Origin: a virus
Virus record (IMG/VR): IMGVR_UViG_3300027751_001020
Span: 26,067-90,066 of that record
Strand: one strand, 5' to 3'
Length of the DNA stretch: 64,000 bases
How positions within the stretch are numbered: position 1 is the first letter of the stretch; each line of letters opens with the position of its first letter. Below the pieces are notes generated by a model that saw only the letters and a list, made by a program, of their open reading frames with translations, was not told the DNA's origin and searched no databases. Positions 1 to 64,000 of the stretch are shown here, one piece after another. The translations under genes and the position numbers were made by a program.

Positions 1-405
1 GCTAAAATGGACCCCTGGTTAGCTCCTATCTACCACAATCTTTATATGTTGTACAACGAAGAGAAAGTAAAGAAGGAATTAGAAGAAGGTAGAATAGAAA
101 TTGTTCCTTTTGCGTTCATGAGAGGTAGAACTTTCGTAGATTCTTTTGTAATAGTAGATGAAGCACAGAATGTTACCCATTCTCAAATGGAAACAGTAGT
201 AGGACGTCTAGGAAGAGGATCCAAGATGGTAATTTGCGGGGATATGGCACAAATTGACCTAAAAGATAAAAGAGAAACCGGTTTTTCCTTCCTAAGCCGA
301 ATAGAAGAACAAGTAGAAGGGTTTAAAACAATAAATCTTGAACATAATCACAGACATCAGATAGTAGCACCGATACTTAAGGTATACCAGACCTTTAGAG
401 ATTAA
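1..405 (+). CDS. phoH: PhoH-like ATPase (C-terminal part; runs off the left edge)
   Basis: Motifs AFMRGRTF, VIVDEAQN and ICGDMAQIDL are diagnostic of PhoH; the frame is open to base 1. Confidence 0.93.
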   Translation, partial: AKMDPWLAPIYHNLYMLYNEEKVKKELEEGRIEIVPFAFMRGRTFVDSFVIVDEAQNVTHSQMETVVGRLGRGSKMVICGDMAQIDLKDKRETGFSFLSRIEEQVEGFKTINLEHNHRHQIVAPILKVYQTFRD

Positions 406-409
406 TTAC

Positions 410-417
410 TATTTATA
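410..417 (+). promoter_or_regulatory. Putative late promoter TATTTATA
   Basis: Recurrent intergenic motif, 16 nt before the neck gene ATG. Confidence 0.6.
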
Positions 418-433
418 AGTAAACTATATATAA

Positions 434-1576
434 ATGGCTAATGTAACTATATGGGATGGTAGTGCTACCTTTGTAACAGGTTCTACCCCTTTTGGATTCT
501 ACGATAGCGATACCCAATTTCAAACAGATGCTGAGAAAGTAGCTAAATTTTGTGGTACTCGACTAGGATATCCTATGATGGATGTTGAGTTACAAGATGA
601 AAACTTCTTTGCTTGCTTTGAAGAAGCTGTTTCTACTTACGGTAACGAAGTATTTCAATATAAAATAAGAGAAAACTACTTATCTTTAGAAGGATCAAGC
701 AATGTAACATCAGCTAACAATAAAATTATTAACCCTACATTAGAGAGGATTATTAATATTAGTAAGAACTACGGTACTGAAGCCGATGCTGGAGGATTTG
801 TAACTAGATACTCAGGGTCTATCGCTATGACTAGTGGAGTACAGGAATATAACCTTGAACAATGGGCTGTAGACCAAGGTATAACAGGTAGTATTGAGGT
901 TAGAAAAGTATTTTACGAAGCACCTCCTGCTATCTTACGTTATTTTGACCCATATGCAGGTACTGGAACAGGTATTCAATCATTAATGGATGCTTTTGAC
1001 TTCGGATCATTCAGTCCTGGTGTAAACTTCTTATTAATGCCAGCCTCTTTTGATGTAATGAAGGTACAGGCTATTGAATTCAACGATCAAATAAGAAGAT
1101 CGGCGTATTCTTTTGAAATGGTTAATAATAGACTTAAGATATTCCCAGTTCCTAAGAACGATCACTTATTAAGATTTGAATATTACAAAGTAGATGATAA
1201 AAAAGCAGCTACTTTTATAGATGGAACTAACTTAATCACTAATGTAGGGGAAGTTCCTTATGAAAATCCATTATATACAGGTATAAACAGTGTAGGTAGA
1301 CAATGGATCTTTAAATATACATTAGCTTTAGCTAAAGAACTACTTGCTTATGTTAGAGGAAAGTACCAAACAGTACCAGTTCCTGGTTCAGAAGCTACTC
1401 TAAACCAAGCAGATCTATTAGCTGACTCAAGAGCAGAGAAAACAGAGCTTTTAACTAACTTAAGAGAGATGTTAGACCAAACTTCTCGCCAGGCACAGTT
1501 AGAACGTAAGGCTAATGAAGGAGAAAACCTTAGTAAAACATTAAAAGAGGTTCCAATGGTCATTTATATAGGATAA
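434..1576 (+). CDS. Neck/head-completion protein (T4 gp13-like)
   Basis: LGYPMMDVEL N-terminal motif, W(IF)KYTLALAKELL..VRGKY C-terminal motif, and position before gp14/gp15-like genes. Confidence 0.75.
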   Translation: MANVTIWDGSATFVTGSTPFGFYDSDTQFQTDAEKVAKFCGTRLGYPMMDVELQDENFFACFEEAVSTYGNEVFQYKIRENYLSLEGSSNVTSANNKIINPTLERIINISKNYGTEADAGGFVTRYSGSIAMTSGVQEYNLEQWAVDQGITGSIEVRKVFYEAPPAILRYFDPYAGTGTGIQSLMDAFDFGSFSPGVNFLLMPASFDVMKVQAIEFNDQIRRSAYSFEMVNNRLKIFPVPKNDHLLRFEYYKVDDKKAATFIDGTNLITNVGEVPYENPLYTGINSVGRQWIFKYTLALAKELLAYVRGKYQTVPVPGSEATLNQADLLADSRAEKTELLTNLREMLDQTSRQAQLERKANEGENLSKTLKEVPMVIYIG

Positions 1577-1875
1577 TGAAACTAATAGACATCATATCAG
1601 AGGTACAATTCAATACATACGAAGGTATGGTACAGGTAATCTATGACGATACCACGAATTCTACCCAAGTAGCCGCTTTGATGAGGGCTTTACCTGGTGT
1701 AACTACGGTAACACTTGCTTCTGATGAAGGAAAGAACAGAGAAACGTTAAAGATTAAGTTAATTACACAGAAAACTGGTGAAGAAGCGTTTCAAGCGTTA
1801 AAACAAAATGCTATTAAGAAGTATCCGCCTATTAAAGTGGTGAATATAGGTACAAACACCATAGAGAAGAAGTAA
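1576..1875 (+). CDS. Hypothetical late protein, possible internal head protein
   Basis: TAATG coupling at both ends; N-terminus MKLIDIISE. Confidence 0.65.
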   Translation: MKLIDIISEVQFNTYEGMVQVIYDDTTNSTQVAALMRALPGVTTVTLASDEGKNRETLKIKLITQKTGEEAFQALKQNAIKKYPPIKVVNIGTNTIEKK

Positions 1876-2369
1876 TGATATTTGGATCCAATAGAGACTT
1901 TAATTTACTAGTAGGTATTAACCGAGAACTACTATCAGATGTAGTAGAACAGGAGGTACTATACTATAAACTTAGTTTAGAGGATACAGAAGCCAATATA
2001 TATGGAGAAGCCACTTCAAAATCATATTGGTCACCATTAAAACTCAATTGTTTAATAACAAGAGGTGATCAAGTAGTTACTAACGATGAATTTGGACCAG
2101 ATATGTCAAGAGATGTATCATTTGCGTTTTTAAGACAAGATTTAGTTGATACTAATATGGTACCTGAGGTAGGAGATATACTTAACTGGCAAGAAGATTA
2201 CTATGAAGTAGATACAGTTAGGGAGAACCAATTATTCGTAGGTAGAGACACGTCTTATAACTTAACACCGTACGGTCAACAGTTCGGTTCATCAGTATCT
2301 ATAATAGTTGATTGTCATATCACAAGAAGAGAAAGAACAGGTATCGAATTTGAAGGTACAACATACTAA
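1875..2369 (+). CDS. Neck/head-closure protein (T4 gp14-like)
   Basis: NIYGEA and PEVGDIL.W..YYEVD motifs; synteny. Confidence 0.7.
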   Translation: MIFGSNRDFNLLVGINRELLSDVVEQEVLYYKLSLEDTEANIYGEATSKSYWSPLKLNCLITRGDQVVTNDEFGPDMSRDVSFAFLRQDLVDTNMVPEVGDILNWQEDYYEVDTVRENQLFVGRDTSYNLTPYGQQFGSSVSIIVDCHITRRERTGIEFEGTTY

Positions 2370-2373
2370 TACT

Positions 2374-2655
2374 ATGAAAATACAAGATATACTTAAAGAA
2401 CAAGACTGGAAACAAGATGATCCTGATTTCAAATCAAAAAAGACAGGAGTTGACCCGGTAACCGGTACTATATCTTGGGATATTGAGTATACACCGTTAA
2501 AAGGTGTAGATGACGCTATAGAAGATGCGTACCAAGACTATAAAGCGGTGTTAAAGAAGTATCCGGAAGATCAAAAGCTGGAACAGTTGTTCAATATCTT
2601 CAGTTCTTTTAAAAAGGCGTATAGAACACATGTAAACCGTAAATATGGCAAATAG
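2374..2655 (+). CDS. Hypothetical late protein, possible internal head protein (start revised from 2308 to ATG 2374)
   Basis: In-frame ATG 4 nt after the previous stop; N-terminus MKIQDILKE. Confidence 0.6.
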   Translation: MKIQDILKEQDWKQDDPDFKSKKTGVDPVTGTISWDIEYTPLKGVDDAIEDAYQDYKAVLKKYPEDQKLEQLFNIFSSFKKAYRTHVNRKYGK

Positions 2656-3505
2656 TAAAGAGACAAACCAGGTTGTACCTAAATCTCAGGTAGAACTTTC
2701 CCAAAATACTATTGAAACCTATACCAATCAAGGTAAGGTCCCTGCCCCTGACCCTAAAAGACGAGTAGATCAACGTTCTGTTAAAGGAGATGATACAAAA
2801 AGACTCAGTATAGGGCTAAGAGACTTAGATGAAGCCATATTCTACTATTTTAACAACGTAATTAAACCATCTGTTATACAGAATGGAGTACAAAAACCTG
2901 TTCCTGTACTATACGGTTCACCAGAAAGATGGGCTTCAGTACAGAAAGACGGATTTTATAGAGATAAGAACGGAAAGATACAAGTTCCGTTGATAATGAT
3001 AAAAAGAGATAGTGTAGAAAAAAATAGAACACTTGGTAACAAGATGGACGCTAATAATCCTACACAATTTGGTATATTTGAAAAGAAGTTTTCGAAGAAA
3101 AACACATATGATAGATTCTCAGTATTAAATACTAGGTCAATAGTTAAAGAATACCAAGGAGTCGTTATACCAGACTATGTAAACCTAGTATATTCCTGTA
3201 CAATCTTTACAGAGTATGTAGAACAAATGAATAAGTTAGTAGAGGCAGTTAACTATGCATCAGACGCTTACTGGGGTGACCCAGAAAAGTTTAACTTTAG
3301 AGCGATGATTAATAACTATACTACATCTACTGAGTTAACACAAGGTCAAGACAGAACAGTTAAGACAACTTTTCAAATTAACCTACTTGGACATATAATT
3401 CCAGATGGAATAAATACATTGCCGCAAGGTAATATGAAGTTCTTTAGTAAGGCAGCAGTTTTATTTGGAGTAGAAGCAGTTAATAATATAAACGACTTAG
3501 AATAA
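2645..3505 (+). CDS. Tail terminator / tail-completion protein (T4 gp15-like)
   Basis: VPVLYGSPERW, PLIMIKR and IPDYVNLVY..MNKLVE motifs; synteny. Confidence 0.72.
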   Translation: MANSKETNQVVPKSQVELSQNTIETYTNQGKVPAPDPKRRVDQRSVKGDDTKRLSIGLRDLDEAIFYYFNNVIKPSVIQNGVQKPVPVLYGSPERWASVQKDGFYRDKNGKIQVPLIMIKRDSVEKNRTLGNKMDANNPTQFGIFEKKFSKKNTYDRFSVLNTRSIVKEYQGVVIPDYVNLVYSCTIFTEYVEQMNKLVEAVNYASDAYWGDPEKFNFRAMINNYTTSTELTQGQDRTVKTTFQINLLGHIIPDGINTLPQGNMKFFSKAAVLFGVEAVNNINDLE

Positions 3506-3506
3506 A

Positions 3507-3926
3507 ATGGCAAATAGATACTCAACTACTAGAATCAATACAACAACAGTTAGGTTTTATGATCAAGCGATGACAAAACTTAATACTATCAATATAGAAG
3601 AATCTATGACAGCAGAACAAAAACTATATCTAGGTCTAAATAAGGCTTACAGCAGTAACAATAAAACAGCTACAGTAATACCAGCAACATCAGAACAAAA
3701 CGCAATTGTAGAGTTCGCAGATCTTACTTTCGCTACACCTCCAGCAGGTTTCCCTGACCTAACAAAGACAGATTTCAACCTATTTATTAACGGGGTCTTA
3801 GTTGAAACAGATGCTATTGATTCTATTGTTCAAAATGGTACCGCTACCAAGGTTACACTAAACGCTGGACTTAACTTTGAGATAGAAGGTACAGATGAGT
3901 TCATGATAACCGGGAAATTTGCATAA
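3507..3926 (+). CDS. Hypothetical virion protein
   Basis: Beta-rich domain (FNLFINGVLVE...DEFMITGKF) inside the structural operon. Confidence 0.65.
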   Translation: MANRYSTTRINTTTVRFYDQAMTKLNTINIEESMTAEQKLYLGLNKAYSSNNKTATVIPATSEQNAIVEFADLTFATPPAGFPDLTKTDFNLFINGVLVETDAIDSIVQNGTATKVTLNAGLNFEIEGTDEFMITGKFA

Positions 3927-3929
3927 TAG

Positions 3930-5990
3930 ATGGCATTAATACAGTGGAAACAGATAAATCCTGAACTTTTAGGAAATGGCCGACTTACAGGTTCACTAGA
4001 AGTATCAGGATCCATAATACTTAACGGAGTAAACCTTTCAGCAGCACAAGGAGGCGGTGGAGGAGTACTTCCTAGTGGAGTAGTATCTGGTTCCAAACAA
4101 ATAGAAGCACAAGGATTTGCTTATAGCTCTTCAGTTGATGCTTTACAAGCTTCTATTACTTCTTTAATACTAAGTAGCTCTACTTATTTAACAAGTATAA
4201 GCGGATCAAATATACAAGATCTTGCTAATGTAGACATAACTAATATAGTTAACGGTCAAATACTTGCTTATAATTCTCAAACAGGTTTATTTGAACCAAC
4301 CTCTGCCGGTCAAGGAGATATTACAGCAGTATATTCTGGAGTTGGACTAAATGGAGGAGGAACCTCAGGAGTAGTAGCTTTAGAAGTTACACCCGGTAAT
4401 GGAATTATTGCAAATAATCAAGGAGTACATTTAGATACAGGATCTGCACACTTTATAGCAGGGGTTAACACCCATATTAACATTTTATCAGCATCTATTG
4501 CTACACAGCTATCAAATATAATTCATACAGATATTTCTGCATTAGACCTATTTACTAGTTCAGCAGATGTAAGAATATCTTCATTAGAAACTTTTTCTGC
4601 ATCATTAGATACATCTTTTGTAACAGAAGTAGAATTAAAATTAGCAACAGCATCATTATCATCCTCTACAGCACAAGCTAACCTAGATTTATCTGGATCT
4701 GCACATATTCAAAGATTAGCACTAAGTAGTTCATTAAAGGACTATACAGATGCTAAATTTGCATCATTAGTAGATGGAGCACCAGAATTACTAGATACAT
4801 TAAATGAATTAGCAGCAGCAATTGGAGATGATCAAAATATTTCTTCATCGTTAGTTACTTCTATAGCAGATAAAGCTAGTAATGCAGAACTATCCAACGT
4901 TTCTGCTTCTTTAGCAGCAACAATAAGCTCCATACCTAAAGGTATTGACTATGTTTCTGGATCGAATACTACATTACTTTCACAAATAGAGGTATTAGAT
5001 TACGATAATAACGTAGCAACAGTTTTTCAAGATGGAAAACTTAAATTTATATTTGGAGAACCAGCTTTACCTACGTCTTTAAATGCAAGTATAGGTGGAT
5101 TTAGTACTGATAGATTTAATAAGCAATTAGATAGCTATTCGGTTAACGCTTCTTGGAGTAACGGAGGGTATACGCTCATTTCTGCTTCATTATATGAAGG
5201 TTCTACATTACTTACTAAGGTAGGGACAGGAACATCTCTTAGCTTTGATCAAAACACAAGCGGATCACATTCATATACCTTATACTATACAGCAAGTTCA
5301 CCATTAGACGGAAATATACATACCAACACAGATTATATTTCTGGAAACTTAAGTAAATCACAACCTACTTCTCCTTCTATTAGTTCAACCGCTACAGTAG
5401 AGTTAGGAGCTAGTTCAAATCAGATAGAACAAGGTGCAGTAGGAAATATATCTTTTACATCAGCGTATGGAAGTGCAAACGGATGGACAGAAGTATCATT
5501 AGTAGATACTCCAAACACCTCTCCATTTACAGTATCAAGAGATTCTTCCTTAGAAACAATAACAACAGTAGCCAACTATGAATCTCCAATAGGTTCAAAT
5601 GATCCACAAATCACTACGTCAAGAACTACTAGTACAAACTACAGTAAAATAAGAAGTCTTCGTTTTGGAGCTTCGGCTGCAGTTAGTTTCACACAAGCTG
5701 AATTAGAAACCCTATCAAACTGGGATACTACTTTAGGAGGAGGAATTGGTACTATCAATAAAGGTACAACTAACCCAAATGGACAAAGTGTAACTATTGT
5801 CTGGAGTGGTGATAAGTACCATTATATAGTTTTTGACAGTTCAAGAAGTAACCTTAGTAACATAACCACAAGTGGGTTTGGAGTATTAGGTTCGTTCTCA
5901 GTTACAACAGTCGGAGATTATAAAATTTATAAGTCTAACACTTTACAAGCTGGAGGAGCTAGTAGCAGTATAACTTATAACTTAACTTAG
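3930..5990 (+). CDS. Ser/Thr-rich fibre-like virion protein
   Basis: Phage fibre motif LVDGAPELLDTLNELAAAIGDD, a GDITAV..G.GL.GGG motif and beta-rich C-terminal domains. Confidence 0.7.
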   Translation: MALIQWKQINPELLGNGRLTGSLEVSGSIILNGVNLSAAQGGGGGVLPSGVVSGSKQIEAQGFAYSSSVDALQASITSLILSSSTYLTSISGSNIQDLANVDITNIVNGQILAYNSQTGLFEPTSAGQGDITAVYSGVGLNGGGTSGVVALEVTPGNGIIANNQGVHLDTGSAHFIAGVNTHINILSASIATQLSNIIHTDISALDLFTSSADVRISSLETFSASLDTSFVTEVELKLATASLSSSTAQANLDLSGSAHIQRLALSSSLKDYTDAKFASLVDGAPELLDTLNELAAAIGDDQNISSSLVTSIADKASNAELSNVSASLAATISSIPKGIDYVSGSNTTLLSQIEVLDYDNNVATVFQDGKLKFIFGEPALPTSLNASIGGFSTDRFNKQLDSYSVNASWSNGGYTLISASLYEGSTLLTKVGTGTSLSFDQNTSGSHSYTLYYTASSPLDGNIHTNTDYISGNLSKSQPTSPSISSTATVELGASSNQIEQGAVGNISFTSAYGSANGWTEVSLVDTPNTSPFTVSRDSSLETITTVANYESPIGSNDPQITTSRTTSTNYSKIRSLRFGASAAVSFTQAELETLSNWDTTLGGGIGTINKGTTNPNGQSVTIVWSGDKYHYIVFDSSRSNLSNITTSGFGVLGSFSVTTVGDYKIYKSNTLQAGGASSSITYNLT

Positions 5991-5997
5991 AGCATAT

Positions 5998-6582
5998 ATG
6001 GCAATTATAATACCTGGTGGATTTAACATAACTAACAACGATCCTGTTGATGCAAGGATAACCGTTGCGGATCAAACTGCACGTTTATCATTCTCAATAG
6101 CGAACGTATATGAAGGTTTAGTTGTATTCCAGAGAGATACAAACCAGTTATATGTATTAACCGATTCTCTTAACCCTGGAGACAATATTAGCTGGGCATT
6201 AATCTCTGCAGCACAAGAAGGAGCAGCTCTAGCAGGTATAGCAGCAGGAAACGGATTGACAGGAGGTGGATCTTCTGGAAATGTTAACGTATCATTAGAT
6301 ACAGGTTCAAACCATTTTATCACAGGAGTAATAGATCTTAACATATTTCAGGATATGGGATCGTATTACTCAACTACAAATGAATTACAAGTCACAGGAT
6401 CTTTAACTCTAAGGAAAGATGAATCTGGAGACGCTTTATCCATATATAATGGAGATACAAAAACGTTTGGAATATCAAACGAAGGTATCATATTAATGGC
6501 TACACAGTCTGCCACACCGACTGTACAAAAAGGAGGGATGTACTTAGATGAGAATTACAACCTTTTTATAGGTCAGGAATAA
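5998..6582 (+). CDS. Virion/fibre-associated protein
   Basis: N-terminal PVDAR..V....R...YEGLVVF domain; AAGNGLTGGGSSG..SLDTGSNHF module shared with the 3930 gene. Confidence 0.65.
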   Translation: MAIIIPGGFNITNNDPVDARITVADQTARLSFSIANVYEGLVVFQRDTNQLYVLTDSLNPGDNISWALISAAQEGAALAGIAAGNGLTGGGSSGNVNVSLDTGSNHFITGVIDLNIFQDMGSYYSTTNELQVTGSLTLRKDESGDALSIYNGDTKTFGISNEGIILMATQSATPTVQKGGMYLDENYNLFIGQE

Positions 6583-6593
6583 CATTTTAACTA

Positions 6594-6600
6594 TATTTAT
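6594..6600 (+). promoter_or_regulatory. Putative late promoter TATTTAT(T)
   Basis: Motif 31 nt before the giant fibre ATG. Confidence 0.5.
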
Positions 6601-6631
6601 TAATAAGCATTAACTTAAAAACTCGAATAAC

Positions 6632-9600
6632 ATGCCAACATGGAAGAAGGTCGTCGTTTCAGGTAGTGGGGTCTCCCAACTAGCTAATGACGCAAATTAT
6701 TTAATTGACGCACAGACTGGTGCGATCCTTACAGGTTCCTTTACTGGTTCCTTTACAGGGGACGGTTCAGGTCTTACCGGCATCGCTTCTACTCTTGCTT
6801 TCAGCGGAGATTCAGGAACCGATACGTTAAACCTAAAAACAGAAACATTAACCATTGATGGTGCATCTGGAATTGCAACCTCAGTAACCGATAATAAGAT
6901 TACTATCGATGCTGCAGGTTTATCTGGATCAGCTCACACTCAACGTAAGGCAATTGAATCTAGCCTATCTTCTGATATTTCAGCTGAAGAAACTAGAGCT
7001 TTAGCAGCGGAAGGTGTACTTCAAGGTAATATTGATTCTGAAGCATCTGCAAGATCTGCAGCAGATTTAACCTTACAAGGAAATATCGATGCAGAAGCTT
7101 CTTCTAGAGCAGCAGCAGATACTACCTTACAAGGTAACATTGATTCTGAAGCATCAGCTAGAGAAGCAGCAGATTTAACCTTACAAGGTAACATTAACAG
7201 CGAAGCTTCTACAAGAGCTACAGCAGATACTGCATTACAAAACAGTATAAACAGTTTATCTGGATCTTCTGCAGCAGCCTTAGCTTCTAAAGGAACTGCA
7301 TTACAATCTAGTATTGATTCTGAAGCATCTGCAAGATCAGCAGCTGATACGACATTACAGTCTAATATCGACGCTGAAGCATCTGCTAGAACTTCTGCAG
7401 ACTCTGTATTACAGAGCAACATTACTAGTTTATCTGGTTCTGCTCATACAGCTAACGCTAACTTAAAATCTGATTTAACTTCTGCTTACACAGCAGCTGA
7501 TTCTGCTTTATCTGCATCTGCAGCAGCAGCGTTAGCCGGAGTAGCAGCAGCTCAATCTTCTGCATACATTGCAGCTGATACAGCATTAAGTTCTTCAGCA
7601 CACACACAACGTTTAGCAATCGAATCTTCTTTAGATGGTAAAATTACTACTGAGAAAGAAAGAGTTGACGCTATCTTATTAGCATCTGACGCTGACAAAG
7701 ATTCATTTGCTGAAATTGTATCGTTAATTAACTCAGTAGATACAGCTAACGATACAGCATTTGCAGGATTCGTTACTTCATCTAATGCAAGAGCAACAGC
7801 AATTGAAGGAAGCGTAACAGCTTTATCTTCTTCAGCAGCAGTAGCTAACGGTAACCTATCATCTGATTTAACAGCAGCTTTCCAAGCAGCAGACTCTACA
7901 TTACAGGGTAACATCAATACTGAAGCATCTTCTAGAGCAGCAGCTGATACAGTATTACAAGGTAACATTGATTCTGAAGCATCTGCAAGATCTGCAGCAG
8001 ACAGTGCATTATCTTCTTCAGCAGCTCAAGCATTAGCAGACGCAGTAGCAGCACAATCTTCTGCATACATTGCAGCTGATTCTGCTTTATCATCTTCAGC
8101 TCACGTACAGAGAGAAGCTATCAAATCTGGATTATCTTCTGATATCTCTTCTGAAGCATCTGCTAGAACATCTGCAGATTTAACTTTACAAGGTAATATC
8201 GATAGTGAAGCAGCTACAAGAGCAACTGCTGATACAACCTTACAAGGTAATATCGATAGTGAAGCAGCTACAAGATTAGCTAATGATAATATACTACAAG
8301 GTAATATAGACGCAGAGGCTACTTCAAGAGCAGCAGCTGATTCAACATTACAATCTAACATCAACAGTTTATCTGGATCTTCAGCAGCAGCTTTAGCTTC
8401 TAAAGGATCTGCTTTAACTTCTGCTTTCCAAGCAGCTGATTCAGCACTATCTTCTTCAGCAGCAGTAGCTAACGCTAACTTAAAATCAGATTTAACTTCT
8501 GACTTCCAAGCAGCTGATTCAGCATTAAGTTCTTCTGTAGCCTCTGCATTAGCAGCAGCAGTAGCAGCTCAATCAACAGCTTATATTGCAGCAGACAATG
8601 CATTAAGTTCATCAGCTCACTCTCAAAGACTTGCTATTGAATCATCTTTAGATGGTAAAATAACAACTGAGAAGGATAGAGTAGATGCAATCTTATTAGC
8701 TTCAGACGCTGATAAAGATTCATTTGCAGAGATTGTTAGTTTAATTAACAGTGTAGATACAGCTAACGACCAGGCATTTGCTGGATTTGTTACTTCTTCT
8801 AACGCTAGAGCAACAAATATCGAAGCTAGTGTAGTTTCTTTATCTGGTTCAGCTCATACAGCTAACGCTAACCTAAAATCAGATGTAACTTCTGCTTTCC
8901 AAGCAGCTGATGCAACTTTACAATCAGCAATTAATAGCTTATCCGGTTCTTCAGCTACAGCTTTAGCATCTAAAGGGTCTGCTTTAACTTCTGCATACCA
9001 AGCAGCTGATAGTGCATTATCTTCTTCTGCAGCACAAGCATTAGCAGACGCAGTAGCAGCACAATCTTCTGCCTACATTGCAGCTGATTCAGCATTAAGT
9101 TCTTCTGCACATACTCAGAGATTAGCTATCGAATCAGGATTATCTTCTGATATTTCTTCTGAAGCTTCTACAAGAGCAGCAGCAGATGTAGCTTTACAAG
9201 GTAATATTGATTCTGAAGCAGCTACAAGATTAGCTAATGACAATACATTACAATCTAACATTGACGCTGAAGCATCTTCTAGAGCTACTGCAGATACTAC
9301 ATTACAATCAAATATAGACGCTGAGGCTTCTGCTAGAACTTCTGCAGATTCCACTTTACAGTCTAACATTGATTCTGAAGCATCAGCAAGAGCAGCAGCA
9401 GATACTGTACTTCAAGGAAACATTGACAGTGAAGCAGCTACAAGATTGGCTAATGACAATACATTACAATCTAACATTACTTCATTATCTGGTTCTTCAG
9501 CAACAGCTTTAGCATCAGCTAAGTCAACTATCGAATCAGGATATGCAGCAGCAGATACAGCGTTATCTAGCTCAGTAGCTTCTGCTTTAGCATCTAAAGG

Positions 9601-12556
9601 ATCTGCTTTAACTTCTGCTTTCCAAGCAGCTGATTCAGCACTATCTTCTTCAACAGCTCAAGCATTAGCAGATGCAGTAGCAGCACAATCTTCTGCATAT
9701 ATCGCAGCTGATTCTGCTTTATCATCTTCAGCTCATTCTCAAAGAGTAGCAATTGAAACTTCTTTAGACGGAAAAATTGGAACTGAAAAAGGAAGAATCG
9801 ATGCTATCTTATCAGCTTCTACAGCAGATGCAGATACCTTCGCAGAGATTGTATCTTTAATTAACAGCGTAGATACTACTAATGATCAAGCATTTGCTAG
9901 CTATGTACTTTCTAACGATAGTAGATCAACAACTATTGAAGGAAGCGTATCAGCTTTATCTTCTTCAGCAGCAGTCGCTAATGATAACTTGAAATCAGAT
10001 GTAACTTCTGCTTACCAAGCAGCTGATTCTGTTCTACAAGGAAATATTTCATCTGAAGCTACAGCTAGAGCAGCAGCAGATACAACTTTACAAGGTAACA
10101 TTGATGCTGAGGCAGCTACAAGATCTGCAGCAGATACAACTTTACAAGGTAATATCGATGCTGAAGCAACAGCTAGAGCAGCAGCAGATACAGCATTAAC
10201 TTCTGCTTACCAAGCAGCAGATGCTTCAATCTCAGCTTCTTTTGCAAGTACTATTGCTAACTTAACTAATGACTATACTGAATTAATTAACATACCAGCA
10301 GGTATCGTTTCTGGATCAGAACAGCAATTAGCTAACTTAGTAGGTCAAGATGTAGTAGCAAATTCATTTGCTGGAGACGGTTCACAGTTAACCAACATTA
10401 CAATAGACCAAGCTGCAACAGTAGCTTCTACCTTCTCTAATGTTATATCTACAGTAGTAACTCATAACTTTAACAGTAAGAACGTTACCGTTACAGTATA
10501 CGACGACAGTGATAGAATGATTATCCCAGCGTCAATTACTTTATCAAGCGACAATCAAGTTACTGTTGAGTTTGGAGAAAACACTTCAGGTAGAGTAGTA
10601 GTAGGAAAAGGTGGTCACGTAGTATCTGGTTCAATTGAATTTAACAACGTACTAGGCTTAACAGCATTCAGCTCTTCAGTTGATGCAAGAATAGATGCAT
10701 TAGACGGTACATTCGCAACAGATGCAGATGTAGCAGCTCTATCTTCTTCAGCAGCAGCAGCCAATGCTTCATTAGAATCTAGCTTATCCGCAGATATCTC
10801 TGCAGAGGAAACTAGAGCTTTAGCAGCAGAAGGTGTACTTCAAGGTAATATCGATAGTGAAGCTTCTACAAGAGCTACTGCAGATACTACTTTACAGTCT
10901 AACATTGATTCTGAAGCAACAGCTAGAGCAGCAGCAGATACTGTACTTCAAGGAAATATTGATTCTGAAGCAACAGCTAGAGCAGCAGCTGATACAGCGT
11001 TATCTAGCTCATTAGCAGTTTCTATTGCAGCTGAGAAAGCTAGAATGGATGCAGTATTATTAGCAGCAGATGCTGATAAAGATTCATTTGCAGAAATTGT
11101 ATCATTAATAAACTCTGTAGATACAGCTAACGATCAAGCATTTGCTGGATATGTAACTTCTTCTAATGCTCGTCAAACAGCAATTGAATCAAGTGTAGCA
11201 GCTTTATCTGGATCTTCTGCCACAGCTTTAGCATCAGCTAAATCAACAATCGAGTCTGGATACGCAGCAGCTGACTTAGCATTAAGCTCTTCAGCACATA
11301 CTGCTAGAGAAGCTCTAAAAGCAGCACAATCTTCTGCATACATTGCAGCAGATTCAGCTTTAGAAACTAGTCTACAAGGAGAAATTTCTTCACTATCTGG
11401 ATCTTCTGCTACAGCTTTAGCATCAGCTAAATCAACAATCGAGTCTGGATACGCAGCAGCTGACTTAGCATTAAGCTCTTCAGTAGCAGCATCAATTGCA
11501 GCTGAGAAAGCTAGAATGGATGCAGTACTATTAGCAGCAGATGCTGATAAAGATTCATTTGCAGAAATTGTTAGTTTAATTAACAGTGTTGATACAGAAA
11601 ACGATGATGCATTAGCAGGATATGTACTTTCTAATAACACTAGATCTACAAATATTGAATCAAGCGTAACAGCTTTATCTGGATCTTCAGCAGCAGCTTT
11701 AGCCGGTGTGAAACTAGGAGTAGAAGGAGAAGTTTCTTCACTATCTGGATCTTCAGCAGCAGCTTTAGCATCAGCTAAATCAGAATTAGCATCAGATATT
11801 TCTGCAGAAGAAACTAGAGCTTTAGCAGCAGAAGGTGTACTACAAGGTAATATTGACAGCGAAGCTTCTACAAGAGTTACTGCAGATACTACTTTACAAT
11901 CTAACATTGATTCTGAAGAGGCAGCTAGAATTGCAGCAGATGTAGTTTTACAAGGTAATATTGATTCTGAAGAGGCAGCTAGAATTGCAGCAGATAACGC
12001 ATTAAGTTCTTCTATTGCAACTACAATCTCTAACTTAAGTTCTACAATCTCAATCTCTGGTTCAACTGGAGCAGCAGATGTAAACTTAGTGACAGATGAT
12101 TTATCAATTGTAGGTGTAGCTGGTCAAACAGAAACTACAGTATCAGGAACTACAGTATCAGTTGGATTTGTAACTAACCCAACAGTATCTGGTAACTTAA
12201 CAGTAACTGGAGACTTAACTGTAACAGGAAATACTTTTGAAGCTCAAGTAACTAACTTGAACGTTGAGGATAGATTTATCTTACTTAACTCAGGTAGTAA
12301 CTCAGGAGATGCAGGTATTATCTTTGGAGGATCAAACGGATCAGCAAACATTGGTTCAGGTATCTTCTTTGATAACCCAGCAGGAGTATTTGGATTTGCA
12401 CAAGGAATTGGCGCAGCAGACACATCAGCGACTCACCAATCTAAAATTGGTAACATCGAAGTATCTGCTTCAGCACCAGCAGCAGCTCCAACATTCCAAG
12501 GTTCGGGTACTATTCACGTAGATTCTTCAACAGGAGAATTATACATCTATAGTTAA
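6632..12556 (+). CDS. Giant (1974 aa) Ala/Ser-rich coiled-coil fibre protein
   Basis: 18-aa repeats (NIDSEASARAAADTTLQG), five DKDSFAEIVSLINSVDT modules, GSFTGDGSGLTGI and THN beta-module; C-terminal VEDRFILLNSGS domain. Confidence 0.8.
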   Translation: MPTWKKVVVSGSGVSQLANDANYLIDAQTGAILTGSFTGSFTGDGSGLTGIASTLAFSGDSGTDTLNLKTETLTIDGASGIATSVTDNKITIDAAGLSGSAHTQRKAIESSLSSDISAEETRALAAEGVLQGNIDSEASARSAADLTLQGNIDAEASSRAAADTTLQGNIDSEASAREAADLTLQGNINSEASTRATADTALQNSINSLSGSSAAALASKGTALQSSIDSEASARSAADTTLQSNIDAEASARTSADSVLQSNITSLSGSAHTANANLKSDLTSAYTAADSALSASAAAALAGVAAAQSSAYIAADTALSSSAHTQRLAIESSLDGKITTEKERVDAILLASDADKDSFAEIVSLINSVDTANDTAFAGFVTSSNARATAIEGSVTALSSSAAVANGNLSSDLTAAFQAADSTLQGNINTEASSRAAADTVLQGNIDSEASARSAADSALSSSAAQALADAVAAQSSAYIAADSALSSSAHVQREAIKSGLSSDISSEASARTSADLTLQGNIDSEAATRATADTTLQGNIDSEAATRLANDNILQGNIDAEATSRAAADSTLQSNINSLSGSSAAALASKGSALTSAFQAADSALSSSAAVANANLKSDLTSDFQAADSALSSSVASALAAAVAAQSTAYIAADNALSSSAHSQRLAIESSLDGKITTEKDRVDAILLASDADKDSFAEIVSLINSVDTANDQAFAGFVTSSNARATNIEASVVSLSGSAHTANANLKSDVTSAFQAADATLQSAINSLSGSSATALASKGSALTSAYQAADSALSSSAAQALADAVAAQSSAYIAADSALSSSAHTQRLAIESGLSSDISSEASTRAAADVALQGNIDSEAATRLANDNTLQSNIDAEASSRATADTTLQSNIDAEASARTSADSTLQSNIDSEASARAAADTVLQGNIDSEAATRLANDNTLQSNITSLSGSSATALASAKSTIESGYAAADTALSSSVASALASKGSALTSAFQAADSALSSSTAQALADAVAAQSSAYIAADSALSSSAHSQRVAIETSLDGKIGTEKGRIDAILSASTADADTFAEIVSLINSVDTTNDQAFASYVLSNDSRSTTIEGSVSALSSSAAVANDNLKSDVTSAYQAADSVLQGNISSEATARAAADTTLQGNIDAEAATRSAADTTLQGNIDAEATARAAADTALTSAYQAADASISASFASTIANLTNDYTELINIPAGIVSGSEQQLANLVGQDVVANSFAGDGSQLTNITIDQAATVASTFSNVISTVVTHNFNSKNVTVTVYDDSDRMIIPASITLSSDNQVTVEFGENTSGRVVVGKGGHVVSGSIEFNNVLGLTAFSSSVDARIDALDGTFATDADVAALSSSAAAANASLESSLSADISAEETRALAAEGVLQGNIDSEASTRATADTTLQSNIDSEATARAAADTVLQGNIDSEATARAAADTALSSSLAVSIAAEKARMDAVLLAADADKDSFAEIVSLINSVDTANDQAFAGYVTSSNARQTAIESSVAALSGSSATALASAKSTIESGYAAADLALSSSAHTAREALKAAQSSAYIAADSALETSLQGEISSLSGSSATALASAKSTIESGYAAADLALSSSVAASIAAEKARMDAVLLAADADKDSFAEIVSLINSVDTENDDALAGYVLSNNTRSTNIESSVTALSGSSAAALAGVKLGVEGEVSSLSGSSAAALASAKSELASDISAEETRALAAEGVLQGNIDSEASTRVTADTTLQSNIDSEEAARIAADVVLQGNIDSEEAARIAADNALSSSIATTISNLSSTISISGSTGAADVNLVTDDLSIVGVAGQTETTVSGTTVSVGFVTNPTVSGNLTVTGDLTVTGNTFEAQVTNLNVEDRFILLNSGSNSGDAGIIFGGSNGSANIGSGIFFDNPAGVFGFAQGIGAADTSATHQSKIGNIEVSASAPAAAPTFQGSGTIHVDSSTGELYIYS
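11222..11483 (+). repeat. 73-nt perfect direct repeat pair (11222-11294 and 11411-11483) inside the giant fibre gene
   Basis: Identical ACAGCTTTAGCATCAGC...TTAAGCTCTTCAG copies 189 nt apart. Confidence 0.85.
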
Positions 12557-12568
12557 TAAGTTAATACA

Positions 12569-12772
12569 ATGCTAAAAAGGTTTTTTAAAATGGGAATAAA
12601 TAGAACAGACAATACCCCAAATAAGATTGATAATCCGGCCTCCATTAATGAAAAGGAGGCTGGGTTCATCATCGCTAAAATGAGACAAGCAACTTACCAA
12701 GGTACAGAGTTTGAAACATTCTACCAAGTTATTTCAAAACTACAAAAAATAGTTGAAAATAAATCAAAATAA
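12569..12772 (+). CDS. Small hypothetical protein (possible fibre chaperone; start may be ATG 12590)
   Basis: Follows the fibre gene directly and precedes a terminator. Confidence 0.55.
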   Translation: MLKRFFKMGINRTDNTPNKIDNPASINEKEAGFIIAKMRQATYQGTEFETFYQVISKLQKIVENKSK

Positions 12773-12776
12773 AATT

Positions 12777-12796
12777 AGGCCTTCGGGCCTTTTTTT
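12777..12796 (+). terminator. Rho-independent terminator
   Basis: AGGCC-TTCG-GGCCT with a C(UUCG)G loop, followed by a T-run. Confidence 0.9.
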
Positions 12797-12821
12797 ATTA
12801 TCTTTTAATAAGAAGTCTAAC

Positions 12822-12828
12822 TATTTAT
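12822..12828 (+). promoter_or_regulatory. Putative late promoter TATTTAT
   Basis: Between the terminator and the structured leader. Confidence 0.5.
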
Positions 12829-12837
12829 TGTAAAGAT

Positions 12838-12888
12838 ATTATAGGCCCGAAAGGGGAGTGGACTTAGCAATAAGTAGCCAACCGTAAT
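12838..12888 (+). ncRNA. Candidate structured 5'-leader RNA (three-way junction, two GNRA tetraloops)
   Basis: CCC-GAAA-GGG; TGG-ACTTA-GCAA-TAAGT-AG-CCA; closing helix ATTAT(A)GG/CCGTAAT. Confidence 0.55.
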
Positions 12889-12896
12889 TTAAGTAT

Positions 12897-14051
12897 ATGC
12901 CAAACTGGAAAAAACTCATCGTAAGCGGTTCAGACGCTAATCTGAACTCGTTAACTGTAGAGACTTCGTTAAATGCCCAATCTATAACTGGGTCTTTAGA
13001 GTACTCTACACTTATCAATATACCTGCCGGACTAATCTCTGGCTCTTCTCAAGTAGATATTACTCAAACTGAAGGATTTACAACATTATCTTCCTCTCTT
13101 TACACATCTATAGATACTCAAAAAAGTAGAATAGATACAATCTTAGCAGCATCTGACGCAGATAAAGATTCATTTAAAGAAATTGTAGATCTAATCAACA
13201 GCGTAGATACAGAAAATGATACTGCATTCGGAACTTATGTAACGAATAACAACATAAGATCTACTCAAATAGAAAACAACCTTACAGACCTTTCCAGCTC
13301 AGTAAATACCCGAATAGATGATATCTCAACAGATTATAACGACTTAACAAATATACCTTCTGGTATAGTTTCGTCATCTACTCAAATAGCTAGTGATATA
13401 AGCGGATCTTTTGTTGCTGCTTCAAGTTCTATACATTTAGACATAAGTAACTTACAAGCTGAAACAATTAACTTAGATACAAGGTTAGATGTATTTGAAA
13501 ACTCTAAATTAATATCTTCTTCCGCACAAATTACTGGAGACTTAAACGTTTCTAATGTGACAGCTTCTTATTTTATAGGAGACGGTTCACAACTCACCAA
13601 CGTACAAACATCAGTAGTAGAGACATCTACAGTAGTAGATTCATTTAGTAATAAAACTACATTAACTGTACCTCATAATTTTAGTACAAAAAACGTAATT
13701 GTATCTGTATTCAATAGTACAGATGAAATGATTATACCTGCTTCTATAGTAACTATAGATTTGAATAATGTAAACATTACATTTAATTCTTCAACATCAG
13801 GAAGAGTTGTTATTGCTAAAGGCGGACATATAGTATCAGGCTCAGTGGAACTGTATACGTATAAGGAAACCCTAACAGGTTCATCTACATATAGTATAAA
13901 CCATAACTTGAATGAAGATTTTCCTATAGTTCAGATATATGGTACAGATAAAAAACAAGTTATACCAGCAGAAATAACTTCGAGTAATAGTAATCAAGTT
14001 CAAATTGAATTTAACACTGTTTTTAATGGAACAGTGGTTGTAAAAAAATAA
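12897..14051 (+). CDS. Fibre-related virion protein, paralogous to the 6632 gene
   Basis: MPNWKKLIVSGS matches MPTWKKVVVSGS; carries one DKDSF module and two THN/HNL beta-modules. Confidence 0.75.
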   Translation: MPNWKKLIVSGSDANLNSLTVETSLNAQSITGSLEYSTLINIPAGLISGSSQVDITQTEGFTTLSSSLYTSIDTQKSRIDTILAASDADKDSFKEIVDLINSVDTENDTAFGTYVTNNNIRSTQIENNLTDLSSSVNTRIDDISTDYNDLTNIPSGIVSSSTQIASDISGSFVAASSSIHLDISNLQAETINLDTRLDVFENSKLISSSAQITGDLNVSNVTASYFIGDGSQLTNVQTSVVETSTVVDSFSNKTTLTVPHNFSTKNVIVSVFNSTDEMIIPASIVTIDLNNVNITFNSSTSGRVVIAKGGHIVSGSVELYTYKETLTGSSTYSINHNLNEDFPIVQIYGTDKKQVIPAEITSSNSNQVQIEFNTVFNGTVVVKK

Positions 14052-14071
14052 AGGAAACCATAACATTAACA

Positions 14072-14078
14072 TATTTAT
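14072..14078 (+). promoter_or_regulatory. Putative late promoter TATTTAT(T)
   Basis: Same context (TATTTATTAATA) as at 6594. Confidence 0.5.
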
Positions 14079-14114
14079 TAATAACACAGAAACAGTAAAC
14101 AACCTATTTAAAAA

Positions 14115-16961
14115 ATGAGAATAGACAATCCAATTTCAGACAATGCCATTATCACCGGTTCCTTTACCGGATCCTTCAAAGGAGATGGTTCACAATTAAC
14201 CGGAATCGAGCACCCAAGCATACCTGCAGGAGTTGTTTCTGGTTCAGGACAAATTGTTTTAAGCGATACAGTAGGATATTCTGCTTTAGACGGAAGAGTA
14301 ACATCAGTAGAAGGAGATGTATCAGCTATCTTAGCAGCATCATCTGCAGATAAAGATTCTTTTGCAGAAATTGTAACCTTAATCAACTCAGTAGACACCG
14401 ATAACGATCAAGCATTCGCAGGATACGTTACTTCAAATGATGCTGCAGTATTAGCAAATACTACAAAATTAGCAGGTATTGAAGAAGGTGCAACAGGAGA
14501 CCAAACAGCAGAAGAAATCTTAACAGCTTTAAAAACTGTTGACGGCGCTGGATCTGGTTTAGATGCTGACTTATTAGACGGACAATCCTCATCTTACTAC
14601 GCCACAGCAGCAGCTGTAGCAGCAAACACTCAAGCATTAGCAGACCTAGACTTAACTTACGCTTCAGATGCAGATGTATCTACAGTGCAGTCTAACATTG
14701 ATTCAGAGGCTTCTACAAGAGCAGCAGCTGATACTTTACTACAAGCTAACATTGATGCAGAAGCAGCAACAAGAGCAGTAGCTGATTCAGCACTACAAGC
14801 AAATATTGACGCTGAAGAATCAGCTAGAATTGCAGCAGATACTCTTCTTCAAGCAAATATTGACGCTGAAGAGGTAGCTAGAATTGCAGCAGACGGAGTA
14901 TTAGACGGTAAAATAACAACCGAAAAAGGTAGAATCGATGCAATCTTATCAGCATCATCTGCAGACAAAGATTCTTTTGCAGAGATTGTATCTTTAATCA
15001 ATACTGTAGATACAGCTAACGATCAAGCATTCGCAGGATACGTAGTATCTAACAATGCAGCAGTAGCACAGAATTCTTCTGATATTTCTGACAATGCAGC
15101 AGCTATTGCATCAGAAGAAATAGCTAGAATATCAGATGTAGCTGCAATTAACTCTAAATTAGACGGAATTGAGTCTGGAGCAACAGCAGACCAAACACCA
15201 GCAGAGATTTTAGCGGCTATCAAAACAGTAGACGGAGTTGGATCAGGCTTAGATGCTGACTTATTAGACGGTCAATCTTCTGCATACTATGCAACAGCAA
15301 CAGCTGTAGCAGCTAACACTTCTAAATTATCTGGAATTGAAGCAGGTGCAACTGGAGACCAAACTGGTGCAGAAATTAAAGCTCTATATGAAGCAGAAGC
15401 AGATACTAATGCATTTACAGATGCAGCATCAGCTAAACTTGCAGGAATTGAAGCAGGTGCAACGGGAGACCAAACTGCAGCTGAAATTTTAACAGCTTTA
15501 AAAACAGTTGACGGTACAGGCTCAGGCTTAGACGCTGACTTATTAGATGGTCAATCTTCAGCATACTATGCAACAGCAGCATCAGTATCTTCTAATACAA
15601 CTGCTATTGCAGCTAACACTTCTAAATTATCTGGAATTGAAGCAGGTGCAACGGGAGACCAAACTGCAGCTGAAATCTTAACAGCTTTAAAAACTGTAGA
15701 CGGAGCTGGATCAGGCTTAGATGCTGATTTATTAGACGGACAGTCTTCTGCATACTATGCAACAGCAGCAGCAGTATCTTCTAATACAACTGCTATTGCT
15801 ACTAACGCATCAGGTATAGCAGCTAATGCTTCTGCAATTGCTACTATTAATGCAAAAGACCCTGTACTTACAGTAACAGGAGATGCTAGTGGTACAGCAA
15901 CATTTACAAATTTAGGTAACGCTTCAATGACGTTAACTATTGCAGATGATTCACACAACCATACTATTGCTAACGTAGACGGCTTACAAAGCGCACTTGA
16001 TGCTAAAGCAACACCAGCAGACGTTACTACAGCAGTTAATAACTTAATTAACGGCGCAGGAACAGCTTACGATACATTAAAAGAGTTAGGTGATGCAATT
16101 ACTGCTAACGATAGTGATATTTCAACTATCTTAACTACACAAGCAGGATTACAGTCTCAAATTAACGGTAAGCAAGCTGCAGGTACCTATAATACAATCA
16201 TCGGTACAGATACAGATGTTAATACTTCTGGTGCAACAATTATCGATAATATCTACATGACCGACGGTGTTATTACATCACACGGTACTAGAGTATTGAC
16301 ATTAGGAGATTTAGGATATACAGGAGCTACAAATGCAAACTATATTACAAATAACAACCAGTTAGCTAACGGTGCAGGGTATATTACATCATACACAGAT
16401 ACAAACACTACTTACTCAGCAGGTGCAGGATTAAGTTTAGTAGGTACGGTTTTTAGCCATACTGATACATCTGCTCAAGGATCTGTAAATAACTCAGGAC
16501 GTACTTACATCCAAGATATTACTTTAGATGGATTTGGACACGTAACAGGTATTGCTTCAGCAACAGAAACAGTAGTTAACACAGATACAAACACTACTTA
16601 TTCAGCCGGTAACGGATTATCTTTATCAGGTACTACATTCTTAATGAGCGGTACATATTCAGGTAACTTTACTGCTACAGGAGATATTACTGCATATTCT
16701 GATTCACGTCTTAAAAAAGATGTAAAAACTATCGAAGGAGCATTAGATAAAACTAAAGCACTTAGAGGTGTAGAATTTACACGTATATCTGACGATGCTA
16801 AATCAATTGGTGTTATTGCACAAGAATTAGAAGCAGTATTACCAGAATTAGTATTAACAGATGATGAAGGTATGAAGTCAGTAAACTATGCACAGATTAC
16901 AGGTTTACTTATCGAGGCAGTAAAAGAATTATCTGCTAAAGTAGACGAATTATCTAAATAA
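14115..16961 (+). CDS. Tail fibre with C-terminal intramolecular chaperone (Peptidase_S74-type)
   Basis: Four GSGLDADLLDGQSS and five KL.GIE.GAT.DQT repeats; YSDSRLKK...GVIAQELE..LPELV...VNYAQITGLLIEAVKEL. Confidence 0.88.
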   Translation: MRIDNPISDNAIITGSFTGSFKGDGSQLTGIEHPSIPAGVVSGSGQIVLSDTVGYSALDGRVTSVEGDVSAILAASSADKDSFAEIVTLINSVDTDNDQAFAGYVTSNDAAVLANTTKLAGIEEGATGDQTAEEILTALKTVDGAGSGLDADLLDGQSSSYYATAAAVAANTQALADLDLTYASDADVSTVQSNIDSEASTRAAADTLLQANIDAEAATRAVADSALQANIDAEESARIAADTLLQANIDAEEVARIAADGVLDGKITTEKGRIDAILSASSADKDSFAEIVSLINTVDTANDQAFAGYVVSNNAAVAQNSSDISDNAAAIASEEIARISDVAAINSKLDGIESGATADQTPAEILAAIKTVDGVGSGLDADLLDGQSSAYYATATAVAANTSKLSGIEAGATGDQTGAEIKALYEAEADTNAFTDAASAKLAGIEAGATGDQTAAEILTALKTVDGTGSGLDADLLDGQSSAYYATAASVSSNTTAIAANTSKLSGIEAGATGDQTAAEILTALKTVDGAGSGLDADLLDGQSSAYYATAAAVSSNTTAIATNASGIAANASAIATINAKDPVLTVTGDASGTATFTNLGNASMTLTIADDSHNHTIANVDGLQSALDAKATPADVTTAVNNLINGAGTAYDTLKELGDAITANDSDISTILTTQAGLQSQINGKQAAGTYNTIIGTDTDVNTSGATIIDNIYMTDGVITSHGTRVLTLGDLGYTGATNANYITNNNQLANGAGYITSYTDTNTTYSAGAGLSLVGTVFSHTDTSAQGSVNNSGRTYIQDITLDGFGHVTGIASATETVVNTDTNTTYSAGNGLSLSGTTFLMSGTYSGNFTATGDITAYSDSRLKKDVKTIEGALDKTKALRGVEFTRISDDAKSIGVIAQELEAVLPELVLTDDEGMKSVNYAQITGLLIEAVKELSAKVDELSK

Positions 16962-16970
16962 TAAAGAAAA

Positions 16971-17522
16971 ATGGGTTTTAAATTAAACGTTGATTTAGAG
17001 ACAAGTAACGGTCCTTCACATGAGGTGTACGTTAGAATAGAAAGTCTCATATTTAACAAGGTTACATCTAATGTAATGTTTCAATTAACATACTGGATTG
17101 ATCAAGAACATGCTAAATCTTTCAATAGAGAGTATTTAGATGAGGATATAAAAAACGCCGTAGGACTGATTCAGGAAAGAGTACTTTACTTTCCTGATCA
17201 GACCAGCGACGGAGAAGAAATCCTACTAAGTCACCACTATGAAGTACCGGTAGCAAAGGAAGAAGAAGTGGAGATACCGGAATTTGAAATAAAAACAGTA
17301 CACAAAGAAGTACCTTATACTAGCTTTGACGAAGAAGGGGAAGAAGTAACACTTTACCGAACAGTGTCTAGAGAAGAAAAGGTACAGATAGGAACTAGAA
17401 AAGAGATTAAAAAAGTAATAGATACCAAATTAATAAACAATATATTTGATTTCTGCTACCAAGTTACGAAAACTAAATTGATGGAATTTTTTCCAGAAGA
17501 CAAAATCGAAACAATAAAATAA
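16971..17522 (+). CDS. Hypothetical acidic protein, possibly a fibre assembly factor
   Basis: Coupled downstream of the S74 fibre gene. Confidence 0.6.
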   Translation: MGFKLNVDLETSNGPSHEVYVRIESLIFNKVTSNVMFQLTYWIDQEHAKSFNREYLDEDIKNAVGLIQERVLYFPDQTSDGEEILLSHHYEVPVAKEEEVEIPEFEIKTVHKEVPYTSFDEEGEEVTLYRTVSREEKVQIGTRKEIKKVIDTKLINNIFDFCYQVTKTKLMEFFPEDKIETIK

Positions 17523-17523
17523 A

Positions 17524-18228
17524 ATGGCAGTATATTCTTATAGTAATCCCGGTCCTATAGCTTTTAGCACGTTTGATACGTGGGCTAATAACGTTAGTAG
17601 TGATGTTAACTCAGGCATCGACAACGCACTGATAGACTGGTTTCCTACCCAATCTGCACCATATAGTACATCTATTCTTTCCGGAGCTAAGATCTTTTAC
17701 GGGAATGTAATAGCAGGTACAGGAGGCTCAGTAGGGTTATCAGCACCTTATAGTGTAGGATCCACACCTAGTTTTGGTGTTAAAAACTTGAACTTAAATA
17801 TTTATTCACTTACGCTAGTTGCTTCTACTACTTATCCGTATACTTTCCATTCATGGAGAACAGCAAATAACGGAGGTGGAACTCAATTAACTACAAGTTC
17901 AACGTACACACTGACTGGTACTACCGCTACAACGGTAACAGACTTTTATGCGTACTTTACTACTACACATAATAGCGCATCAGCACCTACATCATACAAT
18001 TACTACTTTGTAAGAGGATGTGCTGGAACACAGTTTGCAAATCAAGATAGAGTAGTTAAAACTACAAGCACATTTACCAACATAAATACCGCATCTGCAA
18101 CCTCAGTAACTATCTACGGAAGTAAGTTCTTCGCGTACAGTACCACTACTGAAGCTCAATATCTTGCAAATGCTGGAGATTTACCAAGCGTAGATGTAAC
18201 AGGATTCACTCTTTCAACAGGGTGCTAA
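17524..18228 (+). CDS. Thr/Ser-rich virion protein with an InlB B-repeat-like segment
   Basis: YPYTFHSWRTANNGGGTQLTTSSTYT resembles the G-Y-T-F-x-G-W beta-grasp repeat. Confidence 0.55.
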   Translation: MAVYSYSNPGPIAFSTFDTWANNVSSDVNSGIDNALIDWFPTQSAPYSTSILSGAKIFYGNVIAGTGGSVGLSAPYSVGSTPSFGVKNLNLNIYSLTLVASTTYPYTFHSWRTANNGGGTQLTTSSTYTLTGTTATTVTDFYAYFTTTHNSASAPTSYNYYFVRGCAGTQFANQDRVVKTTSTFTNINTASATSVTIYGSKFFAYSTTTEAQYLANAGDLPSVDVTGFTLSTGC

Positions 18229-18240
18229 GTAATTAATTAG

Positions 18241-18267
18241 TATGCAGGTACTTAATGTGCCTGCATA
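18241..18267. terminator. 11-bp hairpin at the boundary between the structural operon and the glycan island
   Basis: TATGCAGGTAC-TTAAT-GTGCCTGCATA (one G-U pair), AT-rich flanks. Confidence 0.6.
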
Positions 18268-18285
18268 TATTTAAATTAATAAGTT

Positions 18286-19140
18286 TTGAAAGTAGTTTGG
18301 GTTTTAGAAAATATAGAAAAGAATAAGAACTTTTATAGTAAATTTAATATACTATTAATGCTCACATCAACTATCCTTTGGAAGAGAAATCATCCAGAGG
18401 ATATTTGTATTTTATATGCTGATGACATTACTATAGATTTTTTAGATAAATTAAAAGTATTAGAAATATGGGACCAGGTAAAACCTATCCCAAAAAGCGG
18501 AAGAATAAATAAATCAATATTCTGGGCTTCCTCTAAATTACAGGTTCTATCAGAAATAGAAGATCCTATTATCTTAATGGATAATGATACACATGTATAT
18601 AAACCAATAAAGGGTTTTCTAGACTTGAATAAGGTATACGTAACTAATTTAGAAATAGGAAAAGGGTACTACCCTACCTCCATAGACCCATATATACGTA
18701 AACTATCATATAAAAACAGATGGAAAACTGAATCTGTTAATGTTTCCTTTCTAAATTTACCTGACTCAGATTTTACTAGAAGGTACGCTAATGAGAGCCT
18801 TAAAATGATGGAAGAATTTACAGAAATGAAAGCCACTAACTCTCAATATTTAATTTTTGCAGAACAGCTTTTATTAAAACATATGCTTGATAAAGAGAAT
18901 GTAGCGTATAGAAGTATACTATCTACATATTGGGATTGTGCAAAATGGAATTGGGGTGAAATTCACAATAAGGGTATATGGAGCATAGAAGAATCAGAAA
19001 GGTACTTTAAACATTACGGACCGTTAAAAGGATGGTATATCAATAACAAGGACGGCCATGATTATGAGGAACATATTAAACACCTTTTAAACTGTATAAT
19101 GATACCTAATCTAGATTTAAAACTATTTAGCAAAAGATAA
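18286..19140 (+). CDS. Putative GT-A fold nucleotide-sugar transferase (DUF6734-like), TTG start
   Basis: IFWASSKL...IILMDND (DxD motif). Confidence 0.55.
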   Translation: MKVVWVLENIEKNKNFYSKFNILLMLTSTILWKRNHPEDICILYADDITIDFLDKLKVLEIWDQVKPIPKSGRINKSIFWASSKLQVLSEIEDPIILMDNDTHVYKPIKGFLDLNKVYVTNLEIGKGYYPTSIDPYIRKLSYKNRWKTESVNVSFLNLPDSDFTRRYANESLKMMEEFTEMKATNSQYLIFAEQLLLKHMLDKENVAYRSILSTYWDCAKWNWGEIHNKGIWSIEESERYFKHYGPLKGWYINNKDGHDYEEHIKHLLNCIMIPNLDLKLFSKR

Positions 19141-19144
19141 AAAA

Positions 19145-19918
19145 ATGTCTATAATTAATAATGAATTTGTAAGAACTCATATTACAAATAACAAAGTTAC
19201 AAAACAGGACGAAGACGGAAAAGAAACTTTAACTTTTACCCCAGTCCCCTTCAGGTGGACACACGGAGCAACCGAAAATCATTTAGGAGACGGATTACTA
19301 ATCTACACTATCATACAATTAATGAGGTATAAATCTGTAGTATGTTTAGGTTCCGGAGGCGGGTTTATTCCTCGCATTATGACCCAAGCTCGGTTAGATT
19401 TACATAAGCAAGGTATATTTGAAGGGAGTGATAGTTATAATTGGGGAGACATCGGTGCAACATATCTTGTTGATGCAGCTAACGGAGTAGGCGGTACACC
19501 GGACTATTTAGAAGATGATTCGTACTTTAGGTATCAATTTGCTCCTCGGTTTATAAAAGAAACTACAAAGGACGCATATTATAATTTTTTTGTTAAGCAA
19601 GATATAAAGATAGATTTTTTACATATCGATGCAGGACACTCTTACGCAGATGTCAAGCAAGATTTTGAATTATACTCTAAGTTACTATCATCTAATGGTA
19701 TGATAGCTATTCACGACACAGATGAGAAGTTTCAAAAAGAACTAATAATAACAGAAGACGAAAAACAACATTACGACTTATTTGATGGCCCACCTAAGTT
19801 TATAAAAGAAATTGGACCGGAATGGAAGCAGTTTAACTTTTTTAATACTGGGCAGGAAATAAATAAACCTTCTTCAACCGGTATTACATTACTTCAACGA
19901 GCAAAATGCCTAATCTAG
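19145..19918 (+). CDS. Class I SAM-dependent methyltransferase (Methyltransf_24-like)
   Basis: CLGSGGG and IDFLHIDAGHSYADVKQDF...GMIAIHD motifs. Confidence 0.85.
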   Translation: MSIINNEFVRTHITNNKVTKQDEDGKETLTFTPVPFRWTHGATENHLGDGLLIYTIIQLMRYKSVVCLGSGGGFIPRIMTQARLDLHKQGIFEGSDSYNWGDIGATYLVDAANGVGGTPDYLEDDSYFRYQFAPRFIKETTKDAYYNFFVKQDIKIDFLHIDAGHSYADVKQDFELYSKLLSSNGMIAIHDTDEKFQKELIITEDEKQHYDLFDGPPKFIKEIGPEWKQFNFFNTGQEINKPSSTGITLLQRAKCLI

Positions 19919-20745
19919 TTACAGTAGTTGGAGAGAATACACATATCTTACCTCATATGCTAAAACACTATGAAGATAAGGTAGATAAAGTATATGTAGT
20001 TGTATATAGACAATCCGATAGAGATGATATTTTAGAAAAGGTAGAGGATTTAGGAATCACACCATATAAAGTTGTAACCGAACCAAAATATAATTGGAAT
20101 AAAGTTACAGATTTATATAACGAAACTAAAAGAACCAAACCAAATGATTGGTGGATAGTATCAGATGATGATGAATTACAAATATACCCTGAACCGATCG
20201 AAGATATAATAGAGACATGTGAGAGAAACGATTATGACTTTGTCACAGGAGGTTTCTTGGATAGAATAGGTATAGATGGCACTTTTCCAATAGTGGACAG
20301 AGACACAAATCTACACAAAGCATTTCCTTTGGCTGGATTTTTTAGGTATCCAATGTCTGGGGCATGCCCAAACAAAGTAACTTTAATGAAAGGTTATCAA
20401 GATGTTACACCCGGACAGCACTACGCTCAATTTAAAGACGGTTCAAACAGTTGGGGGAAATCTCATCCAAAAAGAATGCCAATAGAAGAGGTATTTACCC
20501 AAGTACACCACTTTAAATGGGATTCTACATGTATTAGTAGAATTAAAAAAGTAGCAAACACTAATATGATGTATGCGTATTCTCAAGAATATAAGATAAT
20601 GTACGATGCAATTAAAGCTACAGAAGATAAAATAGATATAAAGAATAGTGAATATTTAGTTGAGAAACTAAAAGAAAGTTCATATATTGAATATATGGAT
20701 TATTCTAATTGGAATACCTTAATTAAAAAAATAGTTACAATATGA
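19906..20745 (+). CDS. Glycosyltransferase family 2-like (Glyco_tranf_2_4 type)
   Basis: ILPHMLKHY and WWIVSDDDEL motifs. Confidence 0.75.
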   Translation: MPNLVTVVGENTHILPHMLKHYEDKVDKVYVVVYRQSDRDDILEKVEDLGITPYKVVTEPKYNWNKVTDLYNETKRTKPNDWWIVSDDDELQIYPEPIEDIIETCERNDYDFVTGGFLDRIGIDGTFPIVDRDTNLHKAFPLAGFFRYPMSGACPNKVTLMKGYQDVTPGQHYAQFKDGSNSWGKSHPKRMPIEEVFTQVHHFKWDSTCISRIKKVANTNMMYAYSQEYKIMYDAIKATEDKIDIKNSEYLVEKLKESSYIEYMDYSNWNTLIKKIVTI

Positions 20746-20930
20746 GCACAAAAAAAGTGGAGACAAGTTTAGAAGAACGTCAAACTAAGGCGTTAGAAAC
20801 CATTGCAAGTTCATTAGATGCGCTAAGTTTATGGTTCGAAGAAATCGATAAAGACGAATGGGGAGAAAGAATTCAATACTATCTTTCTGAATTTCACGAA
20901 ATATTCGATCTGAGAAAAGAAAATGAGTAA
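20742..20930 (+). CDS. Small acidic helical hypothetical protein
   Basis: Overlap-coupled on both sides. Confidence 0.55.
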   Translation: MSTKKVETSLEERQTKALETIASSLDALSLWFEEIDKDEWGERIQYYLSEFHEIFDLRKENE

Positions 20931-22227
20931 ACTTGGAATTATAGTTCCATATAGGAATAGATATCAACATCTTGAAGCTTGGACTAGAGAAGTAAAACAT
21001 TATCTAGACAATCAAGGTATAAACTATAATATTATTGTAGTTGAACAAGACGATGCTACATCCTTTAATCGAGGAATGTTATGTAATATAGGATTTATAC
21101 ATGCTATAAAAAGAGGATGTACTTATGTTGTGTTTCATGATGTTGATATGGTTCCAGTTACAGTGGACTATACTCCAAATGATACTCCAATTCATTTATT
21201 TGATGACCAATTGCCTTTTGATAGCTATTTCGGAGGTATGACAATGTTTCCGGTTGAAGATTTTAAAAAAATAAACGGATTCTCTAATATGTACTGGGGC
21301 TGGGGATATGAAGATGACGATTTAAGGTACAGATGTGCTTTACATAATATAGATTTTGGCACACCTTATAAAACCTCAGAAGGAATTAGTAGAGACACCG
21401 CTATATTTAACGGTAAAAACTCAATCGCACGTATTCCCAATAACTTAAAATTTAGTACGGATTTTACTATAGAGATTTCTGGAAGGCTTGACCATGTAGA
21501 AATGGATCCAAAAAAAGTATTTGATCAGTACACTTTATTAAGTATAAGAGGAAATGAATTAAACATTACCTACAATTCTTTTAACAGATTCTCAGTGCAG
21601 CTTTTTGATAAAAGTTTTGATAAGTACACTATTAATTCAGATGTCTTTATTAACAGTGAATTTAATGTAAAACTACAATATGTAGCACGAACTAAAACAG
21701 TATCGTTATATGTAAACGATTCTTTAGAAGCTTCTACCACACTTAAAAACAGAATACTTGACTATAGTAAGCAATCGACAATTATTGTAGGAGCAGATTC
21801 AGAAGACACTAACCACTATCACGGTGCTATAGACAGTATAACACTATATACGAGAAAAGATGAAGTAGTTAACAGGTACTTAAAACCTAATAAAATAAAA
21901 TATATATGGGTTGACCATATAAGAAGAGATAAAGGAACATTAGATAATGTAGATGTAGCTCCATATGATGCACCTGAATCTACCGAAATAGACAGCACAG
22001 TACCTTATAGAAGAAAAGGAGACATATACAAACTTCCCCACCCGGATAACGGGTACGTAGAAGGAAGATGGAGAAGTGATTTAACTAGATGGAATCAATT
22101 AAGATATAATAACGAAGTAAAAAGAGGAGTTTATAATAACTCTAAAGACGGACTAAAAGACTGTGAATATATTCTACATAGTAAACAGTTTAAAGATAAA
22201 GTTTTACATTTAAATATAGGCATATAA
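20923..22227 (+). CDS. GT7 (beta-1,4-galactosyltransferase-like) with an inserted LamG/ConA domain
   Basis: VPYRNR, FNRGMLCNIG, FHDVD, YFGG, NGFSNMYWGWGYEDDDL; LamG-like segment FNGKNS...IVGAD...YHGAIDSI. Confidence 0.85.
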   Translation: MSKLGIIVPYRNRYQHLEAWTREVKHYLDNQGINYNIIVVEQDDATSFNRGMLCNIGFIHAIKRGCTYVVFHDVDMVPVTVDYTPNDTPIHLFDDQLPFDSYFGGMTMFPVEDFKKINGFSNMYWGWGYEDDDLRYRCALHNIDFGTPYKTSEGISRDTAIFNGKNSIARIPNNLKFSTDFTIEISGRLDHVEMDPKKVFDQYTLLSIRGNELNITYNSFNRFSVQLFDKSFDKYTINSDVFINSEFNVKLQYVARTKTVSLYVNDSLEASTTLKNRILDYSKQSTIIVGADSEDTNHYHGAIDSITLYTRKDEVVNRYLKPNKIKYIWVDHIRRDKGTLDNVDVAPYDAPESTEIDSTVPYRRKGDIYKLPHPDNGYVEGRWRSDLTRWNQLRYNNEVKRGVYNNSKDGLKDCEYILHSKQFKDKVLHLNIGI

Positions 22228-23639
22228 TGAAACATAAATTAGGAGTATGTGTACCATACAGAAACAGAGAAGAACACTTACACACCTTTATACCAAGAGT
22301 TGGGAGGTTTCTTAAAGAAAGAAATATAGATTTTCAAATTTATATATGCCATCAAGTAGACGAAAAACTTTTTAATAGAGGTGCAACTAAAAACATAGCT
22401 GCAAAACACGCTATTGAAGACGGATGTGACTACGTCGTTTTCCATGATATAGACATGATACCAGAAGACGGCGCAGATTATTCGTACCCTACAGAAGGTC
22501 CTCGCCATATTGCAACTCAAATTTCACAAATGGACTATCAATTAAAGTATCATGAGTACTTTGGAGGTGCAGTCTTATTTACTAAAGAACATTTAGAAGC
22601 CACAAACGGTTACTCTAACGGATATTGGGATTGGGGAATGGAAGATGATGATCTTTTTTGGAGATGTCACGAAGAAGGTTTAACATTAGATACATACTTA
22701 CAGAAAAAGACTAAACAAAAATACCTACGATATAATGGAGACAGTTCTTATAGTAAAGTTCCATTTACTAGAAAACTTAGAGGGTTAACTTCAAAATCAC
22801 ATACAATCTCAATACTGTGTCGAGCTTTTCAACAGCCAAATAAAAATAAAATTTTCTTAATAGGAGATAAGGATAATAAATACGTTGAGTACCCTATTCT
22901 AAGAATACCGGGGTATGACTACGGATTATCATTTAATAACTCAAGAGCACTTTCTCTCACATACTGGGATATGTTTAGTAACCACCACTACATGTGGGTG
23001 AAAAGATACGATAACCAATGGAGCTGGGTAACTGCGGTATTTAATGAAGAAACAAGAACCAGCCACTTATACCTAAACGGTACAGAAGTTGATTCCAAAG
23101 GAGGGTACGGAAGCCCTTCTCCCCTTAACTGGACCGGTAAATTAAAAAAATACGGCCCTAACGGAATATACATAGGCACTACACCATCTGTACCAGAAGA
23201 TAGTGGATACAGATACTTTAAAGGAGATATAGCAAAAGTGTTTGCTTGGGATAGAAACTTAACACCAGAAGAAGTCCAAGACTTACATTTAGATATTCCT
23301 ACCGATGGATTAGTGATTGACTCAGATTTTAACAGTCCCAATACCGAAATAGAAAGCTTCAATGTAGAATTAAGAGAGGAAGAGATAGACATTCCAAATT
23401 CAATTTTACCCTATAGAAAAGAAGGTAGATTTACATGTTTACCCCATATTGATGAAGGATTAGTAGACGGCAAATGGGCAAAAGGAGATACTACAGCAGC
23501 AAACGAAGAACGGTACGTTTTACAAATGCAACAAGGTAAGATCAATTATAAAGAAGATGGAATTACTACCTTAGAGTATACAGTAGAAAACGAAAACATT
23601 CTTACACCGTGGGCTAAAATGATTAATATAAAACTATGA
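22227..23639 (+). CDS. Second GT7 with an inserted LamG/ConA domain
   Basis: VPYRNR, FNRGA, FHDID, YFGG, NGYSNGYWDWGMEDDDL; LamG segment HLYLNG...YIG...FKGDIAKV..WDRNLT.EEV. Confidence 0.87.
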   Translation: MKHKLGVCVPYRNREEHLHTFIPRVGRFLKERNIDFQIYICHQVDEKLFNRGATKNIAAKHAIEDGCDYVVFHDIDMIPEDGADYSYPTEGPRHIATQISQMDYQLKYHEYFGGAVLFTKEHLEATNGYSNGYWDWGMEDDDLFWRCHEEGLTLDTYLQKKTKQKYLRYNGDSSYSKVPFTRKLRGLTSKSHTISILCRAFQQPNKNKIFLIGDKDNKYVEYPILRIPGYDYGLSFNNSRALSLTYWDMFSNHHYMWVKRYDNQWSWVTAVFNEETRTSHLYLNGTEVDSKGGYGSPSPLNWTGKLKKYGPNGIYIGTTPSVPEDSGYRYFKGDIAKVFAWDRNLTPEEVQDLHLDIPTDGLVIDSDFNSPNTEIESFNVELREEEIDIPNSILPYRKEGRFTCLPHIDEGLVDGKWAKGDTTAANEERYVLQMQQGKINYKEDGITTLEYTVENENILTPWAKMINIKL

Positions 23640-25033
23640 AACTACAGCAAGTAAAGGAAAAGTTAGATAAAGTAGGTTGTGGTTTTTGTTTAGCAAAATG
23701 GACCCAAGTTACTATACACTTAGGTCTTGGAATGACACACTCCTGTCACCATCCCTCTCCACATAAGATTTCACTAAAAGAGATTAAAAGAAATCCTTCT
23801 GCATTACATAATACGTCTTATAAAAAACAAAAACGTAAAGAGATGTTAGAAGGAAAAAGACCTCAAGAATGTAACTACTGTTGGAACGTAGAAGATAATT
23901 CTAACTCATTTTCAGATAGAACATTTAAATCTTCAGAACCTTGGTCATTAGACCAATACGATAAGATTGTGGAGTCACATTGGAGATCTGATTTTAACCC
24001 AAGGTATGTTGAAGTGTCGTTCTCTAATACATGTAATTTTAAATGTGCATATTGCGGACCACAGTATTCTTCAAAATGGGTAGAAGAAATAGAAAAAGAA
24101 GGGCCTTATCCAACCACTTATAACTTTAATGATATATCAAATTTAAAAGCTAAGGGAGAAATGCCTTATAAACATTCGGAAGAAAACCCATATGTAGAGG
24201 CATTTTGGAAATGGTGGCCAGATTTATTTAAAGATTTACATACCTTCAGAATTACAGGAGGGGAACCTCTTTTATCAAAAGATACATTTAAAGTATTAGA
24301 GTATATTCAAAAACATCATGATAAAAACTCCCAACTATCTTTATCCATTAACACAAATTTAGGGGTACCAGATGCACTAATTGATAAATTTATCGATATA
24401 GCTAAAGATTTATGTGAAAACGATAAAGTAAGAGAATTAACTTTATTTACATCTATTGAAGCAAAAGGAGCTCAAGCAGAATACACAAGATATGGATTAG
24501 ATTCAGAAAAATTTTGGTCTAATGTAGATAAAATTTTAACTGCCCTCCCAAAAGTAACCATTAACATTATGGCTACCTTTAACGCCCTGTCTGTCTTTAC
24601 ATATGATGAGGTAATAGATAGAACATTTGAGCTTAAAAAGAAACACGCTAATGGACAGAGATATTGGATATCTGCTTTACAGTTAGATACATCTTATCTG
24701 AGGTGGCCAGCTCATTTATCTGTAAAGATATTAGAACCAGACCACCATGAATTAATTTTGAAGTCTGCAGAAAAAATGCTATATTACGGTATAAAGGAGT
24801 TTACTACCGATAATTATGGATTCTCTAACGTAGAGATACAAAAAATGAAAAGAATCTACGATTATGCAACCGGTACGGATAGCTTTGAAACACATAAGTA
24901 CAGGACTGATTTTGTTAAATTTGTAGATGAATTAGATAAAAGAAGAGGTACCGATTTTAATAAAACATTTCCTGAATTAAATAACCTATATGATAGATAT
25001 AAGAAAAGGCTCGCCTTGGGTATTTTGGCCTAG
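23636..25033 (+). CDS. Radical SAM enzyme with N-terminal Twitch domain (#1, SCHH type)
   Basis: CLAKW...SCHH...CNYCW, then CNFKCAYC and ITGGEP. Confidence 0.9.
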   Translation: MKLQQVKEKLDKVGCGFCLAKWTQVTIHLGLGMTHSCHHPSPHKISLKEIKRNPSALHNTSYKKQKRKEMLEGKRPQECNYCWNVEDNSNSFSDRTFKSSEPWSLDQYDKIVESHWRSDFNPRYVEVSFSNTCNFKCAYCGPQYSSKWVEEIEKEGPYPTTYNFNDISNLKAKGEMPYKHSEENPYVEAFWKWWPDLFKDLHTFRITGGEPLLSKDTFKVLEYIQKHHDKNSQLSLSINTNLGVPDALIDKFIDIAKDLCENDKVRELTLFTSIEAKGAQAEYTRYGLDSEKFWSNVDKILTALPKVTINIMATFNALSVFTYDEVIDRTFELKKKHANGQRYWISALQLDTSYLRWPAHLSVKILEPDHHELILKSAEKMLYYGIKEFTTDNYGFSNVEIQKMKRIYDYATGTDSFETHKYRTDFVKFVDELDKRRGTDFNKTFPELNNLYDRYKKRLALGILA

Positions 25034-25574
25034 TAGCATATGTGATACATTTCCTGATAAACCTGCAAACAAGATACTATCTGGGCAACATTACTTTCAC
25101 CTTACCTTCAGACTTACATTAAAGGATAAATCAGACGATCAAAAAACCTTATTCACAATAGTACCGAGGTATACTGGTCTAGATTTATATAAGGATAAGA
25201 TGATACTCACAGTAACTTGCGAAGACGGTCCTATATATGTAGACTTACCTTTACTGGTTAACTATAACGAAGAGGTAATTATTTCATTAGAACACACTCC
25301 TAAAGGTAATTTTAGATTATTTATAGATAATAAGGTTGTCCACGAAGTAGATTTAAAGGACAAAATTTTTGGATTAGCAGATAGCCCGCACATATTAATA
25401 GGAGCAGGAAATTTTCCAAAGAATGATTTTAATTTAAACTATACAGATTTTGATCTACATGAGTTTATATTGAAAGATGAGAACGAAATTATATCTCATC
25501 ACAAATTTGAACAATTTATTTTTGATAAATCGGTAGATATTACCGGTAAATGTAATTTTATACACAAGTTATAA
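24990..25574 (+). CDS. Stand-alone LamG/ConA-like domain protein
   Basis: FRLFIDNK...ILIGAG...DLHEFIL beta-sandwich pattern. Confidence 0.5.
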   Translation: MIDIRKGSPWVFWPSSICDTFPDKPANKILSGQHYFHLTFRLTLKDKSDDQKTLFTIVPRYTGLDLYKDKMILTVTCEDGPIYVDLPLLVNYNEEVIISLEHTPKGNFRLFIDNKVVHEVDLKDKIFGLADSPHILIGAGNFPKNDFNLNYTDFDLHEFILKDENEIISHHKFEQFIFDKSVDITGKCNFIHKL

Positions 25575-27196
25575 TGGCAGGAGTTTTTGCAAAAAGAGAC
25601 GACGAAACGTTTCAGGAATACAGAGATAGAGTAGTAAACAAATTATCCGGCTCATTTTGTGGAGCTAAATGGTATAATGCAACAATCTGGTTAGGAAACG
25701 GAACTACCGCTTCCTGTCATCACCCACCTGCACATAAAATACCTCTAGAGGAAGTAGCTAAATCTTATAAAGCTATTCATAATACTACCTATAAAAAAGC
25801 AGTAAGAAAACAAATGATGGACGGAGTTCGTCCTAAAGAATGTGAATACTGCTGGAAGATAGAAGACTTAGGAGCAGATAAAGTATCAGATAGGGTTTAT
25901 AAATCTGTTATATATACAGACGAAGAACTCAAAGATGCTAAAGAGAAATTTGGAGCAGGCTTTGACGTTGATCTCAAGACATTAGAGATTGCTTTTGATG
26001 CTAACTGTAACTTTGGATGTTCATATTGTAATGCTTCTTTTTCTACTACTTGGCAAAAAGACATTAAGATGTTCGGACCTTACCAGAATCTAGTATCCGA
26101 TGGTGCAGGAGCATTTCAACATGATGGTAAACATGCAATGCCGTATGGTAGAAAAAATAAAGATAATCCATATGTTGAAGCTTTCTGGAAGTGGTGGGAA
26201 GCAGAGCTGCAGTACACCTTAAGAGAATTAAGAGTAACTGGAGGGGAACCTTCAATGTCGCCTGATTTTTGGAAGCTAATGGATTGGTGGAAAGATCATC
26301 CTGAATGTGAGGTACCTTTTGCTGTAAACTCTAACTTAGGACAGAAGACACAGCTACTTGATGCTTTAATTGATTCAACTCATAACTTCAAAGATTTTAG
26401 TATATATACGTCTAATGAGGCAACAGGGTTACAAGCAGAGTATATTAGATACGGATTAGAATGGGATGTATGGTTAAAGAATATTTACAGAGTTAATAGA
26501 GAAGCAAAAGTATCCTCTGTTAACGTTATGATGACTATTAATGCATTATGCTTATTCTCCATTACAGAATTTATGGATGAAATGTTAAAACTAAAAAAAG
26601 AGTTTGGACATCATGCCGCGGTAATGTCATTTAACATATTAAGATTTCCTTCTTTCCAGTCTATTGTCACACTTCCTGTTAACGTAAGGATGGAAAGAGC
26701 TGCACACATTGAAAAGTGGTTAGAAGCTAATTGGAATGGAGGCTCAAATGGTTTTATGGATATGGAAAGAGACGGGGTACTTAGACTTATTGAATATATT
26801 AAACAAGTAGATTCAGGACACGCTCATACCTCTTCATTAGAGTCTAGAGAAAGAGATTTTAAATCTTTTTACACTCAATATGATAAGAGAAGAAAGAAAG
26901 ATTTCTTAACTGCCTTTCCAATGTTAAAAGAATGGTGGGACAGTATTCCAGAAACAAATATCGAACTACTAAAAGGAGTTAGAGACGGAGACGATGCTAA
27001 ATCTAACAGGTATGTTCACGAAGTACTGAAAAAAGCAAAAGATGAAGGATGGGTACTGAACCCACAGTGGGCTAATCCTGGATCACAAGAGTATGTAGAA
27101 CCAGACGATCAACAACAAGATGATATGATTGACTTAGTTGAACAACTAAAAAAAGATTCAGATTCTAAATTTGTTGGAGGAGTAGCTAAAAGGTAA
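25574..27196 (+). CDS. Radical SAM enzyme with N-terminal Twitch domain (#2, SCHH type)
   Basis: CGAKW...SCHH...CEYCW, CNFGCSYC, VTGGEP. Confidence 0.9.
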   Translation: MAGVFAKRDDETFQEYRDRVVNKLSGSFCGAKWYNATIWLGNGTTASCHHPPAHKIPLEEVAKSYKAIHNTTYKKAVRKQMMDGVRPKECEYCWKIEDLGADKVSDRVYKSVIYTDEELKDAKEKFGAGFDVDLKTLEIAFDANCNFGCSYCNASFSTTWQKDIKMFGPYQNLVSDGAGAFQHDGKHAMPYGRKNKDNPYVEAFWKWWEAELQYTLRELRVTGGEPSMSPDFWKLMDWWKDHPECEVPFAVNSNLGQKTQLLDALIDSTHNFKDFSIYTSNEATGLQAEYIRYGLEWDVWLKNIYRVNREAKVSSVNVMMTINALCLFSITEFMDEMLKLKKEFGHHAAVMSFNILRFPSFQSIVTLPVNVRMERAAHIEKWLEANWNGGSNGFMDMERDGVLRLIEYIKQVDSGHAHTSSLESRERDFKSFYTQYDKRRKKDFLTAFPMLKEWWDSIPETNIELLKGVRDGDDAKSNRYVHEVLKKAKDEGWVLNPQWANPGSQEYVEPDDQQQDDMIDLVEQLKKDSDSKFVGGVAKR

Positions 27197-27198
27197 GC

Positions 27199-28536
27199 AT
27201 GAAAATTAAACCAGAAGAAGGTAATAAGACGTTTTGTATAGCACCATGGACACACACCTACCTCTCTCCTCAGAGTGAGAGGAGGATGTGCTGTGCATCT
27301 AGGGAAAAAGCTTCCTGGGCAACACAGTATTTAGACTCAGATGCAGCAGACGGAACTTCTTCTTATAAACCCGGTACTCTCAAAGAACATTGGAACTCTG
27401 AATATATGAAAGGAGTGAGACGAGACCTTATGGCAGGTAAGGTTATACCTCAATGTTCGGTATGTAATGAACAACTACTAAATATATCTGTTTATAGAGA
27501 TTATTTTAATAAATCTTTATTCCCTAATAAAATTGAGGAAGCATTTAGTAAAACAGATGAAACAGGCTTTACAACTATGCCTCCTATATCTTTTGATTAC
27601 AGGGTAAGAAACCTTTGTAATTTTAAATGCAGAATGTGCGGAGATCAACTTTCATCTTCATGGGAAGCAGAGAGAAGAGCAATGGGCGATTACGATAGAG
27701 AAGGAAATGGTGACCATTGGGCTAAAAAAGAAAATAAACCAGTTATTGAAAACTTTCAAAAAGATGTAGCAGAAGCTGAACTTTGGGAAGCTGTGAAGAA
27801 TGGTACTATAGAGGAAATATACTGGGTAGGAGGAGAACCTTTAATGTGGGAAGTACACTGGGAAGTAATGGAATATTTAGTTAATAATGATTTAGCTAAA
27901 AACGTATGGGTGCGTTACAATACTAATTTTAGTAGAACGACTTATAAACACTGGGACCTAAAAAACCTACTTCCCCACTTTAAAATGGTTCAAATCTGTG
28001 CTTCCATAGACGGAACTGGAAAAAATGTTGAATACGTAAGACATGGTATTAAGTGGGATCAATGGATACATAATTTTAAAGAATATTTATTTCTTAATCA
28101 AAAATATGGACAATACGGTATTGCATTTGACCTTACTATAACCACCCCAGGTCTTTTCAGCCTAAAGAGTTTATTTGATTTAGCAGTTGAACTAGATGTC
28201 AACACCCTGATTAAAACAACATTTGCATTTGACGGGAGTGTTACTATGTGTCCCCAAGTACTACCTAGAGAACTCTTTAACGAAGTTATTGATGATATAT
28301 TAGACTACATAAGACCTAAAGTAGAAGTAAACCCAAAACATGCTAATTGGATAGAATGTCTTGAAGATTTAAAAAACAGAGAGACATTTGAAGAAAAGTA
28401 CCCTGATTGGAAGGAGGCCTTAGTTAGAGGTAAACAAAATTTGACTAGAGTAGATAAGTGGAGAAAAAACGAAAATACTCTAGAAGAAATCTATTCGGAA
28501 AACCCTAAAGTATTAAACTGGTGGAGAAACATATAG
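27199..28536 (+). CDS. Radical SAM enzyme with N-terminal Twitch domain (#3, CC type)
   Basis: CIAPW...MCC...CSVC, CNFKCRMC, WVGGEP. Confidence 0.9.
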   Translation: MKIKPEEGNKTFCIAPWTHTYLSPQSERRMCCASREKASWATQYLDSDAADGTSSYKPGTLKEHWNSEYMKGVRRDLMAGKVIPQCSVCNEQLLNISVYRDYFNKSLFPNKIEEAFSKTDETGFTTMPPISFDYRVRNLCNFKCRMCGDQLSSSWEAERRAMGDYDREGNGDHWAKKENKPVIENFQKDVAEAELWEAVKNGTIEEIYWVGGEPLMWEVHWEVMEYLVNNDLAKNVWVRYNTNFSRTTYKHWDLKNLLPHFKMVQICASIDGTGKNVEYVRHGIKWDQWIHNFKEYLFLNQKYGQYGIAFDLTITTPGLFSLKSLFDLAVELDVNTLIKTTFAFDGSVTMCPQVLPRELFNEVIDDILDYIRPKVEVNPKHANWIECLEDLKNRETFEEKYPDWKEALVRGKQNLTRVDKWRKNENTLEEIYSENPKVLNWWRNI

Positions 28537-29744
28537 AAAGTAGTAAAAAGAGTAAGTCTATATGTGCACTACCGTGGCTACATTTAGCTACACATCCTAT
28601 AGGTACTATTACACCTTGCTGTATTACCGATATGAAAGATAGTGCTTCTACAGCAGCTACAGATCATGATGAAGCTCAGCACTTATTTCTTAGCAAAGAT
28701 TCGCTTGATTCAATAGCTAATTCAAAAAAGTTTAAAAAGCTACGTAAAGACATGATGAACGGAGAATTCTCCTCTTTATGTCAGAAATGTTACAAATACG
28801 AAGCTGCAGGTGTAGAATCTAAAAGGGAAGTTTCTAATAGGGAGTATGGGAAATACTTAGAAGAGTATATAAAAAACACTGATTCTACAGGACACATAAA
28901 AGATATAAATTATAGATACATAGAACTAAGACTAGGCTCAGTATGCAACTTGAAATGTGTCACATGTAACCCTTTTTCTTCAAACAGGTGGAACCAAGAT
29001 ATACATGTGTTTAAGGGTACTGAGTTTGAAAAAGAATATTTTAAAAACGAGATAAAAACAGAGTGGTATAGAGATTACGGATTTTACGATAACCTTCTCG
29101 ATAAGTGTAAGGACTTACAGGAAATTTGGATAAATGGAGGAGAGCCTACCTTAATTAAAGAACATGGGTACTTCTTACAAAAGCTTATAGATAATAACCA
29201 AGCAAAGGATATTAAAATTAGTTACAGTTTAAACAGTACAAAATTCCCGGACAGTTTTTTAGAGATATGGAAAAAATTTAAAAAGGTAAAGATACAAATC
29301 TCCATAGATGATATTGAAGATAGAAACCACTATGTACGATATCCATCAGACTGGAATACAATAATGACTGCTTTTACAAAAATTGCTAAATATAAAGATG
29401 TATTTGAGTTAGAGATATGCCAGACTGTTAGTGCTTTAAATGTTCATAATTTAAGTAACTTTAAAAACTTTTTTAAAGAATTCGGATTACTTTTTTCTCA
29501 CAACTACGTACATTATCCATCTCATTTACAGGTTTCGATCTTACCAGAAGAATTAAAACAACAGGTTTTAGAAAATAATTCAGATTTAACAGAGATGGAA
29601 ATAGATAGACTAAAATCTGAACTATATAAATCAGCTAGTCCAAAAGAATTAGATAAATTTAAATCCTATATTAATTTACTTGATAGAGCAAGAAATTTAA
29701 AAATACAAAATTACCTACCTGAGTGGGAACCTTATTTTAAATAA
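28521..29744 (+). CDS. Radical SAM enzyme with N-terminal Twitch domain (#4, CC type), GTG start
   Basis: CALPW...PCC...CQKC, CNLKCVTC, INGGEP. Confidence 0.9.
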   Translation: MEKHIESSKKSKSICALPWLHLATHPIGTITPCCITDMKDSASTAATDHDEAQHLFLSKDSLDSIANSKKFKKLRKDMMNGEFSSLCQKCYKYEAAGVESKREVSNREYGKYLEEYIKNTDSTGHIKDINYRYIELRLGSVCNLKCVTCNPFSSNRWNQDIHVFKGTEFEKEYFKNEIKTEWYRDYGFYDNLLDKCKDLQEIWINGGEPTLIKEHGYFLQKLIDNNQAKDIKISYSLNSTKFPDSFLEIWKKFKKVKIQISIDDIEDRNHYVRYPSDWNTIMTAFTKIAKYKDVFELEICQTVSALNVHNLSNFKNFFKEFGLLFSHNYVHYPSHLQVSILPEELKQQVLENNSDLTEMEIDRLKSELYKSASPKELDKFKSYINLLDRARNLKIQNYLPEWEPYFK

Positions 29745-29750
29745 AGAATT

Positions 29751-31013
29751 ATGAAAGACAGTAAAACATTATGCACAGCTCCGTGGATGCACTTACACAT
29801 AATTAACGATGGAAGAGCATATCCTTGCTGTATGACTGAAATTACTAACGAATTAGCAGTAGGTAATGTTAAAACTCAGACACTAAAGGAAGTAGTAAAC
29901 AGCCCTAAGATGAAAGAAATGAGAAAGGGAATGCTTGAAGGTAAACCTCTCCCAGCTTCCTGTGAAAGATGTAAAGGAAGGGAAGATGCTGGATTTAGTT
30001 CAATGAGAATAGGCATGAACAATAATTGGTACGATAAAGTAAAAGACCTAATAGAAAATACAAAACCAGACGGAGAAGTAACAAATTTAAGACTTCTATA
30101 TTGGGACATAAGATTTTCTAACTACTGTAATCTAGCTTGTAGAACCTGTTCTCCTACATTTTCAACTTCTTGGGCAAATGATTATATAAGATTAAGAGAC
30201 CATAATGATAATATTGAAACCGGTCTAATAAATTTAGATAATGAAACTAATTTCTGGAATGAGTTAGATGCCAATCTAGATGTAGCCCAAGAGATACACT
30301 TCGCCGGAGGAGAGCCCGTATTAATGCCGGAACATTGGAAGCTTATTAGCTTCTTAGAAGAGAACCAGAGGTTTGATACAAAATTAAAATATTCCACCAA
30401 TGCTACAAAATTAGTAGTTAAAGGTAGAAATATTATTGATGTATGGAAAAAATTTAAAAATGTACATTTAAGTCTATCTATAGACGGAACAGGCGATGTA
30501 TTCGAACTTACAAGACATAAAGGCAATTGGGAATCTACTAGAAATAATTTAATTGAGATTTCTAATAGCAATATAGAGTACTGGATACATCCTACCGTTA
30601 GTATATTAAACATTTTTAATATAGTAGAACTACATAAAGAGCTATTTGATTTAAATATTATTCCAAATGAAATAAGAGAATGTGAAGTAGGAAAATCCGG
30701 ATATAATAGTAATGATTACTTTATTAAAAGATTTCACATCAACCCTTGTGTGACCCCAGATATTTATTCAATAACCAATATACCTGAAAATCTAAAAGCA
30801 ATAGCTACACAGAAAATTAGAGAATACGCCAATACAAGTCTAAAAGAAAACGGGATACCGGTATCGGGTTGGGAATCGTTAATTAGTATTATGAATAGCC
30901 AACCATGTGATATGGAAGTATTCAGGAGATTTGTAGAGACTACTAAGAAATTAGACAAAATGAGAAATCAAAATTTTGTTGAAACGGTTCCTGAATTTAA
31001 ACCTTATTTTTAA
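29751..31013 (+). CDS. Radical SAM enzyme with N-terminal Twitch domain (#5, CC type)
   Basis: CTAPW...PCC...CERC, CNLACRTC, FAGGEP. Confidence 0.9.
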   Translation: MKDSKTLCTAPWMHLHIINDGRAYPCCMTEITNELAVGNVKTQTLKEVVNSPKMKEMRKGMLEGKPLPASCERCKGREDAGFSSMRIGMNNNWYDKVKDLIENTKPDGEVTNLRLLYWDIRFSNYCNLACRTCSPTFSTSWANDYIRLRDHNDNIETGLINLDNETNFWNELDANLDVAQEIHFAGGEPVLMPEHWKLISFLEENQRFDTKLKYSTNATKLVVKGRNIIDVWKKFKNVHLSLSIDGTGDVFELTRHKGNWESTRNNLIEISNSNIEYWIHPTVSILNIFNIVELHKELFDLNIIPNEIRECEVGKSGYNSNDYFIKRFHINPCVTPDIYSITNIPENLKAIATQKIREYANTSLKENGIPVSGWESLISIMNSQPCDMEVFRRFVETTKKLDKMRNQNFVETVPEFKPYF

Positions 31014-31014
31014 T

Positions 31015-31953
31015 ATGCACTACCTTTACGACTACTTATGGGAATCTCCAACTGAATTTGGAGTTAGAAATCTTTTAAGAAGAAACCACCTAGCTTATTA
31101 CACAGATGAAATAATAAAAAACTGTAATAAAACAGACCCAGGAGAGGTGTACAGTGTAAGGTACTTAGATGAGGAAGAAGAGGCTGAAACCCTTGCAGCT
31201 ATTAGTAAAAATACAACAGACCTAAAAGAAGGAGATGTATGTTATAACCTTGACCGTTTTGGACTAAGACATACAGGGGTGAACATACTTGAAGATGAAG
31301 TCGATACTTTAGTATTTGGATGTTCTTTTACATACGGAGTAGGAGTGCCATTGGAAAAAACATGGGCCTATAGTGTTAACACCCAAATTTTAGACAACCG
31401 ATACATTAACCTAGCTATACCGGGAAGCTCAATTTCTAAAATTACAAGACTTTTATATAGTATAGCTCAATTTAAAAAGCCAAAAAGAATTATTATACTG
31501 CTACCGGATTACAACCGGGAAGAAATAATTACCGAAAAAGATAGTAACGCAAGTAAAAAAGTACGTAATAATTTTGAAACTATAAATTTTGTCCCTAGGT
31601 ATCTACCTGAAAACCAAGAGGTAATGTACCATATTAAGAGGTACATGAACACACTAGTTACGGAAAATAACAAAGTCAATACATACAAAAATCTACAAAT
31701 TATTAAGTTTCTCACAGACCAGCTGAACATAAAGTTATACATCTCCAGCTGGTGCCCTTGGACTTACTCAACTTTAGAAAAAGTATTTGACACAACTCAA
31801 ATAGCACCATATTTTGAATTTAAAAATGATGCAAAAGATAACCTATATGCTAGAGATGGAGGACATCCAGGTTTGGTAGATAATAAAGAGTTTGCGAACG
31901 ACTTACTAAAGTTTATAACTAATAAAGAAAAGGTACACCACAATGTCATTTAA
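31015..31953 (+). CDS. SGNH-fold protein (possible O-acyl esterase/transferase); start revised to ATG 31015
   Basis: FGCSFT block I, NLAIPGSS block II, C-terminal DGGHP block V. Confidence 0.7.
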   Translation: MHYLYDYLWESPTEFGVRNLLRRNHLAYYTDEIIKNCNKTDPGEVYSVRYLDEEEEAETLAAISKNTTDLKEGDVCYNLDRFGLRHTGVNILEDEVDTLVFGCSFTYGVGVPLEKTWAYSVNTQILDNRYINLAIPGSSISKITRLLYSIAQFKKPKRIIILLPDYNREEIITEKDSNASKKVRNNFETINFVPRYLPENQEVMYHIKRYMNTLVTENNKVNTYKNLQIIKFLTDQLNIKLYISSWCPWTYSTLEKVFDTTQIAPYFEFKNDAKDNLYARDGGHPGLVDNKEFANDLLKFITNKEKVHHNVI

Positions 31954-33247
31954 TCATTACTTAGAAATAAACTATAACCAAGCTATAAATTTCGGTTTTG
32001 ATAAATTAAATACTAAACCAGACATCGGGTTTGTACACGGTAGTCCGATACTTGAAACTCTAGTCTTTAAAGAAAGCACATCGTACTTTATAGAAACTGG
32101 TAAAAAATTTATATACCCAATCTCAGGATTAAGTGAAACTATGTATATCTCTCCTGCTTTTTTATTAGAAAGCAATGTTATTGAAGCATGCAAGAATGGC
32201 CTGTGTAAAGTAGGTATAATGTACGATACAGAAGGAACAACATATCAGGACCGGTACCTTTTTTGGCTAGAAGAATTTGCAGAGTTAAATGAATTAGATG
32301 AAACTAACTTTTTTTTCGCACATGGGAATAGACAGTTAATACAAACCTATAGAGATTTTTTAATAAAGAAAAGAGAATTAAATCCTACGTTAGAAGTAAA
32401 ACCTAAAGTTGAGATTTTAAAATACTCTTATTTTGAAAATTTTCCTTGGTTTATTCCCGGTGATTATAAATTAAGAAAATCAAAAACTAAAGAGCAATTA
32501 TTAGAGCACTTCAATAAAATATTAACCAGGAACAGGGAAGAACAAAAAGTAAAGCATTTTTTATGTTTGAACAGAAGACCGAGACTAGGTAGAGTATTAA
32601 TATTTGGAGCTATTGAAACTAACCCTTATTTAAGAGATAAGACTATACTAACAATGGGTCCTCATGAACTTCCTGAGGGAACAGAGTTTCGACCGTTAAA
32701 AGCAATAGAAAGGAAATATATCCCATCTTGGATATATGATTATGTAGACTCATACGACTTTGAAAAACCCATACATGTAATAGATAATCCAGATAATAGT
32801 AATAAAGCACATGATATAAATCTTGAGTTTCACCAAAGTACATTTTTAAACGTTGTTACAGAAACACTATACAATAAAGAGATAATGTTTCTTTCGGAAA
32901 AAATATTTAAACCAATGTATATGCTACAACCTTTTGTAGTGATTGGAAATCCTAATACTTTAAAAGAACTTAAGCAACTTGGGTATAAAACTTTTGATAG
33001 ATGGTGGGATGAAAGTTACGATGAAGAAGAGGACTTGGTACAAAGAGTGTTAAAAGTAGAAATAATTTTAAATAAACTAAGTAAGTTAAGCTTTGAAGAA
33101 CTCTACAAAATTACTCAAGAAATGGAAGAAACATTAATACATAACTTTAACAGATTTCTATTTGAAAGTAAACAAGAAACATTAGATTATTTAAATTTTC
33201 TAACTTTTCAACAATATTTTGAAAAACTACCTCCATATCAATATTAA
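31943..33247 (+). CDS. Putative GT-B glycosyltransferase, distantly GT10-like
   Basis: FLCLNRRPR...FLNVVTETLY..FLSEKIFKP...PFVVIG...LKQLGYKTF. Confidence 0.5.
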   Translation: MSFNHYLEINYNQAINFGFDKLNTKPDIGFVHGSPILETLVFKESTSYFIETGKKFIYPISGLSETMYISPAFLLESNVIEACKNGLCKVGIMYDTEGTTYQDRYLFWLEEFAELNELDETNFFFAHGNRQLIQTYRDFLIKKRELNPTLEVKPKVEILKYSYFENFPWFIPGDYKLRKSKTKEQLLEHFNKILTRNREEQKVKHFLCLNRRPRLGRVLIFGAIETNPYLRDKTILTMGPHELPEGTEFRPLKAIERKYIPSWIYDYVDSYDFEKPIHVIDNPDNSNKAHDINLEFHQSTFLNVVTETLYNKEIMFLSEKIFKPMYMLQPFVVIGNPNTLKELKQLGYKTFDRWWDESYDEEEDLVQRVLKVEIILNKLSKLSFEELYKITQEMEETLIHNFNRFLFESKQETLDYLNFLTFQQYFEKLPPYQY

Positions 33248-34077
33248 TGAAAAGCAACCTTATAACCTTTGGATGTAGTTATACTAAATTTGATTGGCCA
33301 ACTTGGGCAGATTTTCTTAGTTCATATTACAGCACATATACAAATTATGGAAAAGCAGGATCAGGAAACAGAGCGATTTTTCATAAAATTATTAAATACC
33401 TAGATTCAAAAGAAAATTTTACACAAGATCAAGTTATAATTCAGTGGAGCAGCTGCGCTAGAGAAGACAAATACGATAAACATTCTAACCAGGAATATCT
33501 TTGCGCAGGAAATATTACTAATAATCCTTTCTATACCAAAGAATATGTAGATAAGTACTTTTCATTTCAACAAGACTTAGTAGAAACGGTAAATTACATA
33601 AAAACGGTAAAAGACCTACTTGAATATCATAACATTAAGTACTTAATGACTTTTATGTTAGATTTAAGGATAGGCACACATTTAGGAGAGCCGGGATTCA
33701 ACAGTAACTTTGAATACTTAACTGAGATAGAGTTAAATAAATGTAAACCTATATTTAAAAAACTTGACTATTTAGTTGATAATAATTTTACCGATTTATG
33801 TATTACTATGCACCAATTAGACTGCAGTGATAAAGTATACTGCTTCTCCCCTAAAGGAGAGGTAAACCCAGACTCTCACCCTAGTCCAAATCAGCATTAC
33901 AGTTTCATGGAGAAGTATTTACTCCCTAAACTAAAATACATACAGCAGAAAGAAACCCCGGTATCTATCAGTCTATTAAAAGACTGGAATAATTTTGCTA
34001 AAATTAAAAAAAATTTAGAAGATAAGTTAGAGTATAAACCTTCAACCTGGCCTACTAAAACTACAATGAACTTTTAA
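33247..34077 (+). CDS. Second SGNH-fold protein
   Basis: FGCSYT, NYGKAGSGN, PDSHP motifs. Confidence 0.68.
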   Translation: MKSNLITFGCSYTKFDWPTWADFLSSYYSTYTNYGKAGSGNRAIFHKIIKYLDSKENFTQDQVIIQWSSCAREDKYDKHSNQEYLCAGNITNNPFYTKEYVDKYFSFQQDLVETVNYIKTVKDLLEYHNIKYLMTFMLDLRIGTHLGEPGFNSNFEYLTEIELNKCKPIFKKLDYLVDNNFTDLCITMHQLDCSDKVYCFSPKGEVNPDSHPSPNQHYSFMEKYLLPKLKYIQQKETPVSISLLKDWNNFAKIKKNLEDKLEYKPSTWPTKTTMNF

Positions 34078-34085
34078 CAGTGCTC

Positions 34086-34093
34086 TATTTATA
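34086..34093 (+). promoter_or_regulatory. Putative late promoter TATTTATA
   Basis: 18 nt before the dehydrogenase ATG. Confidence 0.55.
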
Positions 34094-34111
34094 AAAATAA
34101 TAAATGTTAGT

Positions 34112-35275
34112 ATGAAAATAGGCTTTATAGGAGTTGGAAAACTCGGAAAAGATGCTGCCGAAGTAATGGCAGAAAAACACGACGTTATAGGTTACGATGT
34201 AACAAAAGTTGAACCGGAAAACTTTAATATGGTAGAAACCATAGGAGAAGTTTGTAAAGGTAGAGAAATGATATTTATAGCGGTTCCAACACCTCACGAT
34301 CCTGCCTATGATGGTAGGTATCCAACAGCACATTTACCAAACAAAGACTTTAACTACCAGATTGTAAAAGACGTACTTACTGAAACAAACAAGTATGTTA
34401 CAAAAGATCAATTAGTAGTTTTAATCTCAACTGTACTACCAGGAACAATTAGAAGAGAGTTTATAGATTTAATTCCTAACGGAAGATTTATCTACAATCC
34501 TTATTTAATTGCAATGGGTACAGTTAAATGGGATATGGTTAATCCTGAGATGGTTATTATTGGAACTGAAGACGGTTCAATGACCGGAGATGCTAAGATG
34601 TTACTCGATTTTTACAAAACGTTTATCACAGAAGGTACACGGTATGAAGTAGGAACTTGGGATGAAGCAGAAGGTATTAAAATATTTTACAATACATTTA
34701 TTTCTACAAAAGTAACTTTAGTTAACATGATACAAGATGTTGCCGAAAAAGGAGGTAATATGAATGTAGACGTAGTAACAGGAGCATTAGAAAGATCCAC
34801 ATACCGTATACTCGGTAAAGCTTATATGACAGCAGGTATGGGAGATGGAGGAGGATGCCACCCAAGGGACAATATCGCCTTACGTCATATGGCAGAAAAG
34901 TTAGGTTTAGGGTATGATTTATTTGATGCAATAATGAATGCTAGAGAGAAACAAGCTAAAAATCTTGCAGAGACTTTAGTTAAACACGCTCAAGAAAATT
35001 CCCTACCTATAACAATACTCGGTAAATCTTATAAACCGGATGTACACTACGAAGACGGTTCTACAACTATACTAACAGGTTATTTCTGTGAAGAATTAGG
35101 AATAAAACCTGAATTTGATTTAGAAGTTCCAAATAAGGCAGTTTATTTATTAGGACATATGGGTAAATTTCATGAATACCGGTTTCCTGAAGGCTCTATA
35201 GTTATCGATCCATGGAGAGCATATAAATCAGATAAAGTTAAAGTAATACATTACGGAAACACCCGACTGGGATGA
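34112..35275 (+). CDS. ugd: UDP-glucose/GDP-mannose dehydrogenase family enzyme
   Basis: GFIGVGKLG, FIAVPTP, STVLPGT, YNPY, GGGCHPRD (catalytic Cys), LGKSYKP. Confidence 0.88.
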   Translation: MKIGFIGVGKLGKDAAEVMAEKHDVIGYDVTKVEPENFNMVETIGEVCKGREMIFIAVPTPHDPAYDGRYPTAHLPNKDFNYQIVKDVLTETNKYVTKDQLVVLISTVLPGTIRREFIDLIPNGRFIYNPYLIAMGTVKWDMVNPEMVIIGTEDGSMTGDAKMLLDFYKTFITEGTRYEVGTWDEAEGIKIFYNTFISTKVTLVNMIQDVAEKGGNMNVDVVTGALERSTYRILGKAYMTAGMGDGGGCHPRDNIALRHMAEKLGLGYDLFDAIMNAREKQAKNLAETLVKHAQENSLPITILGKSYKPDVHYEDGSTTILTGYFCEELGIKPEFDLEVPNKAVYLLGHMGKFHEYRFPEGSIVIDPWRAYKSDKVKVIHYGNTRLG

Positions 35276-35916
35276 AAGCAGTAATACTTTCAGGATATTT
35301 AGAAAACCTATCAGACAATATTAAATCCGTTTTAGATCTTAAAACAGATATGTTTGTACATACCTGGAAAACCAAAGAGAATGAAAGATGGGTAAAAAAG
35401 CTACAGAGGTATAATAAATTTTGTAACTCAATTAATATTATTGAAGAAGAACCTAAATTCGAAAAAAAATTATATTCTTATGTATATTCAACTTGGCGAG
35501 CTGTAAACTTGATCACAGAAATTGAACAGTATACATCTATTTTAAAATTCAAACCTAATCTAGATACATATAACATAGAGTATAAAGGAAACTTAGAATT
35601 TTACTTTCAAAAAGCTTCTATACAATCTAGACCATTACTACAGGGGATTAAAAAAGAAGAATGTTTTTACGGGTCAATTTACTACCAAACTATGGATGAA
35701 AGAATGTTCTCTGGGTATCCGTTGGGATTTAGGAAAGTATTTCATACATTGTATAAAGAGTTTCACCTAAATATGGTTAACTTAGACAACCAATTATCTT
35801 TAAAGTACGGTAATGACTACGAAGGTAGTATTTTTTGGAAGGAGTGGTTTGAGAGTAAAGGAATAAAACTAATACAAGATTTAGATTTAAAAATACCTAA
35901 TAACAGACAGTTATGA
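35272..35916 (+). CDS. Hypothetical glycosyltransferase-like protein
   Basis: KAVILSG...DMFVHTW pattern seen in sugar-transferase-like folds; ATGA-coupled to ugd. Confidence 0.45.
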   Translation: MKAVILSGYLENLSDNIKSVLDLKTDMFVHTWKTKENERWVKKLQRYNKFCNSINIIEEEPKFEKKLYSYVYSTWRAVNLITEIEQYTSILKFKPNLDTYNIEYKGNLEFYFQKASIQSRPLLQGIKKEECFYGSIYYQTMDERMFSGYPLGFRKVFHTLYKEFHLNMVNLDNQLSLKYGNDYEGSIFWKEWFESKGIKLIQDLDLKIPNNRQL

Positions 35917-36155
35917 AATTAACACAAGAAGAGTTACAGACAATTAAAGAAGTTCAACAACGTCATGCTGCAATTAAAGAAGAATTGAGTTCAATTGGAC
36001 AAATTAAACTTAATTTAAAGATGAGGCAATATAAGCTTGAAACTTTTTACTCCCAAACGATTGAAATGGAGCAAAAAACAGCAGCCGATATACAAGCTAA
36101 ATACGGGAAAGGTAATATTGATATAGAAAGTGGAGAATTTACTCCCATTCCGTAG
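35913..36155 (+). CDS. Small coiled-coil protein
   Basis: KLTQEEL...KYGKGNIDIESGEFTP; ATGA-coupled. Confidence 0.65.
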   Translation: MKLTQEELQTIKEVQQRHAAIKEELSSIGQIKLNLKMRQYKLETFYSQTIEMEQKTAADIQAKYGKGNIDIESGEFTPIP

Positions 36156-36177
36156 GAAGGTTTAATAACTTTTAGTC

Positions 36178-36243
36178 TATTTATATACGTAGTTAAATAC
36201 CGTTTGCTTACCAACAGGTTTAGATATTCTACATATATTTATA
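36178..36243 (+). promoter_or_regulatory. Tandem putative late promoters TATTTATA (36178-36185 and 36236-36243)
   Basis: Two copies in the intergenic region before the sheath gene. Confidence 0.55.
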
Positions 36244-36270
36244 ATAGACACAAAATAAATTTTACCTAAC

Positions 36271-37986
36271 ATGGCAGAAACAATAATCTCACCAGGTGTA
36301 TTTCAAAGAGAGAATGATATTTCATTCATCCAACCCGCACCAGTAGAGGCAGGAGCAGCAATCCTTGGACCAACAGTAAAAGGACCGGTTGAGATTCCTA
36401 CAATCGTTACTTCTTATAACGACTATACAAGAAAGTTTGGAGTAACATTTGAATCAGGATCAGATAAACATGAGTTCTTAACTTCAATGGCTGTAAAAAG
36501 CTATTTTGATCAGGGAGGAAATACTTGTTTAGTAACAAGAGTAGTAAGCGGTTCTTATACAGCAGCAACTTCTACAGACATCACAGATGTATCAGGATCT
36601 GGAACTTCACCTTTTGAACTAGAAACTTTAGGTAAAGGTGTTATCTACAACAACCATTCAGGATCAACTTACGGTGAACAAAACTCAGACGGCTCTTTAG
36701 TATCCGGTTCTTCTGATAACTTAAGATTTGAAATCTCAAATGTAGACAGTACAAGAGGTACTTTTGCTTTAGCTGTAAGAAGAGGAGATGATAATACTAA
36801 AAATAAAGTAGTATTAGAATCATTCGTAAACTTATCATTGGATCCTAACTCTCCGAATTATATTGAGAAAGTTATCGGTAACCAAGTTAAAGCAATCTCA
36901 GGAGATGCTTCACAAGTAACCGTAACAGGAGATTATGTTAATAAGTCTAACTTTATTAGAGTATCAGCAGTTAACTCTCCAACACTCAACTACTTAGAAA
37001 ACGACGGAGTTACTGTAAGAAGTAATTACGCAGATTTACTTCCTATCGCACAGCAAGGAGGATTCCAAGCAGCTACAGGAGATGTAAAAGGAGGAGCGTT
37101 ACTCTACAATAACATTTCTACTCAAACTCAAGGTTTAGAAGGAGGTAACTACGATAACGTTATTACATTATTAGGAAATGCAGATGATTACCAGTTCAAT
37201 GTTATCTCTGCACCTGGTTTAGTTAACGCTTTACACGGTACACAAGTGGATAATCTTATCTCTCTTGTAGAATCTAGAGGAGATAGTATAGCAGTAGTAG
37301 ATTTAGTAGCTTACGGGTCTACAGTAGCAAATGCAGCAACAGAGGCAGCTGATCAAAACAGCTCATATGCAGCATCTTACTGGCCATGGTTACAAACTCA
37401 ATCTTCTACAGGTAAAAATGTATGGGTACCAGCTTCAGTTGTTATCCCAGGAATTTACGCTTTCACTGATGGAGCAGCAGCACCATGGTTCGCACCAGCA
37501 GGTCTTGTACGAGGAGGAATCGTTGGAGTAATTCAAGCAGAAAGAAAGTTATCTAGAACAGATAGAGATACTTTATATAACGGTAAAGTTAACCCAATCG
37601 CTACTTTCCCTGGAACAGGTTTAGCAGTATTTGGACAGAAAACTTTACAAACTAAAGCTTCTGCTTTAGATAGAGTAAACGTTAGAAGATTATTAATCGA
37701 CCTTAAGAAGTTTATTGGTGATCAAGCACAAAACTTAGTATTTGAACAAAATACTATTACAACAAGAAATAAATTCTTATCTACAGTTAATCCTTACTTA
37801 GAATCAGTAACACAAAGACAAGGTCTTTATGCTTATAGAGTAGTAATGGATGATACAAACAACACAGCAGATGTTATTGATAGAAACCAATTAGTTGGTC
37901 AGATCTTTATACAGCCAGCTAAAACAGCAGAATTTATAGTATTAGACTTCGTAGTAGAACCAACAGGAGCTTCTTTCGCAGGATAA
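36271..37986 (+). CDS. Tail sheath protein (T4 gp18-like)
   Basis: ISPGVF N-terminus; PWFAPAGLVRG, LYNGKVNPI, FGQKTLQ, LDRVNVRRLL, IQPAKTAEFI. Confidence 0.96.
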   Translation: MAETIISPGVFQRENDISFIQPAPVEAGAAILGPTVKGPVEIPTIVTSYNDYTRKFGVTFESGSDKHEFLTSMAVKSYFDQGGNTCLVTRVVSGSYTAATSTDITDVSGSGTSPFELETLGKGVIYNNHSGSTYGEQNSDGSLVSGSSDNLRFEISNVDSTRGTFALAVRRGDDNTKNKVVLESFVNLSLDPNSPNYIEKVIGNQVKAISGDASQVTVTGDYVNKSNFIRVSAVNSPTLNYLENDGVTVRSNYADLLPIAQQGGFQAATGDVKGGALLYNNISTQTQGLEGGNYDNVITLLGNADDYQFNVISAPGLVNALHGTQVDNLISLVESRGDSIAVVDLVAYGSTVANAATEAADQNSSYAASYWPWLQTQSSTGKNVWVPASVVIPGIYAFTDGAAAPWFAPAGLVRGGIVGVIQAERKLSRTDRDTLYNGKVNPIATFPGTGLAVFGQKTLQTKASALDRVNVRRLLIDLKKFIGDQAQNLVFEQNTITTRNKFLSTVNPYLESVTQRQGLYAYRVVMDDTNNTADVIDRNQLVGQIFIQPAKTAEFIVLDFVVEPTGASFAG

Positions 37987-37998
37987 TTTTTTAAACGA

Positions 37999-38006
37999 TA
38001 TTTATA
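37999..38006 (+). promoter_or_regulatory. Putative late promoter TATTTATA
   Basis: 16 nt before the tube gene ATG. Confidence 0.6.
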
Positions 38007-38022
38007 ATAAAGCAAATATAAC

Positions 38023-38508
38023 ATGGCAGTATTAGATCCAAACGAAATAATGTTCAGAGCATTTGAACCAAAAGTACAAAACAGATTTGTTATGTACATG
38101 GATGGAATTCCTTCCTTCTTGGTTAAAAATGTAAAAGCTCCAACATTTACAGATAACGTAGTTAAATTAGACCATATTAACACATACAGAAAGATTAGAG
38201 GAAAAAGAGAGTGGGAAGATATGACCATGACACTTTACGATCCAATCACTCCATCAGGGGCACAAGCTGTAATGGAATGGGCACGTCTATCTTACGAATC
38301 AGTAACCGGTAGAGCTGGTTATTCAGACTTCTACAAAAAGGACTTAACTTTAAATATTTTAGGGCCTGTTGGAGATATTGTAGGAGAATGGATTATCAAA
38401 GGTGCTTTCTTAACAAATGGAGATTTTGGTCAATTTGACTGGGCTTCAGATGAGGTAGTAGACCTAAACATTACAGTAGCAATGGACTACTGTATCTTAA
38501 ACTACTAA
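38023..38508 (+). CDS. Tail tube protein (T4 gp19-like)
   Basis: FEPK..NRF, W..MTMTLYDP, GDIVGEWIIKGAF motifs; follows the sheath. Confidence 0.93.
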   Translation: MAVLDPNEIMFRAFEPKVQNRFVMYMDGIPSFLVKNVKAPTFTDNVVKLDHINTYRKIRGKREWEDMTMTLYDPITPSGAQAVMEWARLSYESVTGRAGYSDFYKKDLTLNILGPVGDIVGEWIIKGAFLTNGDFGQFDWASDEVVDLNITVAMDYCILNY

Positions 38509-38531
38509 GACAAAACAATATAATTTATAAA

Positions 38532-38555
38532 GACCCGGATTTAGTCCGGGTTTTT
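38532..38555 (+). terminator. Rho-independent terminator
   Basis: ACCCGGA-TTTAG-TCCGGGT followed by a T-run. Confidence 0.9.
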
Positions 38556-38556
38556 G

Positions 38557-38589
38557 TTGTTTATAAAATAAAATGTTCTTATATTTATA
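38557..38589 (+). promoter_or_regulatory. Composite promoter TTG-N20-TATATTTA overlapping TATTTATA
   Basis: Matches both recurrent motifs; precedes the tail chaperone gene. Confidence 0.6.
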
Positions 38590-38619
38590 TCTAGAACTAG
38601 TTACTATTAAATAAAATTT

Positions 38620-39363
38620 ATGGAATCAAAATTTCAATTACCTACCGAAACGGTAGAATTACCATCTAAGGGTTTGCTTTATCCTGAAGATTCTCCATTA
38701 GCTAAAGGTACTATCGAAATGAAGTACATGACTGCTAAAGAGGAAGATATACTTACTAATCAAAATTATATTCAGAAAGGAACAGTAATTGATAAATTAC
38801 TACAATCACTAATTGTAGAAAAAGAAGTTGAATACAATCAACTACTAATTGGTGATAAAAATGCTATAATGGTAGCAGCACGTATTTTATCTTACGGGAA
38901 AGATTACTCTTTTAATTTTAAAGGTGAAGAATTAACTGTAGACTTGACTTCACTAAATCCTAAAGCAGTTGATTATAGCTTGTACGAAAGCCGCAAAAAT
39001 CAATTTACTTTTACTTTACCCACATCAGGTAACGTAGTAACATATAAAATACTTACTCACGAAGATGAAAAAGCTATTGATAGGGAACTACAGGGACTTA
39101 AAAAACTTAATAAAGAGGAGAGTTCTGAAGTAACAACCCGATTAAAACATATGTTACTTTCAGTTAACGGCCTTTCTGATAGAAAAGAAGTTAGAGATTT
39201 CGTTGACGGATACCTTCTTGCTAAAGACGCAAGAGCGTTGAGAGAGGAGTATTCTAAAATAACACCTGATGTAAACTTAGTTTTTCCATATGAAAATGAA
39301 AATGGCGTAGAGGAGGACGTTGACCTTCCAATAGGTCTTAACTTTTTTTGGCCTGACGCCTGA
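38620..39363 (+). CDS. Tail assembly chaperone / baseplate hub assembly protein (T4 gp26-like)
   Basis: VELPSKGLLY..MTAKEEDIL...LLIGDKNAIMVAAR; lies between tube and tape measure; ends in FFWPDA. Confidence 0.8.
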   Translation: MESKFQLPTETVELPSKGLLYPEDSPLAKGTIEMKYMTAKEEDILTNQNYIQKGTVIDKLLQSLIVEKEVEYNQLLIGDKNAIMVAARILSYGKDYSFNFKGEELTVDLTSLNPKAVDYSLYESRKNQFTFTLPTSGNVVTYKILTHEDEKAIDRELQGLKKLNKEESSEVTTRLKHMLLSVNGLSDRKEVRDFVDGYLLAKDARALREEYSKITPDVNLVFPYENENGVEEDVDLPIGLNFFWPDA

Positions 39364-39595
39364 TTATAAACTGTATGTTTACAGCCAAATACATGAAATA
39401 GTTTTTCATGGAAAAGGAGGGTATACTTGGTACGATGTATATAATATGCCAATCTGGCTTAGAAGGTTTACATTCCAAAAAATACAAGAACACTACTCTA
39501 AACAGCAAGAGCAAAAAAACCCAACTCCAAAAACTCAAAAGAAGGTACATCAACCTAATATAGGTCCTTCTTACAGCACAAAGGCTTCTAAATAA
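39344..39595 (+). CDS. Unannotated ATG-less frameshift extension of the chaperone (gpT/gp51-like), 83 codons
   Basis: The +1 frame opens only at 39335 and reads FFGLTPDYKLYVYSQIHEIVFHGKGGYTWYDVYNMPIWLRRF... to TAA 39593-39595; a T7 run lies at 39343-39349. Confidence 0.72.
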   Translation, partial: FFGLTPDYKLYVYSQIHEIVFHGKGGYTWYDVYNMPIWLRRFTFQKIQEHYSKQQEQKNPTPKTQKKVHQPNIGPSYSTKASK

Positions 39596-39607
39596 TTAGA
39601 GGCCTTT
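39580..39607 (+). terminator. Terminator-like hairpin after the frameshift extension
   Basis: AAAGGCTTCTA-AATAAT-TAGAGGCCTTT. Confidence 0.6.
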
Positions 39608-39609
39608 AC

Positions 39610-39617
39610 TATTTATA
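39610..39617 (+). promoter_or_regulatory. Putative late promoter TATTTATA
   Basis: 19 nt before the tape measure ATG. Confidence 0.6.
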
Positions 39618-39636
39618 GTATATAGATTTACCGTTA

Positions 39637-42009
39637 ATGGAAAAACAGAATAAACAATCCGAAGAATTAGGGAGATTAGCAAGCGTAGTCGTTGGGCTAC
39701 AGGAAGCTATACGATCTCTTAATGCATCTATAGCACAGACAAGTAAAGAAGCAGCAGCTGTAACAAATGAAGCAGCATCTGTATTTACATCTCAATCAAG
39801 GGTAGCAGACAGTTTGGCCGGTAAACTACAAGGGTACTCAAAAGAGCAGTTAAAAATAAAAGGAGAGTCAAAAAAATTAGAGAAAGACTTAGTCAAAGCT
39901 GCAAACGAAAGAGTAAAACTACAAAGTAAAATAGTATTCTTTGAGCAGAAACTTGCTACCGCTACAGGAGAGGAATCTAAAATCCTTGCAAAACTAATTA
40001 CACAGTATACAGATAAGGTTAACTTACTAGACGAAGCAACAGAACATGCCGGTGATTTAAAAGATATTCTAGAAGAAATAGATAAAGAAGTACAGTTTTT
40101 CGATGACATGGCTGATCTTGTTAAAGATGTACCTATACTCAGTAAACTTTTTAGTGATTTCGGGAAAGCAGCAAAAGCAGCAAGAGAAGCAGATGGAAAC
40201 CGATTTCTAGCAGGAGCTAAAGTACTAACTGGCTCCATTGCAAAAGCAGGAAGCGCTCTTGGTATGACAATTGCGGTTAAAGGATTAAAACTCACTAACG
40301 ATCAAGTTACCGATCTTTCAAGAAATCTTAATATATCTAGAGATCAAGCAGCAGCACTTAGAGAAGAATTTAGTGCTCCAACATTATTTGCAATTCAGGA
40401 CCTAATAGAAGCTCAAGCAGCTGTTAATAAGGAACTAGGCTCTACAGGAACTATATCAGCAGAATCCGCTGAATCAATGGCGTTAATGGTTAAACGTCTT
40501 GGACTAAGTAATGAACAAGCTGCTAAATTTCAAACACTCTCTGCAACTACTGGAAAAACAGTAAAACAGATAACAGAAGAACTCACCGGTCAAGTCCTTG
40601 GGCTAAATATTGCTAATGACACTGCAGTAGATTATAAGCAAGTGATGAAAGACGTTGCTGACGCATCTGCAGCAACCGTAATCACTACCCAGAAATTTCC
40701 CGGAGGTATAGCCAAAGCCGCTTTCCAAGCTAGAAAATTTGGTCTAACTTTAGCACAACTTGAAAGTTCCGCTGGTGGACTATTAAACTTTGAGTCTTCT
40801 ATAGAAGCAGAATTAGAAGCAGAGTTACTAACTGGTAAGCAATTAAATTTAGAGCGGGCTAGAACAGCAGCCCTAACAGGAAACACAGCTGTTTTAGCAG
40901 AAGAACTTGCAAAAAACTTCGGGTCTTTTGCAGAGTACTCAGAAATGAATGTACTCCAGCAAGAAGCTCTTGCTAAAAGTATGGGTCTTTCACGAGAGGA
41001 AGCATCTAAAATGCTACTTCGTAGAGAAACACTAAAAAGTTTAGATAAAACACTACTACAAGATAGATTTAAAGAACTTTCACTCGCTCAACAAGTTGCA
41101 GTACTAGAAGGTAAAGGGTTAGATAGGGCAGAAGCATTAAAAAAACTAGGTAAAGACGAAATAGATTTTCAAAAATCTAATATGTCTAATGCTGAAGCAA
41201 CAGCAAACCTAACAACGCAGATGCAAGAATCTATGAAAGCTTTTAAAGACCCGCTCAATATAATAGCTAATATAATGTCCTTCTTTGCAGGTCATGCAGG
41301 TACTGCTTTAATAGCTTTAACAAGTTTGGCAGCTCTTAGGTTTGGAAATATATCTAAATTAGGAAGTGTTTTTAAAAGTATTGGAAAAATATTCAGCAAA
41401 GGTGGAGAAAAAGGAGGTTCTAACTTTGCAAAAGCTTCAGCTAAAAATTTACCCGATAAACAAATACTTTCAGATTTTGGAGGAAAAACTGCAATGCAAG
41501 AAGTAAAAGCAGCAGAAAAAGTAGGTGCTAAGGGTATGGGAAAAATGGCTGCCAAATTTACCGGTAAAGGGTTAGTCAAAAGAATACCCATCTTAGGATC
41601 TGTACTTGGAATTGGATTTGCTATTGATCGATTAATAAAAGGAGATCTTACAGGAGCCGGTCTTGAAACATTATCTGCAGCAGCAGGTCTACTCGACTTA
41701 GTAGCACCAGGTCTTGGAACTGTATCTTCACTCGGTATAGACGCTGGTATAGCAGCTCGAGACTTAAGCAATTCCGGTACTATAACTCCTACAGCAAACG
41801 AGGAACCTGAACTGGCAACAGGAGGGATAGTTACCAGCCCTACAAGAGCATTAATAGGAGAAGCAGGCCCAGAAGCTGTGATACCGCTCAATCAACTATA
41901 TGCAAAACTTGACGAATTAATATCAGTTGTTAAATCAGGAGGGCACGTATACATGGATGGAAATAAAGTTGGACATACACTAGCTTTATCAACATATAAA
42001 TCATACTAA
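39637..42009 (+). CDS. Tape measure protein
   Basis: Long Ala/Leu/Lys-rich helical protein; LLNFESSIEAELEAELLTG and C-terminal ATGGIV..LIGEAGPEAVIPL; synteny. Confidence 0.88.
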   Translation: MEKQNKQSEELGRLASVVVGLQEAIRSLNASIAQTSKEAAAVTNEAASVFTSQSRVADSLAGKLQGYSKEQLKIKGESKKLEKDLVKAANERVKLQSKIVFFEQKLATATGEESKILAKLITQYTDKVNLLDEATEHAGDLKDILEEIDKEVQFFDDMADLVKDVPILSKLFSDFGKAAKAAREADGNRFLAGAKVLTGSIAKAGSALGMTIAVKGLKLTNDQVTDLSRNLNISRDQAAALREEFSAPTLFAIQDLIEAQAAVNKELGSTGTISAESAESMALMVKRLGLSNEQAAKFQTLSATTGKTVKQITEELTGQVLGLNIANDTAVDYKQVMKDVADASAATVITTQKFPGGIAKAAFQARKFGLTLAQLESSAGGLLNFESSIEAELEAELLTGKQLNLERARTAALTGNTAVLAEELAKNFGSFAEYSEMNVLQQEALAKSMGLSREEASKMLLRRETLKSLDKTLLQDRFKELSLAQQVAVLEGKGLDRAEALKKLGKDEIDFQKSNMSNAEATANLTTQMQESMKAFKDPLNIIANIMSFFAGHAGTALIALTSLAALRFGNISKLGSVFKSIGKIFSKGGEKGGSNFAKASAKNLPDKQILSDFGGKTAMQEVKAAEKVGAKGMGKMAAKFTGKGLVKRIPILGSVLGIGFAIDRLIKGDLTGAGLETLSAAAGLLDLVAPGLGTVSSLGIDAGIAARDLSNSGTITPTANEEPELATGGIVTSPTRALIGEAGPEAVIPLNQLYAKLDELISVVKSGGHVYMDGNKVGHTLALSTYKSY

Positions 42010-42011
42010 AC

Positions 42012-42019
42012 TATTTATA
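42012..42019 (+). promoter_or_regulatory. Putative late promoter TATTTATA
   Basis: 10 nt before ATG 42030. Confidence 0.5.
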
Positions 42020-42029
42020 CTAAAAAGAT

Positions 42030-42230
42030 ATGGCATTATTAGATAAACTAACACAATCACCCTACGGATTAAAAGGTCAAACACCTTCTAAACTACCTGG
42101 TGCAGATAAAGCTTCGACTTTACACAACACCACCTCTATTAATAACACCCCAGAAGGAGAATATCCAGCGTCTACTTTAGACTTAAACGGGAAGATAGGA
42201 GCAAAGTACGTAGATAACTTACCCAAGTAA
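42030..42230 (+). CDS. Small hypothetical virion protein
   Basis: Own promoter motif; first gene of the baseplate block. Confidence 0.6.
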   Translation: MALLDKLTQSPYGLKGQTPSKLPGADKASTLHNTTSINNTPEGEYPASTLDLNGKIGAKYVDNLPK

Positions 42231-42236
42231 GACTAA

Positions 42237-43646
42237 ATGGCTATTCTAAGAAACTACATAGAGGGTAACTTAACCCAGTTGAATAAACTGAAGTATGGAG
42301 ATACCGCTACCATAGGTACAGAACCTATTGTACAAAAAACCATACCTACAGATATAAGACAGGCTGGACCGTCCTCAAATCAAGCTTCTAAAAGAATAGA
42401 CGATTTAAAACGAATTGGAACTATACTAACCCAGAAACCTGGTCTAAAGTACCTTGCTAACGAAACAGCTTTAAATGCAGCTAAGGTAACACCAAAAAGT
42501 GATCCGAATAAAACAGTAGCAGGAAATATATTAAGCGGTATAGGTGCAAATCTTTTTAACTCTGTTAAAATTATTGGTTCTACCCTAGCTCAAGTTCCTT
42601 TGAATGGAACTGGTACTCATTTTGTCAAAGGTTTTGCAGGTAAAGGGAAAGGTACTTACTTGTACGGTAAAATAGATGTTGCCCCGCACGTTCTAGCAAG
42701 AAATGGCGCTCCAATACTTGCAGACGCAACATGGGCATCCGAAGCACCGGTCGAAGCACCTAGAGAAAGAGAAGTAGATAACACCCCTCAAGTAAGTACA
42801 AAGTTTCTTCCCTCAGACGGTAATGGAGTTCCAAAAGTAAACAATCCGAAAAATGAGGTTAGAAAAGAAAACCGAATTCTACTAGGGGATGTTGCAAGTA
42901 TAAAACGTAATATTTCTGATTCATACGCTACAGGAAACTTTATACAAACTCAAGACAAAATAAATTTACTTGGACCATATAAAGGAGAGAAAAAACCGGC
43001 AAAAGAAGTCAACGATCTAATTAAATTTAGATTTAACGTCATAACTCCTGAAGATAACACATATTTACATTTTAGAGCTTACCTAGATACTTTTTCTGAT
43101 AACTTTACAGGAAATTGGAATTCTTTTAATTATGTTGGAAGAGGTGAAAACTTTCATACATACCAAGGTTTTGATAGACAGATTAGCTTAGGGTTTAAGA
43201 TAGCAGCTCAGACAAGATGGGAAATGCGTCCTCTATACCAGAAAATAGTTACTCTTGCTTCTACTACAGCTCCAACTTATCAAGATGGATTTATGAGAGG
43301 AACTTTAGTTAAACTAACAGTAGGAGACTATTTAAGAGAAGTACCCGGATTTTTATCAAGTGTTAATTATAGTTGGCAGCAAGACTATCAATGGGAAATA
43401 GCATTAAATAATAATGGAGCTGGTAATGGAAATACTGGAGTTGATAATGATCAGCAAGAATTACCTATGGTATTAGACTGCCAGGTAAACTTTACACCAA
43501 TTCATACATTTACCCCTCAAACAGGACTGTATCACTATATTACTACAGATGTTGCACCTGAAACAAATCCTGAAACATTATTCTTTACAAAAAGTCAAAA
43601 TGGTGAACCAGGAACTCCTGTAAGACAGCCCGAAGTAAAAGCATAG
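42237..43646 (+). CDS. Baseplate tube-initiator-like protein (tube-fold C-terminal domain)
   Basis: LIKFRF...FRAYLDTFSDNF...YVGRGE..YQGFDRQISLGF...TVGDYL; synteny. Confidence 0.6.
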   Translation: MAILRNYIEGNLTQLNKLKYGDTATIGTEPIVQKTIPTDIRQAGPSSNQASKRIDDLKRIGTILTQKPGLKYLANETALNAAKVTPKSDPNKTVAGNILSGIGANLFNSVKIIGSTLAQVPLNGTGTHFVKGFAGKGKGTYLYGKIDVAPHVLARNGAPILADATWASEAPVEAPREREVDNTPQVSTKFLPSDGNGVPKVNNPKNEVRKENRILLGDVASIKRNISDSYATGNFIQTQDKINLLGPYKGEKKPAKEVNDLIKFRFNVITPEDNTYLHFRAYLDTFSDNFTGNWNSFNYVGRGENFHTYQGFDRQISLGFKIAAQTRWEMRPLYQKIVTLASTTAPTYQDGFMRGTLVKLTVGDYLREVPGFLSSVNYSWQQDYQWEIALNNNGAGNGNTGVDNDQQELPMVLDCQVNFTPIHTFTPQTGLYHYITTDVAPETNPETLFFTKSQNGEPGTPVRQPEVKA

Positions 43647-43650
43647 TTAT

Positions 43651-43953
43651 ATGAGTAGATATAGAGACATAGACAGCAGCGTAACAGAAGGAGGAACTAG
43701 GTACAGGAGTAACCCTATATACCCTACAGTTCCACCTACAGAAGACGATATTTACATTATAACAACTATAGGAGATAGGTATGATACACTTGCTCTGCAG
43801 TTCTATAAAGACTCATCTCTATGGTGGGTTATAGCATCAGCAAATAATCACCAAAGAGCTTCTTTAGCAGTTACACCGGGTGTTCAATTAAGAATACCAG
43901 CTGATAAGTCAAATGCAATTAAGTTATATAACGAGGTAAACTCAACAAGATAA
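43651..43953 (+). CDS. LysM-like baseplate protein (gp53 / tail protein X-like)
   Basis: GDRYDTLALQFYKDSSLWWVIASAN...PGVQLRIP. Confidence 0.8.
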   Translation: MSRYRDIDSSVTEGGTRYRSNPIYPTVPPTEDDIYIITTIGDRYDTLALQFYKDSSLWWVIASANNHQRASLAVTPGVQLRIPADKSNAIKLYNEVNSTR

Positions 43954-43954
43954 A

Positions 43955-46663
43955 ATGTCATTAGGATATAAACCAAGTTCAATAGTAGGAGGCCCTCTAG
44001 ATGATACTGTAATCGATCAACTTTCAGTAAGAAAAGAGAAAGTATCTAAACAGGCTGGTAGGATAAATGAAGATATTCTATACCTGAATAGCAATACAGG
44101 TTGGGTAAAAATGACTTCTTCTGTAGACGTATTAAGTGAAAATGGTGGATATTCAAATTTACCCTCTAAAAATAGAGTGCTACTAGGAGGAACTTTAGCC
44201 AATAATAGAATACAAGGAGGTATCTTTAATGATAAAGACAATGCTTATAGTAAATCGGATACATTAGGATACAGACCAATGGCCGGTATAACAGGCTTCC
44301 AAGTAGAAGCTAAAAATAACTTCGGTACACTAAGAATAGCCTCAGTAGATTTCAAAGTTAACTCTGTAGAAGAGTTAGATGAGTTAGAGCAGTTATTTTT
44401 AAGACCAGGATTTTCAGTACTACTTGAATGGGGACATTCACTATATTATAATAATGCAGGAGTATTCCAAAATACTATTTTCCCTTTCCCGGATACGTTT
44501 TTTAATTCAATGAAAGGTCAGGATATACATGATCAAATCACTAGAATAAAAGAATACAGTTCCGGTAACTATGACGGTATGTACGGTATTATAAAAAACT
44601 TTGTATGGTCATTTAACTTAGATGGCGGTTATGATTGTAAAGTAGACATAGTATCAAAAGGAGAATTAATTGAATCACTTAGTATGATCATTTCTCCTTC
44701 ATCAAATATAAATTTAGATACTTCTTCTCCATATTTTAATGAAAGTTTAAATACAACACCGTTACATGCTTTTCTTAATACAGTTAAGTATGCGGAAACT
44801 AGAAAATACTTTACTGGCCCTGTAGAAGAAGAAGATCTTAGTACAAATTCTATAACAGATGCACTAGAAAAAAATGTACCTCAATTATACAAAACACTAA
44901 AAACACAAGTAGAAGAAGTAGGAAGGTCTTTCCATGTAATAAGAACACAGCTTGATGGTAATATAGTAAATAACTCCCAACAGTGGACAAGGTATATTAC
45001 ATTAAGCACTTTGATGCAACTTATAAACCAGATCTTTACTTTAAAAAATGAACACGGTGAAATAATTAAATTCCACTTTGGGTCTAAAGGAAATGAAACA
45101 CCTACTTCCTTTTTAACATTTGACGCTCATTTTGGATTAGATCCTCTAATTTGCGTACTACCTAAAACTAGTTCTTCTCTTCTTGCTGAAACTAGAGCAT
45201 TACATTATAAAGTATCAGAACAAGGAAAAATACCTTTTAGTGAAGAGGATTTACTAAATATATATGTAAATATAGATTATATTTTAGGATGTGCAGATCA
45301 AACAATCGCTGCAGAAGATGTAAAAGCAAAAAGTGTCTTTGATTTCTTAAATTCAGTTATAACTGGAATACAGGGTAATTTAGGTGACATAAACGAATTT
45401 CAACTACATTACGAAGAATTTGAATCTACATACTATATTGTAGATAAAAAATTAACACCGGATGAAGGAGTATTAAAAGAATCTTTTGTAGACCTTATTG
45501 GATTAAATTCGACATTAGAAAATTTAACTTTTGCATCTAAACTAAGCAGCTCAGTTACTACTATGATGGCAATAGCTGCTCAAGCAGGAAGTACTAATGT
45601 AGGAACAGATATGCTAGCTATGCAAACTTGGCAGAGAGGTTTGGAAGACAGGCATAATAGACGGAAAAACGTAACTACTAATTCAACTTACGAAAAAGCT
45701 GAAATACCACAAGAAGATATTAAAAGGCTAGGTGAATTTGTTAAAAAATTAAATGGAGCAAATAAGTATTTTATAAAATACAATACTGAAGATATACAGG
45801 GATTAGGACCTACTTTCCGTCTATTAATGGTAAGAATCTTAGAATATTATTCAAAAAAGCAGAAAACTAATCCTGCAGGCCTAATACCTTTTGAGCTTTC
45901 TTTTACAATGAAAGGAATCGGAGGTATGAAAATTGGACAAGCATTCAGAATAGACGATACAATAATACCAAAAAGATATAGAGGTAGTATTGGATTTATG
46001 ATTACCGGAGTATCACATTCAATTAAAAGCAGTAGATGGGTAACCGATATTAAAGCTCAAATGATAATCATAAAGAAACTTGACGAAGAAATACCCACAT
46101 ATGATATACAGAAACCATTAGAACAGGTAGATGACTTTGTATCAGAAGTAGCTGCAATTTCAGCAGGAAAAGGATTTAGAAAGCCTATAGCTGATTTAAA
46201 AGTTTCAAACAGAGGTTTACAAGAAATTAAAAAACACGAAGATCTCAGATTAAATGCATATGTAGATCCAGGCAGCGGATTCAACCCTATTACAATTGGG
46301 TATGGAACAACAAGAATAAAAGGAAAACCCGTCCAGCTTGGAACCACCATTACAGAAGGACAAGCAGAAGAATATTTTAAAGCAGATATAGCAGAATTTG
46401 AAAATCACGTTAAGAGGTATATAAGAGTAGATGTAACTCAAGAGGAATTTGACGCTTTAGTTTCGTTCACCTACAACTTAGGGCCAGGAAATCTAGCAAA
46501 CAGTACCTTACGTAAGAAGATAAACAGTAAAGATTATGTAGCAGCAGCAGATCAATTCTTAGTTTGGAATAAAGCTGCAGGTAAAGTTCTACCCGGTCTT
46601 ACAAAAAGAAGAGCTGCTGAAAAACAAATGTTCTTAACTAACTCACCAGGAAACCCAGCATAA
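43955..46663 (+). CDS. Baseplate hub-like protein fused to a C-terminal GH24 lysozyme
   Basis: N-terminal hub-like region (RPMAGIT...LFLRPGFSVLLEWG); C-terminal HEDLRLNAYVD..ITIGYG, QEEFDALVSFTYNLG, WNKAAGKVLPGLTKRRAAE. Confidence 0.82.
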   Translation: MSLGYKPSSIVGGPLDDTVIDQLSVRKEKVSKQAGRINEDILYLNSNTGWVKMTSSVDVLSENGGYSNLPSKNRVLLGGTLANNRIQGGIFNDKDNAYSKSDTLGYRPMAGITGFQVEAKNNFGTLRIASVDFKVNSVEELDELEQLFLRPGFSVLLEWGHSLYYNNAGVFQNTIFPFPDTFFNSMKGQDIHDQITRIKEYSSGNYDGMYGIIKNFVWSFNLDGGYDCKVDIVSKGELIESLSMIISPSSNINLDTSSPYFNESLNTTPLHAFLNTVKYAETRKYFTGPVEEEDLSTNSITDALEKNVPQLYKTLKTQVEEVGRSFHVIRTQLDGNIVNNSQQWTRYITLSTLMQLINQIFTLKNEHGEIIKFHFGSKGNETPTSFLTFDAHFGLDPLICVLPKTSSSLLAETRALHYKVSEQGKIPFSEEDLLNIYVNIDYILGCADQTIAAEDVKAKSVFDFLNSVITGIQGNLGDINEFQLHYEEFESTYYIVDKKLTPDEGVLKESFVDLIGLNSTLENLTFASKLSSSVTTMMAIAAQAGSTNVGTDMLAMQTWQRGLEDRHNRRKNVTTNSTYEKAEIPQEDIKRLGEFVKKLNGANKYFIKYNTEDIQGLGPTFRLLMVRILEYYSKKQKTNPAGLIPFELSFTMKGIGGMKIGQAFRIDDTIIPKRYRGSIGFMITGVSHSIKSSRWVTDIKAQMIIIKKLDEEIPTYDIQKPLEQVDDFVSEVAAISAGKGFRKPIADLKVSNRGLQEIKKHEDLRLNAYVDPGSGFNPITIGYGTTRIKGKPVQLGTTITEGQAEEYFKADIAEFENHVKRYIRVDVTQEEFDALVSFTYNLGPGNLANSTLRKKINSKDYVAAADQFLVWNKAAGKVLPGLTKRRAAEKQMFLTNSPGNPA

Positions 46664-47175
46664 TGTACCTACCTAAGTCAAAATATAAAGCCGCTAAATA
46701 CACCCGAGGAGAAGAATTTACATTACCTTCCGGTAGACCTTATACCGGATGGTATTTTGAGACATATAAACAGGAATTCTATACAGGTGAATCACCAGGT
46801 ACAGATAACAAACTACTTACACAGTTAAGTAATGGCAGCGTAGAAGAGAATACACTCCGGTTTATTCCACAAAGAGTAGATGAATCAACATTAGATAGAA
46901 CTAAACCTACCTTCAAAAGATACTATATTCAAGATACTAGGAATAAACGTATAATAGAAGTTTTAAAAGAGACGTATTATAAATTTACTTCTAAAACCTA
47001 TATTAAAGGAGTTGAAGTAGAATGGAGAATTAAAGGTCCAGCTGAAACAGCATTTAAAGGTAAATACCTATATGAAGGAGCTGAATCTAAAAATAAAAAA
47101 ACCATAGAAGGATTCGATAATCTACTTCCAGGATTAAAAGACTATATTAAAGACTACAAAGAGTTTGTAGAATAG
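46663..47175 (+). CDS. Hypothetical protein (MYLPKSK family), last gene of the baseplate block
   Basis: TAATG-coupled to the hub gene. Confidence 0.65.
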   Translation: MYLPKSKYKAAKYTRGEEFTLPSGRPYTGWYFETYKQEFYTGESPGTDNKLLTQLSNGSVEENTLRFIPQRVDESTLDRTKPTFKRYYIQDTRNKRIIEVLKETYYKFTSKTYIKGVEVEWRIKGPAETAFKGKYLYEGAESKNKKTIEGFDNLLPGLKDYIKDYKEFVE

Positions 47176-47192
47176 AAAATTCTTCTTATATT
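47165..47192 (+). promoter_or_regulatory. Putative early/host-RNAP promoter TTG-N19-TATATT
   Basis: TTCTTATATT core shared with 38576, 50475 and 62211. Confidence 0.55.
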
Positions 47193-47213
47193 ATATAAAA
47201 GGTTATTTTAAAA

Positions 47214-48539
47214 ATGTTTTATATAGTTGAAGAAGAATCTAAATTAGTCCATTTAGAGGGTTTAGTAAAATTAGGTTGTTATGTGGATGTAGTATCTTCA
47301 AATGACTTATACCATCCTAAACTTACCTCTACAATTGCCGTATATATCCGAATAGTAGGTAGTGAACAAGGATTCATTATTCCTATAAATCATGACGAAG
47401 GTATAAACGTACCAAAAGAACGTGTCTACAGACTTCTTTCACAAGCTTCAACACTCTACACATTAGACAAGAAAAACCTACTCTACCACTTTAATCTACA
47501 AGGTGCCATAGATCTATCGTTACTATACTCAATGGTAAAGTTTGATAGACTAGAGTATACAAAAGAGAACAGTACTTTAAATTACTTCTACAACAAATTT
47601 AAAGACTTTGAAAACATAAACCAGTTAATTCCTATATCTAAATTACATGAATCATGTGAGAAAATATTTGGACAAGTAGGTCATGTACTGGAATACACCA
47701 TACCAAAAGGTTTTGAATTTTATAATACGACAGCTACTAATGTATTCTTCTTATTAGAGCAGCAAGGTTTAGGAATATACTATGAAAACTTTGTAAGGTT
47801 ATTTACTCCCCGAGATCCTAAATATAATATTCAAGATAATATAGTTCTAACCCAATACAACCTGTACAATGCGACATCTAGACCTACTAATGCTTTTAAT
47901 TCTGTTAATTTCGCTGCTATACCTAAAGATCCAGAGCACAGAGCTTGCTTCCACCCGACCGGTGATTTCTTTGTTGAATTCGATTTTGATGGCTACCACC
48001 TTCGTTTACTTAGCGATCAGATTGATTACCCTTTAACAGATGAATCAGCACACAAACAGCTTGCTAAACACTACTTTGGTACAGAAGATATTACTGAAGA
48101 ACAGTATTTAGAGGCAAAACAGATTAACTTTCAGGCAATTTATGGAAAAATACCTGAACAGCACCGTAATTTAGAGATATTTCAAAAAATACAACAGTAT
48201 ATTGACGATATGTGGAACTTCTACAACGATAATGGAGTAGTCTACAATCCTATCTCGGATAAACCCTTCACCAAAGAGTTAAAAGAGATGCATCCAGCGA
48301 AATTAATGAACTATATGATGCAATCGTTGGAGACCGCAAGAAATATACTTATCTTAAAAGATGTACTAAGGTACTTAAAAGACAAAAAAACCAAAATTGT
48401 CTTATATACCTATGATGCTATACTATTTGACTTCTATAAAGAGGATGGGAAAGAAACATTAGAAGAAGTACAGAGAATAATGGAATCCGAGAAGAAATAC
48501 CCGGTAAAATTTAAATTTAGTAAAGATCTTGTTTTATAA
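47214..48539 (+). CDS. Divergent short family-A DNA polymerase
   Basis: ATSRPTNAFNSVNFAAIPK, motif A EFDFDGYHLRL, motif B KQINFQAIYG, motif C YTYDAIL; degenerate N-terminal exonuclease region. Confidence 0.8.
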   Translation: MFYIVEEESKLVHLEGLVKLGCYVDVVSSNDLYHPKLTSTIAVYIRIVGSEQGFIIPINHDEGINVPKERVYRLLSQASTLYTLDKKNLLYHFNLQGAIDLSLLYSMVKFDRLEYTKENSTLNYFYNKFKDFENINQLIPISKLHESCEKIFGQVGHVLEYTIPKGFEFYNTTATNVFFLLEQQGLGIYYENFVRLFTPRDPKYNIQDNIVLTQYNLYNATSRPTNAFNSVNFAAIPKDPEHRACFHPTGDFFVEFDFDGYHLRLLSDQIDYPLTDESAHKQLAKHYFGTEDITEEQYLEAKQINFQAIYGKIPEQHRNLEIFQKIQQYIDDMWNFYNDNGVVYNPISDKPFTKELKEMHPAKLMNYMMQSLETARNILILKDVLRYLKDKKTKIVLYTYDAILFDFYKEDGKETLEEVQRIMESEKKYPVKFKFSKDLVL

Positions 48540-48558
48540 AACAGTTTAATATTTATAT

Positions 48559-49017
48559 ATGACACAAAATGTTGTAAGTCCACTGTTCGATTATGATATC
48601 GAGCCAATTTATTTAAATGAAGATATGAGTAACAAACTGTTTTGTACGTTTGCCACTGAAGAAACTTTGGCAGGAGTACTTGATACAATACAGGAAAGAT
48701 ACAAGATTATTTACAGCAAAATATTTGTCCTATATTCAAAAAGCCAAGACGAATACATCTGTACATATAATGTTGATTTTGGAAACGTAGGAACGTTTTT
48801 AGACAATACCATCCTGGTACATAGAAAAAAAGAATCGAATACCTTATATACGATTAACGCTTTGAATACCTTGATTAAGGAACTTAACGGAGGCGTACCT
48901 GACCCTAGCTACAGAGTCAACTGGGCAGATTATAGAAACTGTATACTACTCACTAAAGGTCCAGAACTAAAAAGAATCAACACTAAATTATTTCAAATTA
49001 TTGAATTAGATAAATAA
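48559..49017 (+). CDS. Hypothetical protein (start may be ATG 48625, MSNKLFCTF)
   Basis: Ordinary coding composition; a TATTTATA at 48550-48557 sits only 1 nt before ATG 48559, favouring the later start or a leaderless mRNA. Confidence 0.7.
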   Translation: MTQNVVSPLFDYDIEPIYLNEDMSNKLFCTFATEETLAGVLDTIQERYKIIYSKIFVLYSKSQDEYICTYNVDFGNVGTFLDNTILVHRKKESNTLYTINALNTLIKELNGGVPDPSYRVNWADYRNCILLTKGPELKRINTKLFQIIELDK

Positions 49018-49032
49018 GGTTTAATAAAGGTT

Positions 49033-49599
49033 ATGTTGGAGATCTCCTTAACAGGACATACAAAAGGAATTGGAAAAGCCCTATATGAGAGTTTATCTAC
49101 CGCCTACTCAGTAAAAGGATACAGTAGGTCTAATAACTACGATATATCTACAGAAGACGGTAGGTTAGAGATTCTTAACGCAGCAAAAAATAGTAATGTA
49201 TTTATTAATAACGCATACTTTGAAAATGCACAAACTGAACTATTTACATTATTCTTTACTGAATGGATTTACGATGAAAACAAAACAATTGTAAATATTT
49301 CCAGTCAATCAAAGTACCCAGGTATGAGTAAAAACTGGTCCGGATACTCAGCATACAAGGCGTCACTTAACCATCAAGCTTACCTTTGCGGATTTAAGAC
49401 AGACAGGAAATGTAGAATTATTACTATAAATCCCGGGTTAGTTAAAACCAATATGACCCTCTCTACACAAAAAACCGGAAAAGGAATGCTAACCTCAATG
49501 GAAGTTGCATCAGCAGTAAAGTGGGCGATTGAGACTCCTCAACATATAGAAATTGGAGAACTCAGCCTCTGGTATAAATCTCCAGATCAATCAAGGTAG
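49033..49599 (+). CDS. Short-chain dehydrogenase/reductase
   Basis: TGHTKGIG, FINNA, VNISS, YSAYK (YxxxK). Confidence 0.85.
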   Translation: MLEISLTGHTKGIGKALYESLSTAYSVKGYSRSNNYDISTEDGRLEILNAAKNSNVFINNAYFENAQTELFTLFFTEWIYDENKTIVNISSQSKYPGMSKNWSGYSAYKASLNHQAYLCGFKTDRKCRIITINPGLVKTNMTLSTQKTGKGMLTSMEVASAVKWAIETPQHIEIGELSLWYKSPDQSR

Positions 49600-49600
49600 T

Positions 49601-50452
49601 ATGAAAGTTAATAAATTTCAATTTAGGTGGGAAGAAGTTACTGCAGATAGTATTAATAATACACTACTCCCCGGGCTACGTAATTTAGAGATAAATCCGA
49701 CTGAACTTTGTAACAGAACATGTAGTTTTTGTCCAAGAGTAAATGCAGAATTATATCCAAATTCTAACCTACATATGAAATTAGAAACAGCAAAACTACT
49801 TTCAGAACAATTGCAAGCAGCTAAGTATACAGGAGAAGTAGGATTTGTAGGGTTTGGAGAACCGGTATTAGCAAAAAACATACTAGACCTTCTAGCAGAA
49901 TTTACACCGTATTTTTATACATACACCATGACTAACGGGGATGTATTCTTAAAGGGAAGACAAAAAGTTGAAGATTATATAAATATAGGAGTTCAACTAC
50001 TGATTGTAAACTGTTATGATAACAAAGAGCATTTAGAGAAACTTTCACACCACTTTAAACCTTACGGTAATCAAATTAAAATACAGATTAGGCATTTAGA
50101 AGATACAGGTGAGGTTACAATTTTTAAAGAATATGGATTAACCAATAGAGGAGGAATATTTAATAAAGTAGAACCCCAACAAAGAGGATGTTACATTCCA
50201 TTTTATAAAGCAATTGTAGATTGGAATGGAGACGTATTACTATGTAGTAAAGATTGGCAAAGACAAGAAAAAAATTTAAACAATATCACAAATAAACCCT
50301 TTCCAGAATTATGGACTAGTTCAAGATATAACCACATAAGAAAAACACTTTTAAAAGGGAATAGAATCGAAATACCTGCGTGTAAACATTGTGATGTAAA
50401 TGGATTAAGAGTAGGGAAAGAAAGTGTTGAAGTTTTTAAAAATATACTTTAA
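49601..50452 (+). CDS. Radical SAM enzyme with canonical C-terminal SPASM/Twitch domain (start revised to ATG 49601)
   Basis: CNRTCSFC, GFGEP, CYIPF..DWNGDVLLC..DW...CKHCD. Confidence 0.88.
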   Translation: MKVNKFQFRWEEVTADSINNTLLPGLRNLEINPTELCNRTCSFCPRVNAELYPNSNLHMKLETAKLLSEQLQAAKYTGEVGFVGFGEPVLAKNILDLLAEFTPYFYTYTMTNGDVFLKGRQKVEDYINIGVQLLIVNCYDNKEHLEKLSHHFKPYGNQIKIQIRHLEDTGEVTIFKEYGLTNRGGIFNKVEPQQRGCYIPFYKAIVDWNGDVLLCSKDWQRQEKNLNNITNKPFPELWTSSRYNHIRKTLLKGNRIEIPACKHCDVNGLRVGKESVEVFKNIL

Positions 50453-50455
50453 AAG

Positions 50456-50484
50456 TTGGAAAACTAGAATTTAGTTCTTATATT
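50456..50484 (+). promoter_or_regulatory. Putative early/host-RNAP promoter TTG-N20-TATATT
   Basis: GTTGGAAAACTAGAATTTAGTTCTTATATT. Confidence 0.6.
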
Positions 50485-50517
50485 GAATAAATAAGTTATA
50501 ATTAAAATGTTATTATT

Positions 50518-51336
50518 ATGGATTTGAGTGCAATTCAAGCAAAGCTAGATGCTTTGAGCTCTAATGGTCAAGAGAGAGAAAAAATTGACTATTCAACTAT
50601 TTTTTGGAAACCGCAATTAGGAGAACAGACAGTACGTTTAGTTCCTTCTACTTATGATCCTTCCATGCCGTTTACGGAAATGAAATTCCATTATGGAGTT
50701 GGAAAGTACCCGATGGTAGCTTTATCAAACTTTGGTAAGCAAGATCCAATCGAGGAGTTCGTAGCCGAACTAAAAAAGACTTCTGATAAAGACAACTGGT
50801 CATTAGCGGGTAAATTGAATCCTAAGACTAGAATCTTTGCTCCTGTAATTGTTAGAGGAGAAGAAGAAAAAGGAGTTAGATTATGGGGATTTGGTATTAC
50901 TATCTATAAAGCCTTACTAGCTATTATTTCTGACGAAGATTACGGAGATATTACAGACCCGGTAAACGGTACAGACCTTACAGTTACTATGACTGCAGGT
51001 AATCCTTACCCAGAAACCTCATTAAGACCTAAACGTAACTCTTCAGGTTTAACAGAAGATAGTGCGTTATTGGATAAGTGGTTAAAAGAACAACCAGACC
51101 CTAAAGAAGTTCATAATGAATACGATTACGCTTTCATTAAGAAACAATTACAAGGTTATTTAGATCCCTCTTCTGTAGCTGAAGCAGCTCCTGCTGCCTC
51201 AACAAACTCAAACATCGATACTTCTTTACCTGCAAGTTTAGGACAAGAGAAAGTACCTGCTGCGTTTACTACTGAAGCAGCAACTGTAGGAAAACAAGAT
51301 ACAGTTAGTAAATTTGACGATCTATTTAACGAGTAA
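50518..51336 (+). CDS. Single-stranded DNA-binding protein (T4 gp32-like)
   Basis: FWKP...VRLVP, DPIEEF, EEKGVRLWGFG, YGDITDPVNGTDL; acidic C-terminus DDLFNE. Confidence 0.8.
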   Translation: MDLSAIQAKLDALSSNGQEREKIDYSTIFWKPQLGEQTVRLVPSTYDPSMPFTEMKFHYGVGKYPMVALSNFGKQDPIEEFVAELKKTSDKDNWSLAGKLNPKTRIFAPVIVRGEEEKGVRLWGFGITIYKALLAIISDEDYGDITDPVNGTDLTVTMTAGNPYPETSLRPKRNSSGLTEDSALLDKWLKEQPDPKEVHNEYDYAFIKKQLQGYLDPSSVAEAAPAASTNSNIDTSLPASLGQEKVPAAFTTEAATVGKQDTVSKFDDLFNE

Positions 51337-51341
51337 TATTT

Positions 51342-52412
51342 ATGGCTAAGAAGAAAGAAGTACAAGAGGCCGCATCTGCGGCAGTCAAGAAGAATTTTAA
51401 CCTTGGCAATTTTAAGAAGAAGAAAGGTTTTTCTGAAGCCTCGGTTAAGTTCAAACAACAAGAATGGATACCTCTTTCTCAAGCATACCAAGATATCACC
51501 TCCCTCCCCGGTATTCCTACCGGACACATCACACTCCTTCGCGGACATAGTGATACGGGCAAAACAACTGCCCTACTAGAAGCTGCAGTCAATGCCCAGA
51601 AATTGGGCATACTGCCAGTTTTTATCATATCGGAGATGAAATGGTCTTGGGACCATGCTAAAGAAATGGGACTACAGTTCGAAGAAGTTAAAGATGCTGA
51701 TGGAACTGTAACCGATTATGAAGGTCACTTCCTATATGCTGATAGGGGTACATTAAATACTATCGAAGAGGTAGCAGTCTATATGGCTGACTTAATGGAC
51801 GAACAGTCTAAAGGTAACTTACCATTCGATATGTGTTTCTTCTGGGATTCAATTGGATCTATTCCTTGTGATTTATCAGTACGTTCTAATAAGAACAATA
51901 ATGAATGGAATGCAGGTGCGATGTCTACTCAATTTGGTAATAACTTGAATCAAAAGATTCTATTATCAAGAAAAGAGAACTCACCTTATACAAATACTCT
52001 AGTAGCTATTAATAAGGTATGGACACAAAAGCCTGAACACCCTATGGGTCAGCCTAAACTACAGAATAAAGGAGGAATGTCTATGTGGTATGATGCTACA
52101 TTAGTAGTTACTTTTGGTAACATTACAAACCCTGGAACTTCTAAGATTAAAGCTGTAAAAGACGGCCTTCAAGTCGAGTTTGCCAAAAGAACTAACATCC
52201 AGATTGAAAAGAACCATATTGGAGGAGTTCAGTCTAGAGGTAAAGTTGTAATGACAGCACATGGATTCATCCCAGACGATAAAAAGGCTATTGATAAGTA
52301 TAGAGATGCCCACAAAGAACACTGGTTAAAATTAGTTGGAAGTATCGACTTCGATCTTATTGAAGAAGGAGATATGGAAGAGGAAAAAATAACTACCGGA
52401 ATTCTTGATTAA
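51342..52412 (+). CDS. recA: RecA/UvsX-like recombinase
   Basis: Walker A GHSDTGKT, WDSIGS, KGGMSMWYDA motifs. Confidence 0.85.
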   Translation: MAKKKEVQEAASAAVKKNFNLGNFKKKKGFSEASVKFKQQEWIPLSQAYQDITSLPGIPTGHITLLRGHSDTGKTTALLEAAVNAQKLGILPVFIISEMKWSWDHAKEMGLQFEEVKDADGTVTDYEGHFLYADRGTLNTIEEVAVYMADLMDEQSKGNLPFDMCFFWDSIGSIPCDLSVRSNKNNNEWNAGAMSTQFGNNLNQKILLSRKENSPYTNTLVAINKVWTQKPEHPMGQPKLQNKGGMSMWYDATLVVTFGNITNPGTSKIKAVKDGLQVEFAKRTNIQIEKNHIGGVQSRGKVVMTAHGFIPDDKKAIDKYRDAHKEHWLKLVGSIDFDLIEEGDMEEEKITTGILD

Positions 52413-53431
52413 TGGGGAACTATAGTAACATTTTAGATAATCTCAAACCCACCCCACCCCGAGAGCTGAATGACCATATCTTGGTCATAGATGCTATGAA
52501 TATGTTAATTCGTAGCTTCTCACTGCTCAAAGCAATGAACCCATCAGGTCACCATGTAGGCGGCCTGGTAGGCTTCTTGCGATCACTGGGGTTTGTTACA
52601 AGAACTTTTGACCCTTCAAGAGTTATAATTGTATGGGACGGTAAGGGAGGTTCAGCTAACAGAAAAAATATTGATCCGAATTATAAAGCACAGAGAGCTA
52701 CTTCAAGAATAACCCACTGGGGACTTTATGATACAAAAGCTGAAGAAACTGAAGCATTAATTGGACAGTTATTTAGAACTCAAGATTACTTGGAATGTCT
52801 ACCAGTCCAGCAGCTTATGATGGAAAAATTGGAAGCTGATGATATTATAGCATATTTGGCTAAAACAGCTTCTAAGTCTAAAAAGAAACTAACAATAGTT
52901 TCATCAGATAAAGATTTTTTACAACTTGTAGACGAATATGTAGAAGTATACGCTCCAGTAAAAAAGAAAACGTTTACAAAAGGTAATATAGAAGAAGAAC
53001 TTCAAGTTCTACCGGAAAATTATAATATTGTAAAAGCGTTATTAGGAGATAATTCTGATAATTTAGCCGGAGTAAAAGGATTAGGAATTAAAACTATTCT
53101 ATCTCAATTTCCAGACCTAGTTAATAAACCGGGTATGACTCTTGATTATGTTTATAACATATGTGAAGAGAAGATGAATGAGAAGAAGATCTTTCCTAAA
53201 ATAATTACCGAATGGGATAGAGTTGAAACCAACTTTAAACTAATGGACCTGCATATTACTGATCTTGATCAGAAAGAAATGGACCATGTTAAGGATGTAC
53301 TTAAAGAGGAGGTCAATAAACTACAAACCGGAGCTTTCTTACATTTGCTTGATGAAGATAAGATTGAAGGTATTACAAAAAATACTGAAGGGTGGTTAGA
53401 AAACTTTAGAAGATTAACAGTAGTAAAGTAG
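52412..53431 (+). CDS. 5'-3' exonuclease / flap endonuclease (Pol I N-terminal / T4 RNase H-like)
   Basis: IDAMNM, WDGKGG, YKAQR, EADDII, SSDKDFLQL, GDNSDNL.GVKG.G.KT. Confidence 0.93.
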   Translation: MGNYSNILDNLKPTPPRELNDHILVIDAMNMLIRSFSLLKAMNPSGHHVGGLVGFLRSLGFVTRTFDPSRVIIVWDGKGGSANRKNIDPNYKAQRATSRITHWGLYDTKAEETEALIGQLFRTQDYLECLPVQQLMMEKLEADDIIAYLAKTASKSKKKLTIVSSDKDFLQLVDEYVEVYAPVKKKTFTKGNIEEELQVLPENYNIVKALLGDNSDNLAGVKGLGIKTILSQFPDLVNKPGMTLDYVYNICEEKMNEKKIFPKIITEWDRVETNFKLMDLHITDLDQKEMDHVKDVLKEEVNKLQTGAFLHLLDEDKIEGITKNTEGWLENFRRLTVVK

Positions 53432-53481
53432 GAAAATAGAATTAAAAATCATATATTTAAGTATAATAAAAAGGTTATTAG

Positions 53482-54831
53482 ATGACATTAAAGAGCTTAC
53501 AGCAGTACGGGAAGGGGTTCCAACTAAAAGTACTAGGATCATTACTCACAGACAAGAAATTTCTACTAAACGTTAGAGACGTACTCAAAGAGGACTATTT
53601 TGATGCCGATTCACATAAGTGGATTATCAACAACATTATGGAATACTTTGACAAGTACCACACTACCGTTACAATGGATGTGCTTAAAGTAGAACTTCAG
53701 AAACTAGATAACGAGATTTTAGTTGTAGCGTTAAAAGAAGAGTTAAGAAACTCTTATGCAGCCACCCAAGACGATTTAGAGTATGTACAGGAAGAGTTCT
53801 TAGGATTTTGTAAGAACCAGGAAATGAAACATGCAATCTTATCCTCAGCAGACTTATTAAAAGAAGGTGATTTCGACGGTATTAGAAATATGGTTGAAAA
53901 AGCAATGAAAGCTGGAATGGATAAGAATATGGGTCATGAGTACAACAAAGATGTAGAATCTCGATATAGAGAGAACTATAGACCTACCGTTCCTACACCT
54001 TGGCCTTTAATGAATGATGGAATCCAAGGAGGCTTTGGCCCAGGAGATTTAGTTATCGTATTTGGTAACCCAGGAGGAGGTAAATCTTGGACGATGGTAG
54101 CTGCAGCAGCTCATGCTGTTAAAATGGGGTATAATGTTAATTACTATACTTTAGAGTTAGGTGAAGATTATGTAGGTAAACGATTCGACTGTTATTTTAC
54201 TGGATACTCTATAGATGAAGTAAATAAACATAGAGGAGAAGTTGAAAAAGTAGTTGAAGGTCTTAAAGGTAAACTTATTGTAAAAGAATACCCGCCTAAA
54301 GGAGCTACAGTAAACACTATTAAGTCTCATATCCAGAAATGTATTGATATGGACCATAAACCAGATATGATTGTAATCGACTACGTTGATTATTTACGTG
54401 CACCGTCTAAAGGTAAGTTCGCAGAACGCAAGGATGAAATCGATGATGTATTTATCGCTACTAAAGGGCTAGCCAAAGAGTTTCAAATACCTGTCTTAAC
54501 CCCATCACAAGTTAACCGAATGGGAGCCAAAGATTCAGTAATTGAAGGAGATAAAGCTGCAGGTTCTTATGATAAAATGATGGTAGCCGATATCTGCTTA
54601 TCACTTTCTCGTCAGAAAGAAGACAAGGTATTAGGTACAGGTAGAATACACGTTATGAAAAATAGATACGGCCAAGATGGTATGACTTATGATGTAATGA
54701 TGGATACAAATAACGGTCATATTGAATTTAAAGGCAAAGCAGATCCTGCTGATTTAATGGCAGCCGATGATAAACCAGTTTTCTCTTTAGATAGAGAAAC
54801 TATGGCTAAAGTTTTTGATAAAAAGTCATAA
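53482..54831 (+). CDS. dnaB: DnaB-like replicative helicase (gp41-like)
   Basis: GNPGGGKS, TLELGE, IDYVD, PSQVNR, KNRYG. Confidence 0.9.
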   Translation: MTLKSLQQYGKGFQLKVLGSLLTDKKFLLNVRDVLKEDYFDADSHKWIINNIMEYFDKYHTTVTMDVLKVELQKLDNEILVVALKEELRNSYAATQDDLEYVQEEFLGFCKNQEMKHAILSSADLLKEGDFDGIRNMVEKAMKAGMDKNMGHEYNKDVESRYRENYRPTVPTPWPLMNDGIQGGFGPGDLVIVFGNPGGGKSWTMVAAAAHAVKMGYNVNYYTLELGEDYVGKRFDCYFTGYSIDEVNKHRGEVEKVVEGLKGKLIVKEYPPKGATVNTIKSHIQKCIDMDHKPDMIVIDYVDYLRAPSKGKFAERKDEIDDVFIATKGLAKEFQIPVLTPSQVNRMGAKDSVIEGDKAAGSYDKMMVADICLSLSRQKEDKVLGTGRIHVMKNRYGQDGMTYDVMMDTNNGHIEFKGKADPADLMAADDKPVFSLDRETMAKVFDKKS

Positions 54832-54861
54832 CTTTTTGATCTGAAACCGAAATATATATTC

Positions 54862-54869
54862 TATTTATA
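54862..54869 (+). promoter_or_regulatory. TATTTATA motif upstream of nrdB
   Basis: Same recurrent motif, 68 nt before the ATG. Confidence 0.45.
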
Positions 54870-54872
54870 ACC

Positions 54873-54906
54873 ACGTCCTCGGTGGTTTCCACTTGAGGAT
54901 GTTTTT
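54873..54906 (+). terminator. Terminator/attenuator-like hairpin
   Basis: ACGTCCTC-G-GTGG-TTT-CCAC-TT-GAGGATGT followed by TTTT. Confidence 0.65.
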
Positions 54907-54937
54907 GTCTTAATTAACACCAAATATATAATTATAT

Positions 54938-55912
54938 ATGAGCTTATTGCAAGAAAGAGTCGTTTACAAACCATTTGAATACCCACAAGCTTTTGACTAT
55001 TGGATGAAGCAACAACAAGCTCACTGGTTACATACAGAAGTACCGATGGCACAGGATGTTACCGACTGGTCATCCAACCTTAAACCCCATGAAAAGAATC
55101 TTATTGGAGGAATCTTAAAAGGATTTGCACAGACAGAAACAGTGGTGAACGATTACTGGACTAACCTTGTAACTACTTGGTTTAGAAAACCAGAAATTAT
55201 TGCAATGGGTGTTACTTTTGGTTCTTTTGAAACTATACACGCCGAAGCATACTCATTATTAAATGAGCAGTTAGGTTTAGATAACTTTGCTGAGTTTATG
55301 GAAGATGAGGCTACTATGGCTAAAATTGAAAATCTAATGGAAGTTAGAGATTCTCATGATGCACCAGACTGGCACCAAAGAGCTGTCTCTCTCGCAATCT
55401 TCTCTGCTTTCACAGAAGGTGTTAACTTATTTAGTTCCTTTGCAGTGTTACTTTCATTTAAAATGAGAAACCTTTTAAAAGGAGTTGGACAGATAGTAGA
55501 ATGGTCTGTAAGAGATGAATCTTTACACAGTAATGCAGGTTGTTGGTTATTTAAAACTCTAATGGAAGAACACCCAGAGTTTAAAACACCTCAACTTGAA
55601 GCAGATATTAGAGAAGCTGCAGCAGCAGCAATAAAATTAGAGTTTGACTTTATAGATAAAGTATTCGAAATGGGAGATTTAGAAAATCTTTCTAAAGACG
55701 AATTAAAAAACTTTATTAAACACAGAGTAAATACTAAGATGGGAGATTTAGGTTTAAAACCTTTAATACCATCAGAGGAAATAGATAAAGGAGCATTAAA
55801 AACTATGAAATGGTTTGATGCAGTTATCGCAGGAAAACAACAAACAGATTTCTTTGCCAATAGAGTAACAAACTACTCAAAAGGGCATATGGATTGGGAT
55901 TCAGCATTTTAA
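54938..55912 (+). CDS. nrdB: Class I ribonucleotide reductase beta subunit
   Basis: KPFEYP, W...E, ETIHAEAY, EGVNLFSSF, RDESLH, DFF. Confidence 0.96.
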   Translation: MSLLQERVVYKPFEYPQAFDYWMKQQQAHWLHTEVPMAQDVTDWSSNLKPHEKNLIGGILKGFAQTETVVNDYWTNLVTTWFRKPEIIAMGVTFGSFETIHAEAYSLLNEQLGLDNFAEFMEDEATMAKIENLMEVRDSHDAPDWHQRAVSLAIFSAFTEGVNLFSSFAVLLSFKMRNLLKGVGQIVEWSVRDESLHSNAGCWLFKTLMEEHPEFKTPQLEADIREAAAAAIKLEFDFIDKVFEMGDLENLSKDELKNFIKHRVNTKMGDLGLKPLIPSEEIDKGALKTMKWFDAVIAGKQQTDFFANRVTNYSKGHMDWDSAF

Positions 55913-55923
55913 TATAAAGTTTT

Positions 55924-57639
55924 ATGAGTATAGTAGTAGATACTTCCTCTTGGGAAGCAGGTAAAGATTATCCGGAATGGATGAATGAAGTTTCAATCGC
56001 AACAGTATCTAAAGGGTACCTATTACCAGGAGAAACACCAAAATTAGCATATAAAAGAGTTGCTTCAACAGTAGCCAAGAGATTAGACAGACCAGACTTA
56101 GAGAGTAAATTCTTCCGTTATATGTGGAAGGGTTGGTTGAACTTAGCTTCACCGGTACTTTCTAATACCGGTACAGATAAAGGATTACCAATCTCTTGTT
56201 TCGGTATAGACACCCCTGATTCTATTAGAGGTATTGGATTAACTAATGCCGAACTCATGAGATTGACATCCCTTGGAGGAGGAGTAGGAATTGGACTTTC
56301 AAGAGTAAGAGGAAGAGGAGGAAAAATTGGTAAAGATGATATGGGTCAATCTGAAGGGATTGTGCCTTGGGCAAAAATTTATGATTCTACTATTATTGCT
56401 ACCAATCAAGGAGCAGTAAGAAGAGGAGCAGCATCTGTAAACCTAGATATTAATCACCCAGACATTAAAGAGTTCCTACAGATTAGAAGACCTAAAGGAG
56501 ACCCTAATAGACAGTGTCTAAACCTACATCAGTGTGTTGTAGTGGATGATAACTTTATGGAGAAACTCGACAGGAGAGTACCGGAGGCTATGGAGACATG
56601 GGTGGAAATACTTAAGTCAAGAGTTGAAACAGGAGAACCTTATATTATGTTTAAGGATAACGTTAATAACGCAAATCCTCCTGCTTATACAAGAAACAAC
56701 CTAGATGTAACAATGACCAATATCTGTTCAGAGATTACACTACACACAGATGAGGAACATTCATTTATTTGCTGTCTATCTTCAGTAAACCTTACTAAAT
56801 ACCACGAGTGGAAAAACTCGGATTTAATTGAAACTTCAATTTATTTCTTAGATGGTGTAATGGAAGAGTTTTTAGTAAAAACTAACGGTAAAGAATCTTT
56901 GGTTAGATCACACAGATCAGCTAAAAAAGGTAGAGCGATTGGACTAGGGGTACTAGGATGGCATACATTTTTACAAAACGAAAGAATCCCTTTTAACTCT
57001 ATTGCAGCTACATCTTATACACACCAGATTTTCTCTAAAATTAAAAATGAAGCAGAGGCAGCTTCAAGAAAATTAGCAGAAGAGTACGGGGAACCGCTAT
57101 GGTGTAAAGGAACTGGTATGAGAAATACACACCTACTTGCTATTGCACCAACAGTATCTAATAGTACGATTTCAGGAGGAGTATCAGCAGGTATTGAACC
57201 AATCCCGGCTAACGTTTATACTTTTAACTCGGCAAAAGGTACTTTTATTAGAAAGAACCCGGCCCTAGAGTCATACTTAGAGGATAAAGGACATAACACA
57301 GATGAGGTTTGGGATCAAATTATGAAAGATAGAGGATCTGTAGCAAACCTACCAGAAGATATCATGCCAGTAGATGATAAAGAGATATTCTTAACATTTG
57401 CCGAAATAAACCAACTTGCTCTAGTAGAACAAGCTTCTGTTAGGCAGAAATATATTGATCAAACACAATCTCTAAACTTAGCGTTCGATCCAACAGATAG
57501 CCCTAAATTTATCAACTTAGTTCACCAAACTGCTTGGAAATTAGGAATAAAAACACTATATTACCTAAGAACAGATTCAGTTATAAACGGAGATATAGGT
57601 TCAAGAACTTCAGAAGACTGTTTATCCTGTGACGGATAA
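55924..57639 (+). CDS. nrdA: Class I ribonucleotide reductase alpha subunit (short, no obvious ATP-cone)
   Basis: SPVLSN, ISCF, TNICSEI, ICCLSS, RAIGLG, AIAPT, KTLYYLR, C-terminal CLSCDG. Confidence 0.96.
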   Translation: MSIVVDTSSWEAGKDYPEWMNEVSIATVSKGYLLPGETPKLAYKRVASTVAKRLDRPDLESKFFRYMWKGWLNLASPVLSNTGTDKGLPISCFGIDTPDSIRGIGLTNAELMRLTSLGGGVGIGLSRVRGRGGKIGKDDMGQSEGIVPWAKIYDSTIIATNQGAVRRGAASVNLDINHPDIKEFLQIRRPKGDPNRQCLNLHQCVVVDDNFMEKLDRRVPEAMETWVEILKSRVETGEPYIMFKDNVNNANPPAYTRNNLDVTMTNICSEITLHTDEEHSFICCLSSVNLTKYHEWKNSDLIETSIYFLDGVMEEFLVKTNGKESLVRSHRSAKKGRAIGLGVLGWHTFLQNERIPFNSIAATSYTHQIFSKIKNEAEAASRKLAEEYGEPLWCKGTGMRNTHLLAIAPTVSNSTISGGVSAGIEPIPANVYTFNSAKGTFIRKNPALESYLEDKGHNTDEVWDQIMKDRGSVANLPEDIMPVDDKEIFLTFAEINQLALVEQASVRQKYIDQTQSLNLAFDPTDSPKFINLVHQTAWKLGIKTLYYLRTDSVINGDIGSRTSEDCLSCDG

Positions 57640-57654
57640 AAAAGTTGAAATGTT

Positions 57655-59157
57655 ATGAATAAATTAGAAGAAATTTTTAAAGCTTGGAATATTGCCTTTA
57701 ATCCAGATAATAAACAATCTGAATTAGCATCCCAAAGAATAAAAATTTGCAATGCCTGTGAGCATAAGAAAACAGATTTAGGTATTAACAGATGTGGAGT
57801 ATGTGGATGTGCACTTAAAGGTAAAGTTTTTTCTCCTGTTATTGGAGCCTGCCCAGAAGGTAAGTGGGATAAAATAGATAAAGAAATTATGCAAAAAGAA
57901 GATCCAATTACAGCAGAAGATACAATATTTGTACAAATAGCATCTTATAGAGATCCACAATTAGTTCCAACGTTGAATGATCTATTTGAGAAAGCAGATT
58001 TTCCTGATAATTTAAGAGTAACGGTAGTTTGGCAAACTTCCAAAGAAGACCAGTGGGATAATTTAGACCAATACAAAGATGATAGTAGGGTTAATGTAGT
58101 AGAGGTCCCATATCAAGAGTCTAAAGGGGCTTGTTGGGCAAGAAATTTAATACAGCAACACTACAAAGGAGAGAAGTATACTTTTCAACTAGACTCCCAT
58201 CATAGATTTATTGAAGGGTGGGATAGTATCTTAATTAATATGTTGAGGTCTCTACAACAAGAAGGGTTCAAAAAACCACTTCTTACAAGTTACATATCTT
58301 CTTTTGACCCCGATAATGACCCAGAAGGAAGAGTACAAGTTCCCTGGAAAATGGACTTCGATAGGTTTACCCCAGAAGGAGTTGTGTTCTTTCTACCTTC
58401 GACTATAGAAAATCACCAATATCTATCTAAACCAATAAGCGCTAGATTTTACTCTGCTCACTTTGCTTTTACAGTTGGGGAATTCGCTAAAGAAGTACAG
58501 CACGATCCAGAATTCTATTTTCATGGAGAAGAAATTAGCATAGCAGTAAGAGCGTATACACATGGGTATGATTTATTTCACCCTCACAAGGTAGTAGCAT
58601 GGCATGAATATACTAGAAAAGGCCGGACTAAACACTGGGATGATAGCAAAACATGGTCACAGACTAATACGTATACACACAAAAGGGTAAGACAGTTATT
58701 AGGTACCGATGGGGAAGAAATGACTAATGATTTTGGAATATATGGATTAGGTACTGAACGTTCGTTAAGTGATTATCAAAGATACGCTGGTATCAGATTT
58801 AGAGATAGAGGAGTGCAGAAATACACTACCGGAAACTTTCTTGCCCCTAACCCTCCAGTAGACGATTATGAAAATTCATTCTTTAGTATATTTAAACATT
58901 GTATAAATGTACATAGAAATTCTTTACCGGAGACAGATTACGATTTACTGGTAGTAGCTTTCTTAGATGAGAATGGAGCTGATCTTTATAGAAAAGACGC
59001 AGAAAAAACAGAAATGGATCGTATTTTTAGCGCTGATGGTGAATGGTTAAATATTTGGAGAGAATACACCGGACCACTTCCTCATAAATGGTTAGTATGG
59101 CCACATTCGGTTTCTAAAGGTTGGTGTGATAGAATAGAAGGTAATTTAGGTAACTAA
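57655..59157 (+). CDS. Cys-rich N-terminal domain fused to a GT60-like (PF11397 GlcNAc) glycosyltransferase
   Basis: CNAC...CGVCGC...CPEGKW; IFVQIASYRD, GACWAR, QLDSHHRF..GWD, FHGEE..AVRAYTHGYDLFHP. Confidence 0.85.
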   Translation: MNKLEEIFKAWNIAFNPDNKQSELASQRIKICNACEHKKTDLGINRCGVCGCALKGKVFSPVIGACPEGKWDKIDKEIMQKEDPITAEDTIFVQIASYRDPQLVPTLNDLFEKADFPDNLRVTVVWQTSKEDQWDNLDQYKDDSRVNVVEVPYQESKGACWARNLIQQHYKGEKYTFQLDSHHRFIEGWDSILINMLRSLQQEGFKKPLLTSYISSFDPDNDPEGRVQVPWKMDFDRFTPEGVVFFLPSTIENHQYLSKPISARFYSAHFAFTVGEFAKEVQHDPEFYFHGEEISIAVRAYTHGYDLFHPHKVVAWHEYTRKGRTKHWDDSKTWSQTNTYTHKRVRQLLGTDGEEMTNDFGIYGLGTERSLSDYQRYAGIRFRDRGVQKYTTGNFLAPNPPVDDYENSFFSIFKHCINVHRNSLPETDYDLLVVAFLDENGADLYRKDAEKTEMDRIFSADGEWLNIWREYTGPLPHKWLVWPHSVSKGWCDRIEGNLGN

Positions 59158-59158
59158 C

Positions 59159-60070
59159 ATGAATACACTTGTAACTGCAATTTATAACCACAGCCCTCAT
59201 TCAAGAATAGGTGGAAGAGGTTATAGATGGGAAGATTATGTCGCCCCGTTTGAAAACCTACTACATTTAGGTTGTAATATTGTAGTCTATACTCAAGACG
59301 ACCTAGTACAGGTTATTCAAGATTACTTTACCAAAAAAGCGTTCTTTAATTACAAAGTAATACCCTATAATCTCAACAACTATAAACACTCAGACAGTAT
59401 ATATAAACTTAAGGAGCTTTATAACATAATTGATAAAAACGGATTAGCTGAAGGTCGTTCAATTGTGGATAATGATAGAAATTACCATTTATGTTTATCC
59501 AAAACATACTTTGTTTCTGAGGTTATAAAAAATAACTACTTCGAATCAGAAAGGTACTATTGGATAGATGGAGGTCTATTTCATCATGGTCTATTTCCGG
59601 AAAGTTTAGGAGGGATAGAAAGAAGAACAGTACCTAATCCTGACAACTATTGGCCACAGAATAAAAAAAGTTTATGTAACCCCTTATTTTTTGAAAAACT
59701 CAATACAAAAGTAAAAGATAAACTACTGTTTATAGGAATAGACAGTTACTACAGCCGTCATTTTTCACTAATTAAGAGTAATTTAGCTGGCCCTGATAAA
59801 ATTACCCATGTAGTAGGAGGATTGTTTGGAGGAGATAAAAATAAAGTCTTAGAACTATGTGAAAAGTTTGATGATAAAATTTCACAAGTTATTTCAGCAA
59901 AAATACTCACACTAGAGGAAGAGATACTATCTATAGTATATGAAGAAAACTTCTTAGACCAAGATTATATTAAATTCTCAGACTGGGGTCATGATATACC
60001 TACCGAACGAAACTATTTAGGGGTCCAACCAGGATCAAATTCTTTCTACAAAATTTTTAAAGATGAGTAA
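59159..60070 (+). CDS. HtrL/YibB-like putative glycosyltransferase
   Basis: TLVTAIY, SK..FV, YYWIDGG, VGGLFGG, TLEEEIL. Confidence 0.7.
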   Translation: MNTLVTAIYNHSPHSRIGGRGYRWEDYVAPFENLLHLGCNIVVYTQDDLVQVIQDYFTKKAFFNYKVIPYNLNNYKHSDSIYKLKELYNIIDKNGLAEGRSIVDNDRNYHLCLSKTYFVSEVIKNNYFESERYYWIDGGLFHHGLFPESLGGIERRTVPNPDNYWPQNKKSLCNPLFFEKLNTKVKDKLLFIGIDSYYSRHFSLIKSNLAGPDKITHVVGGLFGGDKNKVLELCEKFDDKISQVISAKILTLEEEILSIVYEENFLDQDYIKFSDWGHDIPTERNYLGVQPGSNSFYKIFKDE

Positions 60071-61706
60071 AGTTACTTTAGTTACCGGATTATGGGATAT
60101 CAGTAGATCCGAATTATCAGAAGGTTGGGGAAGATCGTTTGAAGACCACTATATACCTAAGTTTAAAGAACTTTTAGAGGTACCGCATAACTTAATAATA
60201 TTCGGTGAAGAGTCTTTGAGAGAAACGGTGTTTAGTATTAGATCTAAAGAAAATACACAGTTTATCGTAAGAGATAAGACTTGGTTTAATAACGAATTTT
60301 TTAATAAAATTCAAGAAATAAGAAAAAACCCGGATTGGTACAATTTAGCTGGATGGTTAAAAGAATCTACACAAGCTAGTTTAGAGTACTATAATCCGTT
60401 AGTAATGTCCAAAATGTTCTTACTCAATGACGCAAGAATAATGGATACTTTTGATTCAGATCAAATGTACTGGATTGATGCCGGACTAACAAACACTGTT
60501 CATAAAGGGTACTTTACATCGGACTTAGTTATAGATAAAATTAGTAAACAAGTTACTAACTTTAATTTTGTTTGTTTCCCCTACCAAGCTGAAAATGAAA
60601 TACATGGTTTTAAATTTAAAGAATTATGTAATTTAGCTGGTAAAAAAGTAGAATTAGTAGCTAGAGGTGGATTTTTTGGAGGACCAAAAGACTCTATAGA
60701 ACAAACAGTAAATATATACTATTCCCTACTTAGTGAAACTTTAGGAAATAGTTTAATGGGAACAGAAGAATCTCTATTTTCCATAATGGTATATAAATAC
60801 CCAGATTTATTTTCATATAGTAAAATAGAATCCAATGGGTTGATGAGTTACTTCTTTGAAAAAGTCAAAAATAGTAAAGTTATATTTGAGAACGTTAGAG
60901 GAAAAGCTCCGGTTGATTACAAAAGGGTTGGATTATATGTCATAACTTACAATTCACCTACTCAATTTGAAACTCTTTGTAAATCTTTTGAACAATACGA
61001 TCAACATTACCTGGACTTACCTAAAAAAGTACTCCTTAACAACTCTATAGATAGAACTACAGATATAAAGTATAAGGAGCTATGTGAAAAGTACGGATTT
61101 GAGGAAATAAAAAAAGACAACATAGGGATATGCGGCGGCCGTCAATTTGTAGCTGAACATTTTGACCAAGACACTACTACAGATTACTGTTTATTTTTTG
61201 AAGACGATATGTTCTTTTATAACGGTCAAGATGAAAGTTGTAGAAATGGTTTTTTAAGGAAAGTATCCGGTCTATATAAAAAATCTTTAGAGATAGCCCA
61301 TAAAGAAGATTTTGATTACCTTAAGATGAACTTTACTGAATTCTACGGAGATAATACCCGTCAATGGAGCTGGTATAATGTACCGCAACATGTTAAAGAT
61401 GAATTATTTTCAGACAGTAAAACAGAAGCCCCATTCTTAAAATTTAAAAACATAAAATCCTATAGAGGGCTACCTTACGCTACCGGTGATATCTACTATT
61501 GTAACTGGCCTCAAATAGTTTCTAAAAAAGGAAATAAAAAAATGTTTTTGAATACTAAATGGGACCACCCATACGAACAGACCTGGATGTCACATATATA
61601 CCAAGAGACAGTCAAGGAAAATATAGAAACAGGTATACTATTGTTAACACCTACTGAACATGATAGGTTTGAATTCTACCCAAAAGAAGAAAGACGGGAA
61701 AATTAA
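60063..61706 (+). CDS. HtrL/YibB-like domain fused to a GT2-like domain
   Basis: TLVTGLWDI.R, SKMFLL, YWIDAG, RGGFFGG, GTEESL; C-terminal YVITYN...GICGGR...FFEDDM. Confidence 0.75.
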   Translation: MSKVTLVTGLWDISRSELSEGWGRSFEDHYIPKFKELLEVPHNLIIFGEESLRETVFSIRSKENTQFIVRDKTWFNNEFFNKIQEIRKNPDWYNLAGWLKESTQASLEYYNPLVMSKMFLLNDARIMDTFDSDQMYWIDAGLTNTVHKGYFTSDLVIDKISKQVTNFNFVCFPYQAENEIHGFKFKELCNLAGKKVELVARGGFFGGPKDSIEQTVNIYYSLLSETLGNSLMGTEESLFSIMVYKYPDLFSYSKIESNGLMSYFFEKVKNSKVIFENVRGKAPVDYKRVGLYVITYNSPTQFETLCKSFEQYDQHYLDLPKKVLLNNSIDRTTDIKYKELCEKYGFEEIKKDNIGICGGRQFVAEHFDQDTTTDYCLFFEDDMFFYNGQDESCRNGFLRKVSGLYKKSLEIAHKEDFDYLKMNFTEFYGDNTRQWSWYNVPQHVKDELFSDSKTEAPFLKFKNIKSYRGLPYATGDIYYCNWPQIVSKKGNKKMFLNTKWDHPYEQTWMSHIYQETVKENIETGILLLTPTEHDRFEFYPKEERREN

Positions 61707-61748
61707 CCCTATTTATATTAAATAAGTTTTATACCAATCGTTTTTTAA

Positions 61749-61756
61749 TATTTATA
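61749..61756 (+). promoter_or_regulatory. TATTTATA motif (another copy at 61710-61717)
   Basis: 19 nt before a small hydrophobic ORF. Confidence 0.45.
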
Positions 61757-61775
61757 CGCAAAACGTTTCTACAAT

Positions 61776-61832
61776 ATGAAATTTATATTATTTATAGTAG
61801 GTTTTATAGTTACTATGTCAGCTATTGGGTAG
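61776..61832 (+). CDS. Candidate 18-aa hydrophobic peptide MKFILFIVGFIVTMSAIG
   Basis: Promoter motif upstream and terminator hairpin overlapping the stop. Confidence 0.4.
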   Translation: MKFILFIVGFIVTMSAIG

Positions 61833-61856
61833 GTAAATTACCGCCCAAATTTTTTT
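61825..61856 (+). terminator. Terminator-like hairpin
   Basis: TTGGGT-A-GGT-AAATT-ACC-GCCCAA followed by a T7 run. Confidence 0.6.
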
Positions 61857-62005
61857 CATCACCGATGTACGGAGATAAAACCCACTTCTCCGGTACCGTA
61901 GTCCCTTATAGGTTTTTCCAATTTTACCCCCTTTGTAGTTTATATTTCAAAAATAAGTTCATATATTAAGTTATATGTTATGTAGTATGAATTAACGAAT
62001 AAATT

Positions 62006-62191
62006 ATGAATGAACAAACATGTAATTTACCTGAAGTAGAACAATTAAAAACATTACTAAAAGAAGAAAAGAATATAGTCTGGTACATGAGATGCCCAAT
62101 CGTAGAAGGATCACCAGCAGCCAAAAGATACTTAAAACAACAGATTAAAAAATTTAGATCAAAACAAAAAGAAAAATATGGAGGATTGTAG
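62006..62191 (+). CDS. Small basic hypothetical protein
   Basis: ORF track; follows an AT-rich promoter-like region. Confidence 0.5.
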   Translation: MNEQTCNLPEVEQLKTLLKEEKNIVWYMRCPIVEGSPAAKRYLKQQIKKFRSKQKEKYGGL

Positions 62192-62224
62192 TTGGAATAA
62201 CGAAAGATTCTTCTTATATTTATA
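62192..62224 (+). promoter_or_regulatory. Promoter TTG-N20-TATATTTA overlapping TATTTATA
   Basis: GTTGGAATAACGAAAGATTCTTCTTATATTTATA. Confidence 0.6.
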
Positions 62225-62242
62225 GAAATAAAACAGTTATAT

Positions 62243-62389
62243 ATGTCAAAAACATCAGCAAAACAACGCTACACTCAGTTAATGGAATGGTTACCTACAG
62301 TTAAACAAGGTAAAGCATCAACACCAGGATCTAAAGCTCCTGCACGTACTTTTTCAAAAGCAGACACTTATAATAGAGACAAAAGATAA
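62243..62389 (+). CDS. Unannotated 48-aa basic protein MSKTSAKQRYTQLMEWL...
   Basis: Directly after a promoter; TAATG-coupled to thioredoxin. Confidence 0.65.
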   Translation: MSKTSAKQRYTQLMEWLPTVKQGKASTPGSKAPARTFSKADTYNRDKR

Positions 62390-62649
62390 TGAAAAAAATA
62401 ATTAAATTTTATGCCGATTGGTGCGGTCCTTGTAAGGTATACGGGAAGTCTTGGGATAAGGTAGCAAAAAAGTATGACGGTCAAGTAGAATTTGTTAGTA
62501 TAAACATTGAAGAAGATACTACAGGCTTAGCTGCACAATACAAAGTAAAGAGTATCCCACATACGGTCCTAATTAAAGAAGACGGAACCGAAGTTACAAA
62601 AAGTGGTAGAATATCACAAGAAGAGTTAGAAGAATTAGTTTTATCTTAA
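62389..62649 (+). CDS. trxA: Thioredoxin
   Basis: FYADWCGPC active site; V.SIP. Confidence 0.93.
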   Translation: MKKIIKFYADWCGPCKVYGKSWDKVAKKYDGQVEFVSINIEEDTTGLAAQYKVKSIPHTVLIKEDGTEVTKSGRISQEELEELVLS

Positions 62650-62661
62650 AAATCAAAATAA

Positions 62662-62970
62662 ATGTTACGCAAACCAGATTCAATCCCAGCAGGGGATACA
62701 GTTATTACAGACCCAGTAATGGAACCGTTTTTTATCTCTAAATCTCAATCAGGCGGTTATACCGTTTACGAAAGAGTAATTAAAGGTAATAACGATACAG
62801 AGTATATTAAAACAGTATCTTATCCAGCTTCATTTAATGGAGCATTAAAAAGAGTAGCAAATGAAAAACTCAATAATGGTGAAAGTAAAGTATATTCTCT
62901 TAATGAGTATGTCACTCGTTGGGAAAATATTCAAAAAGAAATGTTGTCAATAACTTCAATTGAGTTGTAG
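62662..62970 (+). CDS. Hypothetical protein
   Basis: ORF track; operonic spacing. Confidence 0.65.
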   Translation: MLRKPDSIPAGDTVITDPVMEPFFISKSQSGGYTVYERVIKGNNDTEYIKTVSYPASFNGALKRVANEKLNNGESKVYSLNEYVTRWENIQKEMLSITSIEL

Positions 62971-62972
62971 AC

Positions 62973-63113
62973 ATGTTAGAAACGGTTATGCACGCCTTAG
63001 GAATATGTGGGGATGTTCATCCTAAATTAGTTGACACTATCCCTTTTATTCACTATCTTAATAATTCAGCGTTTGCCTATACGCTTAAGAATACCTGGCA
63101 AAATTTAATATAA
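62973..63113 (+). CDS. Candidate unannotated 46-aa ORF MLETVMHALGICGDVHPKL...
   Basis: ATG 2 nt after the previous stop; its stop is 5 nt before the queC ATG. Confidence 0.45.
   Translation: MLETVMHALGICGDVHPKLVDTIPFIHYLNNSAFAYTLKNTWQNLI
63068..63101 (+). ncRNA. Candidate H-type pseudoknot leader upstream of queC
   Basis: P1 AGCGT/ACGCT; loop TTGCC complementary to downstream GGCAA; A-rich linker. Confidence 0.5.
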
Positions 63114-63118
63114 TTACA

Positions 63119-63913
63119 ATGGCAAAAAATGTTGTAGTATCCTTATCAGGAGGGATGGATTCCTCTACTCTATTATTACGTGCTCTTTCTACGTATGACA
63201 CAGTAACAGCTTTATCTTTTAACTATGGTCAGAAACATAGTGTTGAACTTCAAAGAGCTCAAGCACTTGTTGACTACCTTAAGTCTAAAGGTCAAAATGT
63301 TACTTACCAATTAATTGAACTAAATGGATTAGTTAACCTATTAGACTCAGCTTTAGTATCAGGCGGAGATGATGTACCGGAAGGTCATTATGAGCAAGAT
63401 AATATGAAAGCTACTGTAGTACCTAACCGAAACAAAATCTTTAGCTCTATCACACAAGCTGTAGCTTTATCAGTAGCAAATAGAACTGGTAATAATACAG
63501 ATATTGCTTTAGGTATTCATGCCGGAGATCATGCCGTATATCCAGACTGTAGACAAGAGTTTAGAGATGCAGATGATGAGGCATTTAGACAAGGAAATTG
63601 GGATGCTGATAAGGTTGGGTTTTTTACACCATATTTATTAACTGATAAGTTCGGTATTTTACAAGATGGTTTAATTTTATGTGATCTGTTAGATTTAGAC
63701 TTCGATGAAGTTTACAAAAGAACTAACACCTCATACAAACCTTATCCATCAGGTAACTCAGATTACAAATCAGCATCTTCAGTAGAACGTATTGAAGCGT
63801 TTATTAAACTTGGTCGTAAAGACCCAGTTCAATATGAAGATGAAACTGGCCCAGTAAGCTGGGAAGTAGCTAAGTCTGCAGTTGAGAAGGTATTAGCCGA
63901 TCACGCAGGTTAA
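63119..63913 (+). CDS. queC: 7-cyano-7-deazaguanine (preQ0) synthase QueC
   Basis: SLSGGMDS, FNYGQKH..EL, TVVPNRN, GIHAGD...YPDCR.EF. Confidence 0.95.
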   Translation: MAKNVVVSLSGGMDSSTLLLRALSTYDTVTALSFNYGQKHSVELQRAQALVDYLKSKGQNVTYQLIELNGLVNLLDSALVSGGDDVPEGHYEQDNMKATVVPNRNKIFSSITQAVALSVANRTGNNTDIALGIHAGDHAVYPDCRQEFRDADDEAFRQGNWDADKVGFFTPYLLTDKFGILQDGLILCDLLDLDFDEVYKRTNTSYKPYPSGNSDYKSASSVERIEAFIKLGRKDPVQYEDETGPVSWEVAKSAVEKVLADHAG

Positions 63914-63920
63914 AAGGATT

Positions 63921-63993
63921 GCCTCCGTAGCTCAGTTGGTAGAGCAGCTGATTTGTAATCAGCAGGTCATCGGTTCGAATCCGGTTGGAGGCT
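63921..63993 (+). tRNA. tRNA-Thr(TGT), CCA not encoded
   Basis: Acceptor GCCTCCG/TGGAGGC, D-arm GCTC..GAGC, anticodon arm GCTGA-TT-TGT-AA-TCAGC, T-loop TTCGAAT. Confidence 0.97.
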
Positions 63994-64000
63994 CAAGATT

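Follow-up and report, generated by a model that had tools for sequence, protein, structure and literature searches.

Directly upstream of a queC-like gene in the phage DNA analysed here lies a real, strongly supported and previously uncatalogued structured RNA. It is a 34-nt H-type pseudoknot (63068-63101, plus strand), and copies of it occur in some 150 distinct contexts of uncultured immuto-like phages and in the cultured Flavobacterium phage immuto. Positions are those of the window, i.e., the whole 64,000-nt stretch under study, which is a portion of a 104-kb IMG/VR phage record. The element is best classed as a riboswitch-like variant among the small H-type pseudoknot regulators. We put at roughly 50% the probability that it is a phage-lineage-specific, riboswitch-like translational regulator of queC that senses an intermediate of the 7-deazaguanine pathway. 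No publication on a queC leader motif of this kind was found in the literature searched.

Fold of the pseudoknot in the window

The first helix, P1, pairs AGCGU (63068-63072) with ACGCU (63081-63085) and encloses an 8-nt loop (63073-63080). An 11-nt linker (63086-63096) then leads to positions 63097-63101, which are complementary to 63073-63077, and the ATG of queC (63119) follows 17 nt past position 63101. All of these letters, coordinates and distances agree with those given in a sequence-only reading of the window made beforehand by a model. That reading counted five base pairs in the second helix, P2. The inner three, GCC (63075-63077) with GGC (63097-63099), proved to be conserved among relatives, whereas the outer UU/AA pairs are canonical in only 30 and 49 of 73 sequences, which is not clearly above shuffled controls. 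The conserved fold of subtype A, to which the window copy belongs, is a 3-bp P2 with a 2-nt loop 1; formation of the outer pairs would leave no loop 1 and would be sterically awkward.

The remaining parts are read on the same strand. Loop 1 (UU, 63073-63074) is able to lengthen P2 in the window copy and is free to vary among relatives. Loop 2 is UAU (63078-63080), and loop 3 (63086-63096) consists of variable letters (63086-63089) followed by the conserved AAUACCU (63090-63096). The 3' strand of P2 (63097-63101) is made up of the conserved GGC and two A residues, after which an A/U-rich, unstructured spacer (63102-63118) runs to the queC start codon.

Judged from the window sequence alone, this fold is within chance. 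The MFE z-score of the single sequence was 0.0 against shuffles and thus uninformative, a 5+5 bp H-type pseudoknot arose in 2% of shuffled 79-nt leaders, and the 64-kb window holds 52 sites with the same pairing potential. These sites are divided unevenly between the strands, with 38 on the plus and 14 on the minus strand, which is probably an effect of strand composition. It is comparison that establishes the fold as real, because the element is conserved upstream of queC and covaries in both of its helices.

Covariation and invariant positions

Across 73 distinct sequences, P1 showed standard pairs in 99.7% of cells, with both-sided changes in four of its five pairs (50 such cells). This degree of pairing and covariation was equalled by none of 500 shuffles and by no slid register. 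Versions of P1 include AGCGU/ACGCU, AACGU/ACGUU, AGGAU/AUCCU, AGUGU/ACACU, AGGUU/AACCU and CGGAU/AUCCG, and the closing pair is U-A in all 73 sequences (63072 and 63081 in the window). Both MAFFT and covariance-model alignments mis-register the P2 of subtypes B and C, and the counts for this helix were therefore taken from a structure-registered parse. P2 occurs in ten complementary versions over three subtypes, namely GCC/GGC, ACC/GGU and GCC/GGU in subtype A, five different 5-bp helices in subtype B and two in subtype C. The three junction-proximal P2 pairs are free of mismatches in every copy, and the outermost core pair covaries, taking the forms G-C, A-U, G-U, C-G and U-A, and is never unpaired.

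The subtypes differ in how the parts are spaced. Subtype A runs through P1, two variable letters, GCC, UAU, the 3' strand of P1, two to six variable letters, AAUACCU and GGC. Subtype B has a loop 1 of 4 nt, a 5-bp P2 and AU as its loop 2, and subtype C a loop 1 of 3 nt, a P2 of equal length and a single U as its loop 2; in both, loop 1 begins with U. Every copy seen has U as the letter preceding the P1 3' strand, as part of CU in subtype C and of AU otherwise. Loop 3 measures 8-12 nt and has AUACCU as its final hexamer in 67 of the 73 sequences, with AAUACC, CAUACC or CAUACU in the remainder.

The invariant set thus comprises the closing U-A pair of P1, the U that precedes its 3' strand (63080 in the window), the CC/GG of P2 next to the junction and AUAC near the end of loop 3. 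The strongest constraint is located at the P1/P2 junction, since the invariant letters cluster there while the distal pairs vary freely. The sequence-only reading had picked out the U at the end of the loop and the U-A closing pair as peculiarities of the window; both turn out to be invariant throughout the family and are therefore selected features rather than noise. G-U pairs are found in both helices and only on the queC sense strand, the opposite strand giving A-C instead, from which it follows that the folded molecule is the queC-sense RNA. The earlier proposal of a compact H-type pseudoknot tied to queC, with the size and shape of preQ1-I, is borne out by this conservation. It had named missing conservation or covariation among homologues as grounds for rejection; the motif is clearly conserved upstream of homologues, and both of its helices covary.

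Distribution among phages

The closest cultured relative of the window is Flavobacterium phage vB_FspM_immuto, in which a matching block of about 45 nt lies within the 76-nt intergenic gap directly before queC. An exact two-block pattern, built from the letters common to the window and immuto, was run on IMG/VR and matched at least 117 contigs. Of 119 loci among the matches listed, 116 have a QueC-like ATG 16-23 nt past the end of the motif; of the three exceptions, two have too little sequence for an ORF call and one carries ATA in place of ATG. Variants that this first pattern missed came to light in loci retrieved by way of QueC and in three additional pattern scans. A covariance model derived from the matched copies hit 68 of 80 loci that had been fetched by QueC protein similarity. 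The motif is absent from 31 of 162 distinct queC upstream regions, and several of these 31 genes start close behind the preceding ORF. Sequence flanking the motif could not be aligned between loci.

The association with queC is exclusive, as the motif was never seen before a transporter or any other que gene. Within the 64-kb window, both halves of the motif are unique and the covariance model finds a single copy, with no second one near queD or folE. Carriers outside the phages were also sought. The exact subtype-A pattern, applied to one genome each for 185,579 prokaryotic species, gave two real matches and six chance matches, and both real matches are MAG contigs that resemble the motif-bearing phages. 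In 150 additional Flavobacteriales genomes, the model found only matches of 20-26 bits, the seven best of which had neither the fold nor queC on inspection. Immuto was the sole carrier among 50,697 phage records, and in the bacterial genomes searched there was no occurrence outside phage-like contigs. For 30 motif-bearing contigs, all completeness estimates scale to fragments of genomes of about 160 kb, which fits a single immuto-like lineage. The remark in the sequence-only reading that a phage-borne sensor would be unusual holds in part, in that the motif seems to be confined to one phage lineage.

One contig, L267 (134-210 and 524-585), preserves what looks like a replacement event. A relic subtype-A motif is followed there by a queC start truncated to a remnant of seven codons, and about 390 nt past the relic stand a subtype-B motif and an intact queC. 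This arrangement suggests that motif and queC were replaced jointly, as a cassette.

The queC gene, its spacer and the upstream reading frame

The putatively regulated gene (63119-63913, plus strand) encodes a QueC-like protein of 264 aa. It matches Pfam QueC with an E-value of 3e-37, scores 125.7 bits against TIGR00364, which is under the cut-off of 150.3, and aligns to solved QueC structures over residues 3-176 only (the first two thirds). Bacterial QueC proteins have zinc-binding cysteines in the C-terminal region; by eye, serines occupy the places where these would be expected. The immuto homologue is treated as QueC by Hutinet et al.

From the P2 core to the AUG, the spacer measures 18-25 nt (mode 20) across loci, is 95% A/U and is essentially unstructured. 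RNAalifold detected no conserved helix besides P1 in the alignment, and the leader holds neither a terminator nor a helix that would sequester the start site. An alternative pairing of the P2 5' strand with the AUGGC of the start codon was considered and dropped, as the second codon is not conserved.

In the window, the element is situated inside a 46-codon ORF (62973-63113, plus strand) rather than in an untranslated gap. This ORF is a homologue of immuto gp24 (BLASTP E 1e-9), its stop (63111-63113) lies 5 nt before the queC ATG, and its last ~15 residues are the translation of the RNA motif. The gp24-like gene encodes a hydrophobic stretch and a conserved Cys-Gly-Glu/Asp-His motif. Reading frames of this kind run through the motif in 29 of 125 contexts (23%), are all the same gp24-like gene and use the one constant frame that the motif leaves open, the other two being mostly closed. 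In the window, ribosomes ending the upstream ORF must melt the knot, and reinitiation could bypass or interact with a switch.

The open frame in the window and 28 other contexts is what would be expected if the conserved letters encoded the C-terminal tail of a gp24-like protein and were not under selection as RNA. However, among 130 distinct subtype-A contexts, an ORF of at least 40 codons passes through the motif in only 34, whereas an in-frame stop lies within 30 nt upstream in 60 and inside the motif in 11. In immuto the motif lies between genes, 1.1 kb downstream of the end of gp24, and the compensatory changes in the helices alter the encoded residues. As the motif is equally conserved without the gp24-like gene, selection acts on the RNA. 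Nor can a pseudoknot with G-U pairs on one strand be a feature of duplex DNA, as a promoter or operator site would require, and a promoter would recur in the genome, which the motif does not. A repeated promoter or operator motif was rejected on the uniqueness of both halves in the window and the single model match. With explanations by coding or by a DNA site largely refuted by the P1/P2 covariation and the counts of ORF contexts, we regard conservation at any level other than RNA as very improbable.

Relation to preQ1 riboswitches and other leader elements

When the whole window was searched against Rfam at the gathering threshold, there was no match beyond the neighbouring tRNA. The Rfam preQ1 families gave no match at E<=10 on positions 62900-63250, and none at E<=5 on subtype B, subtype C and immuto-type loci. 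At all thresholds applied, the element was without a match to any family in Rfam. The likeness to preQ1-I (RF00522, types I-III; B. subtilis queC, T. tengcongensis, E. coli) is nevertheless considerable, as this class is likewise an H-type pseudoknot of about 34 nt (PMC11625349). Both have a P1 of 5 bp and a short and weak P2, and they may also be alike in a loop 1 that usually begins with U (in most, though not all, copies of the phage motif) and in a purine-rich loop 3 that crosses P1, which here is A-rich and ends in the conserved AAUACC. Both also concentrate their invariant letters at the P1/P2 junction and share the placement directly upstream of a queuosine-precursor gene, the phage motif always preceding a QueC-like gene.

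The differences concern the features by which preQ1-I is defined, namely a strictly conserved cytosine before the P1 3' strand (UC or AC) and a G-C floor, with the ligand held at the P1/P2 junction (PMC11625349). The phage motif has an invariant U at the counterpart of this specificity cytosine and an invariant U-A pair instead of G-C as the floor of the pocket. Its loop 3 ends in AAUACC, whereas in preQ1-I an A-tract is followed by the P2 strand. Moreover, its P2 has no Shine-Dalgarno contact, some 20 nt separate the knot from the AUG, and the element was found in one phage lineage only. Because the cytosine specificity base and the G-C floor are both missing, we do not file the element as preQ1-I, yet it may work like one. 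The idea of a preQ1-I-like variant put forward in the sequence-only reading thus stands as regards size, shape and the link to queC, and falls as regards membership in preQ1-I itself, there being no Rfam match and neither the C nor the G-C feature.

More distant systems offer partial parallels. The preQ1-II and preQ1-III classes (RF01054, RF02680) are HLout pseudoknots of 80-100 nt, as opposed to the 34-nt H-type fold here, and their Rfam models found no match. A conserved, covarying aptamer before a ligand-related gene, as in riboswitches generally, is present in these leaders, but none of the usual expression platforms (terminator, start-site or Shine-Dalgarno sequestration) is recognisable. 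The translational operator of T4 gene 32 consists of a 5' pseudoknot and an unstructured A/U-rich leader, and the gene product is an RNA- and ssDNA-binding autoregulator. The phage motif shares with it the small H-type pseudoknot, the unstructured A/U-rich run to the start codon and the occurrence as a single, gene-specific copy. It differs in that queC is a metabolic enzyme gene, the spacer is only 18-25 nt long and there is no known binding protein.

Pathway setting and candidate ligands

The phage record encodes FolE, QueD, a QueE-like enzyme, QueC and QueF. In immuto, all G in the DNA is replaced by formyl-preQ1, and the paper describing this modification does not mention a riboswitch (bioRxiv 10.1101/2023.04.13.536721). 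Replacement of every G makes control of flux through the pathway plausible. QueF was found in 11 of 30 motif-bearing records; three of the records are near-complete, and two of these lack it while having QueD. These two (G154 and G155, the records of L064 and L055) are 100% and 97% complete and encode QueD and QueC with no detectable QueF; their end product may differ from the formyl-preQ1 of immuto and be of a preQ0 type. On the assumption that the element senses a pathway metabolite shared by every carrier, preQ0 or CDG would perhaps fit better than preQ1, because QueF is missing in some of them, with the proviso that the host could supply QueF. The adenine-like ligand suggested in the sequence-only reading finds nothing in its favour besides the U of loop 2.

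Proposed mechanism and alternative explanations

We envisage that immuto-like phages of Flavobacteriia have a cis-regulatory RNA in their queC leader, with the element as its aptamer-like core. The sense transcript folds into an H-type pseudoknot with a P1 of 5 bp, a P2 of 3-5 bp, a loop 2 ending in the invariant U and a loop 3 ending in AAUACC. P2 is only marginally stable, and docking of a small molecule of the 7-deazaguanine pathway at the invariant P1/P2 junction could lock the knot; the candidate ligands would be preQ0 or CDG, with preQ1 less likely. The locked knot would stand about 20 nt upstream of the AUG, bordering the A/U-rich landing pad. In Flavobacteriia, Shine-Dalgarno pairing is rare and initiation depends on unstructured A-rich leaders, from which we infer that the state of a knot at the 5' edge of the landing pad would set ribosome loading and so alter translation of queC. 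The simplest direction would be feedback repression.

Junction-centred invariance with covarying distal pairs resembles what is seen in ligand pockets. In addition, the single copy, the specificity for a metabolic enzyme gene and the 34-nt architecture of preQ1-I (PMC11625349) count in favour of a riboswitch. Against it count the lack of a classical expression platform and a knot that ends some 20 nt from the AUG. Furthermore, a U replaces the specificity cytosine and the pathway intermediates are all guanine-faced, so that analogy offers no obvious ligand. The knot would be melted by ribosomes of the upstream ORF in 23% of contexts, the window included, and 31 of the 162 distinct queC upstream regions do without the motif. 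As only one gene in one phage lineage is concerned, the customary argument for a ligand, drawn from association with several genes, cannot be made.

The same observations can be read as a protein-bound translational operator, in which ribosome loading at the A/U-rich spacer is governed by a protein on the pseudoknot, either from the phage (a dedicated repressor, or QueC or a further pathway protein in autoregulation) or from the host. The layout would correspond to that of the gene 32 operator, where the pseudoknot nucleates gp32 on the leader, and the conserved single-stranded UAU and AAUACC could equally be protein contacts. The absence of a riboswitch-type expression platform and the restriction to one lineage, as expected for a lineage-specific partner, point the same way. 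However, the element is a single copy specific to a metabolic enzyme gene, QueC is not known as an RNA binder, no candidate binding protein has been identified, and both the minute size of the element and the concentration of its invariant letters at the junction are what small-molecule pockets typically show; we consider an operator of this kind unlikely, though it is the main rival. A constitutive structural RNA that senses nothing, whether as a 5' stabiliser, a processing signal, an insulator of the landing pad or a spacer modulating termination-reinitiation, strikes us as quite unlikely. Such a role would agree with the fixed distance to the AUG in densely packed polycistronic DNA, with the 29 of 125 contexts in which the stop of the upstream ORF lies within the spacer, shortly ahead of the queC ATG, and with the relic on L267, which suggests that motif and queC travel as one cassette. 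It leaves unexplained why unpaired letters and junction pairs are strictly invariant while other pairs covary, and why queC alone carries the motif in a 160-kb phage.

A riboswitch-like regulator of queC is the explanation that we prefer, and a bolder version of it can be put forward tentatively, with the odds leaning somewhat against it. The motif might represent a fourth, structurally distinct class of 7-deazapurine riboswitch, restricted to phages, with U as its specificity base and a U-A floor. Such a riboswitch would have as its ligand an intermediate of DNA hypermodification, whether preQ0, CDG or a derivative (formylated or other), possibly recognised through a non-Watson-Crick or adenine-like face, and would exert Shine-Dalgarno-free translational control suited to Bacteroidota-type initiation.

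To our knowledge, virus-only riboswitch classes are very rare, and none has been described for pathways that rewrite the bases of phage DNA. A 34-nt candidate with strong covariation in immuto, a cultured and chemically characterised phage, is directly testable. The invariant U and U-A pair at the positions of preQ1 recognition amount to a natural experiment on a change of ligand or recognition in the smallest riboswitch fold. Since the host phylum initiates without Shine-Dalgarno pairing, the mechanism could also show how an RNA switch acts there. If a protein binds instead, the motif would count as a new translational operator of phages, acting on the gene of a DNA-modification enzyme.

Genes downstream of queC

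Seven tRNA genes (Thr, Leu, Ser, Asp, Ala, Glu and Gln) directly follow queC (window 63921-63993; contig L390, 88-671), of which only tRNA-Thr falls inside the window. In bacteria, tRNA-Asp (GUC) is among the tRNAs that carry queuosine. Past queC and the tRNA cluster, the record encodes a radical SAM enzyme, a carbamoyltransferase, QueD, the QueE-like radical SAM enzyme, FolE, a MazG-like protein and a two-domain QueF. This deazaguanine island spans positions 683-11376 of L390 (about 90580-101275 of genome G000:C1). Around queD, the queE-like gene, folE and queF, it holds a 352-aa radical SAM enzyme, a 551-aa carbamoyltransferase, a non-specific endonuclease and a MazG-like pyrophosphatase, and the carbamoyltransferase hints at further modification of the base.
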